Part shown: one piece after another, positions 1 through 64,000 of the stretch
Position numbering within the stretch: the first letter of the stretch is position 1
How the letters are laid out: each line of letters starts with the position of its first letter
Source: a virus
Taxonomy: Duplodnaviria; Caudoviricetes
IMG/VR virus record: IMGVR_UViG_3300031994_000022
Direction: 5' to 3' (one strand)
DNA length: 64,000 nucleotides
The notes under the pieces: model-generated
What the model was told of the DNA's origin: nothing
The model's database searches: none
What the model saw: the letters and a program-made list of their open reading frames with translations, nothing else
Made by a program: the position numbers and the translations under genes

Positions 1-2
1 CT

Positions 3-293
3 GCTGATTTCTTTAAAATTACAGCATTTGGAAAGCTTGGCGAATTCTGCGAGAAGTATCTTAAGCAGGGTACAAAGATAGTTATGACAGGTCGTATAGA
101 GAATAACAACTATACCGATGCTGATGGTAACAGGATATATAGAGATCAGATTATAGCTGAGAATATCGAATTTGCAGAGTCTAAGAAGGCTCAGGAAGCA
201 AATGGCGGTTCAGCTCCTACGCCATCAAACAATGATTTTATCAATCAGGGTATTGATGAAAATGAGTTAAAAACTGACCTTCCATGGGAATAA
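3..293 (+). CDS. ssb: Single-stranded DNA-binding protein (5'-truncated by window edge)
   Basis: Frame open from nt 3: ADFFKITAFGKLGEFCEKYLKQGTKIVMTGRIENNNYTDADG...ENIEFAESK, acidic tail ending DLPWE; typical Firmicute SSB. Confidence 0.92.
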   Translation, partial: ADFFKITAFGKLGEFCEKYLKQGTKIVMTGRIENNNYTDADGNRIYRDQIIAENIEFAESKKAQEANGGSAPTPSNNDFINQGIDENELKTDLPWE

Positions 294-491
294 CATAATA
301 TACCCCTCGGTTTAGCCGGAAACGAGTCTTTTCTCCGTAAAAAGACGTACCTCTCATTTAGATATGTTGATAAGTGAAAATCCATGGTAAGTAACTTATT
401 TAATATATACAGTTTTAGTGCAATAAGTTTCTGTATAAAAAACATTACTCCCTCAACCTCTGCTTGCACGTTGAGGTGCTACACACAATAT

Positions 492-564
492 TGGGCTGTC
501 GCCAAGCGGTGAAGGCATCAGACTTTGACTCTGAGATTCGGTGGTTCGAATCCACTCAGCCCAG
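492..564 (+). tRNA. tRNA-Gln(UUG)
   Basis: Acceptor TGGGCTG/CAGCCCA, D arm GCCAAGCGGTGAAGGC, anticodon arm TCAGA-CTTTGAC-TCTGA, T loop GGTTCGAATCC; CCA not encoded. Confidence 0.95.
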
Positions 565-621
565 TTTGTGCCTTTATATATTTGAGTTGATATAGTTAAA
601 GGCATTGTTAATAACATCAAG

Positions 622-684
622 GACTCTCGTAACTCAGTTGGATAGAGGAATTTGTGTCGTGGGTTCGAGTCCCACCGAGAGTCT
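622..684 (+). ncRNA. tRNA-like RNA / pseudo-tRNA lacking the anticodon arm
   Basis: Acceptor GACTCTCG/CGAGAGTC, D arm CTCAGTTGGATAGAG, T arm GTGGG-TTCGAGT-CCCAC; only about 11 nt between D and T arms. Confidence 0.75.
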
Positions 685-845
685 GCGGAGTGGAGAGCAA
701 AATAGTACACACTCAGTAGCGTAAGCTAGGCTAATTAAGTGCGATGTGCGGTCATCCTACCGACCTTAAGGTAGGCTAAAAATTAATAATTATGCCTCTC
801 AACCGATACACACCGATGTATAAACATGGTCGGATTACAAGACAT

Positions 846-868
846 GCGGTTGCCGACCGCCCCTTTTT
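846..868 (+). terminator. Putative intrinsic terminator ending the RNA cluster
   Basis: GCGGT-TGCCG-ACCGC hairpin followed by CCCTTTTT. Confidence 0.45.
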
Positions 869-893
869 AAAAAATGAAATCGAGGTGCAATCA

Positions 894-2234
894 TTGGAAC
901 AATATGCAGACCTTAAAGATATAGCAGCTGAGAGTGGAGTTGTTTCGTCGCTCTTGGTACACCCAGAATATATACTTCATACCGATTGGTTAAAGGCTGA
1001 ACACTTTTCCCAAAAAGAAAATGGTGCGATCTATTGGGCAGTACAGGAATTATACAAGAAGGGTATAACCAACATAGATGAACTCAACTTAAACAATCAG
1101 CTATCTAGCAACAAAGCAGTACAGAAGTTAATGAGCAGTCATAATCTGACTGATATAAGTAAATATATGGAATTAGCAGATTACGCTGCTAGAGATACAT
1201 TAAATGAATATTTGGAACTATGTAATACGGTAGTTTCGTTAGCATATAAAAGAACTCTATACAAGAAGACCTCAGAAATCCAAAGACTTTGTTTTAAATC
1301 GAGTAACGTTGAGGAAACCGACAATAAAGTACATCGTATCCTTAATGCTCTTACAGAAGAATTTCTCGTAACGTCGGAACTTAAGGAGATAGGTGATGAA
1401 GCGGATGATTTGCTTCAAAAGGTTATTAGTAAGCAAGGCGAAGATGGATTTGGTATACCAAGTGAATACGAGATATTTGATGACTATTTCCATTTCGAGA
1501 AAGGTGAGTTGATAGTAGTAGCTTCTCGTATGAAATCAGGCAAAACTGCCTATTTGTTAAACGAAGCAATCGGAAAAGCTAAGAAAGGTATTCCTACTGT
1601 AGTATTCGACACGGAGCTAACTGATGAGATGTGGTATCTAAGGGCGATTGCAAATCTCAGTAAAGTGGCAGTAAGACGAATCAAGGAAGGAAAATGGACG
1701 GATAACGAGAAACAAAAAATTCTCGAAGCCAATAACAAGCTTAAAGAACTTCCACTCGTTCATGTGTATATGCCGATAGTTGATATTAATCGAGTATATG
1801 CAATCTGTAAAATCCTTAAATACAAGATAGGACTAGAGTTTGTTTGCTTTGATTATATTAAAGGCAATGACACAGATGCATTTGCGCTATCAAATAGACT
1901 TGGACAAATAACTGATACTCTGAAGAATGAGATAGCTGGAGAACTTGATATGTACGTATTGGCAGCTTGTCAGCTGAGTAGAACAAACGAAATATCATCA
2001 TCCGATAAGATAGCGATGTATGCATCTACTATTTTGTATTGGCGATACAAGTCGCCTAGTGAGATTCAAACCGATGGAGGATTAGATTATGGAAATATTT
2101 ATACAAGAATATTCCTAAATCGTAATGGTTCTCAACAAAATGAAGGTGAATGGATGAATCTTCAATATACCGGTGACACTCAGACTATATCAATGTGTAA
2201 GCAAAACGATAAAGATGATAACAAACCTTTTTAA
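894..2234 (+). CDS. dnaB: Replicative DnaB-like helicase
   Basis: AAESGVVSSLL N-terminal motif, Walker A-like ASRMKSGKT, FDTE, DYI, ACQLSR, NRNG; TTG start at 894 with GAGGTG RBS. Confidence 0.9.
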   Translation: MEQYADLKDIAAESGVVSSLLVHPEYILHTDWLKAEHFSQKENGAIYWAVQELYKKGITNIDELNLNNQLSSNKAVQKLMSSHNLTDISKYMELADYAARDTLNEYLELCNTVVSLAYKRTLYKKTSEIQRLCFKSSNVEETDNKVHRILNALTEEFLVTSELKEIGDEADDLLQKVISKQGEDGFGIPSEYEIFDDYFHFEKGELIVVASRMKSGKTAYLLNEAIGKAKKGIPTVVFDTELTDEMWYLRAIANLSKVAVRRIKEGKWTDNEKQKILEANNKLKELPLVHVYMPIVDINRVYAICKILKYKIGLEFVCFDYIKGNDTDAFALSNRLGQITDTLKNEIAGELDMYVLAACQLSRTNEISSSDKIAMYASTILYWRYKSPSEIQTDGGLDYGNIYTRIFLNRNGSQQNEGEWMNLQYTGDTQTISMCKQNDKDDNKPF

Positions 2235-2245
2235 AGGAGAAGGTC

Positions 2246-2503
2246 ATGCGAAACAATTGGCAATTATGCAGTAAGAATCCACCCCCACAATATACCAGAG
2301 TGGAAATTAAGACAAAAGATGGGAAGCACTACGTAGGATATAGATGTGCATATACATATTACGAAACGATAGGTAACTATATCATCAAAGATCCTCATAA
2401 GTGGAGATGGATACCTGAATATAGCTATCTGCTCGAAACCGTCAAAGACAAGATTAAGAAAAATGGGATGATGGAGGTAGGTTATGGTTGTAGTGAGCAA
2501 TGA
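2246..2503 (+). CDS. Hypothetical phage protein
   Basis: AAGGAG RBS, operonic position. Confidence 0.7.
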   Translation: MRNNWQLCSKNPPPQYTRVEIKTKDGKHYVGYRCAYTYYETIGNYIIKDPHKWRWIPEYSYLLETVKDKIKKNGMMEVGYGCSEQ

Positions 2504-2687
2504 ATGTTGCGACTGTGCAGCACCAGGATATCCTTGCATCGGAGACGCATGTTACTTAAGACATTACGTTCACCATTATTGTGATAAATGCGGAGATGAT
2601 GTAGATACCCTGTATTGGTTTGAAGGTGAACAATTATGTAGCTATTGTGTGTTAAATAGTTTAGAGGAGGTGGATGACGATGAGTAA
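2484..2687 (+). CDS. Small Cys-rich (zinc-binding) phage protein
   Basis: GGAGG RBS; CCDC...C...C, CDKC...CSYC. Confidence 0.7.
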   Translation: MVVVSNECCDCAAPGYPCIGDACYLRHYVHHYCDKCGDDVDTLYWFEGEQLCSYCVLNSLEEVDDDE

Positions 2688-2976
2688 GATTTACATAGTC
2701 ATATCTGGTAGCGGAGAAGGCGAAGACTATCACGAGTTTATAGAAAAAGCTTTTCGAGATGCAAAGAAAGCTGAAGCATATCTCAATGAACTGACATCTG
2801 ATAATAAACGTATGATGGAGATGGCTGAGAGATGTCGTAATTGCGATGGACATGATGCTAGTTGTCCGTTATGGATTGAACCTACTGATATTACAGACGG
2901 ATGCGATAACTATATAAATAACGCATATTACGAGAATATCGATTATTTGATAGAAGAAGTGGAGTTAGTGGAGTAA
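2674..2976 (+). CDS. Hypothetical phage protein
   Basis: GAGGAGG RBS, overlapping operon. Confidence 0.7.
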   Translation: MTMSKIYIVISGSGEGEDYHEFIEKAFRDAKKAEAYLNELTSDNKRMMEMAERCRNCDGHDASCPLWIEPTDITDGCDNYINNAYYENIDYLIEEVELVE

Positions 2977-3278
2977 TGGAAAGAGGAATAAAGATATTAG
3001 TAAATTGTATAAGGTGTAAAAGATGTGATGAAACTCTTAACAGTAGACACGTACATGATTTTGTACCTTGTAAATGTTTCATAGAATCACAAGGTGCTAA
3101 AGGTTGTGCGTGTGATGGCGGTTTAGAGTATTTAAGAAGAGTTGGAGAGTATGGAACATGGGATGATTTATCGGTGACTCGTCCTTATACAGATGAGGAA
3201 GTAGATGAGTATAATCAGCAGCAAGAATTGTTAGCAGAGCAATATGGTTGGACAAACATTAATTATATGGAGAAGTAA
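2976..3278 (+). CDS. Conserved phage zinc-binding protein
   Basis: CKRC...SRHVHDFVPCKC...DGGLEYLRRVG pattern, recognisable from other phages. Confidence 0.7.
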   Translation: MERGIKILVNCIRCKRCDETLNSRHVHDFVPCKCFIESQGAKGCACDGGLEYLRRVGEYGTWDDLSVTRPYTDEEVDEYNQQQELLAEQYGWTNINYMEK

Positions 3279-3280
3279 TA

Positions 3281-4069
3281 TTGATGGAAGATATAAGAAA
3301 AAAAATGAAAAACGATGTGCTTTCATTTTCTCGTATTAATGGCTTCCAATGTCCTTATGAGTGGTACCTTCATTATATTGAAGGTATCGAAGGCGAAACG
3401 GGATTCTTTGCCGAAGTAGGAAGTGCAGCTCACGAAACATTAGAATCATATTTAAAACAAGAAAAAGATATGTTTGAATTACTAGAATATTTTGAAGAAA
3501 AATGGCAAGAACATGTTGTACATGACGCTCCTCCTAATAAGTATGTGGATATTAAAGAACAATACTATCAACAATGCGTAGATTATTTTAGTCAACTTAT
3601 GTTTGATTTTGATGAATATGAAGTTTTAGGAGTAGAAAGAGAAGTAAAGTTTCAGGTTGGTGAATATAAATTTCATGGATTCATAGATTTGCTATTAAGA
3701 GATAAAGAAACTGATGAAATAATAATTAGTGATCATAAAAGTTTTCAGCCTCGTTTTAAAAAGAATGGGGAAATAAGTAAAACTCAAGCTGAACATTTTA
3801 ATGATTTTAAACATCAGCTTTATATGTATTCAATTCCAATAATAGAAGAGTATGGAAAAGTAGATAAACTAAGATGGAACTTTTTTAGAACTCAGCAAGA
3901 GTATATTATTCCTTGGAAACAAGAAGAATATGATGAAACATTAAACTGGGCGTTAAACAGAATTGAAGAAATAAGTAATGAAATGATTTGGTTACCTAAT
4001 AATAAAAATACTTTTTATTGTAATTATTTATGCTCAATGAGAAATAAAGCCTGTGAATATAAACAGTAA
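3281..4069 (+). CDS. PD-(D/E)XK Cas4/RecB-like exonuclease
   Basis: LSFSRI..QCPY, E-x-GFIDL...DHKS, QLYMY, C-terminal CNYLC...C (split 4-Cys cluster). Confidence 0.85.
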   Translation: MMEDIRKKMKNDVLSFSRINGFQCPYEWYLHYIEGIEGETGFFAEVGSAAHETLESYLKQEKDMFELLEYFEEKWQEHVVHDAPPNKYVDIKEQYYQQCVDYFSQLMFDFDEYEVLGVEREVKFQVGEYKFHGFIDLLLRDKETDEIIISDHKSFQPRFKKNGEISKTQAEHFNDFKHQLYMYSIPIIEEYGKVDKLRWNFFRTQQEYIIPWKQEEYDETLNWALNRIEEISNEMIWLPNNKNTFYCNYLCSMRNKACEYKQ

Positions 4070-4084
4070 AGGAGAAAATTAAAC

Positions 4085-4702
4085 ATGAGCCAATTCTGCG
4101 GAAAATGTGATTTCTACGACGGCTTTGTCGCTATCGGCGGAGAAGGTGATGAGAAAAAGGTCGAAGAAAATCTAAAAAAACTAAAACTCTACATCTACGG
4201 TAAAGATGGAAGAGACCATAGAGTAAAGTCGGATACGATTAAAGATATAGCTAAGTATTATCCATATCTAGAAGGTTGTGCAGCTTACAACAGAGAGACT
4301 GGATATAATATACTTCTTTCTTCCGATTCTTTCATTGATCAAGAAGAGCGTGAACATGTCGGATGGTATGTCAAAGAAGTATATAAGTACTGGCGTAAGT
4401 GCAAGCGTATTAAGAAACCGTTTGTAGTTGATGAATGTGTAAAAGCACTTAGTTATTGGACTAACACGGATATTCTCCGTACTATAGCAGAGCGTGTTGC
4501 TACAGACGGTAATAAAGCTGAATTTGATGATATACATCTATCTCTACATGAATATTACCGGAGGCGGTGGTTTGATGAACTAGTACGGTTAGGCTATTCG
4601 GAATTCGAGGCATACAATTGGTGCTTCAAAGGTCTTTTCGATAGTGAAGAAACGGTAATAGAAAGGTTAGGAAGACCATTAAATATACCTGAAAAGGTAT
4701 AA
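4085..4702 (+). CDS. Hypothetical phage protein
   Basis: AAGGAG RBS, 205 aa, N-terminal SQFCGKCDFYD. Confidence 0.75.
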   Translation: MSQFCGKCDFYDGFVAIGGEGDEKKVEENLKKLKLYIYGKDGRDHRVKSDTIKDIAKYYPYLEGCAAYNRETGYNILLSSDSFIDQEEREHVGWYVKEVYKYWRKCKRIKKPFVVDECVKALSYWTNTDILRTIAERVATDGNKAEFDDIHLSLHEYYRRRWFDELVRLGYSEFEAYNWCFKGLFDSEETVIERLGRPLNIPEKV

Positions 4703-4720
4703 ACAATTACCATAAGGGGG

Positions 4721-5749
4721 ATGTTATACCCTATGAGGTACAATCAGGAACAGTTGAATGAATTAGCTGAAAAAGTAGATATAGTAGACTACATAGGGCA
4801 GACAGAAGAGCTTCATAAAAAAGGCGACAAGTACTTCTGTTGCTGTCCATTTCATAATAATGACGATACTCCTTCATTATGTATTTACCCATCCTCAAAT
4901 AGATGGTACTGCTTTGGCTGTGGTGCCGGCAGTTCCATCTATGATTGGATAATGAAAAAAGAAGATCTCAGCTTTGCAGATAGCATCAAGAAAGTTGCAG
5001 ATATAACAGATTCAACTATAGATATAACAAGTTGGTATGAATCTGAATCAGTAAAATTTCTGAAGGAGCTGAAAAAAGATAAAGAATCTAAAGCTTGTTT
5101 GTACAAGCTGGACAGACAAGTTTTAGACTTCTCGTCAGATTACTTAGATAAATACTCTGACGAACTGCCAGAAGAATGGTTGGCAGAAGATATGACGGCG
5201 GAAGCCCTAAAGATTTATAACATACGCATTGATCATGATGCGAATCGAATTGTCTATCCAGTATTCGACGAAGATGGGCAATTCATAGGAGTAAAAGGAA
5301 GAACGAGACTTGCTGCTTACAAAGAATTAGGTCTGAGTAAATATATCAATTATCAAAAAATTGGTGGACTCACCTATTTCCAGGGTTGGCAGCAAGCGTT
5401 CTCAGAAATTATCAACAGAAAATCCGTAATTATCTTTGAAGGGATTAAGTCATGTATTAAAGCTTATGGATGGGGAATCAAGAATACAGTGGCTTCGGAG
5501 ACATCCGACCTATCAGAAGGACAATTGCGGTTATTAATTAAAAACGGAATTTCCGAAGTTATCATTGCGTGGGATTCGGATCAAGATTTTAAAAAGATTA
5601 TAAGTAATCCCAGGATTAAAACATTAAAAAGATTTACGGATGTATCGGTTATTAGAGATATGAAACATATATTAGATGAAAAAGAAGCTCCTGTAGATAA
5701 AGGTGAGAGAGTATTTCGGGAGCTTTTTGATAGGAGGGTGAGATTATGA
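4721..5749 (+). CDS. dnaG: DNA primase (CHC2 zinc finger + TOPRIM)
   Basis: CPFH..DTPS...CFGC zinc finger; RIVYPV, GR, FEG, AWDSD TOPRIM. Confidence 0.9.
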   Translation: MLYPMRYNQEQLNELAEKVDIVDYIGQTEELHKKGDKYFCCCPFHNNDDTPSLCIYPSSNRWYCFGCGAGSSIYDWIMKKEDLSFADSIKKVADITDSTIDITSWYESESVKFLKELKKDKESKACLYKLDRQVLDFSSDYLDKYSDELPEEWLAEDMTAEALKIYNIRIDHDANRIVYPVFDEDGQFIGVKGRTRLAAYKELGLSKYINYQKIGGLTYFQGWQQAFSEIINRKSVIIFEGIKSCIKAYGWGIKNTVASETSDLSEGQLRLLIKNGISEVIIAWDSDQDFKKIISNPRIKTLKRFTDVSVIRDMKHILDEKEAPVDKGERVFRELFDRRVRL

Positions 5750-5946
5750 GTTTACCAACGAGAGAAGAATTTTTTAAGAGTGAGCAGGTGCTAGAAAACG
5801 ACATGTCTAAAATGTGGAATAAGGAGTTATATAAATGTCCACGCTGTAACGGCGGTGTAAAGCGTGATTATTCAGTAGTATATATGACTAATCCACCGAA
5901 ATATAGATATTTCTGCTTAAACTGTAGTTATAGTGAAATTATGTGA
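5746..5946 (+). CDS. Zinc-ribbon small protein
   Basis: CPRC...TNPPKYRYFCLNC; GGAGG RBS. Confidence 0.7.
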   Translation: MSLPTREEFFKSEQVLENDMSKMWNKELYKCPRCNGGVKRDYSVVYMTNPPKYRYFCLNCSYSEIM

Positions 5947-5956
5947 GGTGTGAAAC

Positions 5957-6235
5957 ATGATAACAGAAGATAGAAATGATGCGATGCTTGTTAGAATAAT
6001 TGACGTTAATGAGGAAAATGGTGCAGAAAAATTAGTGACTTCATACTATACAACTGCAATTAACGAGACATTGAAGATGTTTATCACTGCGAAAGAATAT
6101 CAGATAGATATTGATTTTAACCAATATAGTTTTGTTGTTGATGATAAATATAAACATATGACGTATTTGATCAAAGACGTTTGTATTCGTGCCGGTAGCA
6201 GTGAGGATATGCCGATGATTCAGGTATATATATAG
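5957..6235 (+). CDS. Hypothetical protein
   Basis: GAGGTG RBS. Confidence 0.65.
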   Translation: MITEDRNDAMLVRIIDVNEENGAEKLVTSYYTTAINETLKMFITAKEYQIDIDFNQYSFVVDDKYKHMTYLIKDVCIRAGSSEDMPMIQVYI

Positions 6236-6244
6236 AGGTAGGGT

Positions 6245-6862
6245 ATGACTAAAAAACAACGAAGACGTAAGAAAAAAATCCAGATGTGGAATAAAAAATT
6301 AATAAAAAAGTATCCTTGGGTTAGACCACGAAACGTTTGGACGGGCAAGCTGGTAAAAGATTATGATTATTTATTTACCGAGTACGACTGCGTTGATGAA
6401 GGTTGGCAAAAAGCTTTTGGTCTTATGATGCTTGAAGAGATAGACCAAGAGTTGCGTAAGAATCATCATAGAGATGAATATAGAATATTACAAGTGAAAG
6501 AGAAGTTTGGATCGCTGAGGTGGTATGACAACGGCGGTGCAAATGAAACAATTAATAAATATGAACATATATCCGAACATGTTTGTTCCTTCTGTGGTCG
6601 TCCTGATACTCATATTACAGATGGAGGTTGGGTGCTTCCGGTTTGTAAAAAGTGTTATGAGAAGAAATGGCGTAGAGGTAGCAAGTTTGAATATGATGAA
6701 GTGGTATGTGATGAAGATCCTAGAATACAGGATACATATAAGGTGACTAGATTTTCCAAAGAGGGTAACGAGATTATTGAATATGATATTTCCGATACCG
6801 TCAATAAGATAAGAGTTTGGTGGAACAAAAATCATCCAGATGATCAGGTGGAGGTAAGATAA
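6245..6862 (+). CDS. Conserved phage protein (QVKEKFGSLRWY family)
   Basis: GW...QVKEKFGSLRWY...CSFCG...GW..PVC..C, a recurrent phage family. Confidence 0.75.
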   Translation: MTKKQRRRKKKIQMWNKKLIKKYPWVRPRNVWTGKLVKDYDYLFTEYDCVDEGWQKAFGLMMLEEIDQELRKNHHRDEYRILQVKEKFGSLRWYDNGGANETINKYEHISEHVCSFCGRPDTHITDGGWVLPVCKKCYEKKWRRGSKFEYDEVVCDEDPRIQDTYKVTRFSKEGNEIIEYDISDTVNKIRVWWNKNHPDDQVEVR

Positions 6863-7435
6863 GTGGAATATAACTTAACTAATCATGCTCGTGAAAGATA
6901 TGCTGAAAGAATCATGGGTAAAAATAATAAGCTTGAGGTTCAGAATTTCATCAATCAACATGAAAATAAAATCTATGATGATATAGAGAAAATGATTGAA
7001 TATGGTGTAGTAATTTATGAAGGACAGCAAGTGCGAAGTAAAGATACTAGACCTACCAAATACATACTTAAAGACAATTGGTTGGTGGTAGTCAATCCCC
7101 AAGATAAAACCGTGGTTACATTATACAAAATTGACCTTGGAGCTGGGGATGAAATGAATGCTCAGTATATTCAGATAATGTTAGATAAGTTGAAGACCGC
7201 AAAGGATAAAGCTGATGAAAAAATATCTGTGTTGAATGAACTAACTAGTTCATATAAGAATGCCATTACTGAAAACAATAATCTTATTGAGGATTATAAA
7301 CACAAAATTAAGTCACTAGAAGAACAAAATGAATGTCTTAATAAACTATTACAAGAAGAACGAGACAATAAAACTATAGCAGAGGAAGAGATGCGTGAAG
7401 TTATAGCTATTATGACTACCGGTACAAAGTTTTAG
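6863..7435 (+). CDS. Hypothetical protein (N-terminal TNHARERY domain + coiled coil)
   Basis: GGAGG RBS, GTG start. Confidence 0.7.
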   Translation: MEYNLTNHARERYAERIMGKNNKLEVQNFINQHENKIYDDIEKMIEYGVVIYEGQQVRSKDTRPTKYILKDNWLVVVNPQDKTVVTLYKIDLGAGDEMNAQYIQIMLDKLKTAKDKADEKISVLNELTSSYKNAITENNNLIEDYKHKIKSLEEQNECLNKLLQEERDNKTIAEEEMREVIAIMTTGTKF

Positions 7436-7448
7436 AAAGGGGGATAAT

Positions 7449-7667
7449 ATGGGATCAATCATAGCAGCGAGTGTGCTAATATTAGTTATTATAGGTCAGA
7501 TGATTATTAATTCGGTCTTGTTAGATCAGATTGAAAAAGACCGTCGTGAAAATGCGAAATATTACGCAAAGCTTCGTAAGGAATATGATAAACGAATTAA
7601 AGAACTTCATGATGAATTTGAGCTGATGGAAGATTTGACTTACGGAGGGCATAGATGGGTAGAGTAG
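7449..7667 (+). CDS. Small membrane-anchored protein
   Basis: N-terminal hydrophobic helix. Confidence 0.65.
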   Translation: MGSIIAASVLILVIIGQMIINSVLLDQIEKDRRENAKYYAKLRKEYDKRIKELHDEFELMEDLTYGGHRWVE

Positions 7668-7885
7668 AAGTTATCGTTAGTGAATTAGATAGATTATACG
7701 AGTTTGAAATTGATAAATATGTTAACGAATGCAACGACCTTAAGCGTATGGGATACAAAATTTATCGCAATAATGAAGGGCGACATAAGGTTATAGAACC
7801 ACAAAAAATGTCATCAAACTTTGGGGATAATGATATCTTTAATGCGTTTGGTGGAATATTCGGAGAGATATTTGGAAAGAAGTAA
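7655..7885 (+). CDS. Hypothetical protein
   Basis: GGAGG RBS. Confidence 0.65.
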   Translation: MGRVEVIVSELDRLYEFEIDKYVNECNDLKRMGYKIYRNNEGRHKVIEPQKMSSNFGDNDIFNAFGGIFGEIFGKK

Positions 7886-7900
7886 AAAGGAGAAAATTAA

Positions 7901-8173
7901 ATGCGTGAAAAAGGACAAGAGTATGAATGTGACTTAATTCCGTTGATTGTTTATGTGCCGAATAATACTGTAGCCTTAGACCTATATGTCACGGTGATGG
8001 AAGAAGATAAAAGTATTCAGCATGCTGTTAATAGTATGAGTATAGCTGATTTATATGAGGCTAGAGTAGATGGCGAGTATTGGGAAGCTGAAAACGCTAA
8101 ATATACGATTACTGATGAGGGGAGAGAACTCCTGGATAATGGTGGAAATATTGAAGAGTTATTAAACAAATAA
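7901..8173 (+). CDS. Hypothetical protein
   Basis: AAGGAG RBS. Confidence 0.65.
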   Translation: MREKGQEYECDLIPLIVYVPNNTVALDLYVTVMEEDKSIQHAVNSMSIADLYEARVDGEYWEAENAKYTITDEGRELLDNGGNIEELLNK

Positions 8174-8282
8174 AATTTTGTTTTCATTGGTCGTTACGAC
8201 TCAATAAATAGACAGATATTGCAGATTAACTATAAATTACGTTATTAAGATGCCAAATATGGCACGTTAAAAAAACTTTAAA

Positions 8283-8341
8283 AGGAGGAAATGAGGTTTG
8301 TCCGGACAACAAAATGCGCATTTACTCCTGAAAAAAATTGA
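8283..8341 (+). promoter_or_regulatory. RBS-sequestering leader hairpin / uORF upstream of the methyltransferase
   Basis: AGGAGGAAATG pairs with CATTTACTCCT; 16-codon uORF 8291-8341 whose TGA overlaps the MTase TTG start. Confidence 0.5.
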
Positions 8342-9246
8342 ATCAAAACAAAAATATATTAAAAGTAGTGACATGTTTTACAGGTATAGGCATGCAAGAA
8401 CGTGGAATTGAGAATACCGGGTTATTTGATATGGAAGTGATAAATACTTGTGAAATGGATACGGATGCTATTATTTCATATGCTGCTATTCATCACAATT
8501 TAACAAAAGAAGATGTGATGAATTACGCCGAGTATCCATCTCGGGAAGAAATGGCGCAACAATTATCAAATAAACATATTGGTTATGATTTTGTAAAAGA
8601 TAAACCATATGATTGGGGAAAACTTGCAAGAAGTAAAGATAGCAAGATGAGACTTCAAACTGCTTGGTTAGCAGATAAGCTTAATAAAAATGTTGGTGAT
8701 ATCTGTAGAGTAGAAAGTTTTCCACAGTGTGATTTATTAACTTTTAGCTTTCCTTGCACCGATCTTTCAATTGCTGGTCGTCAAGCTGGAATGGTAGAAG
8801 GTGAAACTCGTAGTGGTCTCGTATATGAAGTTCTCCGTATACTCAAGAATATGGAAGCTGAAGATAATCTTCCAACATATCTTCTGATGGAGAATGTAGA
8901 CGCTCTTGTAAATAAAAAGAATAAACCACAGTATGAAGCACTTAATGAAGAATTTGCTGACTTAGGTTATGACGTAAAATGGCAAGTCCTTAATGGTAAA
9001 AATTGTGGTGTACCGCAAAATCGATCTAGAATTTTTGCTATTTATTGGCTTAGAGATAAGGTTGATTTATCTAATTTTGAGTTTCCAAAGCCATTTGATG
9101 ATGGTCGTAGACTTAAAGATATATTGATGGATGAAGTCGATGAAAAATATTACATAACTAACGAAAGAGCACAAGCCTTAATTAGAGATTTAGTTATGAA
9201 TGATAAAGTATTGCCAACCGAAGAAACTGTAAAAAAAAACAAATAG
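8338..9246 (+). CDS. C5-cytosine DNA methyltransferase, N-terminal catalytic part (motifs I-VIII)
   Basis: FTGIG (I), GDI, FSFPCTDLS.AG (IV), ENV (VI), PQNRSRIF (VIII); motifs IX-X absent from this ORF. Confidence 0.92.
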   Translation: MNQNKNILKVVTCFTGIGMQERGIENTGLFDMEVINTCEMDTDAIISYAAIHHNLTKEDVMNYAEYPSREEMAQQLSNKHIGYDFVKDKPYDWGKLARSKDSKMRLQTAWLADKLNKNVGDICRVESFPQCDLLTFSFPCTDLSIAGRQAGMVEGETRSGLVYEVLRILKNMEAEDNLPTYLLMENVDALVNKKNKPQYEALNEEFADLGYDVKWQVLNGKNCGVPQNRSRIFAIYWLRDKVDLSNFEFPKPFDDGRRLKDILMDEVDEKYYITNERAQALIRDLVMNDKVLPTEETVKKNK

Positions 9247-9374
9247 GATGTGATCTTACATTTCGAGGTTCAAGAATTATGGAGATTACTTCATGCGTCA
9301 CTTCAAGGTATGATGCCGGGATATGCAAACATCTTATGGAAAGAACAGGAGTATGTGAAATTAATAATGGATAA
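9231..9374 (+). CDS. TRD-like module in the -1 frame behind an A9 run
   Basis: KKKQIGCDLTFRGSRIMEITSCVTSRYDAGICKHLMERTGVCEINNG; no upstream start in its own frame. Confidence 0.55.
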   Translation, partial: KKKQIGCDLTFRGSRIMEITSCVTSRYDAGICKHLMERTGVCEINNG

Positions 9375-9561
9375 AACCAATAGAATATTAGTTATAGGTA
9401 TTTTACGAGCAGTTAACACTGAGAGCAAACATATACATCTTGAAGATTATGTTTACTCTGAGCTAGGATTAGCACCCACATTAACTGCCAGGGATTATAA
9501 AGACCCTAGAAGAATATTAATTAATGAGGATAATCATGTTAGATGTAATGAGATTAGGTAG
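9367..9561 (+). CDS. MTase variable-region (TRD-like) mini-ORF
   Basis: VIG...VYSELGLAPTLTARDYKDPRRILI. Confidence 0.7.
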   Translation: MDKTNRILVIGILRAVNTESKHIHLEDYVYSELGLAPTLTARDYKDPRRILINEDNHVRCNEIR

Positions 9562-9727
9562 TATTTTTGGTCACACTGGTGGCAGTTTTGCTGGACTGGT
9601 TTATCATCCGGAAGGACTTTCACCAACAATAAATACTGCACAAGGTGGTTTAAGAATGCCGTTAATAATTGAGGAACAAAATGGAAGAAATAAAGATAAA
9701 ACAAGCAACCAAACAAGGTTGGATTGA
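9536..9727 (+). CDS. MTase variable-region (TRD-like) mini-ORF
   Basis: LGSIFG...GLVYHPEGLSPTINTAQGGLRMPLIIE; GAGG RBS. Confidence 0.7.
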   Translation: MLDVMRLGSIFGHTGGSFAGLVYHPEGLSPTINTAQGGLRMPLIIEEQNGRNKDKTSNQTRLD

Positions 9728-10115
9728 AATGGTATCGGGGGGGGTAGCGGATCTTAGTTTTCCTACTAGTAAAACAAGAAGAGGTCGAGTTGAAGAAAAA
9801 GGTAATATTGCCCCAACCATAACCACAACAGGAGGATTATATAAAATGGATTACGATAAAGAAGAATTTATAAAAAAGCTTAGGATAAGAAAGCTTATAC
9901 CTGAAGAATGCTTTATTCTTATGGGTATGACTGCTGAAGATTGTATTAAATGTAGAGAACTAGGAGTAAGTAATTCTCAACTTTATAAACAAGCTGGGAA
10001 TGGACTTATAACTAACTGTGTGCAGTTAATAATGGAACATCTCCGTAAAGCAACGAAAGATAGTGATTATATAACTTTAGATGAAAAGATGATAAACAAT
10101 GGATATGGAATTTAA
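9681..10115 (+). CDS. C5-MTase C-terminal part (one TRD-like unit + motifs IX-X)
   Basis: KQATKQG...SKTRRGRV...APTITT; RIRKLIPEECFILMG (IX), QLYKQAGNG (X); GAGGA RBS. Confidence 0.88.
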   Translation: MEEIKIKQATKQGWIEMVSGGVADLSFPTSKTRRGRVEEKGNIAPTITTTGGLYKMDYDKEEFIKKLRIRKLIPEECFILMGMTAEDCIKCRELGVSNSQLYKQAGNGLITNCVQLIMEHLRKATKDSDYITLDEKMINNGYGI

Positions 10116-10162
10116 GCCTCAACCTGTTGGTGGTGATTATGTTTCAATGATAGCGGAGATTT

Positions 10163-10411
10163 ATGATGAATACACACAAAATAATTAAAGTTGGTAACTG
10201 TTCTACTGGAAATTCTGAAGGCGGAATGGTTTATTCCCCAGAGGGAATATCTCAAATTATAACTGCAGGAACACATGGCTATGGAATGGGGAATATCATT
10301 ATTAACGATCGCGGTTTTGTAAATAAATCACCTCAAATATCATACGGAATATGTCCCACACTACGTGCGGAAAATCATGGTAATTTACCGAAGGTGATAG
10401 TAAATGAGTAA
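10163..10411 (+). CDS. Double TRD-like mini-ORF
   Basis: GMVYSPEGISQIITAGTHG...GICPTLRAENHGNLPKVIV. Confidence 0.7.
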   Translation: MMNTHKIIKVGNCSTGNSEGGMVYSPEGISQIITAGTHGYGMGNIIINDRGFVNKSPQISYGICPTLRAENHGNLPKVIVNE

Positions 10412-10559
10412 TGAAATAATAATTTTAGGTAACTATATGAAAAGCAATCATGATGCAAGTCGCATAGTTGACGTGAGAGGGGTGGCTCCTTGTGTTAAAG
10501 AAAATCATGGAACCGTAACGGCTGTAGTAGTAGAGGAGAATGATAAAAATGATAATTGA
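10404..10559 (+). CDS. TRD-like mini-ORF (absent from ORF track)
   Basis: MSNEIIILGNYMKSNHDASRIVDVRGVAPCVKENHGTVTAVVVEENDKNDN; AAGGTG RBS. Confidence 0.65.
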   Translation: MSNEIIILGNYMKSNHDASRIVDVRGVAPCVKENHGTVTAVVVEENDKNDN

Positions 10560-10722
10560 TATCTTATATGCCAATAGATCCCCCAGGATATATAAAGACT
10601 ATTCTCCAACTATACGAAGTGAAAGGATTGGTTTGTTAGTAATAAATGAAAATATTCAAATGTCTAAGATACCAAAGAACAGAATATGCGAAGAAGATTC
10701 GCAAGCAGTACGAAGCTCATGA
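10540..10722 (+). CDS. TRD-like mini-ORF
   Basis: LYANRSPRIYKDYSPTIRSERIGLLVI; GAGGAG RBS. Confidence 0.65.
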   Translation: MIKMIIDILYANRSPRIYKDYSPTIRSERIGLLVINENIQMSKIPKNRICEEDSQAVRSS

Positions 10723-10840
10723 AATAGAAGAACGCCGTTGTAATATGCGTGAGTACGGATTAAGAAACGATGGTTGCTGCAATACAATTACTGGCGTATT
10801 GAAAGATAACTACATATTAGTAATAGATGATGAAATTTGA
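10646..10840 (+). CDS. TRD-like mini-ORF
   Basis: RTEYAKKIRKQYE...RNDGCCNTITGVLKDNYILVI. Confidence 0.65.
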   Translation: MKIFKCLRYQRTEYAKKIRKQYEAHEIEERRCNMREYGLRNDGCCNTITGVLKDNYILVIDDEI

Positions 10841-11052
10841 ATTTTATAAGCGGAGGGCAGTGTATGTATTGCGAAGTAGGAAGATTTTACAGTTATACAG
10901 AGGAAGATTGCAAGTTATTACAAGCTGCAATTGAAGGTGTAGGTTATGAATTGTGTTATCAGCCAGATGGAGATATATCAATAATGAGTATTGCTGATGA
11001 ACCAGAGGAGCATAATGATGTCGATAATATAATAGATTTTGGAGATTTTTAA
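10837..11052 (+). CDS. Hypothetical protein
   Basis: GGAGG RBS before internal ATG at about 10864. Confidence 0.55.
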   Translation: MNFISGGQCMYCEVGRFYSYTEEDCKLLQAAIEGVGYELCYQPDGDISIMSIADEPEEHNDVDNIIDFGDF

Positions 11053-11053
11053 T

Positions 11054-11566
11054 ATGGGTATGCATTTGATTTTTTTAGATGTAGACGGAGTTTTAAATAA
11101 TGATTATACACTAGATCGTTGTGGTCAATATATTGGAATAGACGATAAGTACGTAGCAAATCTCCGTAAAATTGTTGATTCTACCGAGGATTGCCGAATA
11201 ATACTCTCGTCCACATGGAGACTTGGTCTAACACGACGTAAAGAACAGTTAGAAGGGCATGTAGATTATCTGAATAATAAGTTGGCAAAACAAGGTTTGG
11301 AAATATATGATGTCACACCAGACCTCGGTTGGTATCACAAGTGTCGTGGCGAAGAGATTCATAGGTGGTTAGAAGATCACAAGGATTTAAATGTAGAATC
11401 GTGGGTGGTTTTAGATGACGAGTGCTTCCCGGATTTTCAGGAATATGGCATTTGGCAACATTGGGTATCTACAGATTACGATTCTCCAAATGGTGGACTA
11501 AACGACGATAAAGTAGAAGAAGCTATAAGAGTTTTAAAAGGAGGAGTACCAAATGACTTTAGGTAG
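11054..11566 (+). CDS. HAD-superfamily phosphatase (Swiss-army-knife RNA-repair-like HAD)
   Basis: IFLDVDGVLN, ILSSTWR, RGEEI..WL, VVLDD, GL. Confidence 0.85.
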   Translation: MGMHLIFLDVDGVLNNDYTLDRCGQYIGIDDKYVANLRKIVDSTEDCRIILSSTWRLGLTRRKEQLEGHVDYLNNKLAKQGLEIYDVTPDLGWYHKCRGEEIHRWLEDHKDLNVESWVVLDDECFPDFQEYGIWQHWVSTDYDSPNGGLNDDKVEEAIRVLKGGVPNDFR

Positions 11567-11801
11567 TTTGTTAGAAAGATTGGATAGAAGCTTTCCGGAA
11601 ATAATATATAAGACGGTAGTCAACCTTCCTGATGAAGGTTATAAAGACATATCAATCGGTTCTTGTTATTATTCACACTATCCATTTCCAAAATTAGAAC
11701 CGCTAGATAAAAAAGATTATTCGTTTGATGATGAAATATATGATTATGTAGTTACAAATGAGACCTTGATTGTTTGGTATCGGACTGAGAGGATAAAGTA
11801 A
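11553..11801 (+). CDS. Hypothetical protein
   Basis: AGGAGG RBS. Confidence 0.65.
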   Translation: MTLGSLLERLDRSFPEIIYKTVVNLPDEGYKDISIGSCYYSHYPFPKLEPLDKKDYSFDDEIYDYVVTNETLIVWYRTERIK

Positions 11802-12268
11802 TGGATGGAATATTAAAGCAACTTAAAAACTGTGATGAAAAAACTATAAAAGAAGTATCTCGATACTGTGATGAATATTTTTATAATCAACGTAAAGAAA
11901 AACAGGACGAAAAATATGCTGACAATCAGCAATATGTTGGCAAATGTTATGAACTGAACACAAAGAAAGGTAAAAGATATTATAAGGTAATTTCAATTAA
12001 AGGTAGTAATCAATTTAGAGTATCTTGTCTTGTATTTGACGAAAAACCATCAGCGAAATTTTCCCCTTCGATTTCTAAAATTCATTTATATCACGAAAAT
12101 GAAGGTCTTATAGATTTTAAAAGTATTGATGTGGAAAGCGTTATGATAAAGAAGACTTTTATGTGCGTATCCATAGAAGATATGACAGAGATTAGTGAGG
12201 GCGAATGGCGATATGCTCTTCAGAGATATATAGATCAGTTGATGGATTTTGATTGGAGTAAAGTATGA
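11801..12268 (+). CDS. Hypothetical protein
   Basis: TAATG coupling, GAGG RBS. Confidence 0.65.
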   Translation: MDGILKQLKNCDEKTIKEVSRYCDEYFYNQRKEKQDEKYADNQQYVGKCYELNTKKGKRYYKVISIKGSNQFRVSCLVFDEKPSAKFSPSISKIHLYHENEGLIDFKSIDVESVMIKKTFMCVSIEDMTEISEGEWRYALQRYIDQLMDFDWSKV

Positions 12269-12741
12269 TAAAACCAGCAGCAAATTATGCAATAGAAATA
12301 GAAGGTTTATATAATGAAAAGATGTATGACATATCTTCTTTTTATTATATAGGGAATGAAGAAAACTATCCGATAGTATTATCCAATAACGAAGAACAAT
12401 CGGGTAGATATAGCTGGGCTGTTTTAGATAATGAAAAAGTCATTGGTTATATTGATTATTGGATAGATTGGACTACTAGATGTGCAAGTAGTTTTGGTAT
12501 GTACTGCTTTGATGAAAGTAACCCAGTTTTCGGATTAGCCATTAGAGATGTGATGAAGATGCTAATCGAAGAATATAGGCTTCATCGTATTGAATGGCGA
12601 ATGATTAGTGGTAATCCTGTACAAAAACATTATGATAAGTTCTGTGAGAAGTATGGTGGAAACAGAGTGATATTACATGATATTTGCAAGGATAGGTATG
12701 GAAAATTTCATGATGAATACATCTATGAGATTATACAATAA
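12265..12741 (+). CDS. GNAT-family acetyltransferase-like protein
   Basis: VIGYI..., LHRIEW..ISGNPVQKHYDKF..KYGG, RimJ/RimL-like pattern. Confidence 0.65.
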   Translation: MIKPAANYAIEIEGLYNEKMYDISSFYYIGNEENYPIVLSNNEEQSGRYSWAVLDNEKVIGYIDYWIDWTTRCASSFGMYCFDESNPVFGLAIRDVMKMLIEEYRLHRIEWRMISGNPVQKHYDKFCEKYGGNRVILHDICKDRYGKFHDEYIYEIIQ

Positions 12742-12840
12742 AATTGTTGTTTTATGGGAGAGTAATAATCAATATGTAGTGGTTGTTAGCAGTATTTAAC
12801 TACTATATATCGTATGCATAGGAAGGAGATTTCTGTTAAT

Positions 12841-13023
12841 ATGGGTAAAATAATTCGAGTAGGAAAAATTGATTTTGATTCATCTAGAGATGTGGATAAG
12901 ATAGAAAAAATCCTAGAAGAAAATGGATACGTAGTTGCATCTAGTGGTGATTATCGTCTTGAGATTCTTAGATATAAAGATAAGGATGATGAAATTAAAT
13001 TACCAGATCCGTTAGTATTTTAA
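12841..13023 (+). CDS. Hypothetical protein
   Basis: AAGGAG RBS. Confidence 0.6.
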   Translation: MGKIIRVGKIDFDSSRDVDKIEKILEENGYVVASSGDYRLEILRYKDKDDEIKLPDPLVF

Positions 13024-13037
13024 AAGCAAGGAGATTT

Positions 13038-16000
13038 TTGTTAATGCAAAACATTCATAAACATAGTTATTATTCAAATCTATATTCAGTCGATGCTTTA
13101 CCATCATATGAAGATTACGCTAAAAGAGCTAAGGAACTAGGTCACAAAGTTCTTAGCTCTGTTGAGCATGGGTGGCAAGGTTATTACCATCAAGTTTACG
13201 AAATTGCCAAACAGTATGACCTTAAATGTGTTATAGGAACTGAAGCGTATTGGGTTAAAGACAGGCATGAACAGGATAAAAGCAATCATCACATTGTAAT
13301 TTGTGCAAAATCTAATATGGGGCGAGAAGCAATAAATGATATTCTTTCTGAAGCCAATATATCTGGATATTATTATCGACCAAGGGTTGACTTAGAATTA
13401 CTTATGTCTTTACCTCCTAAAGATGTTTTTCTAACTTCAGCGTGTATTGCTTTCGGTGGATATGAAGATATTGATTCTATAATAAAACAGTTTCACGATT
13501 ATTTTGGTGAGAATTTTATGTTGGAGATTCAAGCACACAACACGCCTAAGCAGATAGCTTGGAATTCTCATTTATTGGAATTGTCGAAAAAATGGGGGAT
13601 TGAATTATTTGCAGGTATCGATTCCCACTACATATATCCACAAGATAATGTTCTTCGTGATGATCTCCTTGCGTCAAAAGGTATTCATTATGATGATGAA
13701 GAAGATTGGTTTATGGATTATCCTGATGATACTGTGTTGATGAATAGATTTATACAACAACAAATCTTCCAAAACGATGAAATTACTAGAGCTATGAACA
13801 ATTCTAATATAGCTTTAGATTTTTGCGATTATGACGGAGTACGTATATTCACCAAAGACATAAAGCTCCCTTCGTTGTATCCTAATAAATCACAAGAAGA
13901 AAAGAACCAAATATATTCTGATTTAATTCATAATAAACTTGAAGAATATCTTATTAATGTGCCAGAAGAAAGAAAACAAGAATACAGAGATGGAATTGAT
14001 TCGGAGATACAAACTTATATTGATACTGGAATGGTCGATTATCCTCTTCTTGATTATGCTATTGTTAATAGAGCTATAGATAAAGGTTGTCTTGTCACAT
14101 CTACAGGAAGAGGTTCTGCTGTAGGATATTTTACAAATACATTATGTGGATTTTCTAAGGTTGATAGATTTACATCAGCTATTAAATTATATCCCGAAAG
14201 GTTTATCTCAACCACGAGAATTCTTGAAACAAAGTCTCTTCCAGATATTGATTTAAATACGGGAACTCCGGACATTTTAGAAGAGGCACAAAAAGAGGTG
14301 ATGGGAGAAGGACATGCGGCTCCTATGTTGGCATTTGGTACACTCAAGAAAAAATCAGCTTTTAAGATTTACGCTAAATCACAAAATATGGAATTTGAAT
14401 TAGCAAATAAAATCTCTGAGCAAATATCAAAGTATGATGAAACGGTTAAATTAGCGGAAGATGATGAAAAAGATGATATAAAAATTGAAGATTACGTGGA
14501 TAAAAAATATCTGCCGTATCTTGATCAGAGTGCAAAATATTGGGGTATTGTTTCAGATAAGAAAAAAGCTCCCTCTGCATATCTTTTATATGATGGAGAT
14601 ATACGTAGAGAAATTGGTTTGATTAAATGTAAAAGCGAATCGACAAAAAAAGAATACATAACTTGTTGTATTGATGGAGCAATAGCTGAAAATTACAAGT
14701 TTCTAAAAAATGATATTCTTAAAGTTGATGTTGTATTACTTATTGCTAAAGTATTTCAAAGAATTGGCATAGATTCATTTAACGTTAATGAGTTAATAAA
14801 AAAAGTTACTGTAGATGAAAAGGTCTGGGATCTATATGCTAAAGGTTATACACTTGGACTTAATCAAGTAGAAAAAGAAGGCAGTACAAAAAAATGTATG
14901 AACTATAAACCACACAACGTATCTGAACTTAGTGCTTTTGTTGCTGCTATTAGACCTGGTTTTAAATCTATGTATGATAAGTTTGAACAAAGAGTAGATT
15001 TTAAATGGGGGATTCCATCATTAGACAATCTTCTTAGAACTAAAGAGCTACCTGTATCTTTTTTATTTTTTCAAGAACAAGTTATGTCTGTTCTTAATTA
15101 TGCTGGATTTCCTATGGATGAATGTTACGGAATAATCAAAGCTATTGCAAAAAAACATCCCGAAAAGGTCAAACCTTTAAAGGAAAAATTTATTGTCGGA
15201 TTTAAAAATAAACTTATTGAAACTGAAAACCTATCAGAGGATGTAGCTCAAAAAAATGCTGAAAGAGTATGGATTATTATAAATGATAACTGTGGATATG
15301 GATTTAATTCCTCGCATGCATTTTGTATGGCATTAGATTCTTTATATCAAGCATGGCAAAAGGCTAATTATCCATATGAATTTTACGAAGTTTTGTTAAA
15401 TCATTATTCTGAAAAAGGCAATAAAGCTAAGGTTGCTGCTCTTAAACAAGAAATGAAGATAGCTTTTAATATTCAATCAGGTGTGTATAAATTTGGTAAA
15501 GATAATAGAGGATTTGTAGCAGATAAAAATAATAATGTGATATATCCATCCATGAAAGCTATTAAAGGATTTAATAATCAAATTTCGGAGGAATTATACA
15601 CACTATCCCAGTCTCGTGTGTATGATAACTTCATTGATCTCCTTATAGACATTACTGAGAAAACATCCTGTAATTCTCGTCAGCTCGACATACTTATTAA
15701 ACTTGATTATTTTTCCGAGTTTGGCGAAGCTAATGAGTTAACCTACATTATGGATATATTTAACCGTTTGTATGTTAAAGGCAAGGGCTTTAAATCAAAT
15801 ATAAAACAATCAAAACTTGGACTAGATTACCAATATATTCAAGAATATTGTACAGAATTTAAACCAGCAGAGGTTAAGGAAGTTAATATAGATGCTATAG
15901 CAACTGCCATAACTGATTCTGATCGCCAACAAAAGTATTGGGAGATAGTTGAACAGTGTAAAAAGCATAAGAAGACCGGTGAGTTTAATGGTTATAACTA

Positions 16001-16493
16001 TGAAAAGTTATTTAAGCTGACCGAAATGCCTGAAGATATTAAGCAGAGGTTTGCCACTAAAACATCCGAAGCAGAATATAAAGGATTAGATGCATATAAA
16101 CTATTGACGAATATTAAATATAATGGTAATATATGTAGTGTTAAGGAGAAAATTAAATATCAACAAGAATATCTGTCATATATAGATTATACCGACCCAT
16201 CGTTAGATAAGAGATATATTGTGGTAACCAACCTTGACACGAAGTACTCGCCAAAGTTTGTAGCGTACTGCCTTAACAATGGTAAGACATGTCCAATGAA
16301 AGTGCGGAAGAATAAGAAGGGTAGAGATTGGAATGTTAAAACTACTTATAAAGACACACCATTTCAGGAAGGAGACATAATACAGATGCTTTCCTGTAAA
16401 CAAGAACCAAAAGCTAAGAAGGTAGATGGTGAGTGGGTGAGAGATTACAAAGATAAAGAATGGTGGTGTTATGAATATGTTGTAAAAGGATAA
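13038..16493 (+). CDS. dnaE: DNA polymerase III alpha subunit (family C)
   Basis: PHP domain H.HS.YS, EHG, DSHY; GRGSAVG, PERF, LPDIDL, KNDIL, RPG, QEQVM, YGFNSSHA. Confidence 0.95.
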   Translation: MLMQNIHKHSYYSNLYSVDALPSYEDYAKRAKELGHKVLSSVEHGWQGYYHQVYEIAKQYDLKCVIGTEAYWVKDRHEQDKSNHHIVICAKSNMGREAINDILSEANISGYYYRPRVDLELLMSLPPKDVFLTSACIAFGGYEDIDSIIKQFHDYFGENFMLEIQAHNTPKQIAWNSHLLELSKKWGIELFAGIDSHYIYPQDNVLRDDLLASKGIHYDDEEDWFMDYPDDTVLMNRFIQQQIFQNDEITRAMNNSNIALDFCDYDGVRIFTKDIKLPSLYPNKSQEEKNQIYSDLIHNKLEEYLINVPEERKQEYRDGIDSEIQTYIDTGMVDYPLLDYAIVNRAIDKGCLVTSTGRGSAVGYFTNTLCGFSKVDRFTSAIKLYPERFISTTRILETKSLPDIDLNTGTPDILEEAQKEVMGEGHAAPMLAFGTLKKKSAFKIYAKSQNMEFELANKISEQISKYDETVKLAEDDEKDDIKIEDYVDKKYLPYLDQSAKYWGIVSDKKKAPSAYLLYDGDIRREIGLIKCKSESTKKEYITCCIDGAIAENYKFLKNDILKVDVVLLIAKVFQRIGIDSFNVNELIKKVTVDEKVWDLYAKGYTLGLNQVEKEGSTKKCMNYKPHNVSELSAFVAAIRPGFKSMYDKFEQRVDFKWGIPSLDNLLRTKELPVSFLFFQEQVMSVLNYAGFPMDECYGIIKAIAKKHPEKVKPLKEKFIVGFKNKLIETENLSEDVAQKNAERVWIIINDNCGYGFNSSHAFCMALDSLYQAWQKANYPYEFYEVLLNHYSEKGNKAKVAALKQEMKIAFNIQSGVYKFGKDNRGFVADKNNNVIYPSMKAIKGFNNQISEELYTLSQSRVYDNFIDLLIDITEKTSCNSRQLDILIKLDYFSEFGEANELTYIMDIFNRLYVKGKGFKSNIKQSKLGLDYQYIQEYCTEFKPAEVKEVNIDAIATAITDSDRQQKYWEIVEQCKKHKKTGEFNGYNYEKLFKLTEMPEDIKQRFATKTSEAEYKGLDAYKLLTNIKYNGNICSVKEKIKYQQEYLSYIDYTDPSLDKRYIVVTNLDTKYSPKFVAYCLNNGKTCPMKVRKNKKGRDWNVKTTYKDTPFQEGDIIQMLSCKQEPKAKKVDGEWVRDYKDKEWWCYEYVVKG

Positions 16494-16503
16494 AATTAAA
16501 CAC

Positions 16504-16532
16504 TTGCAATATTATTACAAATGTGTTACAAT
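16504..16532 (+). promoter_or_regulatory. sigma-A-type promoter
   Basis: TTGCAA-17 nt-TACAAT with extended TG. Confidence 0.7.
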
Positions 16533-16627
16533 AATTATGTAGAGGTTCTAATTTTTCGATAGGAGTAAAAGTGACGATATAGTTCGCTGAACTAAACAAT
16601 AACAAATACGAATGGAGAAGAATTATT

Positions 16628-17452
16628 ATGAAAAACATTATAGTAACTGTAGTGTGCTTTGTGGCAACTTGTTGTCTCATAGCTGGTGTAGCAAGACATT
16701 CCTTCGATGCGAACGAAGAAATGTCGGATCGAGTCGCTGCCTTAGAGCAGCAGAATAAGGAACTTAAAGACGAATTGAATTCAGTAACTGATGCAATGTA
16801 TATTCAACAAGCTTCTGACACAGATGCGCTAGTTGAGGTGAAGGATGAAATTAAACAACTAGATAAATCTATAGATGAAGTGGACGAAAAAATACAGCCT
16901 CTTATTACTGAAGAACAGACTACGGAAGAAGAAGTTACAACAGAAGAAAAGAGTGATATCCGAGAGGATGAATTGGTAGCGTTTGCAGCCGATGACATTA
17001 AAGATACTGCAGCGTATACCCAAATGACTTTCGCTGCTGTCAGAGGCGATGAAGAGAATAATACCGATCCGGTTAAAGAAGAGATAACTCCTTGGAAAAT
17101 ATACGAGGAAGAAACACCCATACCGAAGGTTAATCCGCCGATGGAGAGTCATCTTACTAAGCAAGCAGGTGTCTTTCCCGGTCCCTCTGGCAAAGAAACT
17201 TATTACAATCTTAATATGAGTGGGGTAATAAGTATCATGCGTAGTATGGGGTATGATGAAGCCACATACCCATACTGGGTAAGAGATGACGGTGTCAAAA
17301 TGTTTGGCGACTATGTGATGGTCGCTGCTGAATTATCATCCAGACCTAAAGGAACAATACTCGAGTGTTCTCTCGGAACGGCAATGGTTGTGGATACTGG
17401 AGGATTCGCTGCTAGTAATCCTACACAGTTGGACATCGCGGTTGCGTGGTAA
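16628..17452 (+). CDS. Exported protein with 3D-domain-like (cell-wall glycan) C-terminus
   Basis: Signal/TM segment, coiled coil, acidic linker, VMVAA...PKGT...SLG.AMVVDTGG...LDIAVAW. Confidence 0.7.
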   Translation: MKNIIVTVVCFVATCCLIAGVARHSFDANEEMSDRVAALEQQNKELKDELNSVTDAMYIQQASDTDALVEVKDEIKQLDKSIDEVDEKIQPLITEEQTTEEEVTTEEKSDIREDELVAFAADDIKDTAAYTQMTFAAVRGDEENNTDPVKEEITPWKIYEEETPIPKVNPPMESHLTKQAGVFPGPSGKETYYNLNMSGVISIMRSMGYDEATYPYWVRDDGVKMFGDYVMVAAELSSRPKGTILECSLGTAMVVDTGGFAASNPTQLDIAVAW

Positions 17453-17474
17453 AGAAAAAAGGAGAAAATTAAAC

Positions 17475-18002
17475 GTGAAAATAATCGCAATCTCTGGCAA
17501 GGCTGAATCAGGTAAGGACACCACCGCCAGAGCAATAAAAGATAAATTAGAACCTATGGGGTATAAGGTGCTCATATGCCATTATGCCGACTTACTAAAA
17601 TACATATGTAAAACATTCTTTAATTGGAATGGTAAGAAAGACGATGAAGGAAGAACACTTTTACAAAAAGTAGGTACGAATACCATACGTGAGAAATATC
17701 CGGAGTATTGGGTGGATTTCATAAAACAGGTGTTGGATTTCTTTCCACATGAATGGGATTTTGTACTAATTCCAGACTGTCGATTTCCGAATGAAATTGA
17801 GAGTATGAAAATCGATGGATGGAACATTAAATCTGTAAGGATTGAAAGACCAAATTTTGAGAATCATTTAAGTGCAGAACAAAGACTACACCCCAGTGAA
17901 ACTGCCTTGGATGATTACGAATTTGATTATTATTTAACTAATCCAGGAAACCTATCTGGATTATCTAAAGAGGTTGATGATTTAATAAAAAATATCATAT
18001 AA
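17475..18002 (+). CDS. Deoxynucleoside monophosphate kinase
   Basis: ISGKAESGKDT P-loop, R.LLQ.VGT, PDCRFPNE, HPSETALD; GTG start with AAGGAG. Confidence 0.88.
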   Translation: MKIIAISGKAESGKDTTARAIKDKLEPMGYKVLICHYADLLKYICKTFFNWNGKKDDEGRTLLQKVGTNTIREKYPEYWVDFIKQVLDFFPHEWDFVLIPDCRFPNEIESMKIDGWNIKSVRIERPNFENHLSAEQRLHPSETALDDYEFDYYLTNPGNLSGLSKEVDDLIKNII

Positions 18003-18077
18003 CAACCTAAGTTTGCGAGAGCACGTTTTGGGGAATATTTCGGTTGATGATTTAATAAAAAATATCATATAACAACC
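17972..18077. repeat. Exact 36-bp direct repeat x2 separated by 34 bp
   Basis: GGTTGATGATTTAATAAAAAATATCATATAACAACC at 17972-18007 and 18042-18077. Confidence 0.9.
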
Positions 18078-18146
18078 CCTTGATTTTTTTCATTGGGTGG
18101 TGTCTTCAGATGCCACCCTAAATACTAAAAGGAGAAAAAAGAAAAA

Positions 18147-18350
18147 ATGGATCAATTAAAGCACATATTAGAATGCATGCTTATAGATTGCGATTACAAC
18201 AATGAATATGTTGATGCGATAGATGTCATAGACAATATCTTAAACGTCATAGACACTGCTATAACCAATGATTCAGTTTGTTGCAAGGTCACAATAGAAA
18301 GATTGCAGAACATTATTAAAGAATACGAGGGTATCGCTGATGAAGATTAA
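18147..18350 (+). CDS. Hypothetical protein
   Basis: AAGGAG RBS. Confidence 0.6.
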   Translation: MDQLKHILECMLIDCDYNNEYVDAIDVIDNILNVIDTAITNDSVCCKVTIERLQNIIKEYEGIADED

Positions 18351-18567
18351 GTTTAGAAATATAGATCAAATAGAAAAATTCTGTAACATTGCGTCAAAGT
18401 ATGGCAATGTTATTGTTTCTAATGGCTCAATTTCTGTAGACGGAGAATCTATAGTTGGGCTTACGGCATTAGGACTTAACAAGGTTTTTGACGTGCTGTT
18501 TACAGATAGTGATACACGGGTACAGTTTGAGTCAGAGGTAACTGCACTTGGAATAGTAAGAGAATAG
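18340..18567 (+). CDS. HPr-like protein lacking the His15 region
   Basis: F.NIASKY...VDGESIVGL.AL matches the HPr Ser46 region. Confidence 0.7.
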   Translation: MKIKFRNIDQIEKFCNIASKYGNVIVSNGSISVDGESIVGLTALGLNKVFDVLFTDSDTRVQFESEVTALGIVRE

Positions 18568-18581
18568 AAAGGGATGAAAGA

Positions 18582-18950
18582 ATGCTTACATACGAAATGG
18601 TTGGTCTAGCAGATCAAAACGACAGAACTTATGAATCGAAATACGGCACTTATAATGCCAAGGATAGGTTTAGATTCAATAAAGAAGCAGCGGAGCTTGT
18701 GGATAAAAAAGGATATCGAGAATTATTTGATAAGCTTATGCACGAGAATTTGTGGAAACTAAAAACAGAACCTATTAAAGAAATGTCTTTAGAAGATATT
18801 GAAAAAGAACTAGGGTATAGGGTTCGTATCACCGACCCGGAACCAAATAAAAAGGTTGTGTCCGAACAGAGACGCAAAGAGGTGGATGACACTATTAAAT
18901 TCCTCGAACATTTCTTAGGAATTGATTTGAGGGGTGAGGATTATTATTAA
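18582..18950 (+). CDS. Hypothetical protein
   Basis: KEMSLEDIEKELGYRVRI motif common in Firmicute phages. Confidence 0.65.
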   Translation: MLTYEMVGLADQNDRTYESKYGTYNAKDRFRFNKEAAELVDKKGYRELFDKLMHENLWKLKTEPIKEMSLEDIEKELGYRVRITDPEPNKKVVSEQRRKEVDDTIKFLEHFLGIDLRGEDYY

Positions 18951-18977
18951 AATAATATGAAACGGAGATTTTATCAG

Positions 18978-19184
18978 ATGATTACACTTTACACAACACA
19001 CTGCCCTAAATGTAGGGTGATAGAATCAAAACTAAAGAATAAAAATATTCAGTATGAAGAGAATACCGATTTAGATGAGATGATTCAGAAAGGATTTCAA
19101 GCTGCACCCATACTTGAAGTTGATGGAAAAGCTTTAGGTTTTAAAGAAGCAAATAATTGGGTAAATAACTACGTGGGAGAGTAA
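18978..19184 (+). CDS. Glutaredoxin-like (NrdH-type) protein
   Basis: LYTTHCPKC...APILEVDG; directly upstream of nrdD. Confidence 0.85.
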   Translation: MITLYTTHCPKCRVIESKLKNKNIQYEENTDLDEMIQKGFQAAPILEVDGKALGFKEANNWVNNYVGE

Positions 19185-19188
19185 GAAT

Positions 19189-21165
19189 ATGAATATAAAT
19201 ATTCGGTTGAATAAGAACTTTACTACTCAGTATAACAAACTTCAAGAAGACTTCGGTACTGAGCTTGCAAAAATAAACGGATTTGATGACGATCAATTAT
19301 CTTACACCGATTTTATTGATAATTTTATAGATGAAGATACAGTAGCTGATGCAAGTATAGATGGTAATAGTAATGTATCTCATAAAGATATGGTCACACT
19401 TCTTTCAGAAATGCCTAAACCACATAGGAAATTATTAGCATTCAATAAGATATATTTTGAGTATCAGAAGGAGTTTGGATTTCAAGCAGCTAATGAATGG
19501 TTGAACATGGAGTGGACTGGAAAACTTTATATGCATGATAGCGATACAAGTACATTTAAACATTATTGTTTTGCATATGATTTAAAGGATTTAGCGGAGA
19601 AGGGATTATTTTTTATAGGCGATGGATTTAATGCATTGCCACCCAAACACCTTATTTCTTTTGTAGATTTTGTAAAAGAGTTTATAGGTTATGCAAGTAA
19701 TAGAAGTAGTGGAGCAGTAGGTCTTCCTAATCTTATTCCATATATGTTTTATTTTTGGAAAAAAGATTGTGACAATAACTATATGGGGATAACTACTGAT
19801 GAACAGAAGAAAAAGTATGCCACGTCTAACTTCCAGCGATTTTTGTATTCAGTTAATCAGCCGTACGTGAGAGATGGGCAGCAGTCTGCTTTTACAAATA
19901 CTTCTGTATTTGATAGACCATACTTTGAGGCACTTTTTGGTGGTTCTGAATTTCCTGATGGTACATTTATGATTGATTACGAGGAAGAAATTATAGAGTT
20001 TCAGAAATGGTACATGGAAACTATGTCTGAGGTAAGATCAGAGAATATGTTTACATTTCCTGTAAGTACGATATCTCTTCTTAGAAAAGAAGGAGAATAT
20101 GATTTAGATTCACTTGATGGGTTTGTCGATCCTGAATTTGCAGAATGGGCAATCAAGCATAATATGAAGTGGTCAGATAGTAATATATTCCAAGATACTT
20201 CTGTTAATAGTTTAAGTAATTGTTGTCGTCTTAAATCAGATATTAGAGATTTAGGGTATTTTAATTCAGTAGGTGGAACTGCTTTAAAGGTCGGTTCAGT
20301 AAAGGTGTCTACTATCAATTTAGCAAGAATTGCTCTTGATACAAAAAATGAAGAACAGTATTTAGAGGAATTAGCTCATAGAACTCTTGTTAATGTTAGA
20401 GCGTTACATATCATAAGAAAAATTATTAAAAGAAATGTTGAAAAAGGCTTACTTCCAAATTTCTCATATAACTTAGTAGATTTTGAACATTTATATAATA
20501 CTATTGGATTTATTGGCGTATATGAATCAATGAAGAAAATGGGATATACAAGAAAAGATGAATTTGGAAATATCTATTATACGGATAAAGCCGCAGAATT
20601 TGGTAAAAAAATATTTGATACTATGCGTAAAGTAGCAGATGATTTTATTAAGGAAATTGATGCGGATTATATGATAAATACAGAGCAGATTCCTGGTGAA
20701 TCAGCTGCGGCAAAGCTTATGAAGAAAGATAAATTTTTCTATCCAAGAGCAAGGATATATGATTTACCTCTTTACGGTAATCAATTTATACCTCTTGGTA
20801 TTCAAACTACTCTTCAAGAAAGAGTTCGAATACAAGCCATGTTTGATGGATTCTGTAATGGTGGATCAATTTTACACGCAAATATTGATGCTCCATTTGA
20901 CAGCTATGAGAAAGCATTACGTATGACAAATTATATTGCACAGCAAGGTGTAACCTACTTCGCTTTTAATACAAAGATACAAGTCTGCGAAAATAATCAC
21001 GCATTCTATGGGGATATATGTCCGGAATGTGGTAAGCCTGTTGATGCAGAATATAGCAGGATAGTTGGGTTTTACACCAAAATAAAGACATGGAGTGAAC
21101 CTCGTAAAAAAGAATTTAAGATGAGACGTTGGGAAGGAATTAATAAAACTGCGGAGGAAGTATGA
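19189..21165 (+). CDS. nrdD: Anaerobic ribonucleotide reductase large subunit (no ATP cone)
   Basis: YMHD...HYCFAYDL, FTFPV, NCCRL, EQIPGES, C..CPECG, RIVGF glycyl-radical motif. Confidence 0.93.
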   Translation: MNINIRLNKNFTTQYNKLQEDFGTELAKINGFDDDQLSYTDFIDNFIDEDTVADASIDGNSNVSHKDMVTLLSEMPKPHRKLLAFNKIYFEYQKEFGFQAANEWLNMEWTGKLYMHDSDTSTFKHYCFAYDLKDLAEKGLFFIGDGFNALPPKHLISFVDFVKEFIGYASNRSSGAVGLPNLIPYMFYFWKKDCDNNYMGITTDEQKKKYATSNFQRFLYSVNQPYVRDGQQSAFTNTSVFDRPYFEALFGGSEFPDGTFMIDYEEEIIEFQKWYMETMSEVRSENMFTFPVSTISLLRKEGEYDLDSLDGFVDPEFAEWAIKHNMKWSDSNIFQDTSVNSLSNCCRLKSDIRDLGYFNSVGGTALKVGSVKVSTINLARIALDTKNEEQYLEELAHRTLVNVRALHIIRKIIKRNVEKGLLPNFSYNLVDFEHLYNTIGFIGVYESMKKMGYTRKDEFGNIYYTDKAAEFGKKIFDTMRKVADDFIKEIDADYMINTEQIPGESAAAKLMKKDKFFYPRARIYDLPLYGNQFIPLGIQTTLQERVRIQAMFDGFCNGGSILHANIDAPFDSYEKALRMTNYIAQQGVTYFAFNTKIQVCENNHAFYGDICPECGKPVDAEYSRIVGFYTKIKTWSEPRKKEFKMRRWEGINKTAEEV

Positions 21166-21635
21166 AACTCAAAGGATTTATAGACGCAGATACAATCAAT
21201 TATAAAAAAATATCTATGGTTCTTGAATTTCCTATTTGTGATTTCAAATGTGATAAAGAATGTGGTCAGCAAGTGTGTCAGAATAGTGCACTTGCGACTG
21301 CACCTGACATAGAGGTCGATCCGATAGACATAATTGCAAGATATGATAACGACAGTATAACCGAAGCAATTTGTATTCAAGGACTTGAACCATTTGATAG
21401 TTGGGTAGATCTCTTCAGTTTTATCTTTATGTTCAGGTCAGTATCCGATGATGATATAGTCATCTACACTGGATATAACAAAGATGAAATACTTGATAAA
21501 GTAACAGTACTTAAACAATTTCCAAACATTATCATTAAGTTTGGGCGATACATTCCTGGGCAAGAACCACATTATGATGAAGTCCTCGATGTAAACCTTG
21601 CGTCCGATAATCAGTATGCAGAAAGAATTAGTTAA
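21162..21635 (+). CDS. nrdG: Anaerobic RNR activase (radical SAM)
   Basis: CDFKC...CQNS, GLEP, IYTGY, KFGRY, SDNQ. Confidence 0.88.
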   Translation: MKLKGFIDADTINYKKISMVLEFPICDFKCDKECGQQVCQNSALATAPDIEVDPIDIIARYDNDSITEAICIQGLEPFDSWVDLFSFIFMFRSVSDDDIVIYTGYNKDEILDKVTVLKQFPNIIIKFGRYIPGQEPHYDEVLDVNLASDNQYAERIS

Positions 21636-21639
21636 TAAC

Positions 21640-21775
21640 ATGCCCCGTATGCAAAGATATAGCAACTAAGACAATACGAGTCCTTGTCGTGGAACACTCG
21701 GAGGACGAACTCCGTTAACAACGTTGTGTAACTCCACATGGATTGTGCGGTAGGTGAAAAGCCTTGCCGGGGCAT
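21640..21775 (+). ncRNA. Structured ncRNA (skipping-rope-like / tRNA-mimic ends)
   Basis: Closing helix ATGCCCCG/CGGGGCAT, T-arm-like GTAGG-TGAAAAG-CCTTGC, internal hairpins CGGAG/CTCCG and TGTG/CACA; family name from memory, needs Rfam check. Confidence 0.6.
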
Positions 21776-21793
21776 AAAAATGAAAGGATAAAT

Positions 21794-22420
21794 ATGAAAT
21801 TTGAAAATACGAAAGTTTATAATATAGATGGAGCAGTAGAAGCAATGCGTATGCCAATGATGAGTCATGCGAAATCAGATAGTTATTTTCTTCCAGATGG
21901 TAGTTATCATCTTGGTGATGCTGACAAAAAACTTGCTCAAAACTTAATAAAAGGTGGAGCAGAACACTCAAAATTTCTTAGAGAAATATATATACACACT
22001 ATTATAACGTGTCCTCAATACTTTGCTGCTGAATTAGACACTTATAAAATAGGTACTGTTCGTAACTCAAGTAGTCTTATGCATAAAGGAGCAAGTAGAG
22101 ATTTTACCATAGACGATTTTACTTTTGATGGCGACATATCTGATTTACAACCTATTATAAACCAAATAAATTATTACAGACAGAAATATATTGAAACAAA
22201 AGACTATAAATATTTTCGAATGATGAGACAGATAATACCTATGGGATATAATTACACATTTTCGTTTTCTACAGATTATACTCAACTTCGAAACATATGG
22301 TTACAAAGAGTAGATAATCCACATAGACTCAAAGAATGGACAGAAGACTTTTCTAATTGGTTAAAATCACTTCCGTATGCTGATGAACTTATATTCTATA
22401 AAGGAGAGACGGATGAATAA
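21794..22420 (+). CDS. ThyX-like (flavin-dependent thymidylate synthase fold) phage protein
   Basis: EHSKFLR, ELDTYKIGTVRNSSSLMHK, QIIPMGY, HRLKEW; located in nucleotide-metabolism cluster. Confidence 0.7.
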   Translation: MKFENTKVYNIDGAVEAMRMPMMSHAKSDSYFLPDGSYHLGDADKKLAQNLIKGGAEHSKFLREIYIHTIITCPQYFAAELDTYKIGTVRNSSSLMHKGASRDFTIDDFTFDGDISDLQPIINQINYYRQKYIETKDYKYFRMMRQIIPMGYNYTFSFSTDYTQLRNIWLQRVDNPHRLKEWTEDFSNWLKSLPYADELIFYKGETDE

Positions 22421-22688
22421 GATTAAGATTGTATGTCATAAATGTAAAAAATTACTTGGATACTTATTAATATATGTTGACGATAAAGATGGTTATGAAA
22501 TCAGTGACGATAAAGATGATTATGAAATCAGTGAAATAGCTGAAGACACAAAAGATAATCTCATTGGTCGTTTTACTTGTAAAGAATGCGTGGAGGAGAC
22601 AGAAGAATGGAAATCTACACGAGATATTGGAAGCATTAGTAAAAAATCAACGAGGATCCAATTTGACGGAATAAAGGATGAATTATAA
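22413..22688 (+). CDS. Hypothetical zinc-binding protein with 9-aa tandem duplication
   Basis: CHKC...CKEC; DDKDGYEIS-DDKDDYEIS. Confidence 0.6.
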   Translation: MNKIKIVCHKCKKLLGYLLIYVDDKDGYEISDDKDDYEISEIAEDTKDNLIGRFTCKECVEETEEWKSTRDIGSISKKSTRIQFDGIKDEL

Positions 22689-22719
22689 TTATCAAAGAAG
22701 TTAATAAGGAGTAAAAAAT

Positions 22720-22923
22720 ATGGAAGTAAAAACAAGTGTAAATGGAAGTGTTGGCTTCATAGAACTCCTCCAAATTGTATTTATCGTATTAAAACTTTGT
22801 GGAGTAATAAATTGGAGCTGGGTGTGGGTACTTAGTCCATTGTGGATATCTATCACTATAATGATAATTGTAGTGCTTATATTTGCAATAAAAATAAGGA
22901 GAGATAAATCACATGATCGATAA
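22720..22923 (+). CDS. Small transmembrane phage protein
   Basis: LLQIVFIVLKLCGVINWSWVWVLSPLWI motif. Confidence 0.8.
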   Translation: MEVKTSVNGSVGFIELLQIVFIVLKLCGVINWSWVWVLSPLWISITIMIIVVLIFAIKIRRDKSHDR

Positions 22924-22993
22924 ACGTATAGCTTACTGTTGGTTTGGCGGGGGCAAGATGTGTGGGCAGACGTTAAGTATACGGAATAATTAG
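22913..22993 (+). pseudogene. 5' remnant of a second glycosyltransferase
   Basis: MIDKRIAYCWFGGGKM... versus MIDKKIYYCWFGGGEM at 23779; AGGAG RBS retained. Confidence 0.75.
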
Positions 22994-23021
22994 TGATTAT
23001 GAATAAAAGGAGAATTTAAAT

Positions 23022-23789
23022 ATGGGATATAAGGTTTCTATAGTGGGATGTGGACACGTTGGGGGTTGTATGAAACAGCTATTCCCCGATGCGATTATAT
23101 ATGATGAGCCTAAAAAGATTGGTACACGGGGAGAAGTAAATGAATGTGATTTCGCTTTTGTCTGTGTACCAACTCCTATGGCTGATGACGGTAGTTGCGA
23201 CACTAGTATTGTGGATGATGTACTTTCTTGGTTAGACCCTAAAAAATGTATCATTATACGTTCTACCGTACCCGTGGGTTATACAGTTAACAAAGTATAC
23301 GATTTAAATAAAGATATTGTATTCCAACCTGAGTATTATGGGGAAACTACGGCGCATCCGTTTGCCAATCCACATAATAGATCGTGGATAACACTAGGAG
23401 GAATATCAGATGATACTAAGATGGTAGCCGAATTATATCAGACGGTATTTACATCTGAACTAATCATTAATCAAGTAGATAGTACAACCGCAGAACTTGC
23501 TAAATATATGGAAAATAGTTTCTATTCAGTAAAGGTTACATTCTGTAATCAGTTCTATGATTTGGCTGAATGTTTTGGCGTTGATTACAACAAACTCCGA
23601 GAGACTTGGTTACTTGATCCACGCATTAGCAGAAGTCATACGTTCGTGTATCCAAATGATAGGGGATATGGTGGCTCTTGTCTTCCTAAAGATACCGCCG
23701 CAATCATAAAACAAGCTAAGGAATATGGTTTGAATATGGAACTACTTAGAGCAGCAGAGGAGGTAAACAAACAATATCATGATAGATAA
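23022..23789 (+). CDS. UDP-glucose/GDP-mannose dehydrogenase family protein (short form)
   Basis: IVGCGHVG, FVCVPTP, RSTVPVG, PE, AELAKYMEN, GYGGSCLPKD. Confidence 0.88.
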   Translation: MGYKVSIVGCGHVGGCMKQLFPDAIIYDEPKKIGTRGEVNECDFAFVCVPTPMADDGSCDTSIVDDVLSWLDPKKCIIIRSTVPVGYTVNKVYDLNKDIVFQPEYYGETTAHPFANPHNRSWITLGGISDDTKMVAELYQTVFTSELIINQVDSTTAELAKYMENSFYSVKVTFCNQFYDLAECFGVDYNKLRETWLLDPRISRSHTFVYPNDRGYGGSCLPKDTAAIIKQAKEYGLNMELLRAAEEVNKQYHDR

Positions 23790-24666
23790 GAAGATATATT
23801 ACTGTTGGTTTGGTGGGGGAGAGATGTCGGATCTCAACAGGAAATGTTTGGAAACATGGGACAAGTACTGCCCAACCTACGACAAGATACTGATTAACGA
23901 GGATAACTATGACTACAAATCTAATCCATATGCCAAGGATGCATACGAGAGAGGCGATTGGTCAGCAGTCAGTAATGCTGCAAGATTGTGGTTTCTCAAG
24001 AATGAAAGTGGTTTTTACCTCGACACAGATGTACGACTTGTTAAGTCATTGGATGATATGTGTCAGTTTGATGGTGGATTCTATACCGAATTCGACTCTG
24101 GTGAACCAGACTCTGGCGTACTCGGAAGGGGTTCAAAATGCCCAAAAGCTTACGAGGAGATATATGACAGACTCGTACCCGGAACAATTATGAAGAAAGA
24201 AGCGTTGCAAGTATTATATAGAGACTATGACATACGTGGACAGCGTATACAGACTTACGATGATGGATTCACCATACTTGGCGAAGAATATTTCCCATCC
24301 GTCAGGACTGGTTTGTTTACTAATAAAACCATAGGTATTCATTACTTTGAGAATACGTGGATAAAAATAAAACGTCAGATTACAGATGGTTTTTATCCGT
24401 TCCCAAGAGCAGAAGCATATCTTGGCAACACATTGATACACAAGGACGAAAATCCAGAGATAGTGCTTGTATGTAAAAATCTAAAGAAGAACTGGTGTCA
24501 CCCAGACGTACTTGGCAGAACATGTTACTTCTTTAATCCAAAGGTGGTTAGGTTAATCAGTCGTGATTTTGAGGCTGAGAGAATAGATTACGACAGAAGT
24601 AAACCGATGGGTATGCATGTGACAGTAAGTGGAATGTTAGTGGGATACATCAAGGAGGATAAATAA
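23779..24666 (+). CDS. GT32-like (DXD) glycosyltransferase
   Basis: KIYYCWFGG, W...CP.Y, A.VS..AR, G.YLDTDV, IHYFENTW. Confidence 0.85.
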   Translation: MIDKKIYYCWFGGGEMSDLNRKCLETWDKYCPTYDKILINEDNYDYKSNPYAKDAYERGDWSAVSNAARLWFLKNESGFYLDTDVRLVKSLDDMCQFDGGFYTEFDSGEPDSGVLGRGSKCPKAYEEIYDRLVPGTIMKKEALQVLYRDYDIRGQRIQTYDDGFTILGEEYFPSVRTGLFTNKTIGIHYFENTWIKIKRQITDGFYPFPRAEAYLGNTLIHKDENPEIVLVCKNLKKNWCHPDVLGRTCYFFNPKVVRLISRDFEAERIDYDRSKPMGMHVTVSGMLVGYIKEDK

Positions 24667-24828
24667 TGTATATATATTTAATCAAATACTATGGCGATGT
24701 CATAGCAGCTGCCGAAGATGATACAAGTGCAGATGCCGTAATGAAACAATATATGAGATATAACAGAGATATGAAGATAGAAAACTTCCAAAAAGAAGCT
24801 GTGAGGTTTTTTCCAAAGGAGGATAGCG

Positions 24829-25263
24829 ATGCAACTTAAAATTAAAAAAATGCAACAAAATGCAATAATTCCTACAAGAGGAGATCAAGAAGCCGCTGGT
24901 ATAGACTTATACGCTTGCGTTGATTATTACGAATCGCTCAAACCGGGTGAGACTAAAAAAATATCAAGTGGGATAGCTTGTGAATTTCCGGAGGGATATT
25001 TCGGACTTCTTCTTCCCAGAAGTTCTGTAGGAGTCAAAAGACATTTAACTTTGGCTAACACGGCAGGAGTTATCGATAATTCGTACAGGGGAGAGATTAT
25101 AATGGCATTCAAAAATGATGGTGAAGAAGTGCAGATAATTGAAAACGGTGAAAGATTAGCACAGTTAATACTTCTACCATATATTATTTTTGATATAAAT
25201 GAAGTTGAAACTCTTTCTGAAACTGAACGTGGAGAGGGTGGATTCGGTAGTACTGGAAGGTGA
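24829..25263 (+). CDS. dut: Trimeric dUTPase
   Basis: AGIDL, PRSS, GVIDNSYRGEI, RLAQL, RGEGGFGSTG. Confidence 0.95.
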   Translation: MQLKIKKMQQNAIIPTRGDQEAAGIDLYACVDYYESLKPGETKKISSGIACEFPEGYFGLLLPRSSVGVKRHLTLANTAGVIDNSYRGEIIMAFKNDGEEVQIIENGERLAQLILLPYIIFDINEVETLSETERGEGGFGSTGR

Positions 25264-25268
25264 TAGTT

Positions 25269-25463
25269 ATGGAATTAAATTTTGACAAATCAGATTTCTT
25301 GACAGTACAAGAATTACAAGATATGCTAAGAATTAGTAAAAATAAATCATACGAACTTATATCAAGAGATGATTTTCCTAAAATAAAAATTGGTAAAAAA
25401 TATTTAATACCAAAAAATGAATATCAGAAGTTTTTGAAAAGGTCTCTTTATAAAGAAATTTAG
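25269..25463 (+). CDS. Excisionase-like HTH protein
   Basis: LTVQEL..LRISK..YEL...FPKIKIG..YLIPK; adjacent to attP. Confidence 0.85.
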   Translation: MELNFDKSDFLTVQELQDMLRISKNKSYELISRDDFPKIKIGKKYLIPKNEYQKFLKRSLYKEI

Positions 25464-25465
25464 TA

Positions 25466-25750
25466 AATGCAAAGTGAATGCAAAGTGATTTTGGCAATGC
25501 CTTACAAACCTTATAAAATCTAGGATTGAAATGGTTTACTAGGGGTCTCCAAAACCTTTGGAAGGGGTTCGATTCCCTTACCCCCTGAATGTACACAAAG
25601 CCTTATGAATAGCTGTTCATAGGGCTTTTTTATTGGCTTTTTTGAAATGCAAAGTAGTGCTTTTATTTCCCTGTTATTCCCTGTTATTCCCCGTTGTTCC
25701 CTATTGAAATGCAAAGTAAATGCAAAATGAAGGGGTTTGAAATGCAAAGT
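25466..25750. mobile_element. attP: core = 3' half of tRNA-Trp, with arm-type and Xis-type repeats
   Basis: GGTCTCCAAAACC...GGGGTTCGATTCCCTTACCCCCTG at about 25544-25587 with no tRNA 5' half; AATGCAAA(G/A)T x6; TTCCC(T/C)(G/A)TT(A/G) x4 tandem 25667-25706; between xis and int. Confidence 0.85.
25598..25631 (+). terminator. Intrinsic terminator after tRNA 3' half
   Basis: AAAGCCTTATGAA-TAGCTG-TTCATAGGGCTTTTTT. Confidence 0.8.
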
Positions 25751-25802
25751 AACTTGACTTTTCATTTTGCTTGCATATAATTACCTTAAAGGAGGTGGTT
25801 AT

Positions 25803-26987
25803 ATGTTCAAAGAAGAAGATTTACCCAAACTCCCATATGGCGAGGGGAAGATGCATATCTATAATGACAAGTTGATTGTGTATAAAAAGGTCATTAATCT
25901 TCCTAATGGCAGAAAAGTTCGTAAAGCTGTATATGACGAAACACCTAAAAAATGTATGGCTAAGATGAGAGAAGCTGAAAAAGAATTATTAAAGACCAAT
26001 AAGAATACAAAAAATATAGTTCTGATCGATGGCATAATGCAATGGTTGGAACTTACTCATAAACAAACCATCAAACCTCAATCATATCAGAGACTTATTG
26101 GTACGGCTAAAAATCAGATAGAACCATCAGATATTGGTCATTTATACTATCAAGACATTTCTTCCGATGAGATTCAATTAGTTATCAATCAATTGAATGA
26201 ACAAGGATTGTCACATTCATCTATAAAAAAAGCATACAATTTATTAGGAGCTTTCTATAAACATGTTAGTTTACGAGATGGTTTTCCGAATCCCATGCTT
26301 ATGGTAACCATGCCCCGTGTTTCAAATATCCTTGCCGAAACAAAAGATGTTGAATGGTTTGAGGAAGATGATATTAATAAATTCATTCAAGCTTGTAGTG
26401 CAAGTTTTGCCAATGGTAGATTAAAATTCAAATATGGTTATGCTCTGGCTGCAAATATATTCTTAGGATTAAGAGGTGGGGAGTTACTTGCCTTACAGTG
26501 GAAAGATATAGATTTAAACAAAGGTACGGTTTATGTCTGTAAAACACTTATTGAATATCGAGACATTGATCATAATAAAACACACTTTGAAGTACAGATG
26601 TCTACAAAACGTGATAAAAACCGATATGTACCTATCAACAATAAAGCCAAGGAATTATTAAAACTACATTATGAAAATGCTGAATTCAAAGAACCGGATG
26701 ACTTTGTGATATGCACAACAGGACGAAAATCCAATACATTAAAAAATCTATCTGATATGATAAAGAAGATAGAAGAGGAAGGTGAAACTTCTGTTCGTGC
26801 TCACAATACCCACATTTTACGCCACACTTGTGCTTCCTTATATTTCCGAGCTGGCGTTCCGGTGGAAGTCATATGTAAAATCCTTGGCAATAGTAGAGAG
26901 GTATGTGAAAAGACATATATTCATTTTGTTGAAGAGCAGTTACAGAATGCTGCTACTCAAACAATTAAAGCTATAGACTTTTTCTAA
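25803..26987 (+). CDS. int: Tyrosine integrase
   Basis: GLRGGELLALQWKDID, K, HILRHT, LGN, TYIH; AAGGAGG RBS; TTGACT-16-TATAAT promoter 25754-25781. Confidence 0.93.
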   Translation: MFKEEDLPKLPYGEGKMHIYNDKLIVYKKVINLPNGRKVRKAVYDETPKKCMAKMREAEKELLKTNKNTKNIVLIDGIMQWLELTHKQTIKPQSYQRLIGTAKNQIEPSDIGHLYYQDISSDEIQLVINQLNEQGLSHSSIKKAYNLLGAFYKHVSLRDGFPNPMLMVTMPRVSNILAETKDVEWFEEDDINKFIQACSASFANGRLKFKYGYALAANIFLGLRGGELLALQWKDIDLNKGTVYVCKTLIEYRDIDHNKTHFEVQMSTKRDKNRYVPINNKAKELLKLHYENAEFKEPDDFVICTTGRKSNTLKNLSDMIKKIEEEGETSVRAHNTHILRHTCASLYFRAGVPVEVICKILGNSREVCEKTYIHFVEEQLQNAATQTIKAIDFF

Positions 26988-26992
26988 AGACT

Positions 26993-27026
26993 AAAAAAAG
27001 GGCTGCGGTTATTTTACCGCAGCCCT
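26993..27026. terminator. Terminator hairpin where the two transcription blocks converge
   Basis: A7-GGGCTGCGGT-TATTTT-ACCGCAGCCC. Confidence 0.75.
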
Positions 27027-27227
27027 AATTACTTCGCTAAAAGAAGTGTTTAAAACTTTACATATATTTTCTATATATTCTGGTGGTGTTATTAGGTCAC
27101 CTCTGAGCAGTCGCTCAATATCATTCTCCTTATAATTCAATTTTGTTGCAAGAGTGGATGTGGTCATTCCGGCTGCATCCATTTTTTGTTTTAGGACGTT
27201 ACCTAGCTTTACCGAAAATCTTGCCAT
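27009..27227 (-). CDS. XRE-family HTH protein
   Basis: LGNVLK...GMT...LA.KL.Y....IERLLRG...IC.VLN; ATG overlaps upstream TAA. Confidence 0.75.
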   Translation of the reverse strand: MARFSVKLGNVLKQKMDAAGMTTSTLATKLNYKENDIERLLRGDLITPPEYIENICKVLNTSFSEVIRAAVK

Positions 27228-28063
27228 TATGCTGTCCTCTTCCAACAATAATAATTAATATACGGAGGCATTGTATCTATGGTGACATTCCCACCAGTAA
27301 AAGTATGGGTGTGCCCTTTAGAACCACCAACAGAAGTTGTGGTTTTTTCTGGAATAGTCACAGAGTGTTTATGATTCCCATTACTTCCAGTATTAAACGC
27401 CCCATAATATCCTTTCCATCCAGCACCATTTTCACTCGATTCACTTCCAGTTCCACTACCATACCAATTAGGATAATTATAACTATGTGTATGTGCACCA
27501 GTTTCAGAAGTATTAACACTAAATTGATTTATTTTATGATTATGTCCGGGAATTTGATCAAGACTAAGGGTAGTAGACGCAACAGTACCACTTACTTGTT
27601 TAGTATCGGATCTTTTTCCTCCCGTTCCTTCTACTGTATCTCCATCACCCATAGCATATATGAAACTATTCTTAATTCTTACCCAAGTTGTACCTTCCCA
27701 TCCTGGTAATGTTCCAGGGTCTGTTGGATCTGATGACCAATATAATGATCCAATAGGGTGGGCGATATCTATTAACTCGCTAAGTATTGTTTTTGTACTT
27801 TCGTTTTGATTTTGAAGATACTTTGTATTATTAAAAGTTGTTGTCATCTTAGAAACAAGTTCACTCATACCAGTTGGCTGAGTACTAACATCATCATATG
27901 TATCATCCCACTCAGTCGCTTCGGCTAAAGTATGCTCGTTATTAACTATATCCGTTGCCAAATCTACTGTGTCCGTATTCGTCCACTCAGATACAAGAGT
28001 ATGGTCTCCGTTGGCATCGGTGATATATTTTTTCTGTTTTCTTATTCCACTTAAAATACTCAT
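27227..28063 (-). CDS. Tail/baseplate protein with gp10 C-terminal-like (tail collar/short fibre) domain
   Basis: HPIGSLYWSSDPTDP...G.TW, L..DQIPGHNH, H.H repeats, MPPYINYYCWKRTA. Confidence 0.8.
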   Translation of the reverse strand: MSILSGIRKQKKYITDANGDHTLVSEWTNTDTVDLATDIVNNEHTLAEATEWDDTYDDVSTQPTGMSELVSKMTTTFNNTKYLQNQNESTKTILSELIDIAHPIGSLYWSSDPTDPGTLPGWEGTTWVRIKNSFIYAMGDGDTVEGTGGKRSDTKQVSGTVASTTLSLDQIPGHNHKINQFSVNTSETGAHTHSYNYPNWYGSGTGSESSENGAGWKGYYGAFNTGSNGNHKHSVTIPEKTTTSVGGSKGHTHTFTGGNVTIDTMPPYINYYCWKRTA

Positions 28064-28148
28064 TTTATTGTCTCCTTTCGTATAATAAATTATAAAAACA
28101 TAGCAATATACTTAATCTTGTTAAGTGCATTGCTATGTATTTACTGTG

Positions 28149-28421
28149 CTAAACTCTAGAATAATATTCGATACTGTTGTACTGAGTCTAAGTTCACCCA
28201 CAGCTATCGCTAATGGATATGCTTATACAGTACCATATTCATCATATGCGAAAAATGGATATGTTGTTACTATGGCGTTTCTCAAATGGGGGCAAGGTAG
28301 TGTTCCAGCAATGCTTAGTTTTGAAGGCGGTGATCCTACTCAGGGTTTAAGAGTTTGGAGACCTACGAATCAGTCCGGCTCTTGGGGGTGTCAAATTACA
28401 ATCTTGTATGTCAAAGCCTAA
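28149..28421 (+). CDS. Silent tail-fibre tip cassette 1
   Basis: Begins in frame at CTAAACTCTAG (LNSR), 90 aa, no RBS. Confidence 0.8.
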   Translation, partial: LNSRIIFDTVVLSLSSPTAIANGYAYTVPYSSYAKNGYVVTMAFLKWGQGSVPAMLSFEGGDPTQGLRVWRPTNQSGSWGCQITILYVKA

Positions 28422-28430
28422 TAAGATGAA

Positions 28431-28712
28431 CTATTCTCTAGAATTGGCGATTTATGCGTTATGGAATCTTATCCTTTTAGTTTTACAATCAATGCAAACG
28501 CTAAAGCCGTATATAAGATTGCAAATAATGTTACTAAATCTGGATATACTATAGCCGCAATTTGGATTAATCATACATCAACAAATGTTCTGCAATGCAT
28601 AACTTCTGCTGTTTTATACAGTGGTGCAGAATTACATATACAATATTTGAATATTGCAAATGCACAATATACATTATCGGGTACTATTAGAATATTATAT
28701 GTGAAGTCTTGA
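28431..28712 (+). CDS. Silent tail-fibre tip cassette 2
   Basis: Begins in frame at variant site CTATTCTCTAG (LFSR); ends ILYVKS like cassette 1 ILYVKA. Confidence 0.75.
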   Translation, partial: LFSRIGDLCVMESYPFSFTINANAKAVYKIANNVTKSGYTIAAIWINHTSTNVLQCITSAVLYSGAELHIQYLNIANAQYTLSGTIRILYVKS

Positions 28713-28778
28713 TGATATCATAAAGTTAAGATTAAGATGAGTGATGCATACCGTCAGACTACTATTTATGGTAATTAA

Positions 28779-29054
28779 TTAAGCATCCTCAACCCTGCAA
28801 ATAACATTACATACCAAAACGTGCCCAGATACAAACCCAGAACCCCACGCAGAGAATGTCATAGTATCTGTACCGCTACCCGAATCTTGTGTTAACCTAG
28901 TTACTTGAGTATACGGAGTACCTGACGTCGAAACCATACTTATTACTCCATCGTGTAATTTGTGCCCAGTTAACTTAACACTTCCGGTAAGTTGAGTTGA
29001 AGATTTATATGACATAGTAATTCGTCCTACATAAATGTTGTATCTAGAGTTTAG
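28779..29054 (-). CDS. Silent tail-fibre tip cassette 3
   Basis: Begins in frame at CTAAACTCTAG (29054-29044), LNSRYNIYVGRITMSYK. Confidence 0.8.
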   Translation of the reverse strand, partial: LNSRYNIYVGRITMSYKSSTQLTGSVKLTGHKLHDGVISMVSTSGTPYTQVTRLTQDSGSGTDTMTFSAWGSGFVSGHVLVCNVICRVEDA

Positions 29055-30035
29055 TTAAGCTACCAATTTTCTATGTGCATTTTCGACATCTTTGTTATCT
29101 ACCGACACATATATCATTGTTGTATTGATATCCTCATGCCCAAGTATTTGCTGTATTATTTGCACCGGAGCATTACGCTTTGCCATATCACTTGCAAGAG
29201 TGTGTCTAAACTTGTGAGGATGTGCATATACCCCAGCTTTCCTACCTAAATTCCTTATGATCATTTCTATACCATTCTTGGTTAATTGCCCACGTTTACC
29301 ATACCATAACGATACATCGGTATCTGTCCTCGTCATCAAGTATTTCTCCAACCAATACATACATTTGTCTGAAATATAACATATTCTTTCCTTGTCACCT
29401 TTGCCGTGTTGTATTCGCACAGTACCCTGCTTGAAATCTATATCAGATAAAACAATAGCCGAGCATTCTGACACTCTACATCCAGTAGAATACAGAAACT
29501 CGACTAAAGCTCTATCTCTATATGTGTCGCAAGCGGAACAAATCTGTTCCATCTCACGCTCAGTAAAAGGTTTCACTTGTCTTTTCTGATGCTTAAAAGG
29601 ATTGATTCTAAGCATCGGATTATCTGTGATGTATCTCTCTATACTCAACCACTTGAAGAAACTACTATAAGCTTTTCTCATGTTATCTAAAGTAGCATTA
29701 CTAACACCACGAGTTACTTGCCATAATGCCAGATGATGGCGTATATCATCTGTTGTAATATCCCAGATATTCTTACCGACATCATCCAGCATTCTCTGTA
29801 TTGTCTCGCCGTAATGCTTAATCGTTCTCTTACTACATCCCTCTATAGCCTTACTACCAAGGAAGTTCTTCAGTAGAATATCATTGCTCTTGTCTATAAC
29901 CGTAAGCTCCGTCGATTTCTTCTCAATGGTATAGTCATACAATATCACATCAAGAGTAATAGCCAACATATCCAACTGTTCCTTGTCGAGCTTAGTTGCC
30001 ATTTTCTGTAGTATAACCATTCTTAATTCTTCCAT
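29055..30035 (-). CDS. Tyrosine recombinase (shufflon invertase)
   Basis: STGCRVSE, GKGDKER, HKFRHT, LGHEDINTTMIY; sits among the cassettes. Confidence 0.92.
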   Translation of the reverse strand: MEELRMVILQKMATKLDKEQLDMLAITLDVILYDYTIEKKSTELTVIDKSNDILLKNFLGSKAIEGCSKRTIKHYGETIQRMLDDVGKNIWDITTDDIRHHLALWQVTRGVSNATLDNMRKAYSSFFKWLSIERYITDNPMLRINPFKHQKRQVKPFTEREMEQICSACDTYRDRALVEFLYSTGCRVSECSAIVLSDIDFKQGTVRIQHGKGDKERICYISDKCMYWLEKYLMTRTDTDVSLWYGKRGQLTKNGIEMIIRNLGRKAGVYAHPHKFRHTLASDMAKRNAPVQIIQQILGHEDINTTMIYVSVDNKDVENAHRKLVA

Positions 30036-30090
30036 ATATTTTTCTCCTTTTTATTTTTATTTTAGCAAAATAATAAGGAGATATTGTGAA

Positions 30091-30414
30091 CTAAACTCTA
30101 GCTTAACATATAAATCAGTAAGTAATCTATTCAGCATTAAGAGTACTTACACTTCGGTGATGGAGATTACTAATCAAACTGCATATCGTGTAGGTAATAT
30201 CATATATGTATATTTAGAATTACATAAATTAGGGACTATAGCCAACGGAGAACACGATATGATTCAATGCTCCATAACTCCCAAAACTGTATCAGTATTT
30301 AACAAATTCCACGATGATTATGGATTAATAATTCAAACAAACAAAAATGGAAAATTTCAACTTGGCTCTCAAAATCGAGCTTGGTACACGCTGTCAGGAT
30401 ATATTTTGGTGTGA
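30091..30414 (+). CDS. Silent tail-fibre tip cassette 4
   Basis: Begins in frame at CTAAACTCTAG (LNSS); YRVGNIIYVYL fibre-tip-like strand. Confidence 0.8.
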   Translation, partial: LNSSLTYKSVSNLFSIKSTYTSVMEITNQTAYRVGNIIYVYLELHKLGTIANGEHDMIQCSITPKTVSVFNKFHDDYGLIIQTNKNGKFQLGSQNRAWYTLSGYILV

Positions 30415-30506
30415 TTATATGTTAGGGTTGTATATGTAGATATTCTCTAGTGAAAACTAAGATGAGTGATACATATAAACAGGTTGCCATATACGGAGTT
30501 AATTAA

Positions 30507-31841
30507 TTACCAATCTTGTGCGCATATCCAACAAAATCTGACACTTCCAGATATGTTATTACCAACTAGATTAATTTTAATCGCAGAAGAAGATGCGTCA
30601 AAATCATATTGCATGGCACATTTTTGAGATTGACAAGTTAGAATAAGTACTTCGGGGCGTTTAGTTATACCAAAAGTTGAAAATGGTATCGATGCCGAAC
30701 CGCTTGTAAATGTATAAATTGTAGATGACATTTTAAATCTAGCATGACCAGTTGGAGAACCATTAAGATAAGTCAAGGCGACTTCTTTTCCGATCTTACT
30801 AGAGTTTAGTGAAGAAATCGCATCCTTGAGAGATGCGTTCGTACCGTCCCATGTATCATCTTGAAAATAAATATTTTCTGGTGTTATATTTATACTCGCC
30901 GTTCCCATTGTTTGACTATTGTTCTTAACTGTCAAAATAGGTTCGTAGAATGCTGCACCGGAATATTGTTGTCCTCCTACAATGGTTAACGCTCCTCTAG
31001 AACCATCGTATTTTAAACCAGTATATTCCGCAGTATCAGGGTTACCAATAGTTAAACTTCCAGCTAACCATTCGTTACCACTCCAATCAAGTGTACGAGC
31101 ATTAGACTTTGCAGATGAGCCTGTACCATTGCCGACAATCTCTACATAATTACCCCTTTCGGTAGTAGCAGCAGTTGATGGATCTTCTATGTTGTGTTCA
31201 CCAAATACATGTTGTGATGCATGATTTGCGGTTGTAAATAAACCTTCTGCATGGCTATAATCGCCACTTGCACGTGTACTACGTCCTTCTGCAACAGAAT
31301 AATCACCGACAGTACTTGCATATAATCTCTTCCCAAAAGTAAAAGCTTTTTTATTAGGATTATATGTAAAATACTGTGATTTTCCAACACCTTCAGTTTT
31401 AGTTGTTGTTCCAGTGCTTCCAGCAAATGTTACTTCATATTCAGCATTTGTGGTAACTTCCGTCTGTGTAACATTAGTATCAGTATTACGTTCAAAGTAT
31501 TCATTCATACACCAATTCGTTCCATCATAAGTAAAAGAAACTACTTGTCCATTATTCCAAGTAGGCTTTTTAGTTAATGTCATATTTCCTGATGTATGAG
31601 TACCTACCGTAATAGATTTTGCACCTGTATTATTTACGTTTAGCGTAGGTGTGACATCTCCGGTATATTGATAAGTAAATTTAACGTGTATTGTTACGCC
31701 AGTTAATAACTGGTCAAAGTCAGCACAAGTTACTACCTTCGCTGCAGTACTTGCATCAGTCGAACAAGTACCATATAGTGTAGAACCGACAGGACAACCG
31801 GTATTTCCGGAAGTGTCAGTTATTTTTCCTACATAACTCAT
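30507..31841 (-). CDS. Tail fibre / receptor-binding protein with switchable C-terminal 100 aa
   Basis: GTCST...AKVVTC, TLNVNNTGAK, FTYDGTNW, YadA-like ASGDYSHAEG repeats; site CTAAACTCTAG at 30809-30799. Confidence 0.88.
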   Translation of the reverse strand: MSYVGKITDTSGNTGCPVGSTLYGTCSTDASTAAKVVTCADFDQLLTGVTIHVKFTYQYTGDVTPTLNVNNTGAKSITVGTHTSGNMTLTKKPTWNNGQVVSFTYDGTNWCMNEYFERNTDTNVTQTEVTTNAEYEVTFAGSTGTTTKTEGVGKSQYFTYNPNKKAFTFGKRLYASTVGDYSVAEGRSTRASGDYSHAEGLFTTANHASQHVFGEHNIEDPSTAATTERGNYVEIVGNGTGSSAKSNARTLDWSGNEWLAGSLTIGNPDTAEYTGLKYDGSRGALTIVGGQQYSGAAFYEPILTVKNNSQTMGTASINITPENIYFQDDTWDGTNASLKDAISSLNSSKIGKEVALTYLNGSPTGHARFKMSSTIYTFTSGSASIPFSTFGITKRPEVLILTCQSQKCAMQYDFDASSSAIKINLVGNNISGSVRFCWICAQDW

Positions 31842-31856
31842 ATCTTTCTACCTCCT

Positions 31857-33041
31857 TTATGATGCTGTTATACCAGTTGCAACTGTCTTAGAAGTAACTG
31901 ATATGTTCGGAATTGATCTTGCAGTATAACTAAGTGATGCAGCACTACCAGCAGTAAAAGTAAGTACACCTTTACTGATTGTACAGCTTGTCGGAGTATT
32001 GGTACTCCATGCTGTTATATCATCAGCAGCGATAGCAGTACCAGCAGATGCCGAACCAATTGATGTAGTAGTTGCAGTATACTTAGTATCTGTAGCTGCA
32101 ATGGTAACCGTACCACTTGAGTTTGTTACCGACACATTACCTCCAGCTTTAAGGTTAAGGGCTGTCGTATTATCTCCAAGTATCTGAGTACCATTAACCT
32201 GAATAGGTCTGTGTGTATTTGTATCTGAACCCGGAATTCCAAGTCCAGTAATATCTGACTTTGCTACCGCTGTGACGGATTTTATATGTCCTTCGGCAGT
32301 AGTTGCAATCTTATATAATCCCTCAGACTTTGCTGTGGTCAATCTATTTGCATCAGTTGCGTGTGTATATGCGGTATTACCATAATCACCACGGTAAGCG
32401 GTTGAAGAAGTAGTACCGAGTGCGAGTGATGGACTTATCTCTACATATGCTGTTCCACTCCATCTATATGTAAGATTTGTAGAAGTATCTACATATATCT
32501 TTCCAGTCTCACCAGTTGTTGGGAAACTTGATTTTGCCGAATACTCCAATACATCATCAACATATGATGGAAGCTGTGAACTAGGAACAAGTCCATTTGC
32601 ATCAAGTTCTGCAACTCCGTTAGCAGCACCCTTAGAAGCTGTAGTAATAGCACCTACATCAGAAGCTGTCAATGTAACAGCACCAGTTTTACTATTTACA
32701 GATGTAACTGGAGCAGAAGTAAGTACCTTGTTACCGCCAGAGTATAAACATCCATCAGTACCTACATAAGCGGTATCATGTGAATAAGTCCGAGGATTCG
32801 CTGCTTGTGATGTAGCACCAATCAAAAATATTTTTGATGAAGTGTCTGTAGAGCCAGCAGTATTCTTAGTATCTGTAGTGGCAACTGTTCCTATATCAAC
32901 TATTCCTGATGATGGCGACTTAGTTGTGCCATTTACCTTTACTCCGGTTACAGTACCAACATTAGTAGTATAACCAGATACAGTATCTTGCACATTATAC
33001 GTCACACCATCAGGCAACTTTATAGAATTTATATTCGCCAT
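31857..33041 (-). CDS. Tail fibre segment protein
   Basis: VTSVNSKTGAVTL, GVAELDANGLVPSSQLPSYVDDVLE, FPTTGETGKIY. Confidence 0.8.
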   Translation of the reverse strand: MANINSIKLPDGVTYNVQDTVSGYTTNVGTVTGVKVNGTTKSPSSGIVDIGTVATTDTKNTAGSTDTSSKIFLIGATSQAANPRTYSHDTAYVGTDGCLYSGGNKVLTSAPVTSVNSKTGAVTLTASDVGAITTASKGAANGVAELDANGLVPSSQLPSYVDDVLEYSAKSSFPTTGETGKIYVDTSTNLTYRWSGTAYVEISPSLALGTTSSTAYRGDYGNTAYTHATDANRLTTAKSEGLYKIATTAEGHIKSVTAVAKSDITGLGIPGSDTNTHRPIQVNGTQILGDNTTALNLKAGGNVSVTNSSGTVTIAATDTKYTATTTSIGSASAGTAIAADDITAWSTNTPTSCTISKGVLTFTAGSAASLSYTARSIPNISVTSKTVATGITAS

Positions 33042-33134
33042 AATTTCTCCTTTCTTTTTATAATGAGAGCCGATAGTAGTATTTCATACCATCAGCTCTC
33101 TGTATTTTGTTTTTAAAAAGTATGAAATTATTTG

Positions 33135-34154
33135 TTATGAAACTGTAACAGTACCTGCCGTTCCGGTAAATGTAGGTTGTGATACAGAACCTGCAGCAGT
33201 TGTTGTACCAGCAAGCTGTGTTTTTGTACCCGTAAATGTAGGCTGCGAAACACTACCGCTTGGTGTACCACTAACACTTACGTCGCCTTCAGTACCGGTA
33301 AAGGAAGCTGTGAATGTGCTAGGTACTGCAATATTTCCAGTAACAAGTCTTGCACCAGTACCAGTAAAAGCAGGAGCTGACGCTTGATAAGCTGCATCTC
33401 CGGTCTTTACGGTAACCGCAGTTCCCGCAGATGGAAGAGTACCTGCGCTAAATGAACCTGCTGTAATTGTGAGTGTTTCATTTGCAACTGTATATGTTGG
33501 CATTGTTGCAGATGGAAGAGTACCTGCCGAACCAAATGGTGTAATTGATGTTGTACTTCCTGCGGTTTTTACACTTATCGTAGGTGCAGCTACACTTCCA
33601 GCAGGTGTATATGTGGCAGTACCTGAAGAAGCAGCACTAACAGTAGTCGACTGATTTGCAGTTGTATTTGTTGATACACTTACAGAACCCTCTGGTGTAA
33701 ATTTTCCAGTTGAAGTTGTAGCCGAACCTGTAAATGTAGGCTTTGATACAGTACCCTTTGGCTGATAGTTACCACTTGTATTGTCTGTAGCGGTAATTGT
33801 TACAGTACTAGATGAACCTGTAAAAGTAGGCTTTGAAACTGTACCAGCGGGTGTAAAGCTACCACTTGCACTATTTTTTGTAGCAAGTGAACCAAGCCCA
33901 CTCATATCACCAAATTCGTGCCACTTTGTTCCATCAAAAACAAATTCTTTTTTATTATAAAATACTGCATCGTTAGCAACAGCAGTATAATCTGCACCAC
34001 TTATCTTAATAGGATTAGTTGTTGCTTCATCTGTAAGGGTAGTAGTAGTTGTTCCTTTAACTTTTATAGCACCGCCAATTTGTGCTCTTGCTACGGCATC
34101 TTTAATGTCATACGAATTTCCAGAAGGTAATGTAATTTTACTTATATCTGCCAT
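33135..34154 (-). CDS. T/S/G-rich fibre protein
   Basis: Repeated P.G.VS.PTFTG. Confidence 0.75.
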   Translation of the reverse strand: MADISKITLPSGNSYDIKDAVARAQIGGAIKVKGTTTTTLTDEATTNPIKISGADYTAVANDAVFYNKKEFVFDGTKWHEFGDMSGLGSLATKNSASGSFTPAGTVSKPTFTGSSSTVTITATDNTSGNYQPKGTVSKPTFTGSATTSTGKFTPEGSVSVSTNTTANQSTTVSAASSGTATYTPAGSVAAPTISVKTAGSTTSITPFGSAGTLPSATMPTYTVANETLTITAGSFSAGTLPSAGTAVTVKTGDAAYQASAPAFTGTGARLVTGNIAVPSTFTASFTGTEGDVSVSGTPSGSVSQPTFTGTKTQLAGTTTAAGSVSQPTFTGTAGTVTVS

Positions 34155-34171
34155 AATTTATCTCTCCTTTT

Positions 34172-34558
34172 TTAATTTGTCGTGAATATTAAATTTTCAT
34201 TATCTAATGTATCTAAATAACACCTTACCTTATTATTCCATGCTTCACGTTCCGCACTTGTAATATGATGAACTGTGTCTTCAATATGTTCTTTATACAA
34301 TGAATCGGTAAATGGCATATCAATGAGATATGATGATCCGTCTCCGATTTTAATTCCCGGAATATTATTATCATCTTCATCTGTCATATAATCTGAATAT
34401 ACATATATACAACCCCTTACAGAAACTAAATCTGGATGCAAATTCCAATTAGCTATTGTGTCGTAAAATATCGGAGTTGTATGTTGAGCAATCAGCTCTT
34501 TTATTCGTGTGTCGTATACACGCAATCCAGGAAGATCGAGGTATTTTTTCTGAGCCAT
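34172..34558 (-). CDS. Fibre-associated protein
   Basis: GIKIGDG...L.DMPF, HI....HHIT.AER.AWN.K. Confidence 0.75.
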   Translation of the reverse strand: MAQKKYLDLPGLRVYDTRIKELIAQHTTPIFYDTIANWNLHPDLVSVRGCIYVYSDYMTDEDDNNIPGIKIGDGSSYLIDMPFTDSLYKEHIEDTVHHITSAEREAWNNKVRCYLDTLDNENLIFTTN

Positions 34559-34680
34559 ATTATCCTCCTTTCAATGGATGTTATTTCCTCTCTAAATTGA
34601 TTAATCTATGCGCGATTTAGAGAACAAACAAAATAAGAGAGTGGTGCGAGACCACTCTCTTGGGTATATAGTGTTATAGT

Positions 34681-36024
34681 TTAGGCGAACAGAGCTTCGA
34701 TATCAGCAGTAGCGATACCCTCTGTTGCAGCATCAGTATAGGCATTAGCGTTAGACTCTGCTGTAGCTGCAGCACCACTTGCATCATAAGTTCCACTTGC
34801 GATGCTACCGCTGATTGCTGTGATAACACCGTCAACCTCTGTTACAGAAAGAGCAAGTCCGTCTGTACCAGCAGTCTGTGCAACTGACGCATCGAGATCA
34901 GCTATAGCACTATCTGTATAGCCCTGTGCGTTTGTAAGAGCATTTGCAGCAGCACCATAATTATCATATGTCTCTGCAGCAATACTTCCACTTACAGCAG
35001 TTACCTGACCATCTGTAGTTGTTACAGAAAGTGCGAGACCATCTGTAGAAGCTGTCTGTGACTCTGTGTGAGCAGCGATAGCAACCTTGTCTGCTGTTAC
35101 TGCATCATCAGCAATCTTAGCAGTTGTTACTGCACCAGCATCAATCTTTGCAGTTGTTACAGAACTATTTGCAAGTTCTGCTGTTCCAATTGAACCAGCA
35201 ACGATAGTAGCAGAAATCTCATTGTTACCGTCTATAACAAGCTGAACCTGAGTTGCATCTTGCTTTGCTGTATAGATGTCAACAAGTGACTGAGCGGCGA
35301 TGTACAGAGGATCTGTTACGTTTTGAAGCTCAAGTTTGATGTACTTACCAGCATCAGCTGCTGTAGGTGTTCCACTACCAACGATAAGAGTAGTAACATC
35401 TACGTTACCATCCCAAAGCTTGTTGTTTGAGAATGTGATGTTTACTACAGAACCATCTTCAACAACCTGATCCTTTGGTACGTTGATATCTATAAGCTTC
35501 TCAGATGCAACTGGGTCAGATGCACTACCTATACCCTGATAGATTGAATATACACGAGCGTAATCAGATGTAGCACCATTGTCTACAATGTATACTGTCT
35601 TTATGTTAACGTTACTATCAACATAATGCTCTGTAGCGACCTCCTCGTAACTTAAACCAGAATCACTAATCTGTCCGTCTCCGTTATATATCATAATATC
35701 TCCGTATGAAACGTCATCATGATAATATCCAGTTATAAGTTCGTCAATGCCAATATCTGTCTCAGATACCGATCCATCCGAGTTAGATTTAACAACCTTA
35801 TCACCACTAGCAGAAGCTATCTTATCCATGAATCCAGAAACATCTGGAATGTCTACAGTATAAGAAGCCGTTCCAGAAGCATCAGCTGTTTTAAAGAAAC
35901 TAACTGTATTACCTACTACTGTAATAGACTTGATTGATTTTGCATCCTCTGTACCAATGTACTGCTTAATAAGTGTGTCGTAACTTGTCAGATTAGCAAG
36001 TGTCATAAATTGTTTTGCTGCCAT
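34681..36024 (-). CDS. Fibre protein
   Basis: VTTAKI repeats, YD..GAA; paralogous to 36135-37136. Confidence 0.75.
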   Translation of the reverse strand: MAAKQFMTLANLTSYDTLIKQYIGTEDAKSIKSITVVGNTVSFFKTADASGTASYTVDIPDVSGFMDKIASASGDKVVKSNSDGSVSETDIGIDELITGYYHDDVSYGDIMIYNGDGQISDSGLSYEEVATEHYVDSNVNIKTVYIVDNGATSDYARVYSIYQGIGSASDPVASEKLIDINVPKDQVVEDGSVVNITFSNNKLWDGNVDVTTLIVGSGTPTAADAGKYIKLELQNVTDPLYIAAQSLVDIYTAKQDATQVQLVIDGNNEISATIVAGSIGTAELANSSVTTAKIDAGAVTTAKIADDAVTADKVAIAAHTESQTASTDGLALSVTTTDGQVTAVSGSIAAETYDNYGAAANALTNAQGYTDSAIADLDASVAQTAGTDGLALSVTEVDGVITAISGSIASGTYDASGAAATAESNANAYTDAATEGIATADIEALFA

Positions 36025-36134
36025 AATTTTTTCTCCTTTCGAAAAGAAAATGTTATAATATAAAAGAGAGGGAAAATCCCTCTCTTGGTTAACTATTATT
36101 ATGCAGATTTTTCATCTGCCTTTCTTATAAAATA

Positions 36135-37136
36135 CTACTCAAAAAGTGCCTGTATATCTTCATCAGCAACACTTTCAATATCCTCGTCTTGAAGTGCAGT
36201 ATCTGCAAGATCAAGCGAATCATTTACATCAGAAGCAAGCTTTGCTCTTGTGATTGAGCCATCAATGAGTGTGCCAGTAATCTGATTGTTGCTATCGATA
36301 GATATCTGGATATAATCTGTTGTTCCACCAGTGTATACATCAACAAGGCTATTAGCAGGAATATAGATATGTTCACTTGAACTGTTAGCCAAAATTATAT
36401 CTATATATTTGTCACCCACCTTAGCACCAGGGTAAGGTTCATCAGCCACAGTAACTGTACCTACAGAACCACTTTCAACAAACATATCCTTAGCTATTGC
36501 AATTGAGGTTATTTTCTCACTAGGATCTGGATTCTGAGCAGAACCGTTTGATCCTTGATAGAAATCATACTTCTTACTAAACTCATCTTGTGAACCACCA
36601 GATGTTTCTACAACATATACTGTTTTAGAACCAGCATCACCTTGCACATCTCGCTTTGTTGCGATTTCATCAAGTGCTGTGTAAGCCATAGAATCAGCAC
36701 CGTTAGTATAGTAGATACCACCCTTGGTAACGTTAATTCTTGTACCTACATACTTGTTATCTGCATTCTTCTTCAAAGCGTAAATCTGTGCAGCAAGACC
36801 ATTCTCGCCACCATCATTTACGCCGACAAAACTCCATGTTCCGTCATTATGCTCAAACTTTGCACCACCACCATCTGTCTCGTTGAAGATAAGTGCCTTA
36901 CCATTAGTACCTTCAACAAGTCTCTGTACGAAATTACTGAGGTCAGGCTGTGGAAGAGTGATAGCATACTTTGGAGCAGTAGAACCAACTGGCTCTTCTA
37001 CATCATAAAACTTCAAAATGTTGCCATCGATTGCTACAGTTTTAATACTTTTCGCATCCTCTGCGGCAACATAATTTTTAAGAAGCTCATCATAAGTGGT
37101 GAGATTCTCAAGTGAGATAAACTGTTTAATTGCCAT
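36135..37136 (-). CDS. Fibre protein
   Basis: Shares N-terminus (KQF..L.NLT.YD...EDAKSIK) and central domain with 34681-36024. Confidence 0.75.
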   Translation of the reverse strand: MAIKQFISLENLTTYDELLKNYVAAEDAKSIKTVAIDGNILKFYDVEEPVGSTAPKYAITLPQPDLSNFVQRLVEGTNGKALIFNETDGGGAKFEHNDGTWSFVGVNDGGENGLAAQIYALKKNADNKYVGTRINVTKGGIYYTNGADSMAYTALDEIATKRDVQGDAGSKTVYVVETSGGSQDEFSKKYDFYQGSNGSAQNPDPSEKITSIAIAKDMFVESGSVGTVTVADEPYPGAKVGDKYIDIILANSSSEHIYIPANSLVDVYTGGTTDYIQISIDSNNQITGTLIDGSITRAKLASDVNDSLDLADTALQDEDIESVADEDIQALFE

Positions 37137-37205
37137 AATTTAATCTCCTTTATACATGTATAAATAAAATTAAAAAGGTGTGGGGTTACCACACCTCAGT
37201 TACCA

Positions 37206-37802
37206 TTATTGTTCGGGAAATAAGTCCCTGATATTTTCATCGTCCTCTGGTTGAATATCTCTATTGATTATTTCTTCCACCATTGGTCTTACTACGGGTT
37301 CAACTAAAACCTCAATTTCATCCTCAAGTTCACGTTTAAGAACTTCAATTTTTACATCAAGCTGTTGTTCAGTTACATACCCTTTTTCGTCAAGATAATC
37401 CTTAGTTGCAACCTCGTTCACCTCGACCGAAAGATCCTCGCCAATAGTATAAGTTGTCAGCTCGTCTGCGGTGATTCTTCGCACTTTTTTCACTCCACCC
37501 ACAGTTTGTACCACTACGAGAATATACGAGCTAGAATCGAACGTAGTAGGGTGGTCAGCAGTGATTTTATGCTGTCCTCTAACTTGGTAAAGACCATCGT
37601 ATAACGATGAAAGTATTATTTTATTTTCTAATGTTCCGGTTAATTCAGGAATACCAATAACCTCAAGCTGATTCTGCTTGTTAAGGAAGCCATATTGACC
37701 ACGATCTGAAATCCACAGATACGCAGGGTATTTAATCTTACCTTCCTCAATAGCCTTGATGGTATTCGCATAAGTTCCATGTGTAAAAATAGGAGCTAAC
37801 AT
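37206..37802 (-). CDS. Putative virion structural protein
   Basis: GGAGG RBS; tail-module context. Confidence 0.65.
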   Translation of the reverse strand: MLAPIFTHGTYANTIKAIEEGKIKYPAYLWISDRGQYGFLNKQNQLEVIGIPELTGTLENKIILSSLYDGLYQVRGQHKITADHPTTFDSSSYILVVVQTVGGVKKVRRITADELTTYTIGEDLSVEVNEVATKDYLDEKGYVTEQQLDVKIEVLKRELEDEIEVLVEPVVRPMVEEIINRDIQPEDDENIRDLFPEQ

Positions 37803-37819
37803 ATTGTATCCTCCTTCTT

Positions 37820-38560
37820 TTATAATTCTATAAAGTTACTTGATGGCTCCGGATCTGGTTTGAGATTATCTACATCTATGATTCCATCGTTAGCATCATC
37901 AACTTCATCAAACATTGCGGGCTGTAATATCTCAACACCCTTACCAATCTGTTCACCGTCATGTACCAGATGAAGATTTTCCTTCTCGCCAATCTCAAGG
38001 TCGTTCGGCATCTTCTGCATCTCTCTATTAAGCTGATTCATCTGTGCCTTAAATGCTTCAATATCCTCAAAGTTGACATAGTCATTAAAACCATTAGGTC
38101 TCTGAACCATAAGAGTAGTAGAGTTACTCTCAAGCTTATCAATAACCATTGTTGTAGGATCATCTATTGGCGTATCACTTCCTTGTTCCTCAGTTACGAC
38201 CATAGTAGTACCTTCAACAACGTGTTCTGACTTTACACTTGGCTCAACGCCACCCTCGAACTTTATAAGTGTTAGACGCAGTGTGAGAGTACCCGACACC
38301 TGAGTAAGCTTAGTTGTTACTGGCAGCTCATATCTAAGATAATCCTTATACATGTCCTCATCTAACGTCAGTACTTCACTGTGGAAGTTACCGTTTGGAT
38401 CAACATACTTCAGCGTTACAGTATAGTCTTTTAACTCCGTACCATTATACATAGGTGGTATAAGGAACTGAATCTTATCTATCATAGACTCTTGCTGAAA
38501 TATAACTGTACGGACAGTAGTATTAAGGTTCTTATATTTATCCATTACTATTGTATACAT
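37820..38560 (-). CDS. BppU-like baseplate/adaptor protein
   Basis: QES.IDKIQFLIP..Y, LPVT..LT...G. Confidence 0.6.
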   Translation of the reverse strand: MYTIVMDKYKNLNTTVRTVIFQQESMIDKIQFLIPPMYNGTELKDYTVTLKYVDPNGNFHSEVLTLDEDMYKDYLRYELPVTTKLTQVSGTLTLRLTLIKFEGGVEPSVKSEHVVEGTTMVVTEEQGSDTPIDDPTTMVIDKLESNSTTLMVQRPNGFNDYVNFEDIEAFKAQMNQLNREMQKMPNDLEIGEKENLHLVHDGEQIGKGVEILQPAMFDEVDDANDGIIDVDNLKPDPEPSSNFIEL

Positions 38561-38609
38561 TACATTTCTCCTTTATCTAAAAAGGAGAGGGATTTACCTC
38601 TCCTTAAGT

Positions 38610-40442
38610 TTATTGTGGGACTTTATACCAACAACGATTGGCACCAATCCATTGGTATTCTCCAATAAGATATTGTGGGCTTTCATTTTTAGCAGTATAG
38701 AAATTTCTAACTAACCCATAACTACTCCAATAACCAGTATCTGGATATTCGTAATATACCCATTCATTAGTACTTGGGTCACGGAAGTATCCTTCTGTCA
38801 AATCAGACGTGTTCACCGGATACCATCTTGTTCCATCATATACAATGCCACCAGTATAATATCCGTGTGTTCCCGGATCATAACAGAACCACGCATCTCC
38901 AACTTCTGAATCTTCTGGTGGAAACTCTGGATAATCATATGATTGGGTTGTTTCTATTCCTTTAAAGTAAACACCACCCTGTACTTCACTTCCTGTGTAT
39001 GGTATAAATGTACCTTCGAAATCTATGAAACCATTCCAATGAGGATAGTTATAACTACCATCACCACCTACAAAATTCACATCTTTAAACATTTGTGTAT
39101 AAGTAGCATTAGGGGATAAATCATCTCTCCATTCACTCAGATACATTGATATATACTCTGGGGCAGAACCACCATAATAATAACTTGATAAACCGCCATC
39201 AAACATGTGGTCAAAATGTTCTACATTAGATACATCCCAATCTTGTAATTGTGATGGATCAAATATGTTTCTATAAAATAAATATCTCATTGATTCTATA
39301 TTAGATACATCCCATGTTTCAAGTCCAAGTATATAACCCATATCAGTATGATATCCGTTAAATAATCCATCAATATTTGTAACCTCAGAAAGATCCCAAT
39401 CATCAACATGTAATGCTCCCGGGAAATAACTGCTTACAAGACATTCGCCTTGTGAAACATCTATTGGATTATTCGGTATCTTCCATCCAGACAAATCTAT
39501 ATCTGAATCATAATTGTTTACATCGGGATTATATATATGATTAAGTGTTGTGGCACTGGTTACATCCCAATTTTGTATAGATACATCTTCAGAGTAATCA
39601 TATATTAAATTTTCAAAATCAGTTACATTACTTACATCCCAAGTGCCCAACCCAATAAAAGAGGGTTGAACACCTGATGTGTCAATCTGTGAACTTATAA
39701 GATAACTTAAAGTTGTTGTATCTCCAAGATCCCAATTGCTCACATTTATTTGAGTAATATTACCATAATAACCCGATAAAGCATTTCTCCAAGTGTCCTC
39801 AGATACTATACAGTTTTGAAGATCATATATCTCAGTATCCACTTCTATATCTTGTAAATCTATACCACCACCATTAGTAAAATCCGTACCAGACAAATCT
39901 AGCTGTGGGACATGTGCAGCACCAAGATTAATATTATAACCTTGACTAATACATGATCTCATACCGTATACTGTTCCCATATAATTATTTAAGTAAATAT
40001 TTGGAGTATATTCAGCAACAACAGTAACTCCAGTTAGATCAATTACATTATTCATTGAGTTAGTCATAATATCTCCAACACCTTCCAATGGATATTCGTC
40101 TTCAAGTGTCACACCATCTAACTCAATATAATTATATTTATTGTTAGTATTACTAGGTGCGATAGTGTCGATACTATCATCTATCGTCAATCCGTTTACA
40201 CCATACCACCACACAGTTTCCGTACCATCATTGTTCGGTTGTACCTTAACCCATATGTCATCACCATCTTGAGGTGAAAATACACACCCTATTGGACTAT
40301 TGGAGTGTTTAAACTTTAATGTCGAACTTGTATTAGTTACATGTCTAGCTAATAAATCAGGCAAAGTGCTATCACTATACTCCACACCAGTGCAATAATC
40401 GTCAGGGGCAAAATCATACTTAGCTTGAAAATTATCTATCAT
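38610..40442 (-). CDS. BspA/DUF285-type leucine-rich-repeat surface protein
   Basis: Repeats WDVSNV.., W.L..VT, WDVSNI, WDVTSA; acidic and aromatic-rich. Confidence 0.75.
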   Translation of the reverse strand: MIDNFQAKYDFAPDDYCTGVEYSDSTLPDLLARHVTNTSSTLKFKHSNSPIGCVFSPQDGDDIWVKVQPNNDGTETVWWYGVNGLTIDDSIDTIAPSNTNNKYNYIELDGVTLEDEYPLEGVGDIMTNSMNNVIDLTGVTVVAEYTPNIYLNNYMGTVYGMRSCISQGYNINLGAAHVPQLDLSGTDFTNGGGIDLQDIEVDTEIYDLQNCIVSEDTWRNALSGYYGNITQINVSNWDLGDTTTLSYLISSQIDTSGVQPSFIGLGTWDVSNVTDFENLIYDYSEDVSIQNWDVTSATTLNHIYNPDVNNYDSDIDLSGWKIPNNPIDVSQGECLVSSYFPGALHVDDWDLSEVTNIDGLFNGYHTDMGYILGLETWDVSNIESMRYLFYRNIFDPSQLQDWDVSNVEHFDHMFDGGLSSYYYGGSAPEYISMYLSEWRDDLSPNATYTQMFKDVNFVGGDGSYNYPHWNGFIDFEGTFIPYTGSEVQGGVYFKGIETTQSYDYPEFPPEDSEVGDAWFCYDPGTHGYYTGGIVYDGTRWYPVNTSDLTEGYFRDPSTNEWVYYEYPDTGYWSSYGLVRNFYTAKNESPQYLIGEYQWIGANRCWYKVPQ

Positions 40443-40454
40443 GATATCACCTCC

Positions 40455-41876
40455 TTAAATTGCATGTATTACGATACCCTCACCAACTTGGGTTTGAATA
40501 TCTGTATTAGCATAAAATCTTACATTAGAACCGTCCGAGTCTATGGCTTGATAAAGTTGGTATCCGTTACCATCGTCATAAACAAGGGTTGCACTTTCGT
40601 AATTCATACCACTAACATATGTAGCAATCTTAGCTCTATCTTTATATATAGTAATTCTATTTCCGGGTGCATTAAATAATATAAATTGTGAAATGCAAAA
40701 ATCATGAAAGTCTTCTGGTACAGAATATGTTGTCCAAGTATTAGGCATTAAGAACGTAGTAGGGTAATCGGCAATTATAATAGACTCCGTATAATCGCAC
40801 ACCCAATAATCATCAGTATTTATTTCTCCAGATTCTGGTTCAATATTAGTGTATATAATTCTACTTTGTGCTTCATTGTCAATCACCAACATTTGACTAT
40901 TGACATGTACATCTATATTTCTACTAGGAATAGTATCGCACTTAAATGTGAGAATACCATCACCTTGAGCAATACAACGTATATTACAACTTAGATATTC
41001 TTCAATATATTGTTCATATGGACGCACCACAATAAGCTGCTCATCCTCATTATCTGTAATACCATCACAAGGTACAGTTATGGTATTAGTATTCCTGTTC
41101 CAACTACCTTCTCCTGTTACGAGAAGAGTAACCTTTTTTGTAATGATAACTAAATCTTTAGCATGTTCTGCTTGTTCACTATAATATTTTGCATTATCCT
41201 TGTCTTCACCTTCACGAGTATTAGTGCCACCCACAGAGTATGATTGAGAGAGTACTGAAGAAGCGTTAGCCTGTTCACTATAATACTTCGCATTATCTGT
41301 ATTCTCACCCTCACGAGTTCCGGTTCCACCTTTAGCGTATGACTCTGACAGATTCCTATAACCAAGGCTTTCTTGGTTAAGAGCTTCAATATCATCTATA
41401 ACCCCTTCGGCTTCTTGAACAGCACCCAATAAGTCTTGCAGTATATTGGTGTCAAACTGTGTTGCTGCGTCATCATCACTAACAACGCATTGCTCGACCA
41501 ACATATAGCCAGTAACAGTACCAATTATTACACCATCATCACCCCATATAATGTGATACTCGCCGTGTTCATCGACTTCTATATCAACTTCACCAGAAGA
41601 GAGTATGAGTTGATATGGCAGTTTGCCAGCTTCATGTGTGTCATTTGGCTCAAGTGACATTTTATATACATCTCCACTGCGAACCAAATGCTTGAATGAT
41701 ACAACCTTTTTGCCTTTCATAACAAAAGTACAATGAGTATCATCCAGTTCTTTCTTCTTACCGTTTTCCGTAATTGTGAATTCAACTGTACGGTTACGGT
41801 CATGCTGTTTAGCATAGATATAATCTGAATACTTATTATTCATTATATCTATAGATATCTTTTGTACATTATCCAA
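40455..41876 (-). CDS. BppU-family baseplate upper protein
   Basis: AKQHD..R.V.F.ITENG; SY..GGT.TREGE..DNAKYYSEQA x2. Confidence 0.75.
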   Translation of the reverse strand: MDNVQKISIDIMNNKYSDYIYAKQHDRNRTVEFTITENGKKKELDDTHCTFVMKGKKVVSFKHLVRSGDVYKMSLEPNDTHEAGKLPYQLILSSGEVDIEVDEHGEYHIIWGDDGVIIGTVTGYMLVEQCVVSDDDAATQFDTNILQDLLGAVQEAEGVIDDIEALNQESLGYRNLSESYAKGGTGTREGENTDNAKYYSEQANASSVLSQSYSVGGTNTREGEDKDNAKYYSEQAEHAKDLVIITKKVTLLVTGEGSWNRNTNTITVPCDGITDNEDEQLIVVRPYEQYIEEYLSCNIRCIAQGDGILTFKCDTIPSRNIDVHVNSQMLVIDNEAQSRIIYTNIEPESGEINTDDYWVCDYTESIIIADYPTTFLMPNTWTTYSVPEDFHDFCISQFILFNAPGNRITIYKDRAKIATYVSGMNYESATLVYDDGNGYQLYQAIDSDGSNVRFYANTDIQTQVGEGIVIHAI

Positions 41877-41894
41877 ATCTCTACCCCCTTTCTA

Positions 41895-42557
41895 TTATGA
41901 TGGCAATTCAACAGCCGCCTTAACAGGATAACCATTGCCAATTATTAAATATTCTTTATTGCCAACGGTTGCCCTCACGTTTTCGTCTACATCTATATTT
42001 GGTGCTAAAAGCGTTAGATACAGATTATCCATAAATCTTTGATTATTATACGCCTTTATAATTTGGACATCATTAGAATAAGGACTTAATCCACCATTTA
42101 CATTATTATATGGACTAGCATTTGAACCATAAACAATAAATTTTAGCCTACTATAATCACATGTTGCTAGCCAATAATCTGTTACAACCCAACTATCCGC
42201 AGACGTTTTCGGTGCGATAAATGCTACTTGAATCGGAGTATTTGCTGTTTTGGTAAAACCTATTGCAATTCCACCGTTTGATAAAAGTTCATAACATATT
42301 TTTATTGGGAGAGAACCAGAATCCGCATAAATATAACGTATATTGGTTGCACTTCCAGTAAACCAATGTTGGTAGTACATATAGCTGCTATTAGATAAAT
42401 TTGGCTCGTATGCATATCTCAATTTGGCATATCCACCTTGATCATCCCAAGTATAGTCTGAAGTATTCTCATCTATGATATCCACAGTAAATCCAATATT
42501 TGCCATGGCGGTATCCATATTAGCTCTAGTTGGTGTCGCTACATTTATTGTATTCAT
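41895..42557 (-). CDS. Putative tail protein
   Basis: Overlaps upstream gene; tail context. Confidence 0.6.
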   Translation of the reverse strand: MNTINVATPTRANMDTAMANIGFTVDIIDENTSDYTWDDQGGYAKLRYAYEPNLSNSSYMYYQHWFTGSATNIRYIYADSGSLPIKICYELLSNGGIAIGFTKTANTPIQVAFIAPKTSADSWVVTDYWLATCDYSRLKFIVYGSNASPYNNVNGGLSPYSNDVQIIKAYNNQRFMDNLYLTLLAPNIDVDENVRATVGNKEYLIIGNGYPVKAAVELPS

Positions 42558-45500
42558 TCCTCTATTCTCCCTTCTATTCCTGTTGAAGTAGTACTTGATA
42601 AAGTTGATATTCTCGCATTAGTTGACGTAGTTGCGTCACCACTTGGTATACCGTATACTATATTTCCAATTTTAATTGTATTTAAAACTGCCGTTGGTTC
42701 TTCACTAGGGTTTGCAATAACCTCTGTACCACCCACAGCAGATATAACATTATTCTCAATGGTGATATTATCACCAGCGACAAGTGTGTCTTGCTTACTT
42801 GATAAAGTACTGAGTAAGGATTGATTATTTATATATATATCCGTATCAGCATAAAGCTTATCAGACCTTACCGATGTAGTAGTCCTTACAACTGAAGGTG
42901 TAATAATCGAATCCTCTTTGCCCAGACCTTGTTCGGTAACTATCCAGTCTCCAATCTCTGAGCCTATACCTACGTCAGCAGTAACTTCGGCATTACCTTT
43001 ATAATTAAGTTCATATTTTCCGGTGGCAGTATTATATTTACCAGTTAATCCACCACCACCAAAATTAAACTCTCCAGTGACAAGATCTATGTAAGAACCA
43101 GAAGTGCCAGTGCCATTCCAATTCTCACTATAGACTTCTCCAGCCACTATCTGAGAACCAGTGATGTATCCAGAGTTAACGAACTTTGCATTAACACCGT
43201 AACCTTCTACAGTTACCCATGCTCCTTGCTTGTCATCTCCACCTTTAGGATCCCAATATTTATATGTATTCTCACCTATAGCAAGAGCAGTGGTTTCCCA
43301 ATTGTCCTCAGTAAATACTATCTTATTATTCTGTATTCGGAGTTGCTTTGGACTATATGTCTGTGTTATGTCATCATATGATCTGGCAATCAGACCGTTC
43401 TCGTCATACATTATCTCCTCGACATCGTTATTAACTATCTTATTTACATCCGCTGGCATTCCTTCCTCGCTCCAAGAATCTACCTCGTCCGTAATAGCAG
43501 AAGATTTCTCAACTTGATGCACTGTCGCAGTATATGACGTTGACATTGACTGAGCTTTTGACAATATATCTTGAGCATCCGAAAAATAATTTTTCACTTT
43601 GGTTACATTTGAAAAAGTAACATTTATACTATCGGGATTACCATAATTATATGACACACCAATAAGACGAAGTTTGTATAACTCTTCATCACATTCACAC
43701 ACTATGTAATCACCGATTGCAAAACGCTCTTTGTAATTTTTAAACTCTGTTGTATTTAAAAGATTCTTCAGAGAATCTGAAAGTGTGAATTGCAGTTTTG
43801 TGGCTTTGTTTAATTCCTCATTCGCAAGTTCCAAAACCCTCTTGGCGTAATTGATCACTTCGCCATCCGAAATACCATCTGATATATAATTAGGATTGTT
43901 GTAATCTCCCTCACGAATATAGTGGAAGAACACCGTGTATAAATCTTCTCCGATGAATTTTTCGAGATTAAATTTATCTTGCCATTCTGTCATCTTGGTT
44001 CGATAGTCATCTCTCTTTGTCTCCCATTCTTTGACCGTAGCTTCACGCTTCTTCATCTCCGAATCAACAAGTTCTTTGCGGTGATAGTAAGGATAGTACA
44101 AAGGATTGTATAAGTCGTAGCCATAGAAATCTTTATCTTTATCACCAATGCGTTGACTCTGCATTACCTCAAGAGTCCCAGTGAATGCCTTTGCACAAGT
44201 TTCAAGGATGTCGAGAGAGTACTGCGTCAGAATATCTGAGAATGATGGTGGATCACTTCCAACAGCATCATCAACTGCTTGAATATAATCACCATTATCA
44301 TCTCTAGGGATATCAATATCTATTATGCTTTTAACCGTACTGTCAGCTTTCGCCAAACGCTTCTCAACTTTCTCCTGCATCCACGCCATATAATCTTCAT
44401 ACACTTCTGTTGTATAGAGATATGCGGTAAGTGGAACAGTAGTAGTATAACTATCATCTGGGTCTCCTGTGTTATAGACTTTAACATTACCAGTCCAAGT
44501 GTATGTCGGTACTTCGGATGTAGTTGTTGTCTCTATCCATTTAGGATCAATATCAATGTAATCAATGTAGTTGTAGCCATTTGCTTGTAAATATATAATG
44601 TGTCCTAATTTTTCAGGAGGGTCGGGATATCGACCTTCATACCAAGCTTTGTATCTTTTCCCGTCGTCACGGAAATCACCAATATCCATATAGTTGGTAT
44701 TTATATCAAAATGATATGTCTTACCATCTATTATCGCGAAACCACGAGCATAGTTATTCCCATTTACTTGCTTCAATACCCATTCTCCGGCTTCTCCAGA
44801 TTCGTTATAGAATTGATAATCTTGTCCCGTTTGGTGTATACCACTCTTGTCCACATAGCGATAAACATTTCCGTACTTGATATACTGATCTTTCTGTAAC
44901 TCTTCGTTATTGCCAGTTTTGACATAAAATTTATTATTCTGCCATCTAGTATTTGTTTTTGTGACAGTTCTTGTGATCGGATCTGTTGAGTGAGTACTAT
45001 CTGTAATCTCCATACGGTAGATATTATTAAATTGCAGTGAAGCAATATTCTTAATTTCATTATCAATCTCAGTATCAGACTCTGGAAGTTTATTCAAAAA
45101 ATAAACTTTGTTGTTCGCATTTCCGAAATACTGTCGAAGACCATCACCTTCATTTGCCACAACTTCCCAAGTAACGGTGCCATCAGTAACTGTATCACCT
45201 ACGTGTGGGTCAGTTATAATAGGTTCTGTTGTCCCAGACTTTCCAGGCACTTCGCATTTTAGACTCATGTTATACGGCAGCTTGGAAGTAAATACCGTTT
45301 CATCTTTTACATAGGTCTTGTTTGCTTTCCAAGCAACACCTCCACCTTCGACAATCTGTCGTGCGGATGGGAGAGTAAGAATGTTCTTGCGAACTATCCA
45401 TTGTACCGTACCGTCTTCAATTATCTGTCCTTCGTATACCGACGTAGCATCGAATTCTTCAGCACCAGAACGCCCCGGATCTCCTTTTTCACAACACTCC

Positions 45501-46639
45501 AAATAGCACCACGAAGGAAGTGTTTTTACATAAACAATATCACCAAGGTCGTATCCGGTTTCAGGTTTCCACGGTTTGCCATTTATTCTCGGCATCATAG
45601 ATGTCTTGTAGTAATAGTAGTTGTTGATAGCGTCATACCAATTCGCAACTACTTCTTGATATTTCTTTATGTTCTTATCATAATACTCGCTGTACTCTTG
45701 TAGTTTCGCCACTAAAGCTGGTGGCATATCAGCGTAATCAGCTTCAGAAAATCTATAAATGTACGGTGTACCACTAGGATTACAATTGATGATAGCAGCG
45801 TTGATATTATCATCACCACCAGTAACATAGAAACAATTCTTAACTTGTCCTTCGTCACCATCAACCGTCATCTTCTCCGAAAAGTTGTTATATGAAATAA
45901 ATATGTTGGCATCTTTGCCGTAGCCTTTTTGTATATGAGTTCCTCCACACTTTGGACATACATCTGTGAAATTACCTCTATAGTTACAATCAAGACATAT
46001 GTTATCCAAATCATATGCCGAAATCTGTCTCTTCACCGAATCAAATAAAAACAGACACTCAATCTCTTTAGCGATAGTGTCTGTCAGTACTTGGTAGATA
46101 TTCTGATTACTGATACTAAATGTACGTTGTATATTGCATAATGTATCGTCTACGTGTCCTATTGACCATCCTGGTGTCTTAACCGATAAGACACGGTGGA
46201 GCAGCGAACCTCTCGGATTCTCCTCGTTATAGAATACCGTAGTTACATAATCGTCTTGCAATATATCTGACTCAGTATTTACTTCGAGGCTTCGAATAAT
46301 ACGATTACTTAATTCGTGTTCTGCGGCAGAAGTAAGAGTTACTTTCTTTACCGTAGAATTATCCTCGTCTATACTTACGTCAGCTTTATAATATTCATGA
46401 TGTTCCGGGATATACACGTATTTGAATGATATAAGATCATCCCAGACATTACATTTTACTCCATTTACTTCCTTGTAAACATCGAAAGACATTTCATCAG
46501 CACTATTCATATTAATGTTGACGTTAACATCTTCTATATTTATGTTATTGATTTCACCAATGTGATGGTGATATATGTTGGAAAGTATGAAGGTCGGCTG
46601 TTCGATTTGGTCGAACATATCATAAGAAAATTTTTGCAT
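42554..46639 (-). CDS. Tail-associated (Tal/hub-like) protein with inserted binding modules
   Basis: Follows Dit; SLLHRVL...WSIGHVD, CLFLFDS..R.I; central W..T.Y..GD / DGTV.W repeats. Confidence 0.8.
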   Translation of the reverse strand: MQKFSYDMFDQIEQPTFILSNIYHHHIGEINNINIEDVNVNINMNSADEMSFDVYKEVNGVKCNVWDDLISFKYVYIPEHHEYYKADVSIDEDNSTVKKVTLTSAAEHELSNRIIRSLEVNTESDILQDDYVTTVFYNEENPRGSLLHRVLSVKTPGWSIGHVDDTLCNIQRTFSISNQNIYQVLTDTIAKEIECLFLFDSVKRQISAYDLDNICLDCNYRGNFTDVCPKCGGTHIQKGYGKDANIFISYNNFSEKMTVDGDEGQVKNCFYVTGGDDNINAAIINCNPSGTPYIYRFSEADYADMPPALVAKLQEYSEYYDKNIKKYQEVVANWYDAINNYYYYKTSMMPRINGKPWKPETGYDLGDIVYVKTLPSWCYLECCEKGDPGRSGAEEFDATSVYEGQIIEDGTVQWIVRKNILTLPSARQIVEGGGVAWKANKTYVKDETVFTSKLPYNMSLKCEVPGKSGTTEPIITDPHVGDTVTDGTVTWEVVANEGDGLRQYFGNANNKVYFLNKLPESDTEIDNEIKNIASLQFNNIYRMEITDSTHSTDPITRTVTKTNTRWQNNKFYVKTGNNEELQKDQYIKYGNVYRYVDKSGIHQTGQDYQFYNESGEAGEWVLKQVNGNNYARGFAIIDGKTYHFDINTNYMDIGDFRDDGKRYKAWYEGRYPDPPEKLGHIIYLQANGYNYIDYIDIDPKWIETTTTSEVPTYTWTGNVKVYNTGDPDDSYTTTVPLTAYLYTTEVYEDYMAWMQEKVEKRLAKADSTVKSIIDIDIPRDDNGDYIQAVDDAVGSDPPSFSDILTQYSLDILETCAKAFTGTLEVMQSQRIGDKDKDFYGYDLYNPLYYPYYHRKELVDSEMKKREATVKEWETKRDDYRTKMTEWQDKFNLEKFIGEDLYTVFFHYIREGDYNNPNYISDGISDGEVINYAKRVLELANEELNKATKLQFTLSDSLKNLLNTTEFKNYKERFAIGDYIVCECDEELYKLRLIGVSYNYGNPDSINVTFSNVTKVKNYFSDAQDILSKAQSMSTSYTATVHQVEKSSAITDEVDSWSEEGMPADVNKIVNNDVEEIMYDENGLIARSYDDITQTYSPKQLRIQNNKIVFTEDNWETTALAIGENTYKYWDPKGGDDKQGAWVTVEGYGVNAKFVNSGYITGSQIVAGEVYSENWNGTGTSGSYIDLVTGEFNFGGGGLTGKYNTATGKYELNYKGNAEVTADVGIGSEIGDWIVTEQGLGKEDSIITPSVVRTTTSVRSDKLYADTDIYINNQSLLSTLSSKQDTLVAGDNITIENNVISAVGGTEVIANPSEEPTAVLNTIKIGNIVYGIPSGDATTSTNARISTLSSTTSTGIEGRIEE

Positions 46640-47434
46640 TTACCTCAATCCCACCTTTCTGATTTCCCTGTATTCCAAAGTTATGTCGGCTTGCTTATTG
46701 ATGGTAAAATGATTCTCTGAGTTACCATAGCTCGTCACAAACCTTGGATATTTATAATTAAATTCATGTATCCAATCATGGGCAGTATTAGTGCTACCAA
46801 TCTGCTGTACGTCACCATTTTCTATAGTGATGGTTTCGCCAGCTACACAGTTCTTGAGTTCCATATCTCTGTTCTCCGTGGTATTGATTAAATGTAGTTC
46901 ACCACCTTCCGCCAATTGGATTGTTACTGTAGGATATATATATCCTTCTTCGTCTGTATTTACGTTGATGTCAAAAGCAGCTTCATTACTGAAATGCTTA
47001 ATGATGCGAGAGTAGCCATACGGAGCATTTGTATGGAGAGTAATCTTAAGACCTATGACTTTATCTCCAGCGTACTCTTTTTGTACTGTCCAATATCCTT
47101 GATACCATACATCACTTGTGGTACTATCATCATCAACATATCTAAACCATTTATATTGTTTCCGACATAACCATCGGGTCAGCTCCGACACGTCATCATC
47201 GGTTAAATTCAAATCGTCATCCGGAAACTTACAGAAGTCTTTCATGATAAGGTATGTCGCAGTCAGATTGTCGCCATAGTCATAGCCGACCCCCAAAGAC
47301 TTATCATTTCGGGCACCCTTTATGGTTTTCATTTCCATATTAGAAGTGTCCATTAGTTCTTCTGTGTTTTCAAACACGAGGATATAACCAAATTCCGACA
47401 ACGATCTGCCGTCAAAAATGAAATCACTTATCAT
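46640..47434 (-). CDS. Distal tail protein (Dit)-like
   Basis: DFIFDG..LSEFG, RWL.RKQYKWF, TNAPYGY; position after TMP. Confidence 0.75.
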   Translation of the reverse strand: MISDFIFDGRSLSEFGYILVFENTEELMDTSNMEMKTIKGARNDKSLGVGYDYGDNLTATYLIMKDFCKFPDDDLNLTDDDVSELTRWLCRKQYKWFRYVDDDSTTSDVWYQGYWTVQKEYAGDKVIGLKITLHTNAPYGYSRIIKHFSNEAAFDINVNTDEEGYIYPTVTIQLAEGGELHLINTTENRDMELKNCVAGETITIENGDVQQIGSTNTAHDWIHEFNYKYPRFVTSYGNSENHFTINKQADITLEYREIRKVGLR

Positions 47435-47449
47435 AATTAATCCCTCTTT

Positions 47450-47710
47450 TTATACGTATTTATTCATTTCCTTAAGTATCTTTTTCTTGACTGATTTCTG
47501 CTTGTCTATAACCTCAACATATTTCTGCTTCAGTATCTTGAGAGAATCAATCAGTTTATTATATTCTTCTTCCTTTTTATCCATAGCTTCTTGACGCTTC
47601 TCAAAGTACTCGACCTTGTCTTTGAGAGCGTTGACTGTGCTTTCAAGTTGCTGTATCTTTTCTTTGTATTTTTCATTCTGTCTTTTTAATCGACTTTTAT
47701 CTGTTAACAT
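47450..47710 (-). CDS. Coiled-coil hypothetical protein
   Basis: AAGGAGG RBS; heptad pattern. Confidence 0.65.
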   Translation of the reverse strand: MLTDKSRLKRQNEKYKEKIQQLESTVNALKDKVEYFEKRQEAMDKKEEEYNKLIDSLKILKQKYVEVIDKQKSVKKKILKEMNKYV

Positions 47711-47772
47711 CCTGTTACCTCCTTATTAAAAAACACTAGGGTAGGAGAGTACCTACCCTAGCATAATATAGA

Positions 47773-50700
47773 TTAATATCTATTCTTTTTTAAAGTATTA
47801 TTACCCATTGCTTGACCTATAGTAATCTCTTGCCAGAATTTCTCAAGCTCTTTGTCTTGTTTCATTTCACGCTTGAAATCATTGTAGTTCTCAACATTAG
47901 GTAATTCGATTGTAATGTTATTGTTCGAAGTCACATTCCTTACATTACTAGAGCCGACATTTGGTACGGCAAGTCCAACAGTAGTAGGAATATTTCCTTT
48001 CGCAATTTCCCACAATCTTTGTGACATATCATGGGTAAAGACCATATCTCCACGATTGAGTGGTGTAAGCATAGCACCATCAGATGTACGATAGATAAGC
48101 TCGGATGCATTTTCCTGAGTCCATGCAAGCTGGTCACGAGGTGAAGCTTTAGTACCCTTAGCATAACCAAGCCAGTCACCATTTGAACCAAAGGTATATG
48201 ACTTGCCTCCGATGGTTTGCTTTCCGGTCACCATATATCCTTCGCTGTCAAAGTAGTACCAATCACCATCAATCTTTAACCACTCATTTTTTGGATATGA
48301 ACCATCGGAATATTCCCACCAATAGCCTTTGTCGTTATGTTTCCAAGAACCATCCCAACTTGAATCCCAATAACCTTCGCTGTTGAGCCAGTATCCATCA
48401 ACATATTCATTTGCGGCATATGAACCATTTCCGTATTGATACCAATTACCTCTATCATCTTTCTGCCATGAACCTTTATGGAAAAGTTCTTGGACATCAT
48501 CTTTTATAGACGCACCACCAGTTTTCTTATCGGTACCATTACTAGGTGTATCAGAACCATCAGAAGATTTGGGTTTATTATTCTCTGAATTGGTAAGGGT
48601 TATCATACCATCAGCTATTGTTTTAACATCAACTGACATATGTTCGACAATACCTTTAACACCATTCGTAGCAGGGTCGGTAACCTTCTCCATTGATTTT
48701 CTAAAATCATCAATGATACTTCCTACATTTCCAATCTTATCTCCAAGACTTTCAAAATGCTCAGTTGATTTAATATCATAATCATTTTTAACTTCTTGCA
48801 GTCCTTTAGTAATAGCTTCTCCATTCTTTTGGATATAAGGCTGCATATTATTCATAACTGCAATAATACTTTCAGTTTGATCATTAAGATATTCTTCAAC
48901 GCCAGATTTCATATCATCAAGCATCTGATTGGTTTCGGAAATATATCTGTCCCATTCAGTTTCTTCGAGTTGTTGCTGTGCATCATTTAATTGCTTTTGA
49001 AGTTCCTGACGCTTCTTACGAGTTTCCTCAGAATCATCGCCTTGATAAGCGGCAAGTTGCTTTTCGAGGTCACTGATAGATTTTGTTTGATTGGCAATAT
49101 TTTTTTGGAAATCATATAAATCCTTTTCGGTATTTAATGATTCTTTAAACTTGTCTATAAGTTCACCAAGAGATTCAATGTATTTACTAATACCTTCTCT
49201 TACAAGACTCTGCATAGCTTCCATAGCTTCTTTTTCGGCATTTGCGGTATCACGCATAGCTTGAGCTATCTTTTCTTGTTCTTCAATAATATTTTTATTA
49301 TTTGGATCATTTGCTAATTGATTGCTTACTATGGTATATTGTTTTTGATAACGCTTTAAACGCTCGGTAGCATCAGTGTATTGAGCACTGATCAGACCAG
49401 CTTGTGCAAATCCACGGTTATTTAAAAAGCCTTTATCATTATAATTATTCTCGCTTTGCAGAAGTCCGATTAACCAATCAGCTTCATTAGCTATATCCGA
49501 AAGTCTTTCTTCTAACCAATCAAACTTATCCCACTGTAACTGCATAATTGTATTATTCAGTTTAACAAGTTCAGTGTTAGATTCTTCGTAAGCTTTGTTG
49601 ACATCCTGTACTTGCTGATACATGTCATTCCAAGCTTCAGTACCTTCTTGGATTTTTCCATTGACAACAGCGTCATTGAATCTTTTCACAGCTTCATCAA
49701 GTTCTTCAGCATATTTTTTATTCTGATCTTTTTCATATTCAACAAGTTTGTCATAATATGATTGATCTACGAAATAACCATGTTCCTCAGTACGTGCAAT
49801 ACGCTCATTAATGATGTCAGCTTGCTTCTCAATGTTAGTAATTTGACCTTCATATTCGGCAATAATATTTTCAAGCAGTTGCTTATATTGATCTTTAACA
49901 GCTATCTGGAGATCCTTAACCGCATCACCAGCAGCAACAGATTTATTGTAGAGTTCTTGATAATTTTGAATGGCTTCGACAAGATACTTATTAGCAATCT
50001 TCTCGATGTCGTTACCACTCATTAAACCTTCACGAACCTTACGCTGATAGTCGCCTGTTGCCCATGCAGCTACAGCTTTATTGTATTGTTCTAAGTCATA
50101 TGCATATTGCTTAGATGATTTAGCCGTTGTCTCGTCATCGCCGTAATCTTCCCAGTTTAATTCCTTACCGTCATTAACGGCAACTTTTTTAGCGTTGCGG
50201 AGATACTCTTCTTGGGCAGTAGTCTGAGCTTTAATTTCTTGATTAAGTTGCTTAATCTTTTCGCCAATCTTTTCGTTACGTTTCGCCCAATTCTCATAAA
50301 CATCGTTGATAACTTTGTCAAGTCGGTCAATCTCTTCCTCGATACGTTGGATGGCAACTTCAATCCAATCAAATGTCTCATCGGTATCCTCAGAAGCTTT
50401 GTCGTTGTTGGTGGAGTCTCCACCACCACCGTTATCTCCTCCACCTCCGGAAGATTTAGATGAACCACCGCCACCATATTTACCAGTAGCACCAGTTTGT
50501 GTTCCGTTCCATTTATATTTAATCCCTTTAAGTGTTTTTACATCAACAGCACTAATATTTACTCTTGCATCTGATGGTGCGCCGTTAAAACCTTGCGTTG
50601 TTTCTCCAACTCTAACTGTATCCCATTCATAATCTGCCGTTATTGCACCACCAGTTATTTCGGAAATCCATGCTTTAAACTGAGCCATAGTGCCTGAAAA

Positions 50701-53700
50701 CTGAGATTGTAGACTGGCAAGAGTAGCAAGAAATGGTGCACTATTAAGATAAGCTCCAACTTCAAAATCAGACGAATCTAATTCTGCAATTTGTTGAGCT
50801 AATAAGTTAGCATCAGACCAAAATGCATCGTCATATAATTCAGCATTAAATAATATTTTTTTACTAGCCTCAACACGTAATTTTCCGATAGCCTCAATAT
50901 CTCCTTCTATGGCATCTTCAATTAGTTCGGCATTTTTAATAATAAAATCAGCATCAATTTCTGGACTAAGCTCTGGGATAGCTTTCCCTTCCTCATTATA
51001 AACAGCAATAAGATTCTGAACCTTATCAGTCATTTTTGTTATTATTTCAGAATCGCTATCTTTTGCAGCTACAGCTTTATCAAACGCTGTTTTGTTTTGT
51101 GTGACATATTTAGATAATTCTTTAAGGGCAGTTGCATGTGCTTTATAACGTTTTGTTAATCTTGATTCAACTACTTCTTGAGCATTAGTTATACCTTGTT
51201 CTTTAAGTTGCTGAATATAATATTCCTTTTCGGCATCAGTAACATGATCCAAATCATCTATAAGTGTATCTAATACACCACTTTGATCTACATATGCAGT
51301 TGCAAGTTGGTTTGTTGCAGTTTGAGCAGCGTCAGCATCACCAGCATTTTCTACAAGAGCATCATTGTATTGCTCAATAGCAGAAGAGAGGAGATTGACA
51401 TCTTGGTCAGCACCAGCATCAAATGTTGTACCACCAAATGCACTATTAACAGCCTCAATCTCAGTAGCAGTTGCTTTACCACCTTCAACTTTAGTTTTAT
51501 TGTATGCTGTCGCCAAATCATCACCAAATGCATCATCCATAGCTTTGAGATCTGCAACACCTTTAGAAGATTTGGTTTCGATTTCGACATCAACAGTGAT
51601 AGGACTCATACGTTTAGATAATTCTTCTTTCAAAGCATCATAATCTAAACTCTCTGTATCTGGTTCTAATTCTATTCCTAATGCTATTTGTCTTTCTTCA
51701 GGTGTTAATTCTTCCAAATACTTATCCGACCAATTATCACCCATAATCTCTTTAAGATGCTCATATTGTTCATCAAGATTTTCTATACCTGGTTCTAATG
51801 GATGTGATTTTACATAATTAGTCAATGTTTCATAAGACGATTGTGCATCTTGAGTACTCTGTTGAAAATCTTTGCCCATAGAATCATAGTCTTTTGCTAA
51901 ATTCCATGCACCAAATTTACCAGAGAAATGCATAAGATAACCAGCATCTACGGCACCAATACCTTCGTTACCAGTAACTTCGTCAACACCAGCTATAAGC
52001 CCTTTACCGTATTCTTCTCCATATTTTTTACCATCGGCACTATCAATTTTTAATATTTCATCAATAGATATTTCACCATCTTCAGCAGCTTTTGCTATTA
52101 CCGAATCAATGTAATTATATACTTCATTTTTTCCTAAAAATACAGCACCATCTTCCGTCTGTAAAATAGGTGTGAAGGCAATTGTGTGTTCAGTCTCATC
52201 CCATTCAAACGTACTACTGCCACCAAAAACAGTATCAATCGTACCAACTTCAGGATTATAATTATCCCAAGACGCCAACTCTTTTTCATATGTTTTCTTC
52301 AACTCGTCAGACCATTCGATAATGGTTCGTTTATCCATATCGACATTGCCAAACTTATGAAGCACACCACTATCAATATCATTTTCAAATTGAAGATAAT
52401 CTTTTCCAGCTTCTTTGCCCCAATCTGATAGTTTTTGACGTTCACGATCTACTTCGGATTCTTCTGCTTGTATCTTATGAATATTTCCCTCGGAATCATA
52501 ATAAGTGCCACCAATTTCAGGTATATTTTCTGGATTATATTTATCATTTATTCCCTTTAAGGTAGAATCATATATTGCTCTTTTATAATTTAATATGGCA
52601 TTTAACGTATCATCGTCAATTCCTTGTTCTTCTAATTTTGCAAAGAATTCCTCATTCATTGATTTTAACTTATTAAAATCAAATTCTTCCATGTTATACA
52701 TATCTTCAACAACTTTATTGAATTCTCCAGCAAAATCATAATCAAGGCTTTCGTCATTACTCCAATCAGTTAACAACTGGTTAAAATTATTTGGATCAAT
52801 CATAGATTGAAGATTATTTATATACCCAACATATTCTTCATAAATATCTTCATATCCAGCTATAATATTACCTTCTGAATCTTGAAAAGAAGCTAATACT
52901 TCATATAATGTATTAATATATTCAGTGATTTCAACAGTATTTTTATCAACAACTTCTTTCCATTTTAATTGATCTTTTTCGTTACCTTCTCTAATTGCGT
53001 TGACATACTGATTGTATCCTTGTTGTGTATAGTCATTTTGATAATACTCAGCCCAATCTTTATAACTAGCATTAGTTTCTTCATTCGCAACCACCTTGCC
53101 ATTATCTTCAAGACTATATGTTTTGCCCGTATAACCAGTATTCAGAACATCCTTAGCATTAATAGCAGCACTTTCACGTTGAAGTTTAATATTTGTTTCT
53201 AAGATACGCTGTTGAGATTCTAACAAGGATTTGGTTCTTGCCAACCTATCTATGTCTCCTTGATCTGATAATGTCAAAGTTCCCTTGGCTTGAATGGATG
53301 CTATATCATCATCAATCTTTTTAATCTGAGAATTTAAACTACTTAATTCACTTTCAGAAGATTGTAATTCACTCACGGATTTATCAAGTTTTTCAGTAGC
53401 TTTTGAAATAGCCTCCAATTCTTTTTCTTTTTGAGCTTTGCCAGTAAGTTCATCCCAAAGTTCTTTAGCTTTGTCAATAATCCAACTTACAGCCGCCATT
53501 ATAGCCGCTGAAGTCAAGGCATTAACAATAGATTTACCCACACTTTTAAAAGCGTTGCCAAGTTTAGTAGTCTTATTAGATGTTTCATCCATTATTGAGT
53601 TAATGCCTTTAACAGCAGCTTGACCAGTTTCACCAGTTTTTTGTAATTCAGTTTTTAATTCTTGTAACTTGGTTTTAACATTGTCTGTTAAGTTAACCGA

Positions 53701-53856
53701 GTTCTCTAAATCCATACCTAAGAATTTTGCCGTTGGATCTGAAGAATTTAATTGTATATAATCTAAAACATTATTATATTGATTAATATCTTTTTTATTA
53801 TTGGCATGTTGATACATCGCACCAATCAATGTACCAGAATCGTTTGTATTAAATAG
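47773..53856 (-). CDS. Tape measure protein, exon 2
   Basis: Long helical ORF, ETFDWIE..I.R motif; its ATG has no RBS and supplies the intron omega-G; C-terminal cell-wall-binding repeats. Confidence 0.88.
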   Translation of the reverse strand, partial: LFNTNDSGTLIGAMYQHANNKKDINQYNNVLDYIQLNSSDPTAKFLGMDLENSVNLTDNVKTKLQELKTELQKTGETGQAAVKGINSIMDETSNKTTKLGNAFKSVGKSIVNALTSAAIMAAVSWIIDKAKELWDELTGKAQKEKELEAISKATEKLDKSVSELQSSESELSSLNSQIKKIDDDIASIQAKGTLTLSDQGDIDRLARTKSLLESQQRILETNIKLQRESAAINAKDVLNTGYTGKTYSLEDNGKVVANEETNASYKDWAEYYQNDYTQQGYNQYVNAIREGNEKDQLKWKEVVDKNTVEITEYINTLYEVLASFQDSEGNIIAGYEDIYEEYVGYINNLQSMIDPNNFNQLLTDWSNDESLDYDFAGEFNKVVEDMYNMEEFDFNKLKSMNEEFFAKLEEQGIDDDTLNAILNYKRAIYDSTLKGINDKYNPENIPEIGGTYYDSEGNIHKIQAEESEVDRERQKLSDWGKEAGKDYLQFENDIDSGVLHKFGNVDMDKRTIIEWSDELKKTYEKELASWDNYNPEVGTIDTVFGGSSTFEWDETEHTIAFTPILQTEDGAVFLGKNEVYNYIDSVIAKAAEDGEISIDEILKIDSADGKKYGEEYGKGLIAGVDEVTGNEGIGAVDAGYLMHFSGKFGAWNLAKDYDSMGKDFQQSTQDAQSSYETLTNYVKSHPLEPGIENLDEQYEHLKEIMGDNWSDKYLEELTPEERQIALGIELEPDTESLDYDALKEELSKRMSPITVDVEIETKSSKGVADLKAMDDAFGDDLATAYNKTKVEGGKATATEIEAVNSAFGGTTFDAGADQDVNLLSSAIEQYNDALVENAGDADAAQTATNQLATAYVDQSGVLDTLIDDLDHVTDAEKEYYIQQLKEQGITNAQEVVESRLTKRYKAHATALKELSKYVTQNKTAFDKAVAAKDSDSEIITKMTDKVQNLIAVYNEEGKAIPELSPEIDADFIIKNAELIEDAIEGDIEAIGKLRVEASKKILFNAELYDDAFWSDANLLAQQIAELDSSDFEVGAYLNSAPFLATLASLQSQFSGTMAQFKAWISEITGGAITADYEWDTVRVGETTQGFNGAPSDARVNISAVDVKTLKGIKYKWNGTQTGATGKYGGGGSSKSSGGGGDNGGGGDSTNNDKASEDTDETFDWIEVAIQRIEEEIDRLDKVINDVYENWAKRNEKIGEKIKQLNQEIKAQTTAQEEYLRNAKKVAVNDGKELNWEDYGDDETTAKSSKQYAYDLEQYNKAVAAWATGDYQRKVREGLMSGNDIEKIANKYLVEAIQNYQELYNKSVAAGDAVKDLQIAVKDQYKQLLENIIAEYEGQITNIEKQADIINERIARTEEHGYFVDQSYYDKLVEYEKDQNKKYAEELDEAVKRFNDAVVNGKIQEGTEAWNDMYQQVQDVNKAYEESNTELVKLNNTIMQLQWDKFDWLEERLSDIANEADWLIGLLQSENNYNDKGFLNNRGFAQAGLISAQYTDATERLKRYQKQYTIVSNQLANDPNNKNIIEEQEKIAQAMRDTANAEKEAMEAMQSLVREGISKYIESLGELIDKFKESLNTEKDLYDFQKNIANQTKSISDLEKQLAAYQGDDSEETRKKRQELQKQLNDAQQQLEETEWDRYISETNQMLDDMKSGVEEYLNDQTESIIAVMNNMQPYIQKNGEAITKGLQEVKNDYDIKSTEHFESLGDKIGNVGSIIDDFRKSMEKVTDPATNGVKGIVEHMSVDVKTIADGMITLTNSENNKPKSSDGSDTPSNGTDKKTGGASIKDDVQELFHKGSWQKDDRGNWYQYGNGSYAANEYVDGYWLNSEGYWDSSWDGSWKHNDKGYWWEYSDGSYPKNEWLKIDGDWYYFDSEGYMVTGKQTIGGKSYTFGSNGDWLGYAKGTKASPRDQLAWTQENASELIYRTSDGAMLTPLNRGDMVFTHDMSQRLWEIAKGNIPTTVGLAVPNVGSSNVRNVTSNNNITIELPNVENYNDFKREMKQDKELEKFWQEITIGQAMGNNTLKKNRY

Positions 53857-53872
53857 CATATTAATATATAAT
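53844..53872 (+). promoter_or_regulatory. sigma-A-type promoter for the intron cargo gene
   Basis: TTGTAT(53844-49)-17 nt-TATAAT(53867-72). Confidence 0.7.
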
Positions 53873-54938
53873 ATCTTTGTGAAACATTATATATAAGGAG
53901 AGTACATTATGGGGATATTAAGATATTGTCAACATTGTATGGGAATAAATAAAACTAGTAAAGAAGAAACTGATCCGAGAAATGGTTTTACAGTAACATT
54001 AGTTTATTATACGTTTTATCATGGCTTTGTAGCCAATGATATGGTAACAACATGCCCAATGTGTCAAGGCGAATTAACAAAAATGAACCTAACCACAGAA
54101 GAGTGGAAGTATACAACTAATGTATCACTTGACCAAGATTTCATTTTTGCAATGGACAAATTAAAACAAGATGATATAATCGAATTTAATATAAAAATTG
54201 CAAAATTTAAAGAAACTTATGATACCGTTGAACTTGCTCGTGTTCAAGCTAGATCTACAAGTTCGTCATCTACCCAATCCACCAACATCCCCAAATGCCC
54301 AACGTGTGGCAGTACCGACATCAAGAAAATATCCGGTACAAAGAGATGGTTGGGTACAGGATTGTTTGGTCTTGCTTCATCCGATTTAGGAAAGACTATG
54401 CAGTGCAACTCGTGTGGATATAAGTTTTAAATATTTCTACTCATGCGCACAAACCGCTAGTAGAAGAGTAGTAGCACTACTAGCCGGAGCTTTTTCATAG
54501 GCTTCTCAAACCTATGTCTTGGACTCTACCTTCATGCCTTTCGACACGCCCACTTGAGAGCCTCTGGGGGCGACACTTATTAACTGTTCAAAAATTGCTA
54601 AATTTGAACAGTTAAAAAAAATAATAATTATTTAAGTGTTCAAAATTTGCCAAATTTGAATAGTTACCAGTACGTCTCCCTGCTGATTGGATTATTGGGT
54701 AGGATATAACGGTGTACCGTTATACTTGAGAACCAATAACCTTTCCAGTCCTTGTGCGAGCCTCACGGACATCGCAGAGTGCGGAGCTACCCACACCCAT
54801 ATCAGTGGTACGAGAGCCAATAAAACCCTCGTTTGATTTTACTTGTGTATCCTACGCCAATAATGGCGGTCTTTGTGTTTTACCCACGGTTATTTAGCCG
54901 TGGCACGGGAATACACCTGAGCCTACTTAATTACTTTA
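53857..54938 (-). mobile_element. Group I self-splicing intron in the tape measure gene
   Basis: P1 CUGGGU/GCUCAG with U.G at 5' splice site; 9-bp P10; P4 CUGAUAUGG/CCAAUCAG; P7 GGCUCU/AGAGUC; P8 GAAA and P9 GAGA loops; omega-G; in-frame ligation KLG|LFN. Confidence 0.92.
53909..54430 (+). CDS. Double zinc-ribbon protein encoded antisense inside the intron
   Basis: AAGGAG RBS; CQHC...CPMC and CPTCGST...GLFGLAS..LGK..QCNSCGYKF. Confidence 0.88.
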   Translation: MGILRYCQHCMGINKTSKEETDPRNGFTVTLVYYTFYHGFVANDMVTTCPMCQGELTKMNLTTEEWKYTTNVSLDQDFIFAMDKLKQDDIIEFNIKIAKFKETYDTVELARVQARSTSSSSTQSTNIPKCPTCGSTDIKKISGTKRWLGTGLFGLASSDLGKTMQCNSCGYKF

Positions 54939-57900
54939 ACCCAGCTTTTTGGTACCTATGACAGTACCAATACCTATAATGGCAGTTTTAAATAAACCAA
55001 TCTTATTAACAATAGCATCTAATATCTCGATAAATTTAGTTCCAGTATCAATTAAACCTTTAAGAAAATCGGAATTAATTGCATCATTTATTAATTCTTC
55101 AAGAGCTGCTTTTGCTCTATTTATGGAATATTCAAGACCTTGCTCAAAATTCTCTTGCTCACGCATAGCACTACCAGCACTATTCTCAGCAGTTTCGTAT
55201 GCAGATTCTAGAGTGTCAATATTGTCAAGAATGGCGAAAAGCGTATTCGCATTTCTTTTTCCAGCTAGTGCCTCTCCAAGAGATGCACGTTCTATATCAT
55301 CAAGATTCTTCCATTCTTTTCCAATACCTATAAGAATATCATATATAGATTTATATGTTTTTTGATCAGCTTCAAGAATATCAAAACCAGTAAGTGATTT
55401 AACTAAACCTTGGAGTTTAGAAGTTGTTTCGGTAAACTCATCTGCTTCTTCTCCAAGCTCCTCGAGATCCGTTTTAGATCCACGAATACGAGCCGAGAGA
55501 GTTTTGAATGTAGTACCTACAGATTCAGGATTCTGAACTACAGTATTTGCAGCAGTTACTAATGCCACAGATTGTTCTAAAGAAGTGTTAGCGGCATTAA
55601 GAGACGCAGCTGAACGCTGTAATGCCTCACCAATACCAGCGGTATCTATTGCATAATTATTTGCCACTTCATTAAATACATCCACAATATGTTCCGCTTC
55701 ATCAGCTTGCATCTGATAACCTTGTAAGGTTGATATAAGTGATTGATTAGCGGCATCAATATCTATACCATCACCAACATTTTTGTAAAGAAGTGCAACA
55801 CGAGCAAGTTCTTTGGCATCAGGTACATTGTATCCAAGACGTGCCCAATCAGCTGTTGCACTGATTGTGTCGGTTATAGTTGAACCTAAATCTTTAGCTG
55901 TATCAGCATACGATTGAAAATCGCCTTTAATCTGTTCAAGACTTTGTTCAGATACTTTAGCAAGTTCAACCATTTGAACGTTAAGATCTTGTATGGTTGT
56001 AAATGCTTGGCGAGCATAACGAATTATGTCTTGGAAACTAAAGTATTGAGCAAAGAACTTTGCATTCATATCAGATAAACGATGAGAGAATTGACTTAAA
56101 AATCCCCCTCCTTTTACATCATCACCTAATTCTTTAAATCGAGCATCAACCTTAAGTAATTCCGTGATAAGATCGTTTAATTCACTTTGAGGTTTAGAGG
56201 TATCAAAATTTTGAAACAAATTTTGTAATTTTAAATAGTCTTGATATACATCAGTTGCTTTAAAAGCACGTTTAGTATTTTTACTTAATACATCATTTAT
56301 CTTTGCTAAATTCTTCTGAATTGAATTCTCATTAGCTAACTTATTTTCAGCGAGAGTAGCTTCTTGAGTTAATTGTTTTAACCGATTTTTTGCCTCAGCT
56401 AACTCTTGCAATTCTTTTTCTGAAACAATATTAATGGTATCTGAATCACCTTGAATACGAGCCAATGTCGATCTTAATTCATCAATCTCACTAGAAAACT
56501 CAGGGATATATTTTCTCTTTTTCTCTAGTGTATCAAGTGAATTCATTGCATTATCAATATCTGAGATATATTTATTTAACGCTTTTTGATTTTGTAAATC
56601 TTTTAAATTTAATGCATCTTTAAGAGCCGCAGCACTAGTTGCTACACCTCTAGTAATTCGCTCATTTTCTTCCTCAGTAAAATTAAGTTTCTTAAGTTCG
56701 GTTATCTCATCATCAATCTTAGCGATTTCTTCATCTCTAACTGAATTATCGCCATTTTTTATTTTTTTGATCTCAAGTTTATTACGTTCATTAACCAACT
56801 TAATGTATCGGCTTATACTTTTTTCTCGCTCTTTATCTGAATCTGCATCGTCTGATTTTTTTGTCTTTGTTTTATTTTCAGATTTATTTAATTCTTCGTT
56901 GGCTTCAGCTACGGACTCTTTCGCTTTGGCAGTCTGTTTAGCCGATTCAGTAACGTTATCTAATGACGATGATTCACTATTCAACGATGCCTCTGTTGGC
57001 TCGGTTGACGCTGCTAATTCTTCGTTGGCTTCTTTTACAGACTTCTTAGCTTCAGCCGTTTGTTTTGCTGATTCTGTTACATTATCTAAATCCGTTTGAC
57101 TTATATGGGTTTCTATAGGTTTCTTATTTTTTACTTTAACATTTACGCTATTTTTACTATTTGTATCAATAGGATTATTGTTAATAATCTGTACTTGTGT
57201 AGTTATTTCTTTAAACTTTTCAATAACTGAATCTAACAATCCAGATATCTTTTCTAAAGATTCTCCAAATAAATCTTTTTTAGAAATATCAGATATTAAA
57301 TCTCTAATATCTGAAAGATATTGTACTATTTCTGTTAAATCTACTTTTTCGTCATCTAAATTAATAATTTCATCAGTGTCTTTTAATCCAGATTTTTCAC
57401 GCAGTTTGCTTCTAAAATAAGAATCATCTGGTGTAGGTAGGTTGATATTTGACAAGTCTAAACCAAACTCATCAAACCCCATAGCTTGTTTTAGAATTTT
57501 AAAAAAGTCCATATATCTATATATTTGACTTTCGGCTGATTCTAATTGTGAAACGTTAGATGAACCAAAAGTTTCATATAATTGATCTATACCACCTTTA
57601 AAATCTACAACATTATTAATATATGCAAATAATTTTTCTTCGCTTCCGGCTTGACCCACAACTTTTGAATATGCGTTCTTATATCTAGACATTGTAGATC
57701 TTAAATAATCTTTAGTCGCAGCTTCTCGTTCTTGAGCAATTCTATCTACTCCTTGATTGATTTGAACATTATAAACTCCAGTTCCGACTTTTTGATTTAC
57801 TTCATCGAGTTTACCTAATAAAATATCCACACTAGATATAATATTGGTAAAACCATTTTCATCATCGACAGAGCCTAACGTATTTCTTATATCTAGCAAA

Positions 57901-58949
57901 TGTTTAGATATTTGTTCTAAAACATCAATCAACGGTTTAAGACTCTCATCATTTACCGAACTTTTTAATGTGTCTCCTAATAATTCGGCATTTTCACTCG
58001 CCTCTTTTGCTTCGGTTGATATTTCTGACGTAGCATCATTTGCTTTTTTTATTTGATCGGGGGAGATGTATACTTTATCTTGTAATCTTCCAAAGGAGTC
58101 TTCAATATCTTTTACTTCAAATCCCATTTCAGACATGAGTTGAATTAAATCAAATACTTTTTGTTGAAATACACCCCAACTTTCTTCATCAAAACTAAGA
58201 AATTCTCCATCTTTTGCAGAACTACTCATTTCATCCATAGCAGATTTCAAATCAGCCATCATTCTGTCTCTAGTAGCACGATACTCTTCACGTTTTTGTC
58301 GTTCCGCTTCTCTTACAGCATCCGCCGTCCTTTTTGCTTCTTCTCGTTGCTGTTTCAATAAATCAGATTGCTGCTTTACATAATTCTCATTAGCATCATA
58401 TGTAATATCTGACATATGACTATTTAATTGTTGATTCGCTTTATTTGTAAAATTATCATAATACTCTTTTAAATAATCTTGTTTAAAAACATCAGAATTA
58501 TTAAAAATACTGTCAAATATATTTTTATAAATAGACGAAATTTCTTGACCGAATTTATTTGAATAAGTTTCCAAAAATGCGTAAAATTTTAAAAAGTATT
58601 TTTCGCCCTTACTTATTGATTCAGATGATATCTTTGAAATATCAAAAGATTCGATAAACTTTTCAATATCCACGCCAGAATTTAAAGCTTCTTTTTTTAT
58701 AGAGTCAATATCTTTTTTTACAGTTTTGGTATTCCATAATTCCAAATCTGTTCTTTTAGTATTTCTAGCTTCATCCCATAATTCATTTATTGATTTTTTT
58801 AATTTCTTTACTTCCGAATCATCGGCTTTGGGAGTTAATTTCGTTTGATTAATTTTATTTTGAGTGTCTAAAACCGATTCGAGTCTAGACACTAATCCAT
58901 CTAAAGCGGAGGTATCAACACCACCACTACCAGTTACACCTTTAGGCAT
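54936..58949 (-). CDS. Tape measure protein, exon 1 (TP901-type core; coding ends at 54939)
   Basis: MVELAKVS...ADWARLGY, VDVFNEVANNYAI, ALQRSAASL, VGT.FKTLSARIRG; AAAGGAGG RBS; the TAA is the first 3 nt of the intron. Confidence 0.92.
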   Translation of the reverse strand: MPKGVTGSGGVDTSALDGLVSRLESVLDTQNKINQTKLTPKADDSEVKKLKKSINELWDEARNTKRTDLELWNTKTVKKDIDSIKKEALNSGVDIEKFIESFDISKISSESISKGEKYFLKFYAFLETYSNKFGQEISSIYKNIFDSIFNNSDVFKQDYLKEYYDNFTNKANQQLNSHMSDITYDANENYVKQQSDLLKQQREEAKRTADAVREAERQKREEYRATRDRMMADLKSAMDEMSSSAKDGEFLSFDEESWGVFQQKVFDLIQLMSEMGFEVKDIEDSFGRLQDKVYISPDQIKKANDATSEISTEAKEASENAELLGDTLKSSVNDESLKPLIDVLEQISKHLLDIRNTLGSVDDENGFTNIISSVDILLGKLDEVNQKVGTGVYNVQINQGVDRIAQEREAATKDYLRSTMSRYKNAYSKVVGQAGSEEKLFAYINNVVDFKGGIDQLYETFGSSNVSQLESAESQIYRYMDFFKILKQAMGFDEFGLDLSNINLPTPDDSYFRSKLREKSGLKDTDEIINLDDEKVDLTEIVQYLSDIRDLISDISKKDLFGESLEKISGLLDSVIEKFKEITTQVQIINNNPIDTNSKNSVNVKVKNKKPIETHISQTDLDNVTESAKQTAEAKKSVKEANEELAASTEPTEASLNSESSSLDNVTESAKQTAKAKESVAEANEELNKSENKTKTKKSDDADSDKEREKSISRYIKLVNERNKLEIKKIKNGDNSVRDEEIAKIDDEITELKKLNFTEEENERITRGVATSAAALKDALNLKDLQNQKALNKYISDIDNAMNSLDTLEKKRKYIPEFSSEIDELRSTLARIQGDSDTINIVSEKELQELAEAKNRLKQLTQEATLAENKLANENSIQKNLAKINDVLSKNTKRAFKATDVYQDYLKLQNLFQNFDTSKPQSELNDLITELLKVDARFKELGDDVKGGGFLSQFSHRLSDMNAKFFAQYFSFQDIIRYARQAFTTIQDLNVQMVELAKVSEQSLEQIKGDFQSYADTAKDLGSTITDTISATADWARLGYNVPDAKELARVALLYKNVGDGIDIDAANQSLISTLQGYQMQADEAEHIVDVFNEVANNYAIDTAGIGEALQRSAASLNAANTSLEQSVALVTAANTVVQNPESVGTTFKTLSARIRGSKTDLEELGEEADEFTETTSKLQGLVKSLTGFDILEADQKTYKSIYDILIGIGKEWKNLDDIERASLGEALAGKRNANTLFAILDNIDTLESAYETAENSAGSAMREQENFEQGLEYSINRAKAALEELINDAINSDFLKGLIDTGTKFIEILDAIVNKIGLFKTAIIGIGTVIGTKKLG

Positions 58950-58967
58950 AGCATCTTACCTCCTTTA

Positions 58968-59489
58968 CTAATATAATCTTTCTACTGCTTTATAAACTTT
59001 GCTCATTACGCTATCAAATTCTTTTTGTTTTTCATCATCTATTTCCTTTATTTTTTTATTCATTTCCGAAACCATTTTTGTATAAGGACTAAAACTTCTT
59101 TTAGCCGGTCTTCCCCATTCTGTAAATTGTGGGATTGGAGTCCTCCAATATGGAATTCCTGGATGTGGATGATTTTTACCTTTATACGCTCCACCGTGAT
59201 AACCTTGCATAAAAGAGTTTTCAAATATGATTTCATTTCCCAAAAATGAAGCATCAAAATCTACGCTATAATCCGTTCCGTTTAAGTTAACTTTAAAAGC
59301 GTTATATAAAGAGCCGGAGCGATCATATAAAATAGGGTCATATTGCGAATACCATCGAGTAATCACGTCATCTCCAATTAAATATAATTCCTCGGCATAT
59401 CTTTTAGGATAAACTTCATTCATTTTTTCTAATTTACTTTTTGCTTTTTTTATAGCGTTAATCGCTGCAATAATATCACGAGTCCTCAA
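58968..59489 (-). CDS. Hypothetical tail-module protein
   Basis: TTG start with GGAGGTG RBS; Y.R..SL, G.HGG motifs. Confidence 0.65.
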   Translation of the reverse strand: MRTRDIIAAINAIKKAKSKLEKMNEVYPKRYAEELYLIGDDVITRWYSQYDPILYDRSGSLYNAFKVNLNGTDYSVDFDASFLGNEIIFENSFMQGYHGGAYKGKNHPHPGIPYWRTPIPQFTEWGRPAKRSFSPYTKMVSEMNKKIKEIDDEKQKEFDSVMSKVYKAVERLY

Positions 59490-59512
59490 ATCACTCACCT
59501 CCAATAATATAA

Positions 59513-59710
59513 TCAATACAATAGCAACACCTCCGTCAAAGTAATTCCTAAACAATTCAACATCTTCTCGGCATTCTCTGGATTGGGCACAATATCTCTT
59601 ATTACAGTTTTTTCTATTATCTCGTAAGCTAATCCCGTTTCTTTAACAAGATCGCTCACCGATTTATTCTGCTGATACATCAGATCTTTAATTAAATCTA
59701 CAATTATCAT
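59513..59710 (-). CDS. XRE-like HTH protein
   Basis: KSVSDLVKETGL...P..E.AEK...LG; AAGGAG RBS. Confidence 0.6.
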   Translation of the reverse strand: MIIVDLIKDLMYQQNKSVSDLVKETGLAYEIIEKTVIRDIVPNPENAEKMLNCLGITLTEVLLLY

Positions 59711-59872
59711 TTCTTTTTCTCCTTTATATTTAGTACGTAATCTTTACAATTACGCTATATTGGAATTAAATATGTTATACATAACACAATGAATATAAAA
59801 TATGTCATCTATAACATATTCAACTAAAAAAAGCCCAAGAGCGACTATCCACCCTTGGGCTATAATCACTTG

Positions 59873-60286
59873 TTAATTCTGCTTACTCATTTGATCCATA
59901 AGTCTTTCCACAGCTTTACGATCTCGTTCGTCTACAGCCATATCCATAGCTCTTTCAAGCTGATCCAGCATCATTACTTTACTCTCATCACGAGAATATT
60001 CACCATTCATGCTGTGACCATAAGAACTACGTCCATAACTTCTGTTATACATAGGGTTCATTCTGTTAGAACGACCTCTCATAGCATAACTATTTCCGTT
60101 GGTATAACTACCTCCGGTCTGAGAATATCCCATTGAATCTTGAATTGAATCCATTTCATAAATATCCTTTACGATATCTATAAAACTATATAACATTTCG
60201 ACATCTTGCTTATCGAATTTTTGCTTGTTTAAGATATCATCTATTTCACAACAAGCTCTATCATAAGTCTTATCTATTATATCCAT
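59873..60286 (-). CDS. Conserved hypothetical protein (six-gene module)
   Basis: DIVKDI, SY/R/G-rich middle, ER.A.ER; AAGGAGG RBS; terminator at 59826-59861. Confidence 0.75.
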   Translation of the reverse strand: MDIIDKTYDRACCEIDDILNKQKFDKQDVEMLYSFIDIVKDIYEMDSIQDSMGYSQTGGSYTNGNSYAMRGRSNRMNPMYNRSYGRSSYGHSMNGEYSRDESKVMMLDQLERAMDMAVDERDRKAVERLMDQMSKQN

Positions 60287-60304
60287 CTTGAAATACCTCC
60301 TTTC

Positions 60305-60760
60305 CTACGCTATTCTGTCTAAATCGATAATCGCATTTTTAACAAGTATCGGTTGAGTACTTGTATTAGTAATTGCAACATTTTGACAACATCCACGAGG
60401 AATAGGTATTTCAACTGTTCTAGCTACATTAAAGAAGTTAGCATCAGTTGGAGGATCAGTTGCTACTGCAGCAGGAGTTACCACCATTGTTGTAGCAGGT
60501 TCTGTAACACCATTAACAGTAACTGCAAGACTTATTGCTTCAGCTGTACCAGTAGAGAGTACTGCTATGTTTGCGCTAAAGTCTATTGACAACCTTCCAT
60601 ACATTGCACAAGGATTATTTACAACGCCTCGAACTTGAAAAAGTCCAGAGTCATTTTGGTGTACAATATATCCATTGTTACAAGGAAAGAAATCATTGCT
60701 AAAAACGACAGTGGCACCAGGTGCAACTGTCTGAACTATATTTTCTCTATATTCAGCCAT
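60305..60760 (-). CDS. Beta-sandwich (BclA C-terminal/C1q-like) protein
   Basis: QTV.PG..V.F, HQNDSG, F.ANIA, FFNV, CC.N. Confidence 0.65.
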   Translation of the reverse strand: MAEYRENIVQTVAPGATVVFSNDFFPCNNGYIVHQNDSGLFQVRGVVNNPCAMYGRLSIDFSANIAVLSTGTAEAISLAVTVNGVTEPATTMVVTPAAVATDPPTDANFFNVARTVEIPIPRGCCQNVAITNTSTQPILVKNAIIDLDRIA

Positions 60761-60891
60761 AATTGTTTACCACCTTTCATATTTAAAAAGTCGTCCGACC
60801 TCCAAGACGGAAGCCGAACGACTCGGTATCAAAATTAGTATTTAAACTAAAAATTTCTTACGAAAAAATGTTACCTATTAGAATGAAAGGG

Positions 60892-61623
60892 TTATGCTCC
60901 ATAACCGCATCCGTATCCGTAATTGTAACCACATCCACATCCATTTGGATTCTGTACAATATAGGCAGGGATTGGTACTGGTGCCAGATATCTTTCGAGA
61001 GCACTCGTCTGTGCTTCATTGTTTGCAATTATAGCTGCAGTCTGCGCATTCTGTGACGCAGCAAGCTGTGACATAGTAAGTTGCTGCTGAAGAGCTGCAA
61101 TTTGCTCGTTCTTTGCGTCTATCTTATCAGCACACATCTGATCTAATATACGCTGTGTTGAAGCGTTATTTGCTTCAAGTACATCTCTAAGAGCATCGCT
61201 AATACTTGCCCTATCTGCACAAGCTTCACGAGCTATATCGGCTGATAAATTAGCTATAGCTAATCTGTTTTCACAGCAACATGAAGCCTGATTGGCTGCC
61301 ATGTTTGTTAACTGATTTGTGATATTTGCAGTCTGGTTGCATCTTGAAACTTCTGCATTACTAAGAGATGTCTGGATTCCAGAAATACCTGACATTATTG
61401 CAGACTGGTCGAAACCACGCTGAACGTCATTTACAACATAAGGAACTCCGCCGTAACCACCGTTACTGCCGTTGCCCCAACCATTATTTCCCCAACCGCC
61501 AAATGCGAAGAGGAAGAGGAGTATAAGCCACCAGCCATCTCCTCCGTTGCCGAAGCCGAATCCATTTCCATTTGTTACTGCTGCAACATCTGCTGCACTT
61601 AAAGAACCATCACTAATTGCCAT
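60892..61623 (-). CDS. Conserved G/N/W-rich + coiled-coil protein
   Basis: WWLILLFLF.FGGWG, DVQRGFDQ, CCCENR, TQRILD, P.PIPAY.V.NP. Confidence 0.8.
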   Translation of the reverse strand: MAISDGSLSAADVAAVTNGNGFGFGNGGDGWWLILLFLFAFGGWGNNGWGNGSNGGYGGVPYVVNDVQRGFDQSAIMSGISGIQTSLSNAEVSRCNQTANITNQLTNMAANQASCCCENRLAIANLSADIAREACADRASISDALRDVLEANNASTQRILDQMCADKIDAKNEQIAALQQQLTMSQLAASQNAQTAAIIANNEAQTSALERYLAPVPIPAYIVQNPNGCGCGYNYGYGCGYGA

Positions 61624-61721
61624 AATTTTGTTCTCCTTTTCATAATTTTATTAATTGATGCGTCCATCAATCCTTACGTAAGGAATTTATTAAAACAGCT
61701 ATTAAGCTGAATTAAACAAAA

Positions 61722-61940
61722 TTAAAAACGACCACTCATCATCTGCTGAAATTGAGTAGCCGCTTGAGATAATTGATTAAATTGTTCTTGAGTCATTTGA
61801 CCACTATTGAGTAAATCTTGTACTCTCTGTTTTGGGTCGCCTTGAAAACTTTGTCTAAACTGATTAAACTGACTCATCATATTGGCAAAGCCATTATTTT
61901 GTTGCTTGCCAAACATATTAAATAGTGAACTTACCGCCAT
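61722..61940 (-). CDS. Small Q/M-rich protein
   Basis: GDPKQ.VQ.LL.SGQM.Q.QFNQ. Confidence 0.75.
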   Translation of the reverse strand: MAVSSLFNMFGKQQNNGFANMMSQFNQFRQSFQGDPKQRVQDLLNSGQMTQEQFNQLSQAATQFQQMMSGRF

Positions 61941-62487
61941 CTGTTTCTGTCTCCTTCCTTGTATTATTAAAAGTATTTCCAGTAAAAGTAGAAGATATAG
62001 TTGAAGTGTTATTAGGTTTTGTTTCTAATTCTAAAATTCTAAATTCTAAATCACTGTACTTCTTTTTTAATTCATCATACTTTTCTTTGGTGACATAATT
62101 ACTCATATCTATTTGAGGTTGGACAACTTCCTTTTGAACTTCTTGAACAACCTCAGCTGTAACTTCCACGGGTGGATCACTAAGAACTTTTTTAACTAGA
62201 GGTAATGGTATTCCGTTATTATCCACTGTTTTAAAATATACAAAATCTCCTTCGGAATCGAAGAGTGGAACGGTAGTGCCTCTAGCAACTGGATACGACT
62301 TAGCTCCAGCTTCTCCTTGAACCCATGCGAAATATGAGTTAGACGGTGATGTTCCCGACATTTGTGTCGGTAACATTTGTTCGTTCATTTGTTGGGGATA
62401 CATTATTGGTTGTTGAAGCATAGTTGGTTGCATCAACGTAGGGTAGTATCCTAAATTATAATTACTTGGTGTTGTGTAGTAAGCCAT
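61918..62487 (-). CDS. Conserved hypothetical protein
   Basis: P/Q-rich N-terminus, WVQGEAGAKSY.VA.G..V.L.DSE, YVTK. Confidence 0.75.
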   Translation of the reverse strand: MAYYTTPSNYNLGYYPTLMQPTMLQQPIMYPQQMNEQMLPTQMSGTSPSNSYFAWVQGEAGAKSYPVARGTTVPLFDSEGDFVYFKTVDNNGIPLPLVKKVLSDPPVEVTAEVVQEVQKEVVQPQIDMSNYVTKEKYDELKKKYSDLEFRILELETKPNNTSTISSTFTGNTFNNTRKETETDGGKFTI

Positions 62488-62514
62488 TACAACTTACCTC
62501 CTTTCATTTAAAAT

Positions 62515-62889
62515 CTATCTTTCATAATAAAAAATTGGAACTTCCATTAAAGAGTTCCAATCATCATAAGCTATTCCATTTTTTACAGCGATTACGTGAC
62601 TACCAGTTGCTAACACATAATCTCCGCTTGGATGATCATAACAAAAATCATCCACCGTATAACAATCAGGACAAGTATTCGGAATGACTTTACGGACAAA
62701 ACCACAACCTCTAAGATATGAATCCCATACCGAATTACTACTAGGCATATCTTTCATTAAATATCCCTGAATACATAATTCTATATAAGTCTTATCCCAA
62801 GATTGATTTAATACTTTAGAAATAGCACGTATTGTACAATCCCCAACCGACTTGTAGTTGGGGTTCTCATTATAGTGTCTGTAAGCCAT
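62515..62889 (-). CDS. Putative Cys-His peptidase-like protein
   Basis: GDCTIRAI...H..AV..G..YD.W. Confidence 0.65.
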   Translation of the reverse strand: MAYRHYNENPNYKSVGDCTIRAISKVLNQSWDKTYIELCIQGYLMKDMPSSNSVWDSYLRGCGFVRKVIPNTCPDCYTVDDFCYDHPSGDYVLATGSHVIAVKNGIAYDDWNSLMEVPIFYYER

Positions 62890-62910
62890 AACTCATACCT
62901 CCGTTGGATA

Positions 62911-63429
62911 TTATTCTACTTGCTTTTTTAATTCTTCTATTACTGAGTTTATGAGTTCTTCAGATATAGAAAACTCTTGTTTGAGATTGTAAAGTAGAGC
63001 AGTAACAGAATATTCATTCTTTATAAAATCATCTAATCGCATCTTGAGCAGAGTCTGAAATTCCGCATATTCCGATGGTGGAATAGCAGCAATCAATGCG
63101 TCGATTGCTCCGACTTTATTAAGCTCATCGTAATAATAATCTATAGAATGCTCATCATCTATTTTAAGTTCTATGTTTGTATAGTTCTCAATAAGTTTCA
63201 TATAAAAAAACATATAACGACTTGGACTATTAAAAACTATCAATGATCTATCTCCATCTTGTTTTCTACAGGTGGCATTAATTATGCCTTCACAAATAAC
63301 CACCTTATTGAGATAGTTAATATAATCAGTAACTATATGCTGTTTAATGAAGTTTTCCATAGCAGACCCTTTTTGTTTCGCTGCTACGTTATATTGCCTT
63401 AAAAATGCATCGACCGATATTTTTCCCAT
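62911..63429 (-). CDS. Hypothetical protein (possible tail chaperone)
   Basis: GGAGG RBS; position upstream of TMP. Confidence 0.6.
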   Translation of the reverse strand: MGKISVDAFLRQYNVAAKQKGSAMENFIKQHIVTDYINYLNKVVICEGIINATCRKQDGDRSLIVFNSPSRYMFFYMKLIENYTNIELKIDDEHSIDYYYDELNKVGAIDALIAAIPPSEYAEFQTLLKMRLDDFIKNEYSVTALLYNLKQEFSISEELINSVIEELKKQVE

Positions 63430-63446
63430 TATTCATTACCTCCAAA

Positions 63447-63863
63447 TCACTCTTCAATTAAATTATATAAAACCATTAAATAATCAGCTGGTATACCAGC
63501 GTCTATAATATCTGTGTATTTTATCTTCTTTATTTGTAAATCTGATTCAGAATGAAGTATCTCATCCAAATCCTTATTAAAGTTATTCATTGTTTCCTCA
63601 AAGTTCTTATGCGCCTCTTGGAAATCTGTTATGGTTTCGAAATCCTCCTCGTGAGGTTCAAATATTCCAAATCTACCTTCGGAATCATAAGACCCATACT
63701 TCTGTATTTTTTCTTCTCTGATAGTATTGAAATTATCTACCGTTGGTTCAAATTGTTTAAGCATGCCGAGAAGTTTAAATTTAGCCAAACTATTTACTTC
63801 CGGTACATTATCAATAATTCTCTTAATTACTCGACTGTATGTTAATACGTCTTCAATTGTCAT
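63447..63863 (-). CDS. Hypothetical protein
   Basis: AAGGA RBS; helical, KYG motif. Confidence 0.65.
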   Translation of the reverse strand: MTIEDVLTYSRVIKRIIDNVPEVNSLAKFKLLGMLKQFEPTVDNFNTIREEKIQKYGSYDSEGRFGIFEPHEEDFETITDFQEAHKNFEETMNNFNKDLDEILHSESDLQIKKIKYTDIIDAGIPADYLMVLYNLIEE

Positions 63864-64000
63864 ATCCTTTTTTCTCCTTATTTGTTATTTCACTGTAAAT
63901 CTAAAATTATATCCATCACTTGTGTGAATATGATATTCGTTATTTTCGCAGAAATATTTCATGTTTGTAATCTGTGTATTAGTATTAATATCCATTAGAA

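Follow-up and report, generated by a model that had tools for sequence, protein, structure and literature searches.

A phage C5 cytosine methyltransferase locus with a divided core and separately encoded target recognition modules: a candidate multi-chain multispecific enzyme

Introduction

How could a C5 cytosine methyltransferase recognize DNA when its catalytic core is divided between two genes and its target recognition domains (TRDs) lie around them as a row of very small ORFs? This question was raised by a locus at positions 8338-10840 of a 64-kb stretch of phage DNA (here called the window), which comes from a phage of ~142 kb from the ruminant gut. The initial annotation had read the locus as a multi-subunit methyltransferase of exchangeable specificity, whose small TRD peptides complement one core in trans and are gained or lost as cassettes; this overall interpretation was partly supported by the present analysis. 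We favor, with a probability of about 0.6, a multispecific phage C5 cytosine methyltransferase made as separately translated chains and working as a non-covalent complex of an N-part, a C-part and a TRD. Multispecific C5 methyltransferases of temperate Bacillus phages are reportedly the subject of Trautner et al. (1996, EMBO J 15:1434). Such enzymes were described in the 1980s-90s, and to our knowledge how one core uses many TRDs is still an open structural question.

The catalytic core is divided between two genes

The locus consisted of an N-part with motifs I-VIII, a C-part with motifs IX-X, and some nine units, 45-65 aa in length, that each match a C5 methyltransferase TRD. The core chains are as follows.

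8338..9246, + strand, N-part gene, 302 aa, with motifs I-VIII and a helical stretch past motif VIII; stop codon TAG at 9244-9246
9681..10115, + strand, C-part gene, 144 aa, one TRD fused to motifs IX-X (PF00145 positions 236-322)
9846..10115, + strand, internal cistron, short C-part of 89 aa with motifs IX-X only; AGGAGG at 9830-9835

PF00145 matched 8338-9246 over profile positions 43-209 (E 1e-42) and 9669-10115 over positions 236-322 (E 4e-5), confirming the earlier placement of motifs I-VIII and IX-X in separate ORFs. Motifs I (FxGxG), IV (PC), VI (ENV) and VIII (QxRxR) were present in the large domain of the N-part, and G16, G18, P139, C140, E185, N186, V187, Q227, R229 and R231 were invariant in 26 homologues. 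Motifs IX and X (GN) were found in the C-part, with R14, K15, L16, E20, G50, N51 and G52 conserved among 10 C-parts. The reading of 9681-10115 as the C-terminal portion stood as far as motifs IX-X are concerned and was revised in two respects, namely that one TRD is fused to them (59-64% identity to in-chain units of P0156, P0202 and P0116) and that an internal start lies at 9846. The Shine-Dalgarno (SD) duplex at this internal start reached -10.3 kcal/mol, and start and SD were shared by 9/9 relatives, most of which have just this form of 87-98 aa. A tract of eight G (the G8 tract) lies inside the C-part gene at 9737-9744.

Ten related metagenomic phage loci showed the same split layout, their N-parts being 62-90% identical. 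Each of them (10/10) carried an N-part of ~300 aa, an array of ORFs of 47-90 aa and a C-part; at least three kinds of chain were kept in 10 loci, and all motifs plus a TRD did not occur in one polypeptide. Moreover, more than 90 protein clusters with 55-90% identity to the N-part were themselves N-parts of 283-301 aa; this number is for the present clade alone, and the family is large, with 3810 profile matches. The initial annotation had held that unconserved breaks or assembly errors would speak against its reading. The layout recurred in every relative fetched, indicating that it reflects neither chance nor assembly error. Among isolate phages, megablast returned no match to the locus and tblastn of the C-part returned only ordinary single-chain methyltransferases; a viral contig scan gave one distant locus only.

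The C-part was only 87-98 aa long and TRD-less in L003, L004, L005, L007, L008, L009 and L011. In most relatives, neither core chain has a TRD built in. In L004 and L005, no covalently linked TRD was found on either core chain and all catalytic motifs were kept, so any recognition in these loci would have to be provided by the small proteins. L005 also has its C-part ahead of the units, of which one is a half unit.

Read-through of the N-part TAG into the in-frame ORF 9250-9561 was considered and rejected: that frame has stops in relatives, its portion 5' of 9367 is spurious, and the standard code leaves long ORFs open, which also argues against it.

The small ORFs encode conserved recognition modules

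The free units of the window, including one remnant, are listed below.

9367..9561, + strand, TRD mini-gene G1, 64 aa, own ATG and SD; orthologues in 7 loci, dN/dS 0.19
9536..9727, + strand, TRD mini-gene G3, 63 aa from ATG 9536 (alternative ATG 9524), GAGGA 5 nt 5' of ATG 9536; orthologues in L004 and L007, dN/dS 0.06
10099..10188, + strand, remnant of a TRD mini-gene left by deletion, 29 aa; N-terminus as in full units, rest gone
10163..10411, + strand, mini-gene of 82 aa with a full TRD (G6; orthologues in L003 and L008, dN/dS 0.03) and a partial second TRD; profile matches 10172-10303 and 10340-10402
10404..10559, + strand, TRD mini-gene G8, 51 aa, with profile match; orthologue in L004, dN/dS 0.12
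10549..10722, + strand, TRD mini-gene of a further type, 57 aa, starting at ATG 10549 (alternative ATG 10540); homologue at L006 6992-7159
10646..10840, + strand, TRD mini-gene G7, 64 aa, at the end of the array; six loci with orthologues, dN/dS 0.11

The small ORFs had no Pfam or PHROG match, and the small TRD genes are at present annotated as "hypothetical protein". A unit profile was built from the units themselves, and the search with it recovered 50 units in the 10 loci. Every unit had an in-chain counterpart in single-chain multispecific enzymes, with 33-72% identity to in-chain units in proteins of at least 380 aa; together with the profile, this bears out the earlier description of the small ORFs as TRD-like. 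The closest case was mini-gene G8, with 72% identity to an in-chain unit of P0191; G7 showed 57-60% identity to units of P0224 and P0168, and the mini-gene at 10549..10722 showed 52-65% identity to units of P0202, P0214 and P0160. The single-chain relatives (51-55% identity) carry these units in frame, and members with 3-7 in-frame units exist. Other linkages also occurred, with N-part and TRD joined in P0040 and P0120, TRDs and C-part joined in P0121, P0126 and P0155, and TRD-only proteins of 92-177 aa in P0154, P0230, P0246 and P0179. The unit alignment showed a conserved scaffold with variable loops and a T-L-type core, as in tandem TRDs.

Two pieces of the array needed closer definition. 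The segment 10099-10188 had been called possibly degenerate and is now recognized as a deletion remnant. Its N-terminus matches the full-length units at L003 5775, L008 5600 and L011 6358, and no in-chain counterpart of the remnant was found. The ORF at 10163 had been credited with two units; one is full, and the second proved only partial. Five units are located past motif X in the window, and units lie on both sides of this motif.

The initial annotation had suggested a dN/dS comparison across related phages. Orthologous mini-genes gave values of 0.03-0.19 at dS 0.6-2, and the N-part and C-part gave 0.11 and 0.18, respectively. The proposal that most units have their own ribosome-binding site also held, since an own ATG with SD was found in 33 of the 36 full units, the ATG lying 0-8 codons ahead of the first strand. 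The SD duplexes had a median energy of -6.1 kcal/mol at unit ATGs versus -2.4 at all ATGs, and duplexes of -4 kcal/mol or lower were found at 86% of unit starts versus 25% of all ATGs.

An AF2 model of the free G1 peptide (pLDDT 80.9, pTM 0.62) predicts that it folds on its own. Residues 1-54 of the model superposed on M.HhaI 220-269 with an rmsd of 2.5 A over 47 residues, a statistically weak match (Z 3.1, Foldseek E about 5), which is not surprising for a chain of 64 residues. Foldseek gave no significant E-value, and only the rank consistency of M.HhaI and the residue range were used. We take M.HhaI 220-269 to hold both recognition loops, and each unit to be equivalent to that range. Judged from sequence comparison, the view that these ORFs encode genuine TRD modules, have initiation sites of their own and evolve under purifying selection is supported.

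An A9 run precedes a module that has no start codon

The module next to the N-part differs from the others in how it would be made. Two features are concerned.

9231..9239, + strand, A9 run with the heptamer A_AAA_AAA (9231-9237), of conserved length; proposed recoding site from N-part to TRD0
9231..9374, + strand, TRD0, start-less recognition unit in the -1 frame relative to the N-part; predicted N-TRD0 fusion of ~345 aa

The unit at 9231 had been taken for a separate ORF. This did not hold, as the unit is a start-less -1 frame extension of the N-part that begins in the A9 run. The A-run lies at the end of the zero-frame N-part ORF and is conserved among relatives. Exactly nine A were found in the window, L002/L003, L007, L008 and L009, that is, in five diverged lineages despite dS >1, and A9 is the sole A/T run of at least 9 in the 64-kb window. 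The dN/dS of TRD0 was 0.06 in the -1 frame versus 1.1 in the N-part frame, and the 12 codons ahead of its first in-frame ATG showed 51 synonymous versus 22 nonsynonymous codon differences. In L011 the homologue of TRD0 starts with an ATG as a free ORF, and in P0120, P0080 and P0094 it is an in-frame fusion. A search for a stimulatory RNA structure 3' of A9 found none (consensus fold -6 kcal/mol, no compensatory pairs); polymerase slippage on A9 needs no such structure. TRD0 is predicted from these codon patterns to be joined to the N-part by recoding at A9 rather than separately initiated, and a one-base slip of RNA polymerase or ribosome on A9 would produce the N-TRD0 fusion.

One point against the proposed non-covalent complex is that the window itself has two covalently linked TRDs (N-TRD0 and TRD-C), with which some activity would be possible in the absence of free peptides.

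Strain variation

Near-identical strains differed in the length of the A-run and the G-tract and in cassette indels. The A-run was A10 in an otherwise identical contig from an independent sample, and the G tract was G9 in two independent samples, which would cut the C-part frame short; the C-part-TRD fusion would depend on the length of this tract. Cassettes were gained or lost between relatives as well as between near-identical strains, as the initial annotation had anticipated. Contigs from an RNA library (X4) matched parts of the locus at an identity of at least 99%, the region 9220-9523 excepted, and are uninformative on transcription, strand and slippage.

Proposed mechanism and alternative explanations

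In the proposed mechanism, the N-part would supply the AdoMet-binding and catalytic motifs I-VIII, the short C-part would supply motifs IX-X, and a TRD peptide would occupy the place of the variable region of a single-chain enzyme. The most likely working form would be a non-covalent N + C + TRD assembly in trans, in which each peptide would give the shared core another target sequence, and two modules would also be made linked to the core, TRD0 on the N-part and one on the C-part. Phage DNA would in this way be protected from several host restriction systems; host restriction is probably evaded by a single core that draws on many specificities. A more specific version, which we regard as about evenly poised, is a Type I-like C5 methyltransferase with a two-chain core and exchangeable specificity subunits of ~50 aa in a fast-evolving array, with A9 and the G8 tract determining the choice of tethered modules.

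Other explanations were weighed against this assembly. Only the linked modules might be active, the free mini-genes being spares that are activated by recombination or tract change. Both linked forms do exist in the window, tract length and cassette content vary among strains, and the same module types occur fused and free in relatives. However, silent cassettes need no ATG and SD, purifying selection of the strength seen on the core is hard to maintain on unexpressed DNA, and L004 and L005 keep intact catalytic motifs with no linked TRD; repeats flanking the cassettes that could guide shufflon-like recombination were sought and none were found. We consider this explanation unlikely. Slightly less probable still is that the mini-proteins are made and do another job, such as restraining or timing methylation by competition for the core, or binding DNA or host enzymes. 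That the small proteins look expressed and selected suits this idea, but in single-chain relatives these modules serve as TRDs within the chain, a conserved scaffold bearing variable loops is what one sees in recognition modules, and the TRD-less core chains would then have no means of DNA recognition.

The frame relations between neighboring units suggested a further possibility, a polyprotein produced by serial +1 ribosomal frameshifts that recreates the classical single-chain multispecific enzyme. A +1 step was indeed found at 58 of the 64 overlapping junctions, but in this phage the +1 frame accounts for 81% of out-of-frame ATGs, so the regularity is largely compositional. Moreover, the junctions share an SD and ATG and no shift-prone motif, marking them as initiation sites; the overlaps vary from 4 to 77 nt and several neighbors do not overlap; the C-part precedes the units in L005; and at least four successive shifts would yield hardly any full-length protein. 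Serial frameshifting was rejected as the meaning of the frame steps, and the polyprotein is improbable. Least probable, and by our estimate very much so, is that the locus is an assembly artefact or a multispecific methyltransferase gene decaying into a pseudogene. Some remnants are present (10099-10188 and the half unit in L005), yet many samples and studies, assembled independently, show the same breaks; each piece has a dN/dS far below 1 in its own frame; start codons are kept; and other long ORFs of the window are intact, the longest having 2028 aa. The earlier argument against random decay, drawn from the presence of ORFs 3' of motif X, is strengthened by the conserved breaks and the purifying selection.

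Comparison with known systems

No paper on this detached-TRD architecture was found in the literature. If the Type I-like version is correct, this would be the first DNA methyltransferase of its class with free TRD subunits, and these would be the smallest known autonomous sequence-recognition modules. If free TRD peptides of ~50 aa can direct a shared core, this would answer how one core uses many TRDs in multispecific enzymes and explain how large phages can cope with numerous restriction systems while spending little coding capacity. It would also represent a new mode of evolution, in which each cassette has its own start and gain or loss never breaks a frame, and would supply targeted methylation with a natural set of minimal DNA-recognition modules that can be swapped.

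The recoding proposed at A9 has parallels in the -1 frameshift at A_AAA_AAG of E. coli dnaX and the transcriptional slippage of Thermus thermophilus dnaX and Shigella spa13 (PMC5009743). In these genes, an A-run at the end of the zero-frame ORF leads to a second product with a different C-terminus, as it would in the present locus; here, in contrast, it is a DNA-recognition module that the predicted second product acquires, and tract length differs in the DNA as well.

M.AquI and M.EcoHK31I are natural two-chain C5 methyltransferases, and fragments of C5 methyltransferases split within the variable region complement each other (PMC3404938). The M.AquI split falls inside the variable region, one chain holding motifs I-VIII and the other IX-X, and the genes of the present locus are divided in the same way. 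However, the two chains of M.AquI and M.EcoHK31I carry the TRD between them, whereas here a TRD would form a third chain, one that can be exchanged and of which many versions exist. Splits of M.SssI in the distal variable region complement poorly (PMC3404938), so a three-piece assembly is not trivially expected. The Type I HsdM/HsdS systems are alike in logic only, in that methylase specificity comes from a separate subunit whose genes are shuffled or phase-varied; the fold, the N6-adenine chemistry and the TRD architecture are unrelated, and there is no homology.

The nearest comparison is with M.SPRI, M.Phi3TI, M.Rho11sI and M.H2I of temperate Bacillus phages, which combine one core with several independent tandem TRDs of ~40-50 aa. 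Work on the multispecific Bacillus phage enzymes is cited in PMC12707154. These enzymes share inactive "pseudo-domains" with the present locus, and their role in phage self-protection is the one proposed here as well. They differ in being single chains with the TRDs in one polypeptide between motifs VIII and IX, whereas in this phage the core is split in two and the TRDs have cistrons of their own, also past motif X.

Split core and conserved layout

The window is phage-like DNA with a G+C content of 34% and is part of a contig of about 142 kb. Ten gut-metagenome studies of sheep, goat and bovine hosts contained the stretch, and its PolIII-alpha was about 40% identical to the counterparts of Geobacillus virus E3, Lactococcus 949-group phages and Psychrobacillus phage Perkons. 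The C5-methyltransferase locus was compared in ten loci drawn from independent assemblies, all lying between DnaG primase (upstream) and PolIII-alpha (downstream). As proposed in the initial annotation, motifs I-VIII and IX-X matched PF00145 in separate ORFs, and the small surrounding ORFs had no Pfam or PHROG match.

8338-9246, N-part, motifs I-VIII
9231-9374, TRD0, first recognition unit
9669-10115, ORF with motifs IX-X (C-part gene 9681-10115)
10099-10188, remnant ORF, a stub without in-chain counterpart

Other long genes of the window are unbroken (up to 2028 aa), indicating that the fragmentation is local. An identical architecture was found in all ten loci: N-part, successive ORFs of 47-90 aa, C-part and further small ORFs. 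This agrees with the earlier view that the layout is not random decay. The search for N-part homologues found 553, and the best of these (about 95, at 55-90% identity) were almost all 283-301 aa long, thus N-parts alone. In seven of nine relatives the C-part is 87-98 aa and begins just before motif IX, and therefore lacks a recognition domain. In loci L004 and L005 neither core chain bears a recognition unit, while all catalytic motifs are retained; the gene order in L005 is N, C, then units. More distant relatives (P0100, P0103, P0108, P0110, P0115, P0116 and P0118; 51-55% identity) are ordinary single-chain enzymes in which one to four of these units lie in frame, so the exploded form is a derived, or sister, state of the classical multispecific enzymes. 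The closest solved structures to the family by sequence are M.MpeI (4dkj), then M.HhaI.

Two further features of the relatives were recorded. A DNA-methyltransferase-like gene of 216-217 aa (phrog_757, E 4e-25; weak PF00145), absent from the window, abuts the N-part start in three of them. Among the N-part homologues, many of 389-510 aa have intein/Hint domains (PF14890, PF07591, PF13403) within the methyltransferase; a query coverage of about 50% suggests a mid-domain position.

L008:3349-3999, L009:3347-4000, L010:3350-4000, phrog_757 gene
P0016, P0045-P0048, P0055, P0058, P0069, P0088-P0091, P0099, P0104, P0105, intein/Hint-bearing N-part homologues

Small ORFs encode target-recognition mini-proteins

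A profile built from the units of L006 identified 50 units across 10 loci. The window units were 33-72% identical to units embedded in proteins of at least 380 aa, the sole exception being the stub at 10099, previously called possibly degenerate and here confirmed as a remnant. Alignment of 33 units showed a fixed scaffold (first strand with Gly, V-Y strand, G-x-x-P-T-L core, last hydrophobic strand) with variable loops. The free 64-aa peptide of unit G1 was modeled by AF2 as a three-stranded module (pLDDT 80.9, pTM 0.62), and its best PDB matches were all M.HhaI. Residues 1-54 of the model were placed on M.HhaI 220-269, the segment bearing both recognition loops (rmsd 2.5 A over 47 residues, 26% identity, Z 3.1); for so short a predicted model the score is weak, and the placement is exact.

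An ATG lies 0-8 codons ahead of the first strand in 33 of 36 full units. The median Shine-Dalgarno duplex energy was -6.1 kcal/mol at unit ATGs versus -2.4 for all ATGs, and 86% versus 25% reached -4 kcal/mol or lower, in line with the earlier remark that most units have their own ribosome-binding site. The dN/dS comparison across related phages, which had been suggested as a check, gave 0.03-0.19 for orthologous units at dS 0.6-2.0, on par with the N-part (0.11) and C-part (0.18). These results indicate, with a probability of about 0.9, that the small ORFs are conserved, separately initiated TRD mini-proteins, as their TRD-like cores had implied.

Of 64 overlapping junctions, 58 step by +1. 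Codons for Asn, Asp, His and Tyr with AT as their last two bases often precede G, so 81% of this phage's out-of-frame ATGs are in the +1 frame (binomial P 0.03). The regular step is thus explained as mostly compositional; duplication of a unit with its overlapping end would then propagate it.

Other small proteins were also seen. L005:5262-5684 encodes 140 aa, with two recognition units and then a zinc-ribbon-like tail (Cys-x2-Cys ... Cys-x2-Cys), and a small zinc-ribbon-like ORF follows the array in L004 (2813-3040). A longer unit type of 130-150 aa, without Pfam or PHROG match, has a helix-turn-helix-like stretch before the P-T-L core.

L003:6107-6559, L006:6586-6999, L009:5890-6282, longer HTH-like unit type

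TRD0 and the A9 run

The unit at 9231 had been taken for a separate ORF. It proved to occupy the -1 frame relative to the N-part; no start codon precedes its conserved N-terminal third, and it begins within a nine-A run (9231-9239; heptamer A_AAA_AAA) three codons ahead of the N-part TAG stop. Exactly nine A, the -1 ORF (about 45 codons, no start) and the overlapping TAG also occur in L002/L003, L007, L008 and L009. The dN/dS of the region was 0.06 in the -1 frame versus 1.1 in the N frame, and the 12 codons from the run to the first in-frame ATG showed 51 synonymous versus 22 nonsynonymous codon differences. Judging from the sequence, TRD0 is probably reached by recoding. In L011 this module type stands alone as an ORF that has an ATG of its own; P0120, P0080 and P0094 carry it as an in-frame fusion with the N-part. 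Because the start-less ORF is under selection and its type is elsewhere free or fused, a fused N-TRD0 product (about 345 aa) is predicted alongside the 302-aa N-part. A long ORF at 9250-9561 is spurious upstream of 9367, with stops in that frame in relatives.

The shift could occur in either of two ways. If the ribosome shifts -1, the site would resemble E. coli dnaX; if RNA polymerase slips on A9, it would resemble Thermus dnaX and Shigella spa13 (PMC5009743). No conserved RNA structure was found downstream of the run, and polymerase slippage therefore fits at least as well as ribosomal frameshifting.

C-part gene, strain variation and cassette turnover

In the window, the C-part gene fuses one unit to motifs IX-X. 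AGGAGG (9830-9835) precedes an internal ATG at 9846 (duplex -10.3 kcal/mol). Every relative uses this start and SD for its short C-part, so the window probably also makes a TRD-less C-part of 89 aa. Within the fused unit, positions 9737-9744 form a G8 tract; no other G or C run in the 64 kb reaches 7, and L006 lacks a run at the homologous position.

Contigs from public runs were aligned to the locus. In X3, an independent sample otherwise identical over 8303-9296, A10 replaces A9, which fuses N-part and TRD0 in frame. G9 was found in two independent samples, X3 and X6 (goat), so that the fused TRD-C frame ends early and only the short C-part is left; X4, an RNA-library run, has G8. Near-identical strain contigs had cassettes missing or replaced, and comparison with L004 showed that the C-fused unit was cleanly lost between two short repeats located where cistrons begin, bearing out the proposed cassette gain and loss. 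No repeats flanking the cassettes were found.

10407>10636; 9362>9496 with 290 other letters; 10523>10676, cassette joints in near-identical strains
L007:5027-5713, HNH homing-endonuclease gene (phrog_953, E 2e-46) inserted between TRD0 and the next unit

L007 also has a 589-aa intein/LAGLIDADG-containing gene (2224-3993) just upstream of the N-part. X4 contigs (sheep-gut RNA library), which give no strand and do not prove transcription, matched parts of the N-part, G3 unit, C-part gene, G6 unit and last units at no less than 99% identity within 8200-10900.

Proposed working and comparison with known systems

Searching 1.84 billion proteins with the profile gave 3810 matches, among them single chains holding as many as seven units, and many proteins made up of units alone or of units plus C. 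Detached and variously linked TRD modules are therefore a broad phenomenon. N+TRD, TRDs+C and TRD-only proteins (92-177 aa) all occur naturally, with modules free, fused or in tandem, and in several phages both core chains lack a TRD. On the simplest reading, modules would work covalently attached or not. Each TRD peptide would complete the small domain and confer another target sequence. The full model, with N-part, C-part and TRD peptides joining in trans, separate specificities and an anti-restriction role, we infer to be somewhat more probable than not.

The locus falls among multispecific and split C5-methyltransferases. The literature found covers multispecific, split and circularly permuted enzymes, and none of it free TRD genes. 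M.SssI fragments split in the proximal variable region complement and so provide a precedent, whereas distal splits do so poorly (PMC3404938), and trans assembly of TRD peptides therefore calls for caution. The two-chain C5-methyltransferases M.AquI and M.EcoHK31I are further precedents (PMC3404938), and the two-chain catalytic body of M.AquI is the model for the body that N-part and C-part would form.

Follow-up and report, generated by a model that had tools for sequence, protein, structure and literature searches.

A putative phage-encoded shufflon with an internal tyrosine recombinase that would change the tip of a tail fibre in a sheep-gut phage

What purpose is served by a short sequence that recurs inside a phage tail-fibre gene and again at the head of several start-less open frames lying around a tyrosine recombinase gene? 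The locus lies in a stretch of 64,000 nucleotides (the window) from a phage of about 142 kb found in the sheep gut, where the fibre gene forms part of the tail module and is located downstream of the tape-measure gene. A preliminary description had read it as a tail-fibre shufflon, and our analysis makes it very probable that this is a phage-encoded multiple-inversion system, which changes the C-terminal tip of the fibre. The features on which the argument is built are the following.

30810-31841, minus strand: constant part of the fibre gene, codons 1-344 of the 444-aa frame at 30507-31841 in the list of open reading frames
30799-30809, minus strand: site A, an exact 11-mer and the expression site in the fibre gene, codons L345-N-S
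30507-30798, minus strand: tip0, expressed in the window; 100 codons counted from site A
30091-30414, plus strand: site B (30091-30101) with silent cassette tip4, 107 codons
29055-30035, minus strand: putative recombinase of the shufflon, armless and Xer-like, of the tyrosine family, 326 aa (PF00589, PF13495)
28779-29054, minus strand: site C (29044-29054) with silent cassette tip3, 91 codons
28431-28712, plus strand: variant site E (28431-28441, CTATTCTCTAG) with cassette tip2, 93 codons
28149-28421, plus strand: site D (28149-28159) with silent cassette tip1, 90 codons
28093-28143, minus strand: long hairpin followed by a run of T, just beyond site D (inverted repeat I2; RNA fold)
27227-28063, minus strand: downstream tail gene (Gp10_C-like), fixed and outside the shufflon (PF21939, PHROG tail protein families)

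Searching the window sequence for the 11-mer CTAAACTCTAG returned the positions and orientations that had been listed at the outset, namely 28149-28159 (+), 29044-29054 (-), 30091-30101 (+) and 30799-30809 (-), with the variant CTATTCTCTAG, in which two core bases are changed, at 28431-28441 (+). No further exact copy occurs anywhere in the 64-kb window. The four exact copies, all of them perfect, fall within 2.7 kb and alternate in orientation (+,+,-,+,- when the variant is included), so that at least three short sites in both orientations are clustered at one locus; dinucleotide shuffles contained 0.04 copies on average, and four or more copies were found in none of 100 shuffles. With 11 conserved bases, the site is short for one used by a tyrosine recombinase.

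The reading frame gives these copies their meaning. All five read CTA-AAC/TTC-TCT-AGn (L-N/F-S-S/R), the four exact sites sharing the register Leu-Asn-Ser, and each opens a frame, of 100, 107, 91, 90 and 93 codons after sites A, B, C, D and E, respectively; the common register and the lengths of 90-107 aa had been noticed before, and reading the frames again confirmed them. A long in-frame upstream reading frame exists only at the copy at 30809, where it is the fibre gene and the site lies at codon 345; upstream of the silent cassettes, no start codon stands in frame. Such in-frame sites allow alternative 3′ segments to be placed on one constant 5′ part of a gene.

The structure prediction that had been proposed for the tips was carried out with AF2, and the fibre model puts site A at the neck, at the end of helix 336-346 and directly before a C-terminal beta-sandwich; site A is thus, as modelled, at a domain boundary of the fibre. 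Tip0 was modelled with a pLDDT of about 80-87. In Foldseek searches the fibre model matched phage tail fibres and H-type lectins, all of them weakly (the best E-value being 0.011), and a lectin identity is a lead suggested by the model. The constant part shares 97% identity with P0001, over the N-terminal 79% of the latter, and 71% with P0003. We infer that the tips set host specificity and thereby host range.

The gene in the middle of the locus is, as the preliminary description held, that of a tyrosine recombinase (29055-30035; PF00589 at 2e-42, with an N-terminal SAM-like domain, PF13495). Its best NCBIfam matches are Xer-type, the XerA-type model NF040815 being matched at 238.5 bits against a cut-off of 220, and there is no Rci-specific NCBIfam match. 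The protein consists only of the SAM-like core-binding domain and the catalytic domain, without an arm-binding domain, and alignment A1 shows no variation at the catalytic residues R187, K212, H274, R277, H300 and Y309. It is distinct from a separate integrase of 406 aa encoded at 25767-26987. A site-specific recombinase is therefore encoded within the locus, between sites B and C and inside the cassette array, with site C placed immediately after its stop codon; that this recombinase acts on these sites is the reading we adopt.

Under that reading, sites A>, <B, C> and <D would bound three invertible modules: S1 (A-B), with tip0 and tip4 arranged tail to tail, R (B-C), which carries the recombinase gene, and S2 (C-D), which carries tip3, tip2 and tip1. 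The recombinase would recombine any two sites that are inverted relative to each other, whether A x B, C x D, B x C or A x D, and each inversion involving site A would fuse the constant shaft in frame to another tip, because the codon register at the neck is common to the sites. The four canonical sites would give 16 arrangements and four expressed tips. Relative to the fibre site, cassette 3 is in direct and cassettes 1, 2 and 4 are in inverted orientation, which bears out the geometry proposed earlier, in which 1, 2 and 4 are each reached by one inversion and 3 by a pair of them, C x D followed by A x D. The suggestion that some events flip the recombinase gene itself also holds, since A x D and B x C would both do so, and an exchange between S1 and S2 would require that flip. 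The number of tips has to be stated more carefully than it was. The preliminary description counted five, of which four are certain; tip2 would be reachable as a fifth only if variant site E were also used, and the protein search found no fibre or longer protein with a tip2-like end, which is weak evidence. Since cassette 2 stands behind a variant site and no such fibre was found, four certain tips and a possible fifth is the safer statement.

The strongest support for the shufflon reading comes from five related metagenomic contigs (L008, L009, L061, L063 and L064), which were compared with the window and which carry the same fixed left flanks with cassettes in other slots, the breakpoints falling exactly at the 11-mer. 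Among the six contigs, five classes of left flank are joined to 16 different right flanks, and no conservation is seen in the flanks past the 11-mer. Between the window and L008 the fixed flanks are colinear and 96-99% identical, and the A-B segment of the window reappears inverted between C and D in L008 with 99.86% identity. Individual cassettes can be followed from slot to slot: tip0 occupies slot A in the window and is found, silent, in slot D of L008, tip4 lies in slot B in the window, C in L008 and D in L061, and tip1 is in slot D in the window and B in L008. The window, L008 and L009 share an identical left flank at site C, which is joined to three different cassettes, and the slot-C cassette of L009 is the expressed tip in L064. 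Behind the window's left flank and variant site E, L008 carries a different cassette (tipX, 108 aa), which indicates that site E also marks a breakpoint. Rearranged forms with breakpoints at the sites are thus found between contigs, and the permuted cassettes argue that the switch is real.

The same comparison raises the question of whether the switch still operates. No two arrangements were found within one lineage or sample among the contigs compared; all four contigs with the exact recombinase of the window show the gene order of the window, and an order of the L009 type is found again in four samples or more. Samples that hold the phage include those behind ERZ27256871 and SRR9006654. A search for the exact site-C junction gave no match in IMG/VR; in the metagenome collection, the L008-type contig was its single match. 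With one arrangement per lineage, switching may happen seldom, or one state may be fixed by selection. It could also be proposed that the locus is a fossil, which was rearranged in the past, is now effectively locked and stores paralogous fibre ends, and the single arrangement per lineage over several assemblies and samples would agree with this, as would a point change in one site of L008 (CCAAACTCTAG). Several findings speak against it. Lineages that share only 71% identity in the fibre shaft have recombinases conserved at 99%, in which every catalytic residue is retained; the four sites of the window are all perfect; and between the window and L008 the relocated A-B module shows a difference of 0.14%, which makes the move a recent one. 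A locked locus is therefore regarded as improbable, and in the favoured reading, a working shufflon, switching would continue in present populations.

Inversion at sites A-D alone does not account for everything that is seen. Tip0 is paired with tip4 in the window and with another cassette in L063, a difference unreachable by those inversions, and other recombination must also shape the locus. Moreover, tips are exchanged between phages with different fibre shafts, as in P0002/L063, where a divergent shaft carries an expressed tip0 of 96% identity, and at least 12 unrelated tip types occur in the small clade sampled. Could homologous recombination, general or phage-encoded, between co-infecting relatives do all of the reshuffling, with the 11-mer being no more than conserved neck codons and the recombinase being employed otherwise, for example in dimer resolution? 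The variable cassette pairings within modules and the Xer-like character of the enzyme fit such a scheme, and short relic 3′ ends of cassettes could offer homology. However, a stretch of 11 bases is too short to support efficient homologous exchange, and no conservation extends past it, whereas a whole module that has changed slot and orientation at once is what site-specific inversion would leave behind.

More distant relatives bear on the same point. Three loci whose recombinases are 37% identical to that of the window (L002, L003 and L014, the last a prophage of the cultured Lachnoclostridium sp. An138) keep the layout +,-,recombinase,+,- with a related site, which shares the core AAAYTCTA and is read in the same frame as Q-N-S-K; L002 and L003 differ by a C-D inversion. 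The site has thus changed together with the recombinase while the four-site layout around it was kept, which also speaks against homologous recombination as the sole agent, and we consider that explanation very unlikely. The shufflon, by which we mean inversion by the resident recombinase, remains the preferred reading.

How does this locus compare with known switches? Gin, Cin and Min of Mu, P1 and p15B are serine invertases that depend on an enhancer and Fis, and they too replace the C-terminal end of a tail fibre through inversion and produce alternative host ranges; the enzyme here is of the tyrosine family, and the locus therefore does not belong to the serine-invertase switches. In the R64/IncI1 shufflon, the tyrosine recombinase Rci acts at asymmetric 19-bp sfx sites in pilV, where a constant N-terminal part is joined to alternative adhesin tips, and in Komano's work only inversions, not deletions, reportedly appear to be kept. 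Multiple inversion by a tyrosine recombinase at short asymmetric sites with alternative C-terminal tips is shared with R64, whereas R64 is a plasmid, its target is a pilus adhesin, rci is located outside the segments and the sites are longer. The analogy with R64 drawn in the preliminary description is correct as to the type of system, but R64 alone is not the best comparison, the closest precedent being the phage-borne Rin shufflon (PMC6109161).

The Rin shufflon of Bifidobacterium breve/longum prophages is proven to be active (Mavrich et al. 2018, PMC6109161). Its recombinase is phage-encoded, armless, XerD-like and separate from the phage integrase, and asymmetric 11-bp sites precede start-less C-terminal cassettes of a receptor-binding tail protein, which are mutually very dissimilar and whose arrangements vary among related prophages (PMC6109161). 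Compared by published description, our locus shares the phage-encoded armless recombinase apart from the integrase, the 11-bp sites and the start-less, dissimilar C-terminal cassettes. It differs in the site (CTAAACTCTAG here, rix TTCCCTAACCC there; PMC6109161), in the position of the recombinase, which flanks the array in Rin and here lies inside it between two sites and is itself invertible, and in the carrier, a prophage of Bifidobacterium as against a sheep-gut phage of about 142 kb. The tail-fibre shufflon of BV01-like phages of Phocaeicola vulgatus (PMC13596623, 2026 preprint) likewise has a short directional motif (10 bp), several non-homologous cassettes that overlap the 3′ end of the tail-fibre gene and an adjacent recombinase, whereas it has three cassettes, six variants with different stop positions, and another motif, phage and host. 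All of its configurations are seen in reads (PMC13596623), so its arrangements are proven at that level, whereas the arrangements described here come from assembled contigs. This kind of switch is therefore already known (Rin 2018, BV01-like 2026), and the present locus contributes one more instance and anatomical detail rather than a new principle.

When the recombinase would be made is a further matter. Its gene has a leader of only 55 bp and no promoter-like site of its own, and it is co-directional with the fibre gene in five of the five relatives where this is visible, although an exchange of S1 and S2 requires flipping. Consensus promoter scans were at chance level and carry no weight in this argument. 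A tentative and rather doubtful explanation of this combination is a self-timed switch, in which late read-through transcription would supply the recombinase, the shuffling of tips would accompany lytic replication, and the flipped orientation would either be short-lived or be removed by selection.

The locus gives an example of how some 2.7 kb of DNA would let a large phage of the gut or rumen hedge its host range. The conserved four-site layout with the recombinase in the middle recurs in prophages of cultured Lachnospiraceae and offers a tractable system for asking how armless tyrosine recombinases favour inversion over deletion.

The boundary of the shufflon on the side of site D is suggested by the hairpin at 28093-28143 (RNA fold -20.7 kcal/mol, z = -4.1), which looks terminator-like from its sequence. 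Beyond it, the gene at 27227-28063 matches PF21939 at 9.6e-9 as well as PHROG tail protein families, and it is found in the same position in L008 and L009. A DNA search of the phage collection gave only short, unrelated matches to the neighbouring gene. Two cultured Clostridia phages, TPELB_ph1 and phiCp-D, were not counted as shufflons, as they have no convincing repeated sites; both carry 'integrases' related at 30-35%, located right behind the last tail gene.

The 64-kb window has exactly four copies of the 11-mer CTAAACTCTAG, at 30809 (-), 30091 (+), 29054 (-) and 28149 (+), designated here as sites A, B, C and D. In dinucleotide-preserving shuffles the 11-mer averaged 0.04 copies, and no shuffle contained as many as four. 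When the search was relaxed to ≤2 mismatches, the counts were at chance, with the exception of CTATTCTCTAG at 28431 (+), a variant copy (site E) inside the same cluster. All copies share one register, CTA AAC/TTC TCT AGn, which reads L-N/F-S-S/R, and are followed by open frames of 100, 107, 91, 90 and 93 codons; a long in-frame ORF upstream is found only at the 30809 copy. The cassette behind A, tip0, is the one expressed in the window, and tip4, tip3, tip1 and tip2 stand behind B, C, D and E, respectively. The genes to be considered are the following.

30507..31841, - strand: tail-fibre gene, 444 aa; the 30809 site is at codon 345
29055..30035, - strand: tyrosine recombinase, 326 aa, between the sites; PF00589 at 2e-42 and an N-terminal SAM-like domain
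25767..26987: separate integrase, 406 aa

On the fibre-gene strand, the shaft is followed by site A, the A-B module (S1), in which tip0 and tip4 lie tail to tail, and the oppositely oriented site B; then come a 55-bp leader, the recombinase gene and, directly behind its stop codon, site C. The C-D module (S2) consists of tip3, tip2 (behind site E) and tip1 and is closed by site D, outside which a strong hairpin with a T-run (z = -4.1) precedes the next tail gene. Since neighbouring canonical sites point in opposite directions, recombination at A x B, C x D, B x C or A x D would invert the DNA between the two sites, each event leaving the alternating pattern intact. S1 and S2 could each occupy either outer position, pointing either way, and the recombinase module could flip; the geometry of the canonical sites thus predicts 16 arrangements and four expressible tips. 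A hairpin with a 7-bp stem, located by a terminator scan inside the fibre coding sequence (30819-30837, -), 9 nt upstream of site A, may be incidental.

The preliminary description proposed that tips are shuffled at the 11-bp site, and this is borne out by related contigs, where cassettes are permuted and the breakpoints fall on the 11-mer. The N-terminal 77-79% of the fibre is shared with its closest database relatives (97% identity for P0001, 71% for P0003), which differ from it beyond that point, and the contigs encoding fibres of these types (L008; L009-L012) have the same locus. In all of them the left flanks of A, B, C and D are fixed while the cassettes behind them are permuted, as is illustrated by L008.

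Cassettes behind the canonical sites in the window and in L008
Slot A: window, tip0; L008, new 140-aa tip
Slot B: window, tip4; L008, tip1
Slot C: window, tip3; L008, tip4
Slot D: window, tip1; L008, tip0

According to BLASTN, the flanks of the window and L008 are colinear (96-99%), the entire A-B module of the window lies in reverse orientation in the C-D interval of L008 (99.86% identity), and all breakpoints lie on the 11-mer; to convert the window order into that of L008, inversions at A x D, A x B and B x C, three in all, are needed. Further contigs carry tip4 in slot D (L061) or a silent tip0-like cassette in slot C (L009), the latter being expressed at slot A in L064 (92% nucleotide identity). 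In L063, the expressed tip is tip0 (96% amino-acid identity) and the shaft is a divergent one, only about 66% identical, which indicates exchange of tips between different fibres. Six contigs together show 16 right flanks joined to five left-flank classes, and beyond the 11-mer only a T at -4 is conserved. In all assemblies found, each lineage has a single arrangement. Some differences between relatives, such as changed partners within a module, require recombination of a kind other than A-D inversion. The L063 fibre (ENA ERZ27291683 k119_572650) has 596 aa, with tip0 behind the same junction, and its slot B partner cassette is of the L009 type, not tip4. Site D of L008 (11857-11867) has a point change, CCAAACTCTAG, before the silent tip0 cassette and may be a weaker site.

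Of the five alternative tips proposed earlier, four are expressible by the canonical-site geometry, and tip2 is a possible fifth. In the window as in L008, site E follows the tip1 stop codon, and its left flank is identical in the two; because tip2 stands behind it in the window and a different 108-aa cassette in L008, E also marks a breakpoint. The two changed core bases may limit its pairing with canonical sites, and a search for a longer protein with a tip2-like end found none. Behind the stop codons of tip2 and tip4, at 28728-28778 (+) and 30453-30506 (+), stand two short remnants of cassette ends, KIKMSDAYRQTTIYGN and KTKMSDTYKQVAIYGVN; their sequences agree with the C terminus of the L008 site-E cassette and suggest that newer cassettes were inserted ahead of an older one.

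Thousands of proteins with tail-fibre-type domains are related to the 444-aa fibre protein. In its AlphaFold2 model, residues from about 365 to 444 form a confident beta-sandwich (pLDDT about 80-87), preceded by a low-confidence stretch and a helix (336-346). Because this helix ends at the site and the beta-sandwich follows, the site is placed at the neck directly ahead of the tip domain. Foldseek gave weak matches to phage tail fibres and small lectins, and the tips, apart from the tip0 pair, have no detectable similarity to one another. From the position and modelled fold of the tip, we infer that tip switching would affect host range.

The catalytic R, K, H, R, H and Y of the recombinase are invariant in the alignment, and its top NCBIfam match is the armless XerA type. 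Recombinases that are 36-38% identical were found in two IMG/VR contigs (L002, L003), a Lachnoclostridium sp. An138 prophage (L014) and a Merdimonas MAG (L015). The first three have the same four-site layout (+,-,recombinase,+,-) with a 17-bp site, which reads Q-N-S-K and has the core AAAYTCTA in common with the window site; L015 has three copies of a related site around the recombinase. Site and enzyme thus vary together within a constant layout, which ties the recombinase to the sites. Between L002 and L003 the C-D module is inverted (98% identity). In L014, from a cultured strain (NZ_NFLF01000010.1), the sites are at 4155, 4936, 6089 and 6900 with the recombinase in the middle, and the expressed gene, compared with the window, faces the recombinase gene from the opposite side. 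The recombinase module is antiparallel to the fibre gene in all three distant relatives checked, and has the same direction as the fibre gene in five of five clade lineages (window 29055-30090; L008, L009, L063, L064), although the module swaps seen need a recombinase flip. In the cultured Clostridia phages TPELB_ph1 (Terrisporobacter) and phiCp-D (Clostridium), 30-35% related 'integrases' lie directly behind the last tail gene and ahead of the holin, TPELB_ph1 having a second integrase elsewhere; repeated sites were sought in both phages and no clear ones were found.

Shufflons of the tyrosine-recombinase class that vary phage receptor-binding proteins are already known (PMC6109161, PMC13596623), and the window locus is a further instance of this type. 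In the tail-fibre shufflon of BV01-like Phocaeicola phages, reads show all configurations (PMC13596623). The Rin system of Bifidobacterium prophages has an armless recombinase and 11-bp rix sites (PMC6109161); judged by its published description, the window locus works alike, but differs in site sequence, in the placement of the recombinase inside the array and in host phage. The window derives from a large tailed phage, and a 142,577-bp contig carries an identical recombinase. Encoded in the window are a DnaB-like helicase, a DNA polymerase, NrdD, minor tail proteins and a tape-measure protein, and the shufflon locus is followed immediately by the gene of a Gp10_C-like tail protein. Sheep gut is among the metagenomic sources of the related contigs.

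Follow-up and report, generated by a model that had tools for sequence, protein, structure and literature searches.

The window, a stretch of 64,000 nucleotides from a Caudoviricetes phage of the gut, carries a tape measure protein (TMP) gene that is split on the minus strand. Two open reading frames are called, at 54936..58949 (1337 aa) and 47773..53859 (2028 aa), and the gap between them is 1082 nt, 53857-54938. The upstream part, exon 1 (minus strand, 54939..58949, 1337 codons), contains a PhageMin_Tail domain at residues 1016-1230 and ends in ...AAG CTG GGT, directly followed by a TAA that would be bases 1-3 of an intron. Exon 2 (minus strand, 47773..53856, 2027 codons and a stop) starts with LFNTNDSGT..., like the contiguous TMP P0131, and has choline-binding repeats close to its C-terminus. 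Between them, the putative intron (minus strand, 53857..54938, 1082 nt) begins with a ribozyme (5' ~445 nt), and the remaining 3' ~640 nt form a cargo region.

Comparison with relatives defines the junction. The intronless TMP P0131 (4143 aa, locus L042) is collinear with the end of exon 1 and the start of exon 2 with a gap of 0, and its protein reads ...LG|LFNTNDSGT... without interruption across the predicted junction. The DNA of L042 reads ...CTGGGA|TTATTTAATACAAATGATTCTGG here (intronless site CTGGGA|TTATTTAAT), and the ribozyme motif is absent. The TMPs P0122, P0123 and P0130 are likewise contiguous; P0121, P0124 and P0125 end at ...KLG. Exon 1 also shares ~40% identity with the TMP of Brevibacillus phage Sundance, which is contiguous (2528 aa). 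Joining the exons keeps the frame, K-L-G|L-F-N, with 1337+2027 = 3364 aa. The predicted ligated RNA is AAGCTGGGT|CTATTTAAT (junction ...AAGCTGGGTCTATTTAAT...), and the predicted junction peptide is KLG-LFNTNDSGTLIGAMYQHANNK. An earlier note on this DNA had proposed the two minus-strand frames, the 1082-nt gap and the in-frame 3364-aa product, and both the ORF coordinates and the contiguous P0131 agree with it. The position of the junction is thus fixed by the intronless homolog P0131/L042, by the P1/P10 pairing and by the reading frame.

At the 5' splice site, P1 (minus strand, 54917..54944) pairs exon CUGGGU (54944-54939) with the guide GCUCAG (54922-54917), placing U54939.G54922 at the junction. 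P1 is 100% paired, with G.U replaced by A-U in L017 and L022, and the U.G is invariant in 14 sequences. The intron ends in ...AUAUG, its final base being G53857 (omega-G); the coordinates previously given for the 5' splice site, P1 with its U.G and the 3' end were all verified. Immediately 5' of the P1 guide lies the P10 guide AUUAAGUAG (minus strand, 54931-54923), and its partner is formed by nucleotides 1-9 of exon 2, CUAUUUAAU (minus strand, 53848..53856). The pairing AUUAAGUAG x CUAUUUAAU does have the nine pairs claimed before, but since one of them is G.U it is not nine of nine Watson-Crick. Compensatory changes in P10 are found across four forms with 8-9 pairs each, guide and exon being AUUAAAUAG/CUAUUUAAU in L004, UCCAAAUAG/CUGUUUGGA in L003, AUGUGUAAG/CUUGCACA in L007 and GUGUGCGAG/CUCGCACA in L020. 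P10 and the reading frame single out one 3' splice site in 11 variants, where the terminal G in the relatives was a condition of the search; the junction in the window is fixed independently by P0131. L028 was left out of the 3' splice-site analysis as its prediction is uncertain (short ORF; the zinc-ribbon gene is absent within 2 kb).

These data bear on the simplest alternative, that there is no splicing, i.e., that the TMP is made as two polypeptides, the gap is an intergenic region with a moron and the conserved RNA has some other role. The TAA directly after exon 1, the ATG before exon 2 in the window and the lack of an Rfam match for an intron would all agree with this. However, the ATG is not conserved, the introns of the relatives ending in ...ACAG, ...ATAG and ...TTTG; an RBS is absent before exon 2, and among the relatives the beginning of exon 2 has no conserved start codon or RBS. 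Furthermore, contiguous homologs cross the exact junction, P1 and P10 span both junctions with P10 covarying, and the RNA has the topology of a group I fold. We therefore consider two separate polypeptides highly improbable.

A group I-type fold of the RNA is supported by a comparison with 14 homologous ribozymes on other phage contigs. The 11 helices scored comprise 61 pairs; 98.8% of the cells in the alignment pair, and two-sided changes occur in 35 of the 61. This count is made without P2, P5 and the distal P8, because MAFFT set the clades out of register in these elements. None of 500 shuffles equals the observed covariation, and slid controls are 32-44% paired with 3-6 two-sided pairs. 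The MFE z-score is -5.4, and the MFE fold recovers the same helices.

All elements of the ribozyme lie on the minus strand. P2 (54845..54916; GUGUAU 54916-54911 with AUACAC 54850-54845) covaries by eye and encloses P2a (54903-54884) and P2b (54868-54855), which have two-sided changes in 7 of 10 pairs; these helices, as well as the P2.1 hairpin (54831-54811), are present in the MFE fold. P3 (54550..54808) is a long-range pairing of CCACU (54808-54804) with AGUGG (54554-54550), forming the group I pseudoknot with P7, and occurs as CCACU/AGUGG, CCUCU/AGAGG and UCGCU/AGCGA. P4 (54683..54748) pairs CUGG (54748-54745) with UCAG (54686-54683) and varies as CUGG/UCAG, CAAG/CUUG and CAAG/UUUG. P5 (54739-54733 with 54698-54692), which carries a distal hairpin, is joined to P4 by the A-rich J4/5 and J5/4; within the clade of the window, its covariation is visible by eye. 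P6 (54567..54680) is formed by GGG-A-GAC-GU-ACU (54680-54669) and AGU-GUC-G-CCC (54577-54567), with two-sided changes in 5 of 9 pairs, and its extension, shared only with L027, includes a pair of almost identical palindromic hairpins, one at 54660-54638 and the other at 54608-54586. P7 (54522..54562; GGCUC 54562-54558 with GAGUC 54526-54522) encloses P8 and appears as GGCUC/GAGUC, GACUA/UAGUC and GGCCA/UGGUC. P8 (54548-54533) has a GAAA loop and covaries, J8/7 being AAGGUA, and P9 (54496..54516), with two-sided changes in 8 of 8 pairs, has a conserved UGAGA loop followed by a conserved GAAAAAG. Thus, the P7 (R/S), P8 and P9 described in the earlier note are present, the loops of the latter two being GAAA and UGAGA.

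Covariation is found in P3, P4, P6, P7, P8 and P9, and the order P7-P3'-P8-P7' is that of group I introns. By eye, the P/Q/R/S segments resemble the Rfam consensus (CUGGAAAGG; AAUCAGCAG; CCCA..GACUA in the relatives; GAAGGUAUAGUC), see for instance CGAAGGUAUAGUC in L007 against UgAAGAUAUAGUC in the consensus. The group I signature is however not the complete one that had been described, since two non-canonical hairpins, A (54796-54779) and B (54776-54755), separate P3 from P4. Instead of a short J3/4 before P4, this covarying pair (54796-54755) is found in 14 of 14 sequences, with two-sided changes in 8 of 11 pairs and a conserved loop in hairpin B, UGUYCGUGAGRC. To our knowledge, no such insertion between P3 and P4 has been described in any group I subgroup, and it is relevant to ribozyme structure.

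Two other assignments of the core were discarded. The P4 proposed earlier (54797-54805 with 54678-54690; CUGAUAUGG/CCAAUCAG) overlaps the covarying P3 with its 5' strand and is disrupted in both L020 and L028, whereas CUGG/UCAG covaries. An alternative core, assigning P4 to hairpin A, P6 to hairpin B and P7 to GACUGG, was rejected because the would-be P3' segment is the covarying P5 stem.

This intron family is not recognised by Rfam. RF00028 gave no match, either in the window (E<=10) or in six relatives (E<=1), and the gathering score was not reached; at gathering and permissive E-values, the window and eight relatives gave no group I match for the family. The same model detects a separate canonical intron elsewhere in the TMP of L003 with 54 bits. 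The earlier note had named a missing covariance-model hit as an argument against the intron, and formally it counts as one; in our view, it is outweighed by the family-specific covariation. Searches of GenBank phages gave no real match with the intron (megablast and blastn) and none with the start of exon 2 (tblastn). Among phage contigs, the same codon is interrupted in ~29 loci by an insertion whose RNA and antisense ORF are both homologous to those of the window. We conclude that 53857-54938 is very probably a group I-type intron of a family missed by the Rfam model, with a cargo bay after P9, and from its sequence we infer that it is spliced.

It could be argued that the RNA derives from a group I intron but is no longer self-splicing, so that it needs a protein or host cofactor or splices poorly and throttles the TMP. 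This would agree with the non-canonical P3-P4 insertion, with the missing Rfam match and with the 0.6-3.8 kb between core and 3' splice site. However, compensatory changes preserve all core helices, and both the U.G and the terminal G are kept. Phages with 3-4 kb versions of the intron are also common (P0113 is found on 48 contigs), and IStrons splice across similar distances (PMC4227781). A loss of self-splicing is thus improbable.

The cargo region holds a complete gene on the opposite strand, as the earlier note had stated. It encodes P0001 (plus strand, 53909..54430), a protein of 173 aa with four CxxC pairs, and is preceded by the RBS AAGGAGAG at 53895-53902. P0001 has two zinc ribbons: the N-terminal one is followed by three helices and a linker, and the C-terminal one bears a Gly-rich hydrophobic loop. 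Its family has at least 375 proteins of 150-190 aa with 8 invariant Cys, and the N-terminal domain is fast-changing. The zinc-ribbon gene lies beside the 3' splice site in the same orientation in all 15 intron copies examined. L012 and L014, which seemed to be independent contexts of the cargo gene, are remnants that retain parts of the intron or of TMP exon 2.

The claim that the cargo lacks LAGLIDADG, GIY-YIG and HNH motifs holds, and no homing endonuclease motif of the wider set searched (also His-Cys box, PD-(D/E)xK and EDxHD) was matched in P0001. Pfam and NCBIfam give only sub-threshold zinc-ribbon matches, PHROGs and PADLOC none, and no nuclease family is found in the four. The AF2 model of P0001 has a pLDDT of 82; its best Foldseek E-value is 0.6 and its best VIA Z-score 3.7, the top rows being without a nuclease. 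There is no clear match to solved folds, and the PDB profile search gives a noise-level E-value of 0.16. Atlas returns unnamed clusters only, and the sources searched give the protein no name.

The cargo gene appears to have its own expression signals. A hairpin at 54487-54454 (within 54437..54487), followed on the plus strand by AGCTTTTTC, has the appearance of a terminator at the end of the gene, and judging by its sequence it may well serve as one. Read on the sense RNA of the intron, the same hairpin corresponds to a stem of the P9.1 type, and pairing is possible between its loop CUACUACUC (54474-54466) and GAGUAG (54442-54437). Covariation of this stem occurs in L004, L024 and L027, with both the loop and GAGUAG constant. 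A TATAAT lies 13-18 nt within the intron end, with a -35 that matches at 3/6 positions and is weak by consensus; the relatives have extended -10 motifs, TGnTATAAT, and the cargo gene in the window has a strong RBS. A consensus promoter and terminator scan performed at chance level and listed neither candidate site, the hairpin being missed because of its 13-nt loop. Given its own RBS, the -10-like region and the terminator-like hairpin, the gene can presumably be expressed independently of late transcription.

In the relatives, the space between the ribozyme and the zinc-ribbon gene contains various other genes: an NsnA/GmrSD-like nuclease, DUF3800, PemK/MazE (MazEF) and remnants of TnpB (IS605 OrfB). 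Introns with such extra genes reach 4.3 kb. The earlier note had proposed comparing related TMP loci for the same intron with different antisense cargo or none; the relatives keep the zinc-ribbon gene and carry such further genes beside it. It had also regarded the ribozyme as a landing pad for accessory or defence genes. This idea is supported by the defence-type genes that relatives' introns hold in the same bay; however, the zinc-ribbon gene is constant and thus not a random passenger.

The intron evidently moves, since it is patchy among close TMP relatives, some with and some without it, and in some pairs it is far better conserved than the exons. Between L007 and L034, for example, identity is 99.1% in the ribozyme but only 76% over the 300 nt at the end of exon 1. 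L007 and L030 are 100% identical in exon 1 and 99% in the ribozyme, but only 75% at the cargo end.

The zinc-ribbon protein could be the intron's mobility or maintenance factor, a new kind of homing protein acting on the intronless allele by cutting, nicking or marking it, or by bringing in a nuclease. It alone is shared by every copy of the intron, constant in position and orientation, and 10 of the 11 inspected contexts of its family are this intron or its remnants. The patchy and in some pairs unusually conserved intron agrees with such a role, and no other shared candidate for a mobility gene is found. On the other hand, P0001 has no nuclease family match in Pfam, PHROGs, NCBIfam or PADLOC, no Asp, Glu or His is invariant across 57 homologs, and no nuclease-fused form was found among longer proteins. 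Between L007 and L030 the N-terminal domain is swapped wholesale although the exon 2 starts are near-identical (CTTGCACAATAT vs CTTGCACATTAT), which is unexpected for a target-recognition domain. Further, a member in L010, the only context clearly unrelated to the TMP, sits among helicase and McrBC genes without a ribozyme. Such a homing protein is therefore possible but rather doubtful.

The universal presence of the zinc-ribbon protein fits a role in serving the intron as well as an accessory role. We see about an even chance that it is a non-enzymatic factor, binding nucleic acid or protein, in phage-phage or phage-host conflict. More tentatively, it might be a factor for the retention or spread of the intron itself, and other roles account for the remainder.

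We suggest the following model for the intron. The late TMP transcript would run through it, and the 5' ~445 nt would adopt the ribozyme fold with the U.G-containing P1, P2-P9 and the P3/P7 pseudoknot. The guide beside P1 would pair with nucleotides 1-9 of exon 2 (P10), so that the distant 3' splice site, after G53857, reaches the core, and ligation would yield the 3364-aa TMP, ...KLG-LFNT.... The stretch from P9/P9.1 to the 3' splice site would be a tolerated loop-out. Here, this cargo bay would hold one opposite-strand gene, and in the relatives variable genes would have been added between the zinc-ribbon gene and the ribozyme.

From this, it can be speculated that the intron family is a gene-cassette platform that trades conflict genes, where the zinc-ribbon protein drives or guards the spread without a known nuclease domain. 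The ribozyme might then neutralise one insertion site in an essential, highly expressed gene, with an open-ended bay after P9. Through the movement of the intron, phages might collect and exchange the restriction-like nuclease, the toxin-antitoxin system and TnpB.

A whole intron family, common on phage contigs from gut and rumen, escapes the standard group I model; TMP genes split in this way are therefore probably annotated, wrongly, as two genes. Self-splicing would also have a second use besides homing endonucleases, as the ribozyme shelters variable accessory or defence-type genes in an essential gene. With the zinc-ribbon gene in the intron and the defence-type genes of the relatives, the essential TMP gene would be a safe parking place for extra genes; as they lie inside the TMP, a simple deletion would risk the TMP itself. 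The zinc-ribbon protein is tied to the intron and might be a factor of a new kind in mobility or conflict.

Phage group I introns with homing endonuclease genes include T4 td, nrdB and sunY as well as SPO1, and the window junction resembles that of the T4 td intron. Within the present relatives, an upstream TMP intron of L004 carries an HNH gene. The window intron shares with these introns the 5' U.G, the terminal G, the P1/P10 guide and a looped-out ORF. However, unlike in these introns, its ORF runs on the opposite strand and is placed after P9 instead of within a closed loop, and its product is not a member of any nuclease family. The earlier note took the arrangement to be undescribed; we found no report of it in the literature searched, but there are partial precedents in TMP introns, antisense homing endonuclease genes, IStrons and coral introns.

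An antisense gene within a group I intron is known from nuclear rDNA introns, which carry antisense His-Cys box homing endonuclease genes (PMC9548176); these are eukaryotic and their genes encode nucleases. Non-endonuclease cargo has a precedent in the giant ND5-717 introns of coral mitochondria, which enclose ordinary housekeeping mitochondrial genes (PMC6545197); these are also eukaryotic, and their cargo is not mobile accessory or defence genes.

The group I introns TMP-IVS1, IVS2 and IVS3 lie in the TMP genes of Bacillus cereus-group prophages (PMC2504315). They are likewise of self-splicing type, in a Firmicute phage TMP, patchy and with guides adapted to the site. However, they were found with the standard group I model, whereas Rfam does not see the window family, in which P3 and P4 are separated by two hairpins. 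The window family also has a fixed antisense gene and a variable cargo bay, and no mention of either was found in PMC2504315.

Finally, the IStrons CdISt1 and BcISt1 are IA2 ribozymes with P7.1 and P7.2 that carry transposase/TnpB cargo and use many target sites (PMC4227781). The window intron has no transposase, and OrfB fragments are found only in the relative L040. As in IStrons, a 5' ribozyme is combined with 3' protein genes and a remote 3' splice site, and the insertion would be made harmless through splicing. The window family differs from them in its one fixed site and its constant antisense zinc-ribbon gene.

The tape-measure protein (TMP) gene of the window is interrupted, at an exactly defined junction, by an RNA with group I topology, which is conserved and covaries. 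Two minus-strand ORFs, exon 1 (54936..58949, 1337 aa, PhageMin_Tail domain at aa 1016-1230) and exon 2 (47773..53859, 2028 aa, choline-binding repeats near the end), are separated by a gap of 1082 nt (53857-54938), and the single long ORF in this gap lies on the plus strand (53909..54430, 173 aa, P0001). Similarity to exon 1 is seen in the uninterrupted TMP (2528 aa) of Sundance, an SPbeta-like phage of Brevibacillus, and a protein search returned many TMPs of 2300-4900 aa as longer relatives of the exon 1 end. No close DNA relative of the window was found among GenBank phages. A tRNA gene (492-564, plus strand, 62.6 bits) is located at the window start.

P0131, an uninterrupted TMP homolog of 4143 aa, matches the final 150 aa of exon 1 and the initial 137 aa of exon 2 in direct succession (gap 0), so that ...GSQRLG|LFNTNDSGTIFGAITQ... 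corresponds to ...GTKKLG|LFNTNDSGTLIGAMYQ... in the window. Its DNA, L042, is continuous across the site (...CTGGGA|TTATTTAATACAAATGATTCTGG) and lacks the ribozyme motif. The bases flanking the site differ by synonymous changes, GGA|TTA in the intronless L042 versus GGT|CTA in the window (54939/53856). The two bases changed in L042 are precisely the ones on which the U.G pair and the first P10 pair depend. The homologs P0122, P0123 and P0130 are likewise uninterrupted. P0121 and P0124 have ...KLG as their very last residues and P0125 runs on for three more; these three are additional interrupted alleles. Thus, close TMP relatives, with 75-84% identity over the part compared, occur both with and without the insertion.

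Homologous insertions are found behind identical AAR CTG GGT codons in two IMG/VR contigs, L003 and L004 (the prefix L denotes relative DNA loci). Searching with the motif GGCTCAG N25-40 GGTAAAACACAAAGA gave 15 metagenome, 7 viral and 2 genome-bin loci, the last from an uncultured Lachnospiraceae and a Clostridiales MAG. Another four loci were reached via the cargo protein, all four with ribozyme motifs. About nine distinct lineages are covered. Inheritance is mosaic: L007 and L034 share 99.1% identity in the ribozyme and just 76% in the last 300 nt of exon 1, and for L007 and L017 the values are 92% and 73%. Together with the patchy distribution, this contrast indicates that the intron has moved between TMP alleles that are diverged. 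In L039 and L041 the TMP is split into still more pieces.

The covariance-model match to a group I intron, proposed as a check in the earlier note, did not appear: Rfam gave none for the window intron at the gathering score or at E<=10, and none for six relatives at E<=1. However, the identical search does detect a canonical group I intron elsewhere in the L003 TMP (54 bits). L003 and L004 both have such a second, canonical intron upstream, within the PhageMin_Tail domain (L003:6599-7038, L004:3270-4510), and the window lacks it; the L004 copy encodes, on its sense strand, an HNH-type homing endonuclease of 300 aa (phrog_559, E 1e-46).

The structure was instead derived by comparison, with pairs counted in 14 sequences aligned by MAFFT (A1). 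Its 11 helices comprise 61 pairs, with 98.8% of cells paired and two-sided changes in 35. None of 500 shuffles attained any of four measures, a test that related sequences can beat; nevertheless, the pair types per position and the slid controls are clear, as shifting the partner by 1-3 columns gave 32-44% pairing and 3-6 two-sided pairs. All helices are on the minus strand. P1 (54944-54939 with 54922-54917) has an invariant U.G, P3 (54808-54804 with 54554-54550) occurs as CCACU/AGUGG, CCUCU/AGAGG and UCGCU/AGCGA, and P4 (54748-54745 with 54686-54683) as CUGG/UCAG, CAAG/CUUG and CAAG/UUUG, with A-rich J4/5 and J5/4. For P5 (54739-54733 with 54698-54692), covariation is visible by eye within the window clade, and P6 (54680-54669 with 54577-54567) shows two-sided changes in 5 of 9 pairs. 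P7 (54562-54558 with 54526-54522) varies between GGCUC/GAGUC, GACUA/UAGUC and GGCCA/UGGUC, and the hairpins P8 (54548-54533) and P9 (54516-54496) carry a GAAA and a UGAGA loop. The order P7-P3'-P8-P7' together with the long-range P3 makes this a group I pseudoknot. In relatives, J8/7 and P7' (GAAGGUAUAGUC) are one base off the Rfam consensus, and the minimum free energy fold of the window RNA (z = -5.4) independently recovers all nested helices. A different P4, put forward in the earlier note, was rejected, as its 5' strand overlaps P3 and its pairing is broken in L020 and L028.

Two features are non-canonical: a pair of covarying hairpins between P3 and P4 (54796-54779 and 54776-54755, the latter with a conserved 12-nt loop) and a P2 that forms a three-way element. 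We suspect that the Rfam model misses the family because of them. The P6 extension holds two near-identical palindromic hairpins (TTCAAATTTRGCAAWTTTTGAAC; 54586-54608 and 54638-54660, minus strand) around an A/T-rich stretch; they occur nowhere else in the window, are common only to L027, and may serve as a protein-binding site or constitute a small insertion. After P9, a hairpin loop (CUACUACUC) could base-pair with a GAGUAG located some 25 nt downstream (window 54437-54474, minus strand; also L004, L024 and L027). In these four, loop and GAGUAG are invariant while the stem covaries, and the pairing may form a pseudoknot at the border of ribozyme and cargo.

At the 3' end, the start of exon 2 is the pairing partner of the nine bases directly preceding the P1 guide, and both sides change together: AUUAAGUAG with CUAUUUAAU in the window, AUUAAAUAG with CUAUUUAAU in L004, UCCAAAUAG with CUGUUUGGA in L003, AUGUGUAAG with CUUGCACA in L007, and GUGUGCGAG with CUCGCACA in L020. 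Downstream of each ribozyme, candidate 3' sites were required to have a G and, right after it, six or more uninterrupted P10 pairs, to keep the frame of exon 1 and to open a long ORF; the first candidate led to the expected exon 2 in 11 variants, giving introns of 946-1092 nt in six and 3219-4287 nt in five. The final three intron bases are ATG in some variants only, and CAG, TAG or TTG in others. Since this ATG is not conserved and no RBS precedes exon 2, separate translation of the second TMP half is unlikely.

Every intron variant contains a homologous opposite-strand ORF of 140-185 aa, with a strong RBS; about 50-70 nt separate its start codon from the 3' splice site. An extended -10 (TGnTATAAT-like) is present in most relatives, 25-40 nt upstream and within the intron end. 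In the window, TATAAT comes with a weak -35, and a consensus promoter scan was at chance level. Past the stop codon follow a hairpin (54454-54487) and AGCTTTTTC on the plus strand, which read as a putative terminator of this gene; in the sense RNA this hairpin forms a P9.1-type stem. We infer that the intron self-splices and that its cargo is transcribed independently.

The protein belongs to a zinc-ribbon family of at least 375 members. Among 57 of these, eight Cys are invariant, as are L85, K86, P128, P131, S135, I141, S142, G154 and S157, and no Asp, Glu or His is. In the AF2 model of P0001 (pLDDT 82), an N-terminal zinc-ribbon beta domain is followed by three helices (63-118), and a linker leads to a C-terminal zinc ribbon, whose Gly-rich hydrophobic loop is disordered. 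Foldseek and VIA-align gave no convincing structural relative, Pfam, PHROGs, NCBIfam and PADLOC nothing beyond sub-threshold zinc-ribbon matches, and no fused longer forms were found. The N-terminal half is highly variable: L007 and L030 are identical in exon 1 and 99% identical in the ribozyme, yet these halves are unrelated, and the last 450 nt of the intron are 75% identical.

While the antisense gene is constant, the other cargo varies. In long variants, the stretch from P9.1 to the zinc-ribbon gene takes up the extra genes, and none lies between that gene and the splice site. The extra genes encode an NsnA-like protein with a GmrSD_N domain (PADLOC E 2e-40, Pfam E 2e-14), DUF3800, a 131-aa antisense partner, a PemK-like protein, a MazE/PemK pair (L038) and IS605 OrfB (TnpB) fragments with HTH_OrfB_IS605 (L040:5692-6722). 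The idea of the ribozyme as a landing pad thus gains direct support from the relatives. The L040 copy has attained an IStron-like state in a different ribozyme family. Just downstream of the L024 ribozyme, within the cargo part (1033-1116), the skipping-rope RNA motif RF02924 matched below threshold (29.1 bits, gathering score 36.7, E 0.007).

As to any function of the zinc-ribbon protein, the reading we favour, and give an even chance, is that it would be an accessory, conflict-related binding protein, because its N-terminal domain is swapped and fast-changing and because of the company it keeps. That it serves the intron itself, a reading favoured by its presence in all intron copies, we consider less likely. 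Of 11 inspected contexts of the gene, eight are the present intron family and one (L010) lies among UvrD-helicase, DUF3644 and McrBC genes without a ribozyme. The other two (L012:4481-6041, L014:4129-5536) retain pieces of exon 2 or the intron but have no complete TMP nearby. One is found in a region of phage early or lysogeny type and the other in a small island adjoining an integrase beside rny; they are remnants, or relocated copies of the intron's 3' part.

A literature search found no paper on this intron family, on the antisense zinc-ribbon gene or on defence-type cargo in a phage intron. Group I introns are present in TMP genes of Bacillus cereus-group prophages (PMC2504315), nuclear rDNA introns can carry nuclease genes on the antisense strand (PMC9548176), and coral mitochondrial introns enclose genes (PMC6545197). 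The layout, with a 5' ribozyme and 3' genes, is like that of the IStrons (PMC4227781).
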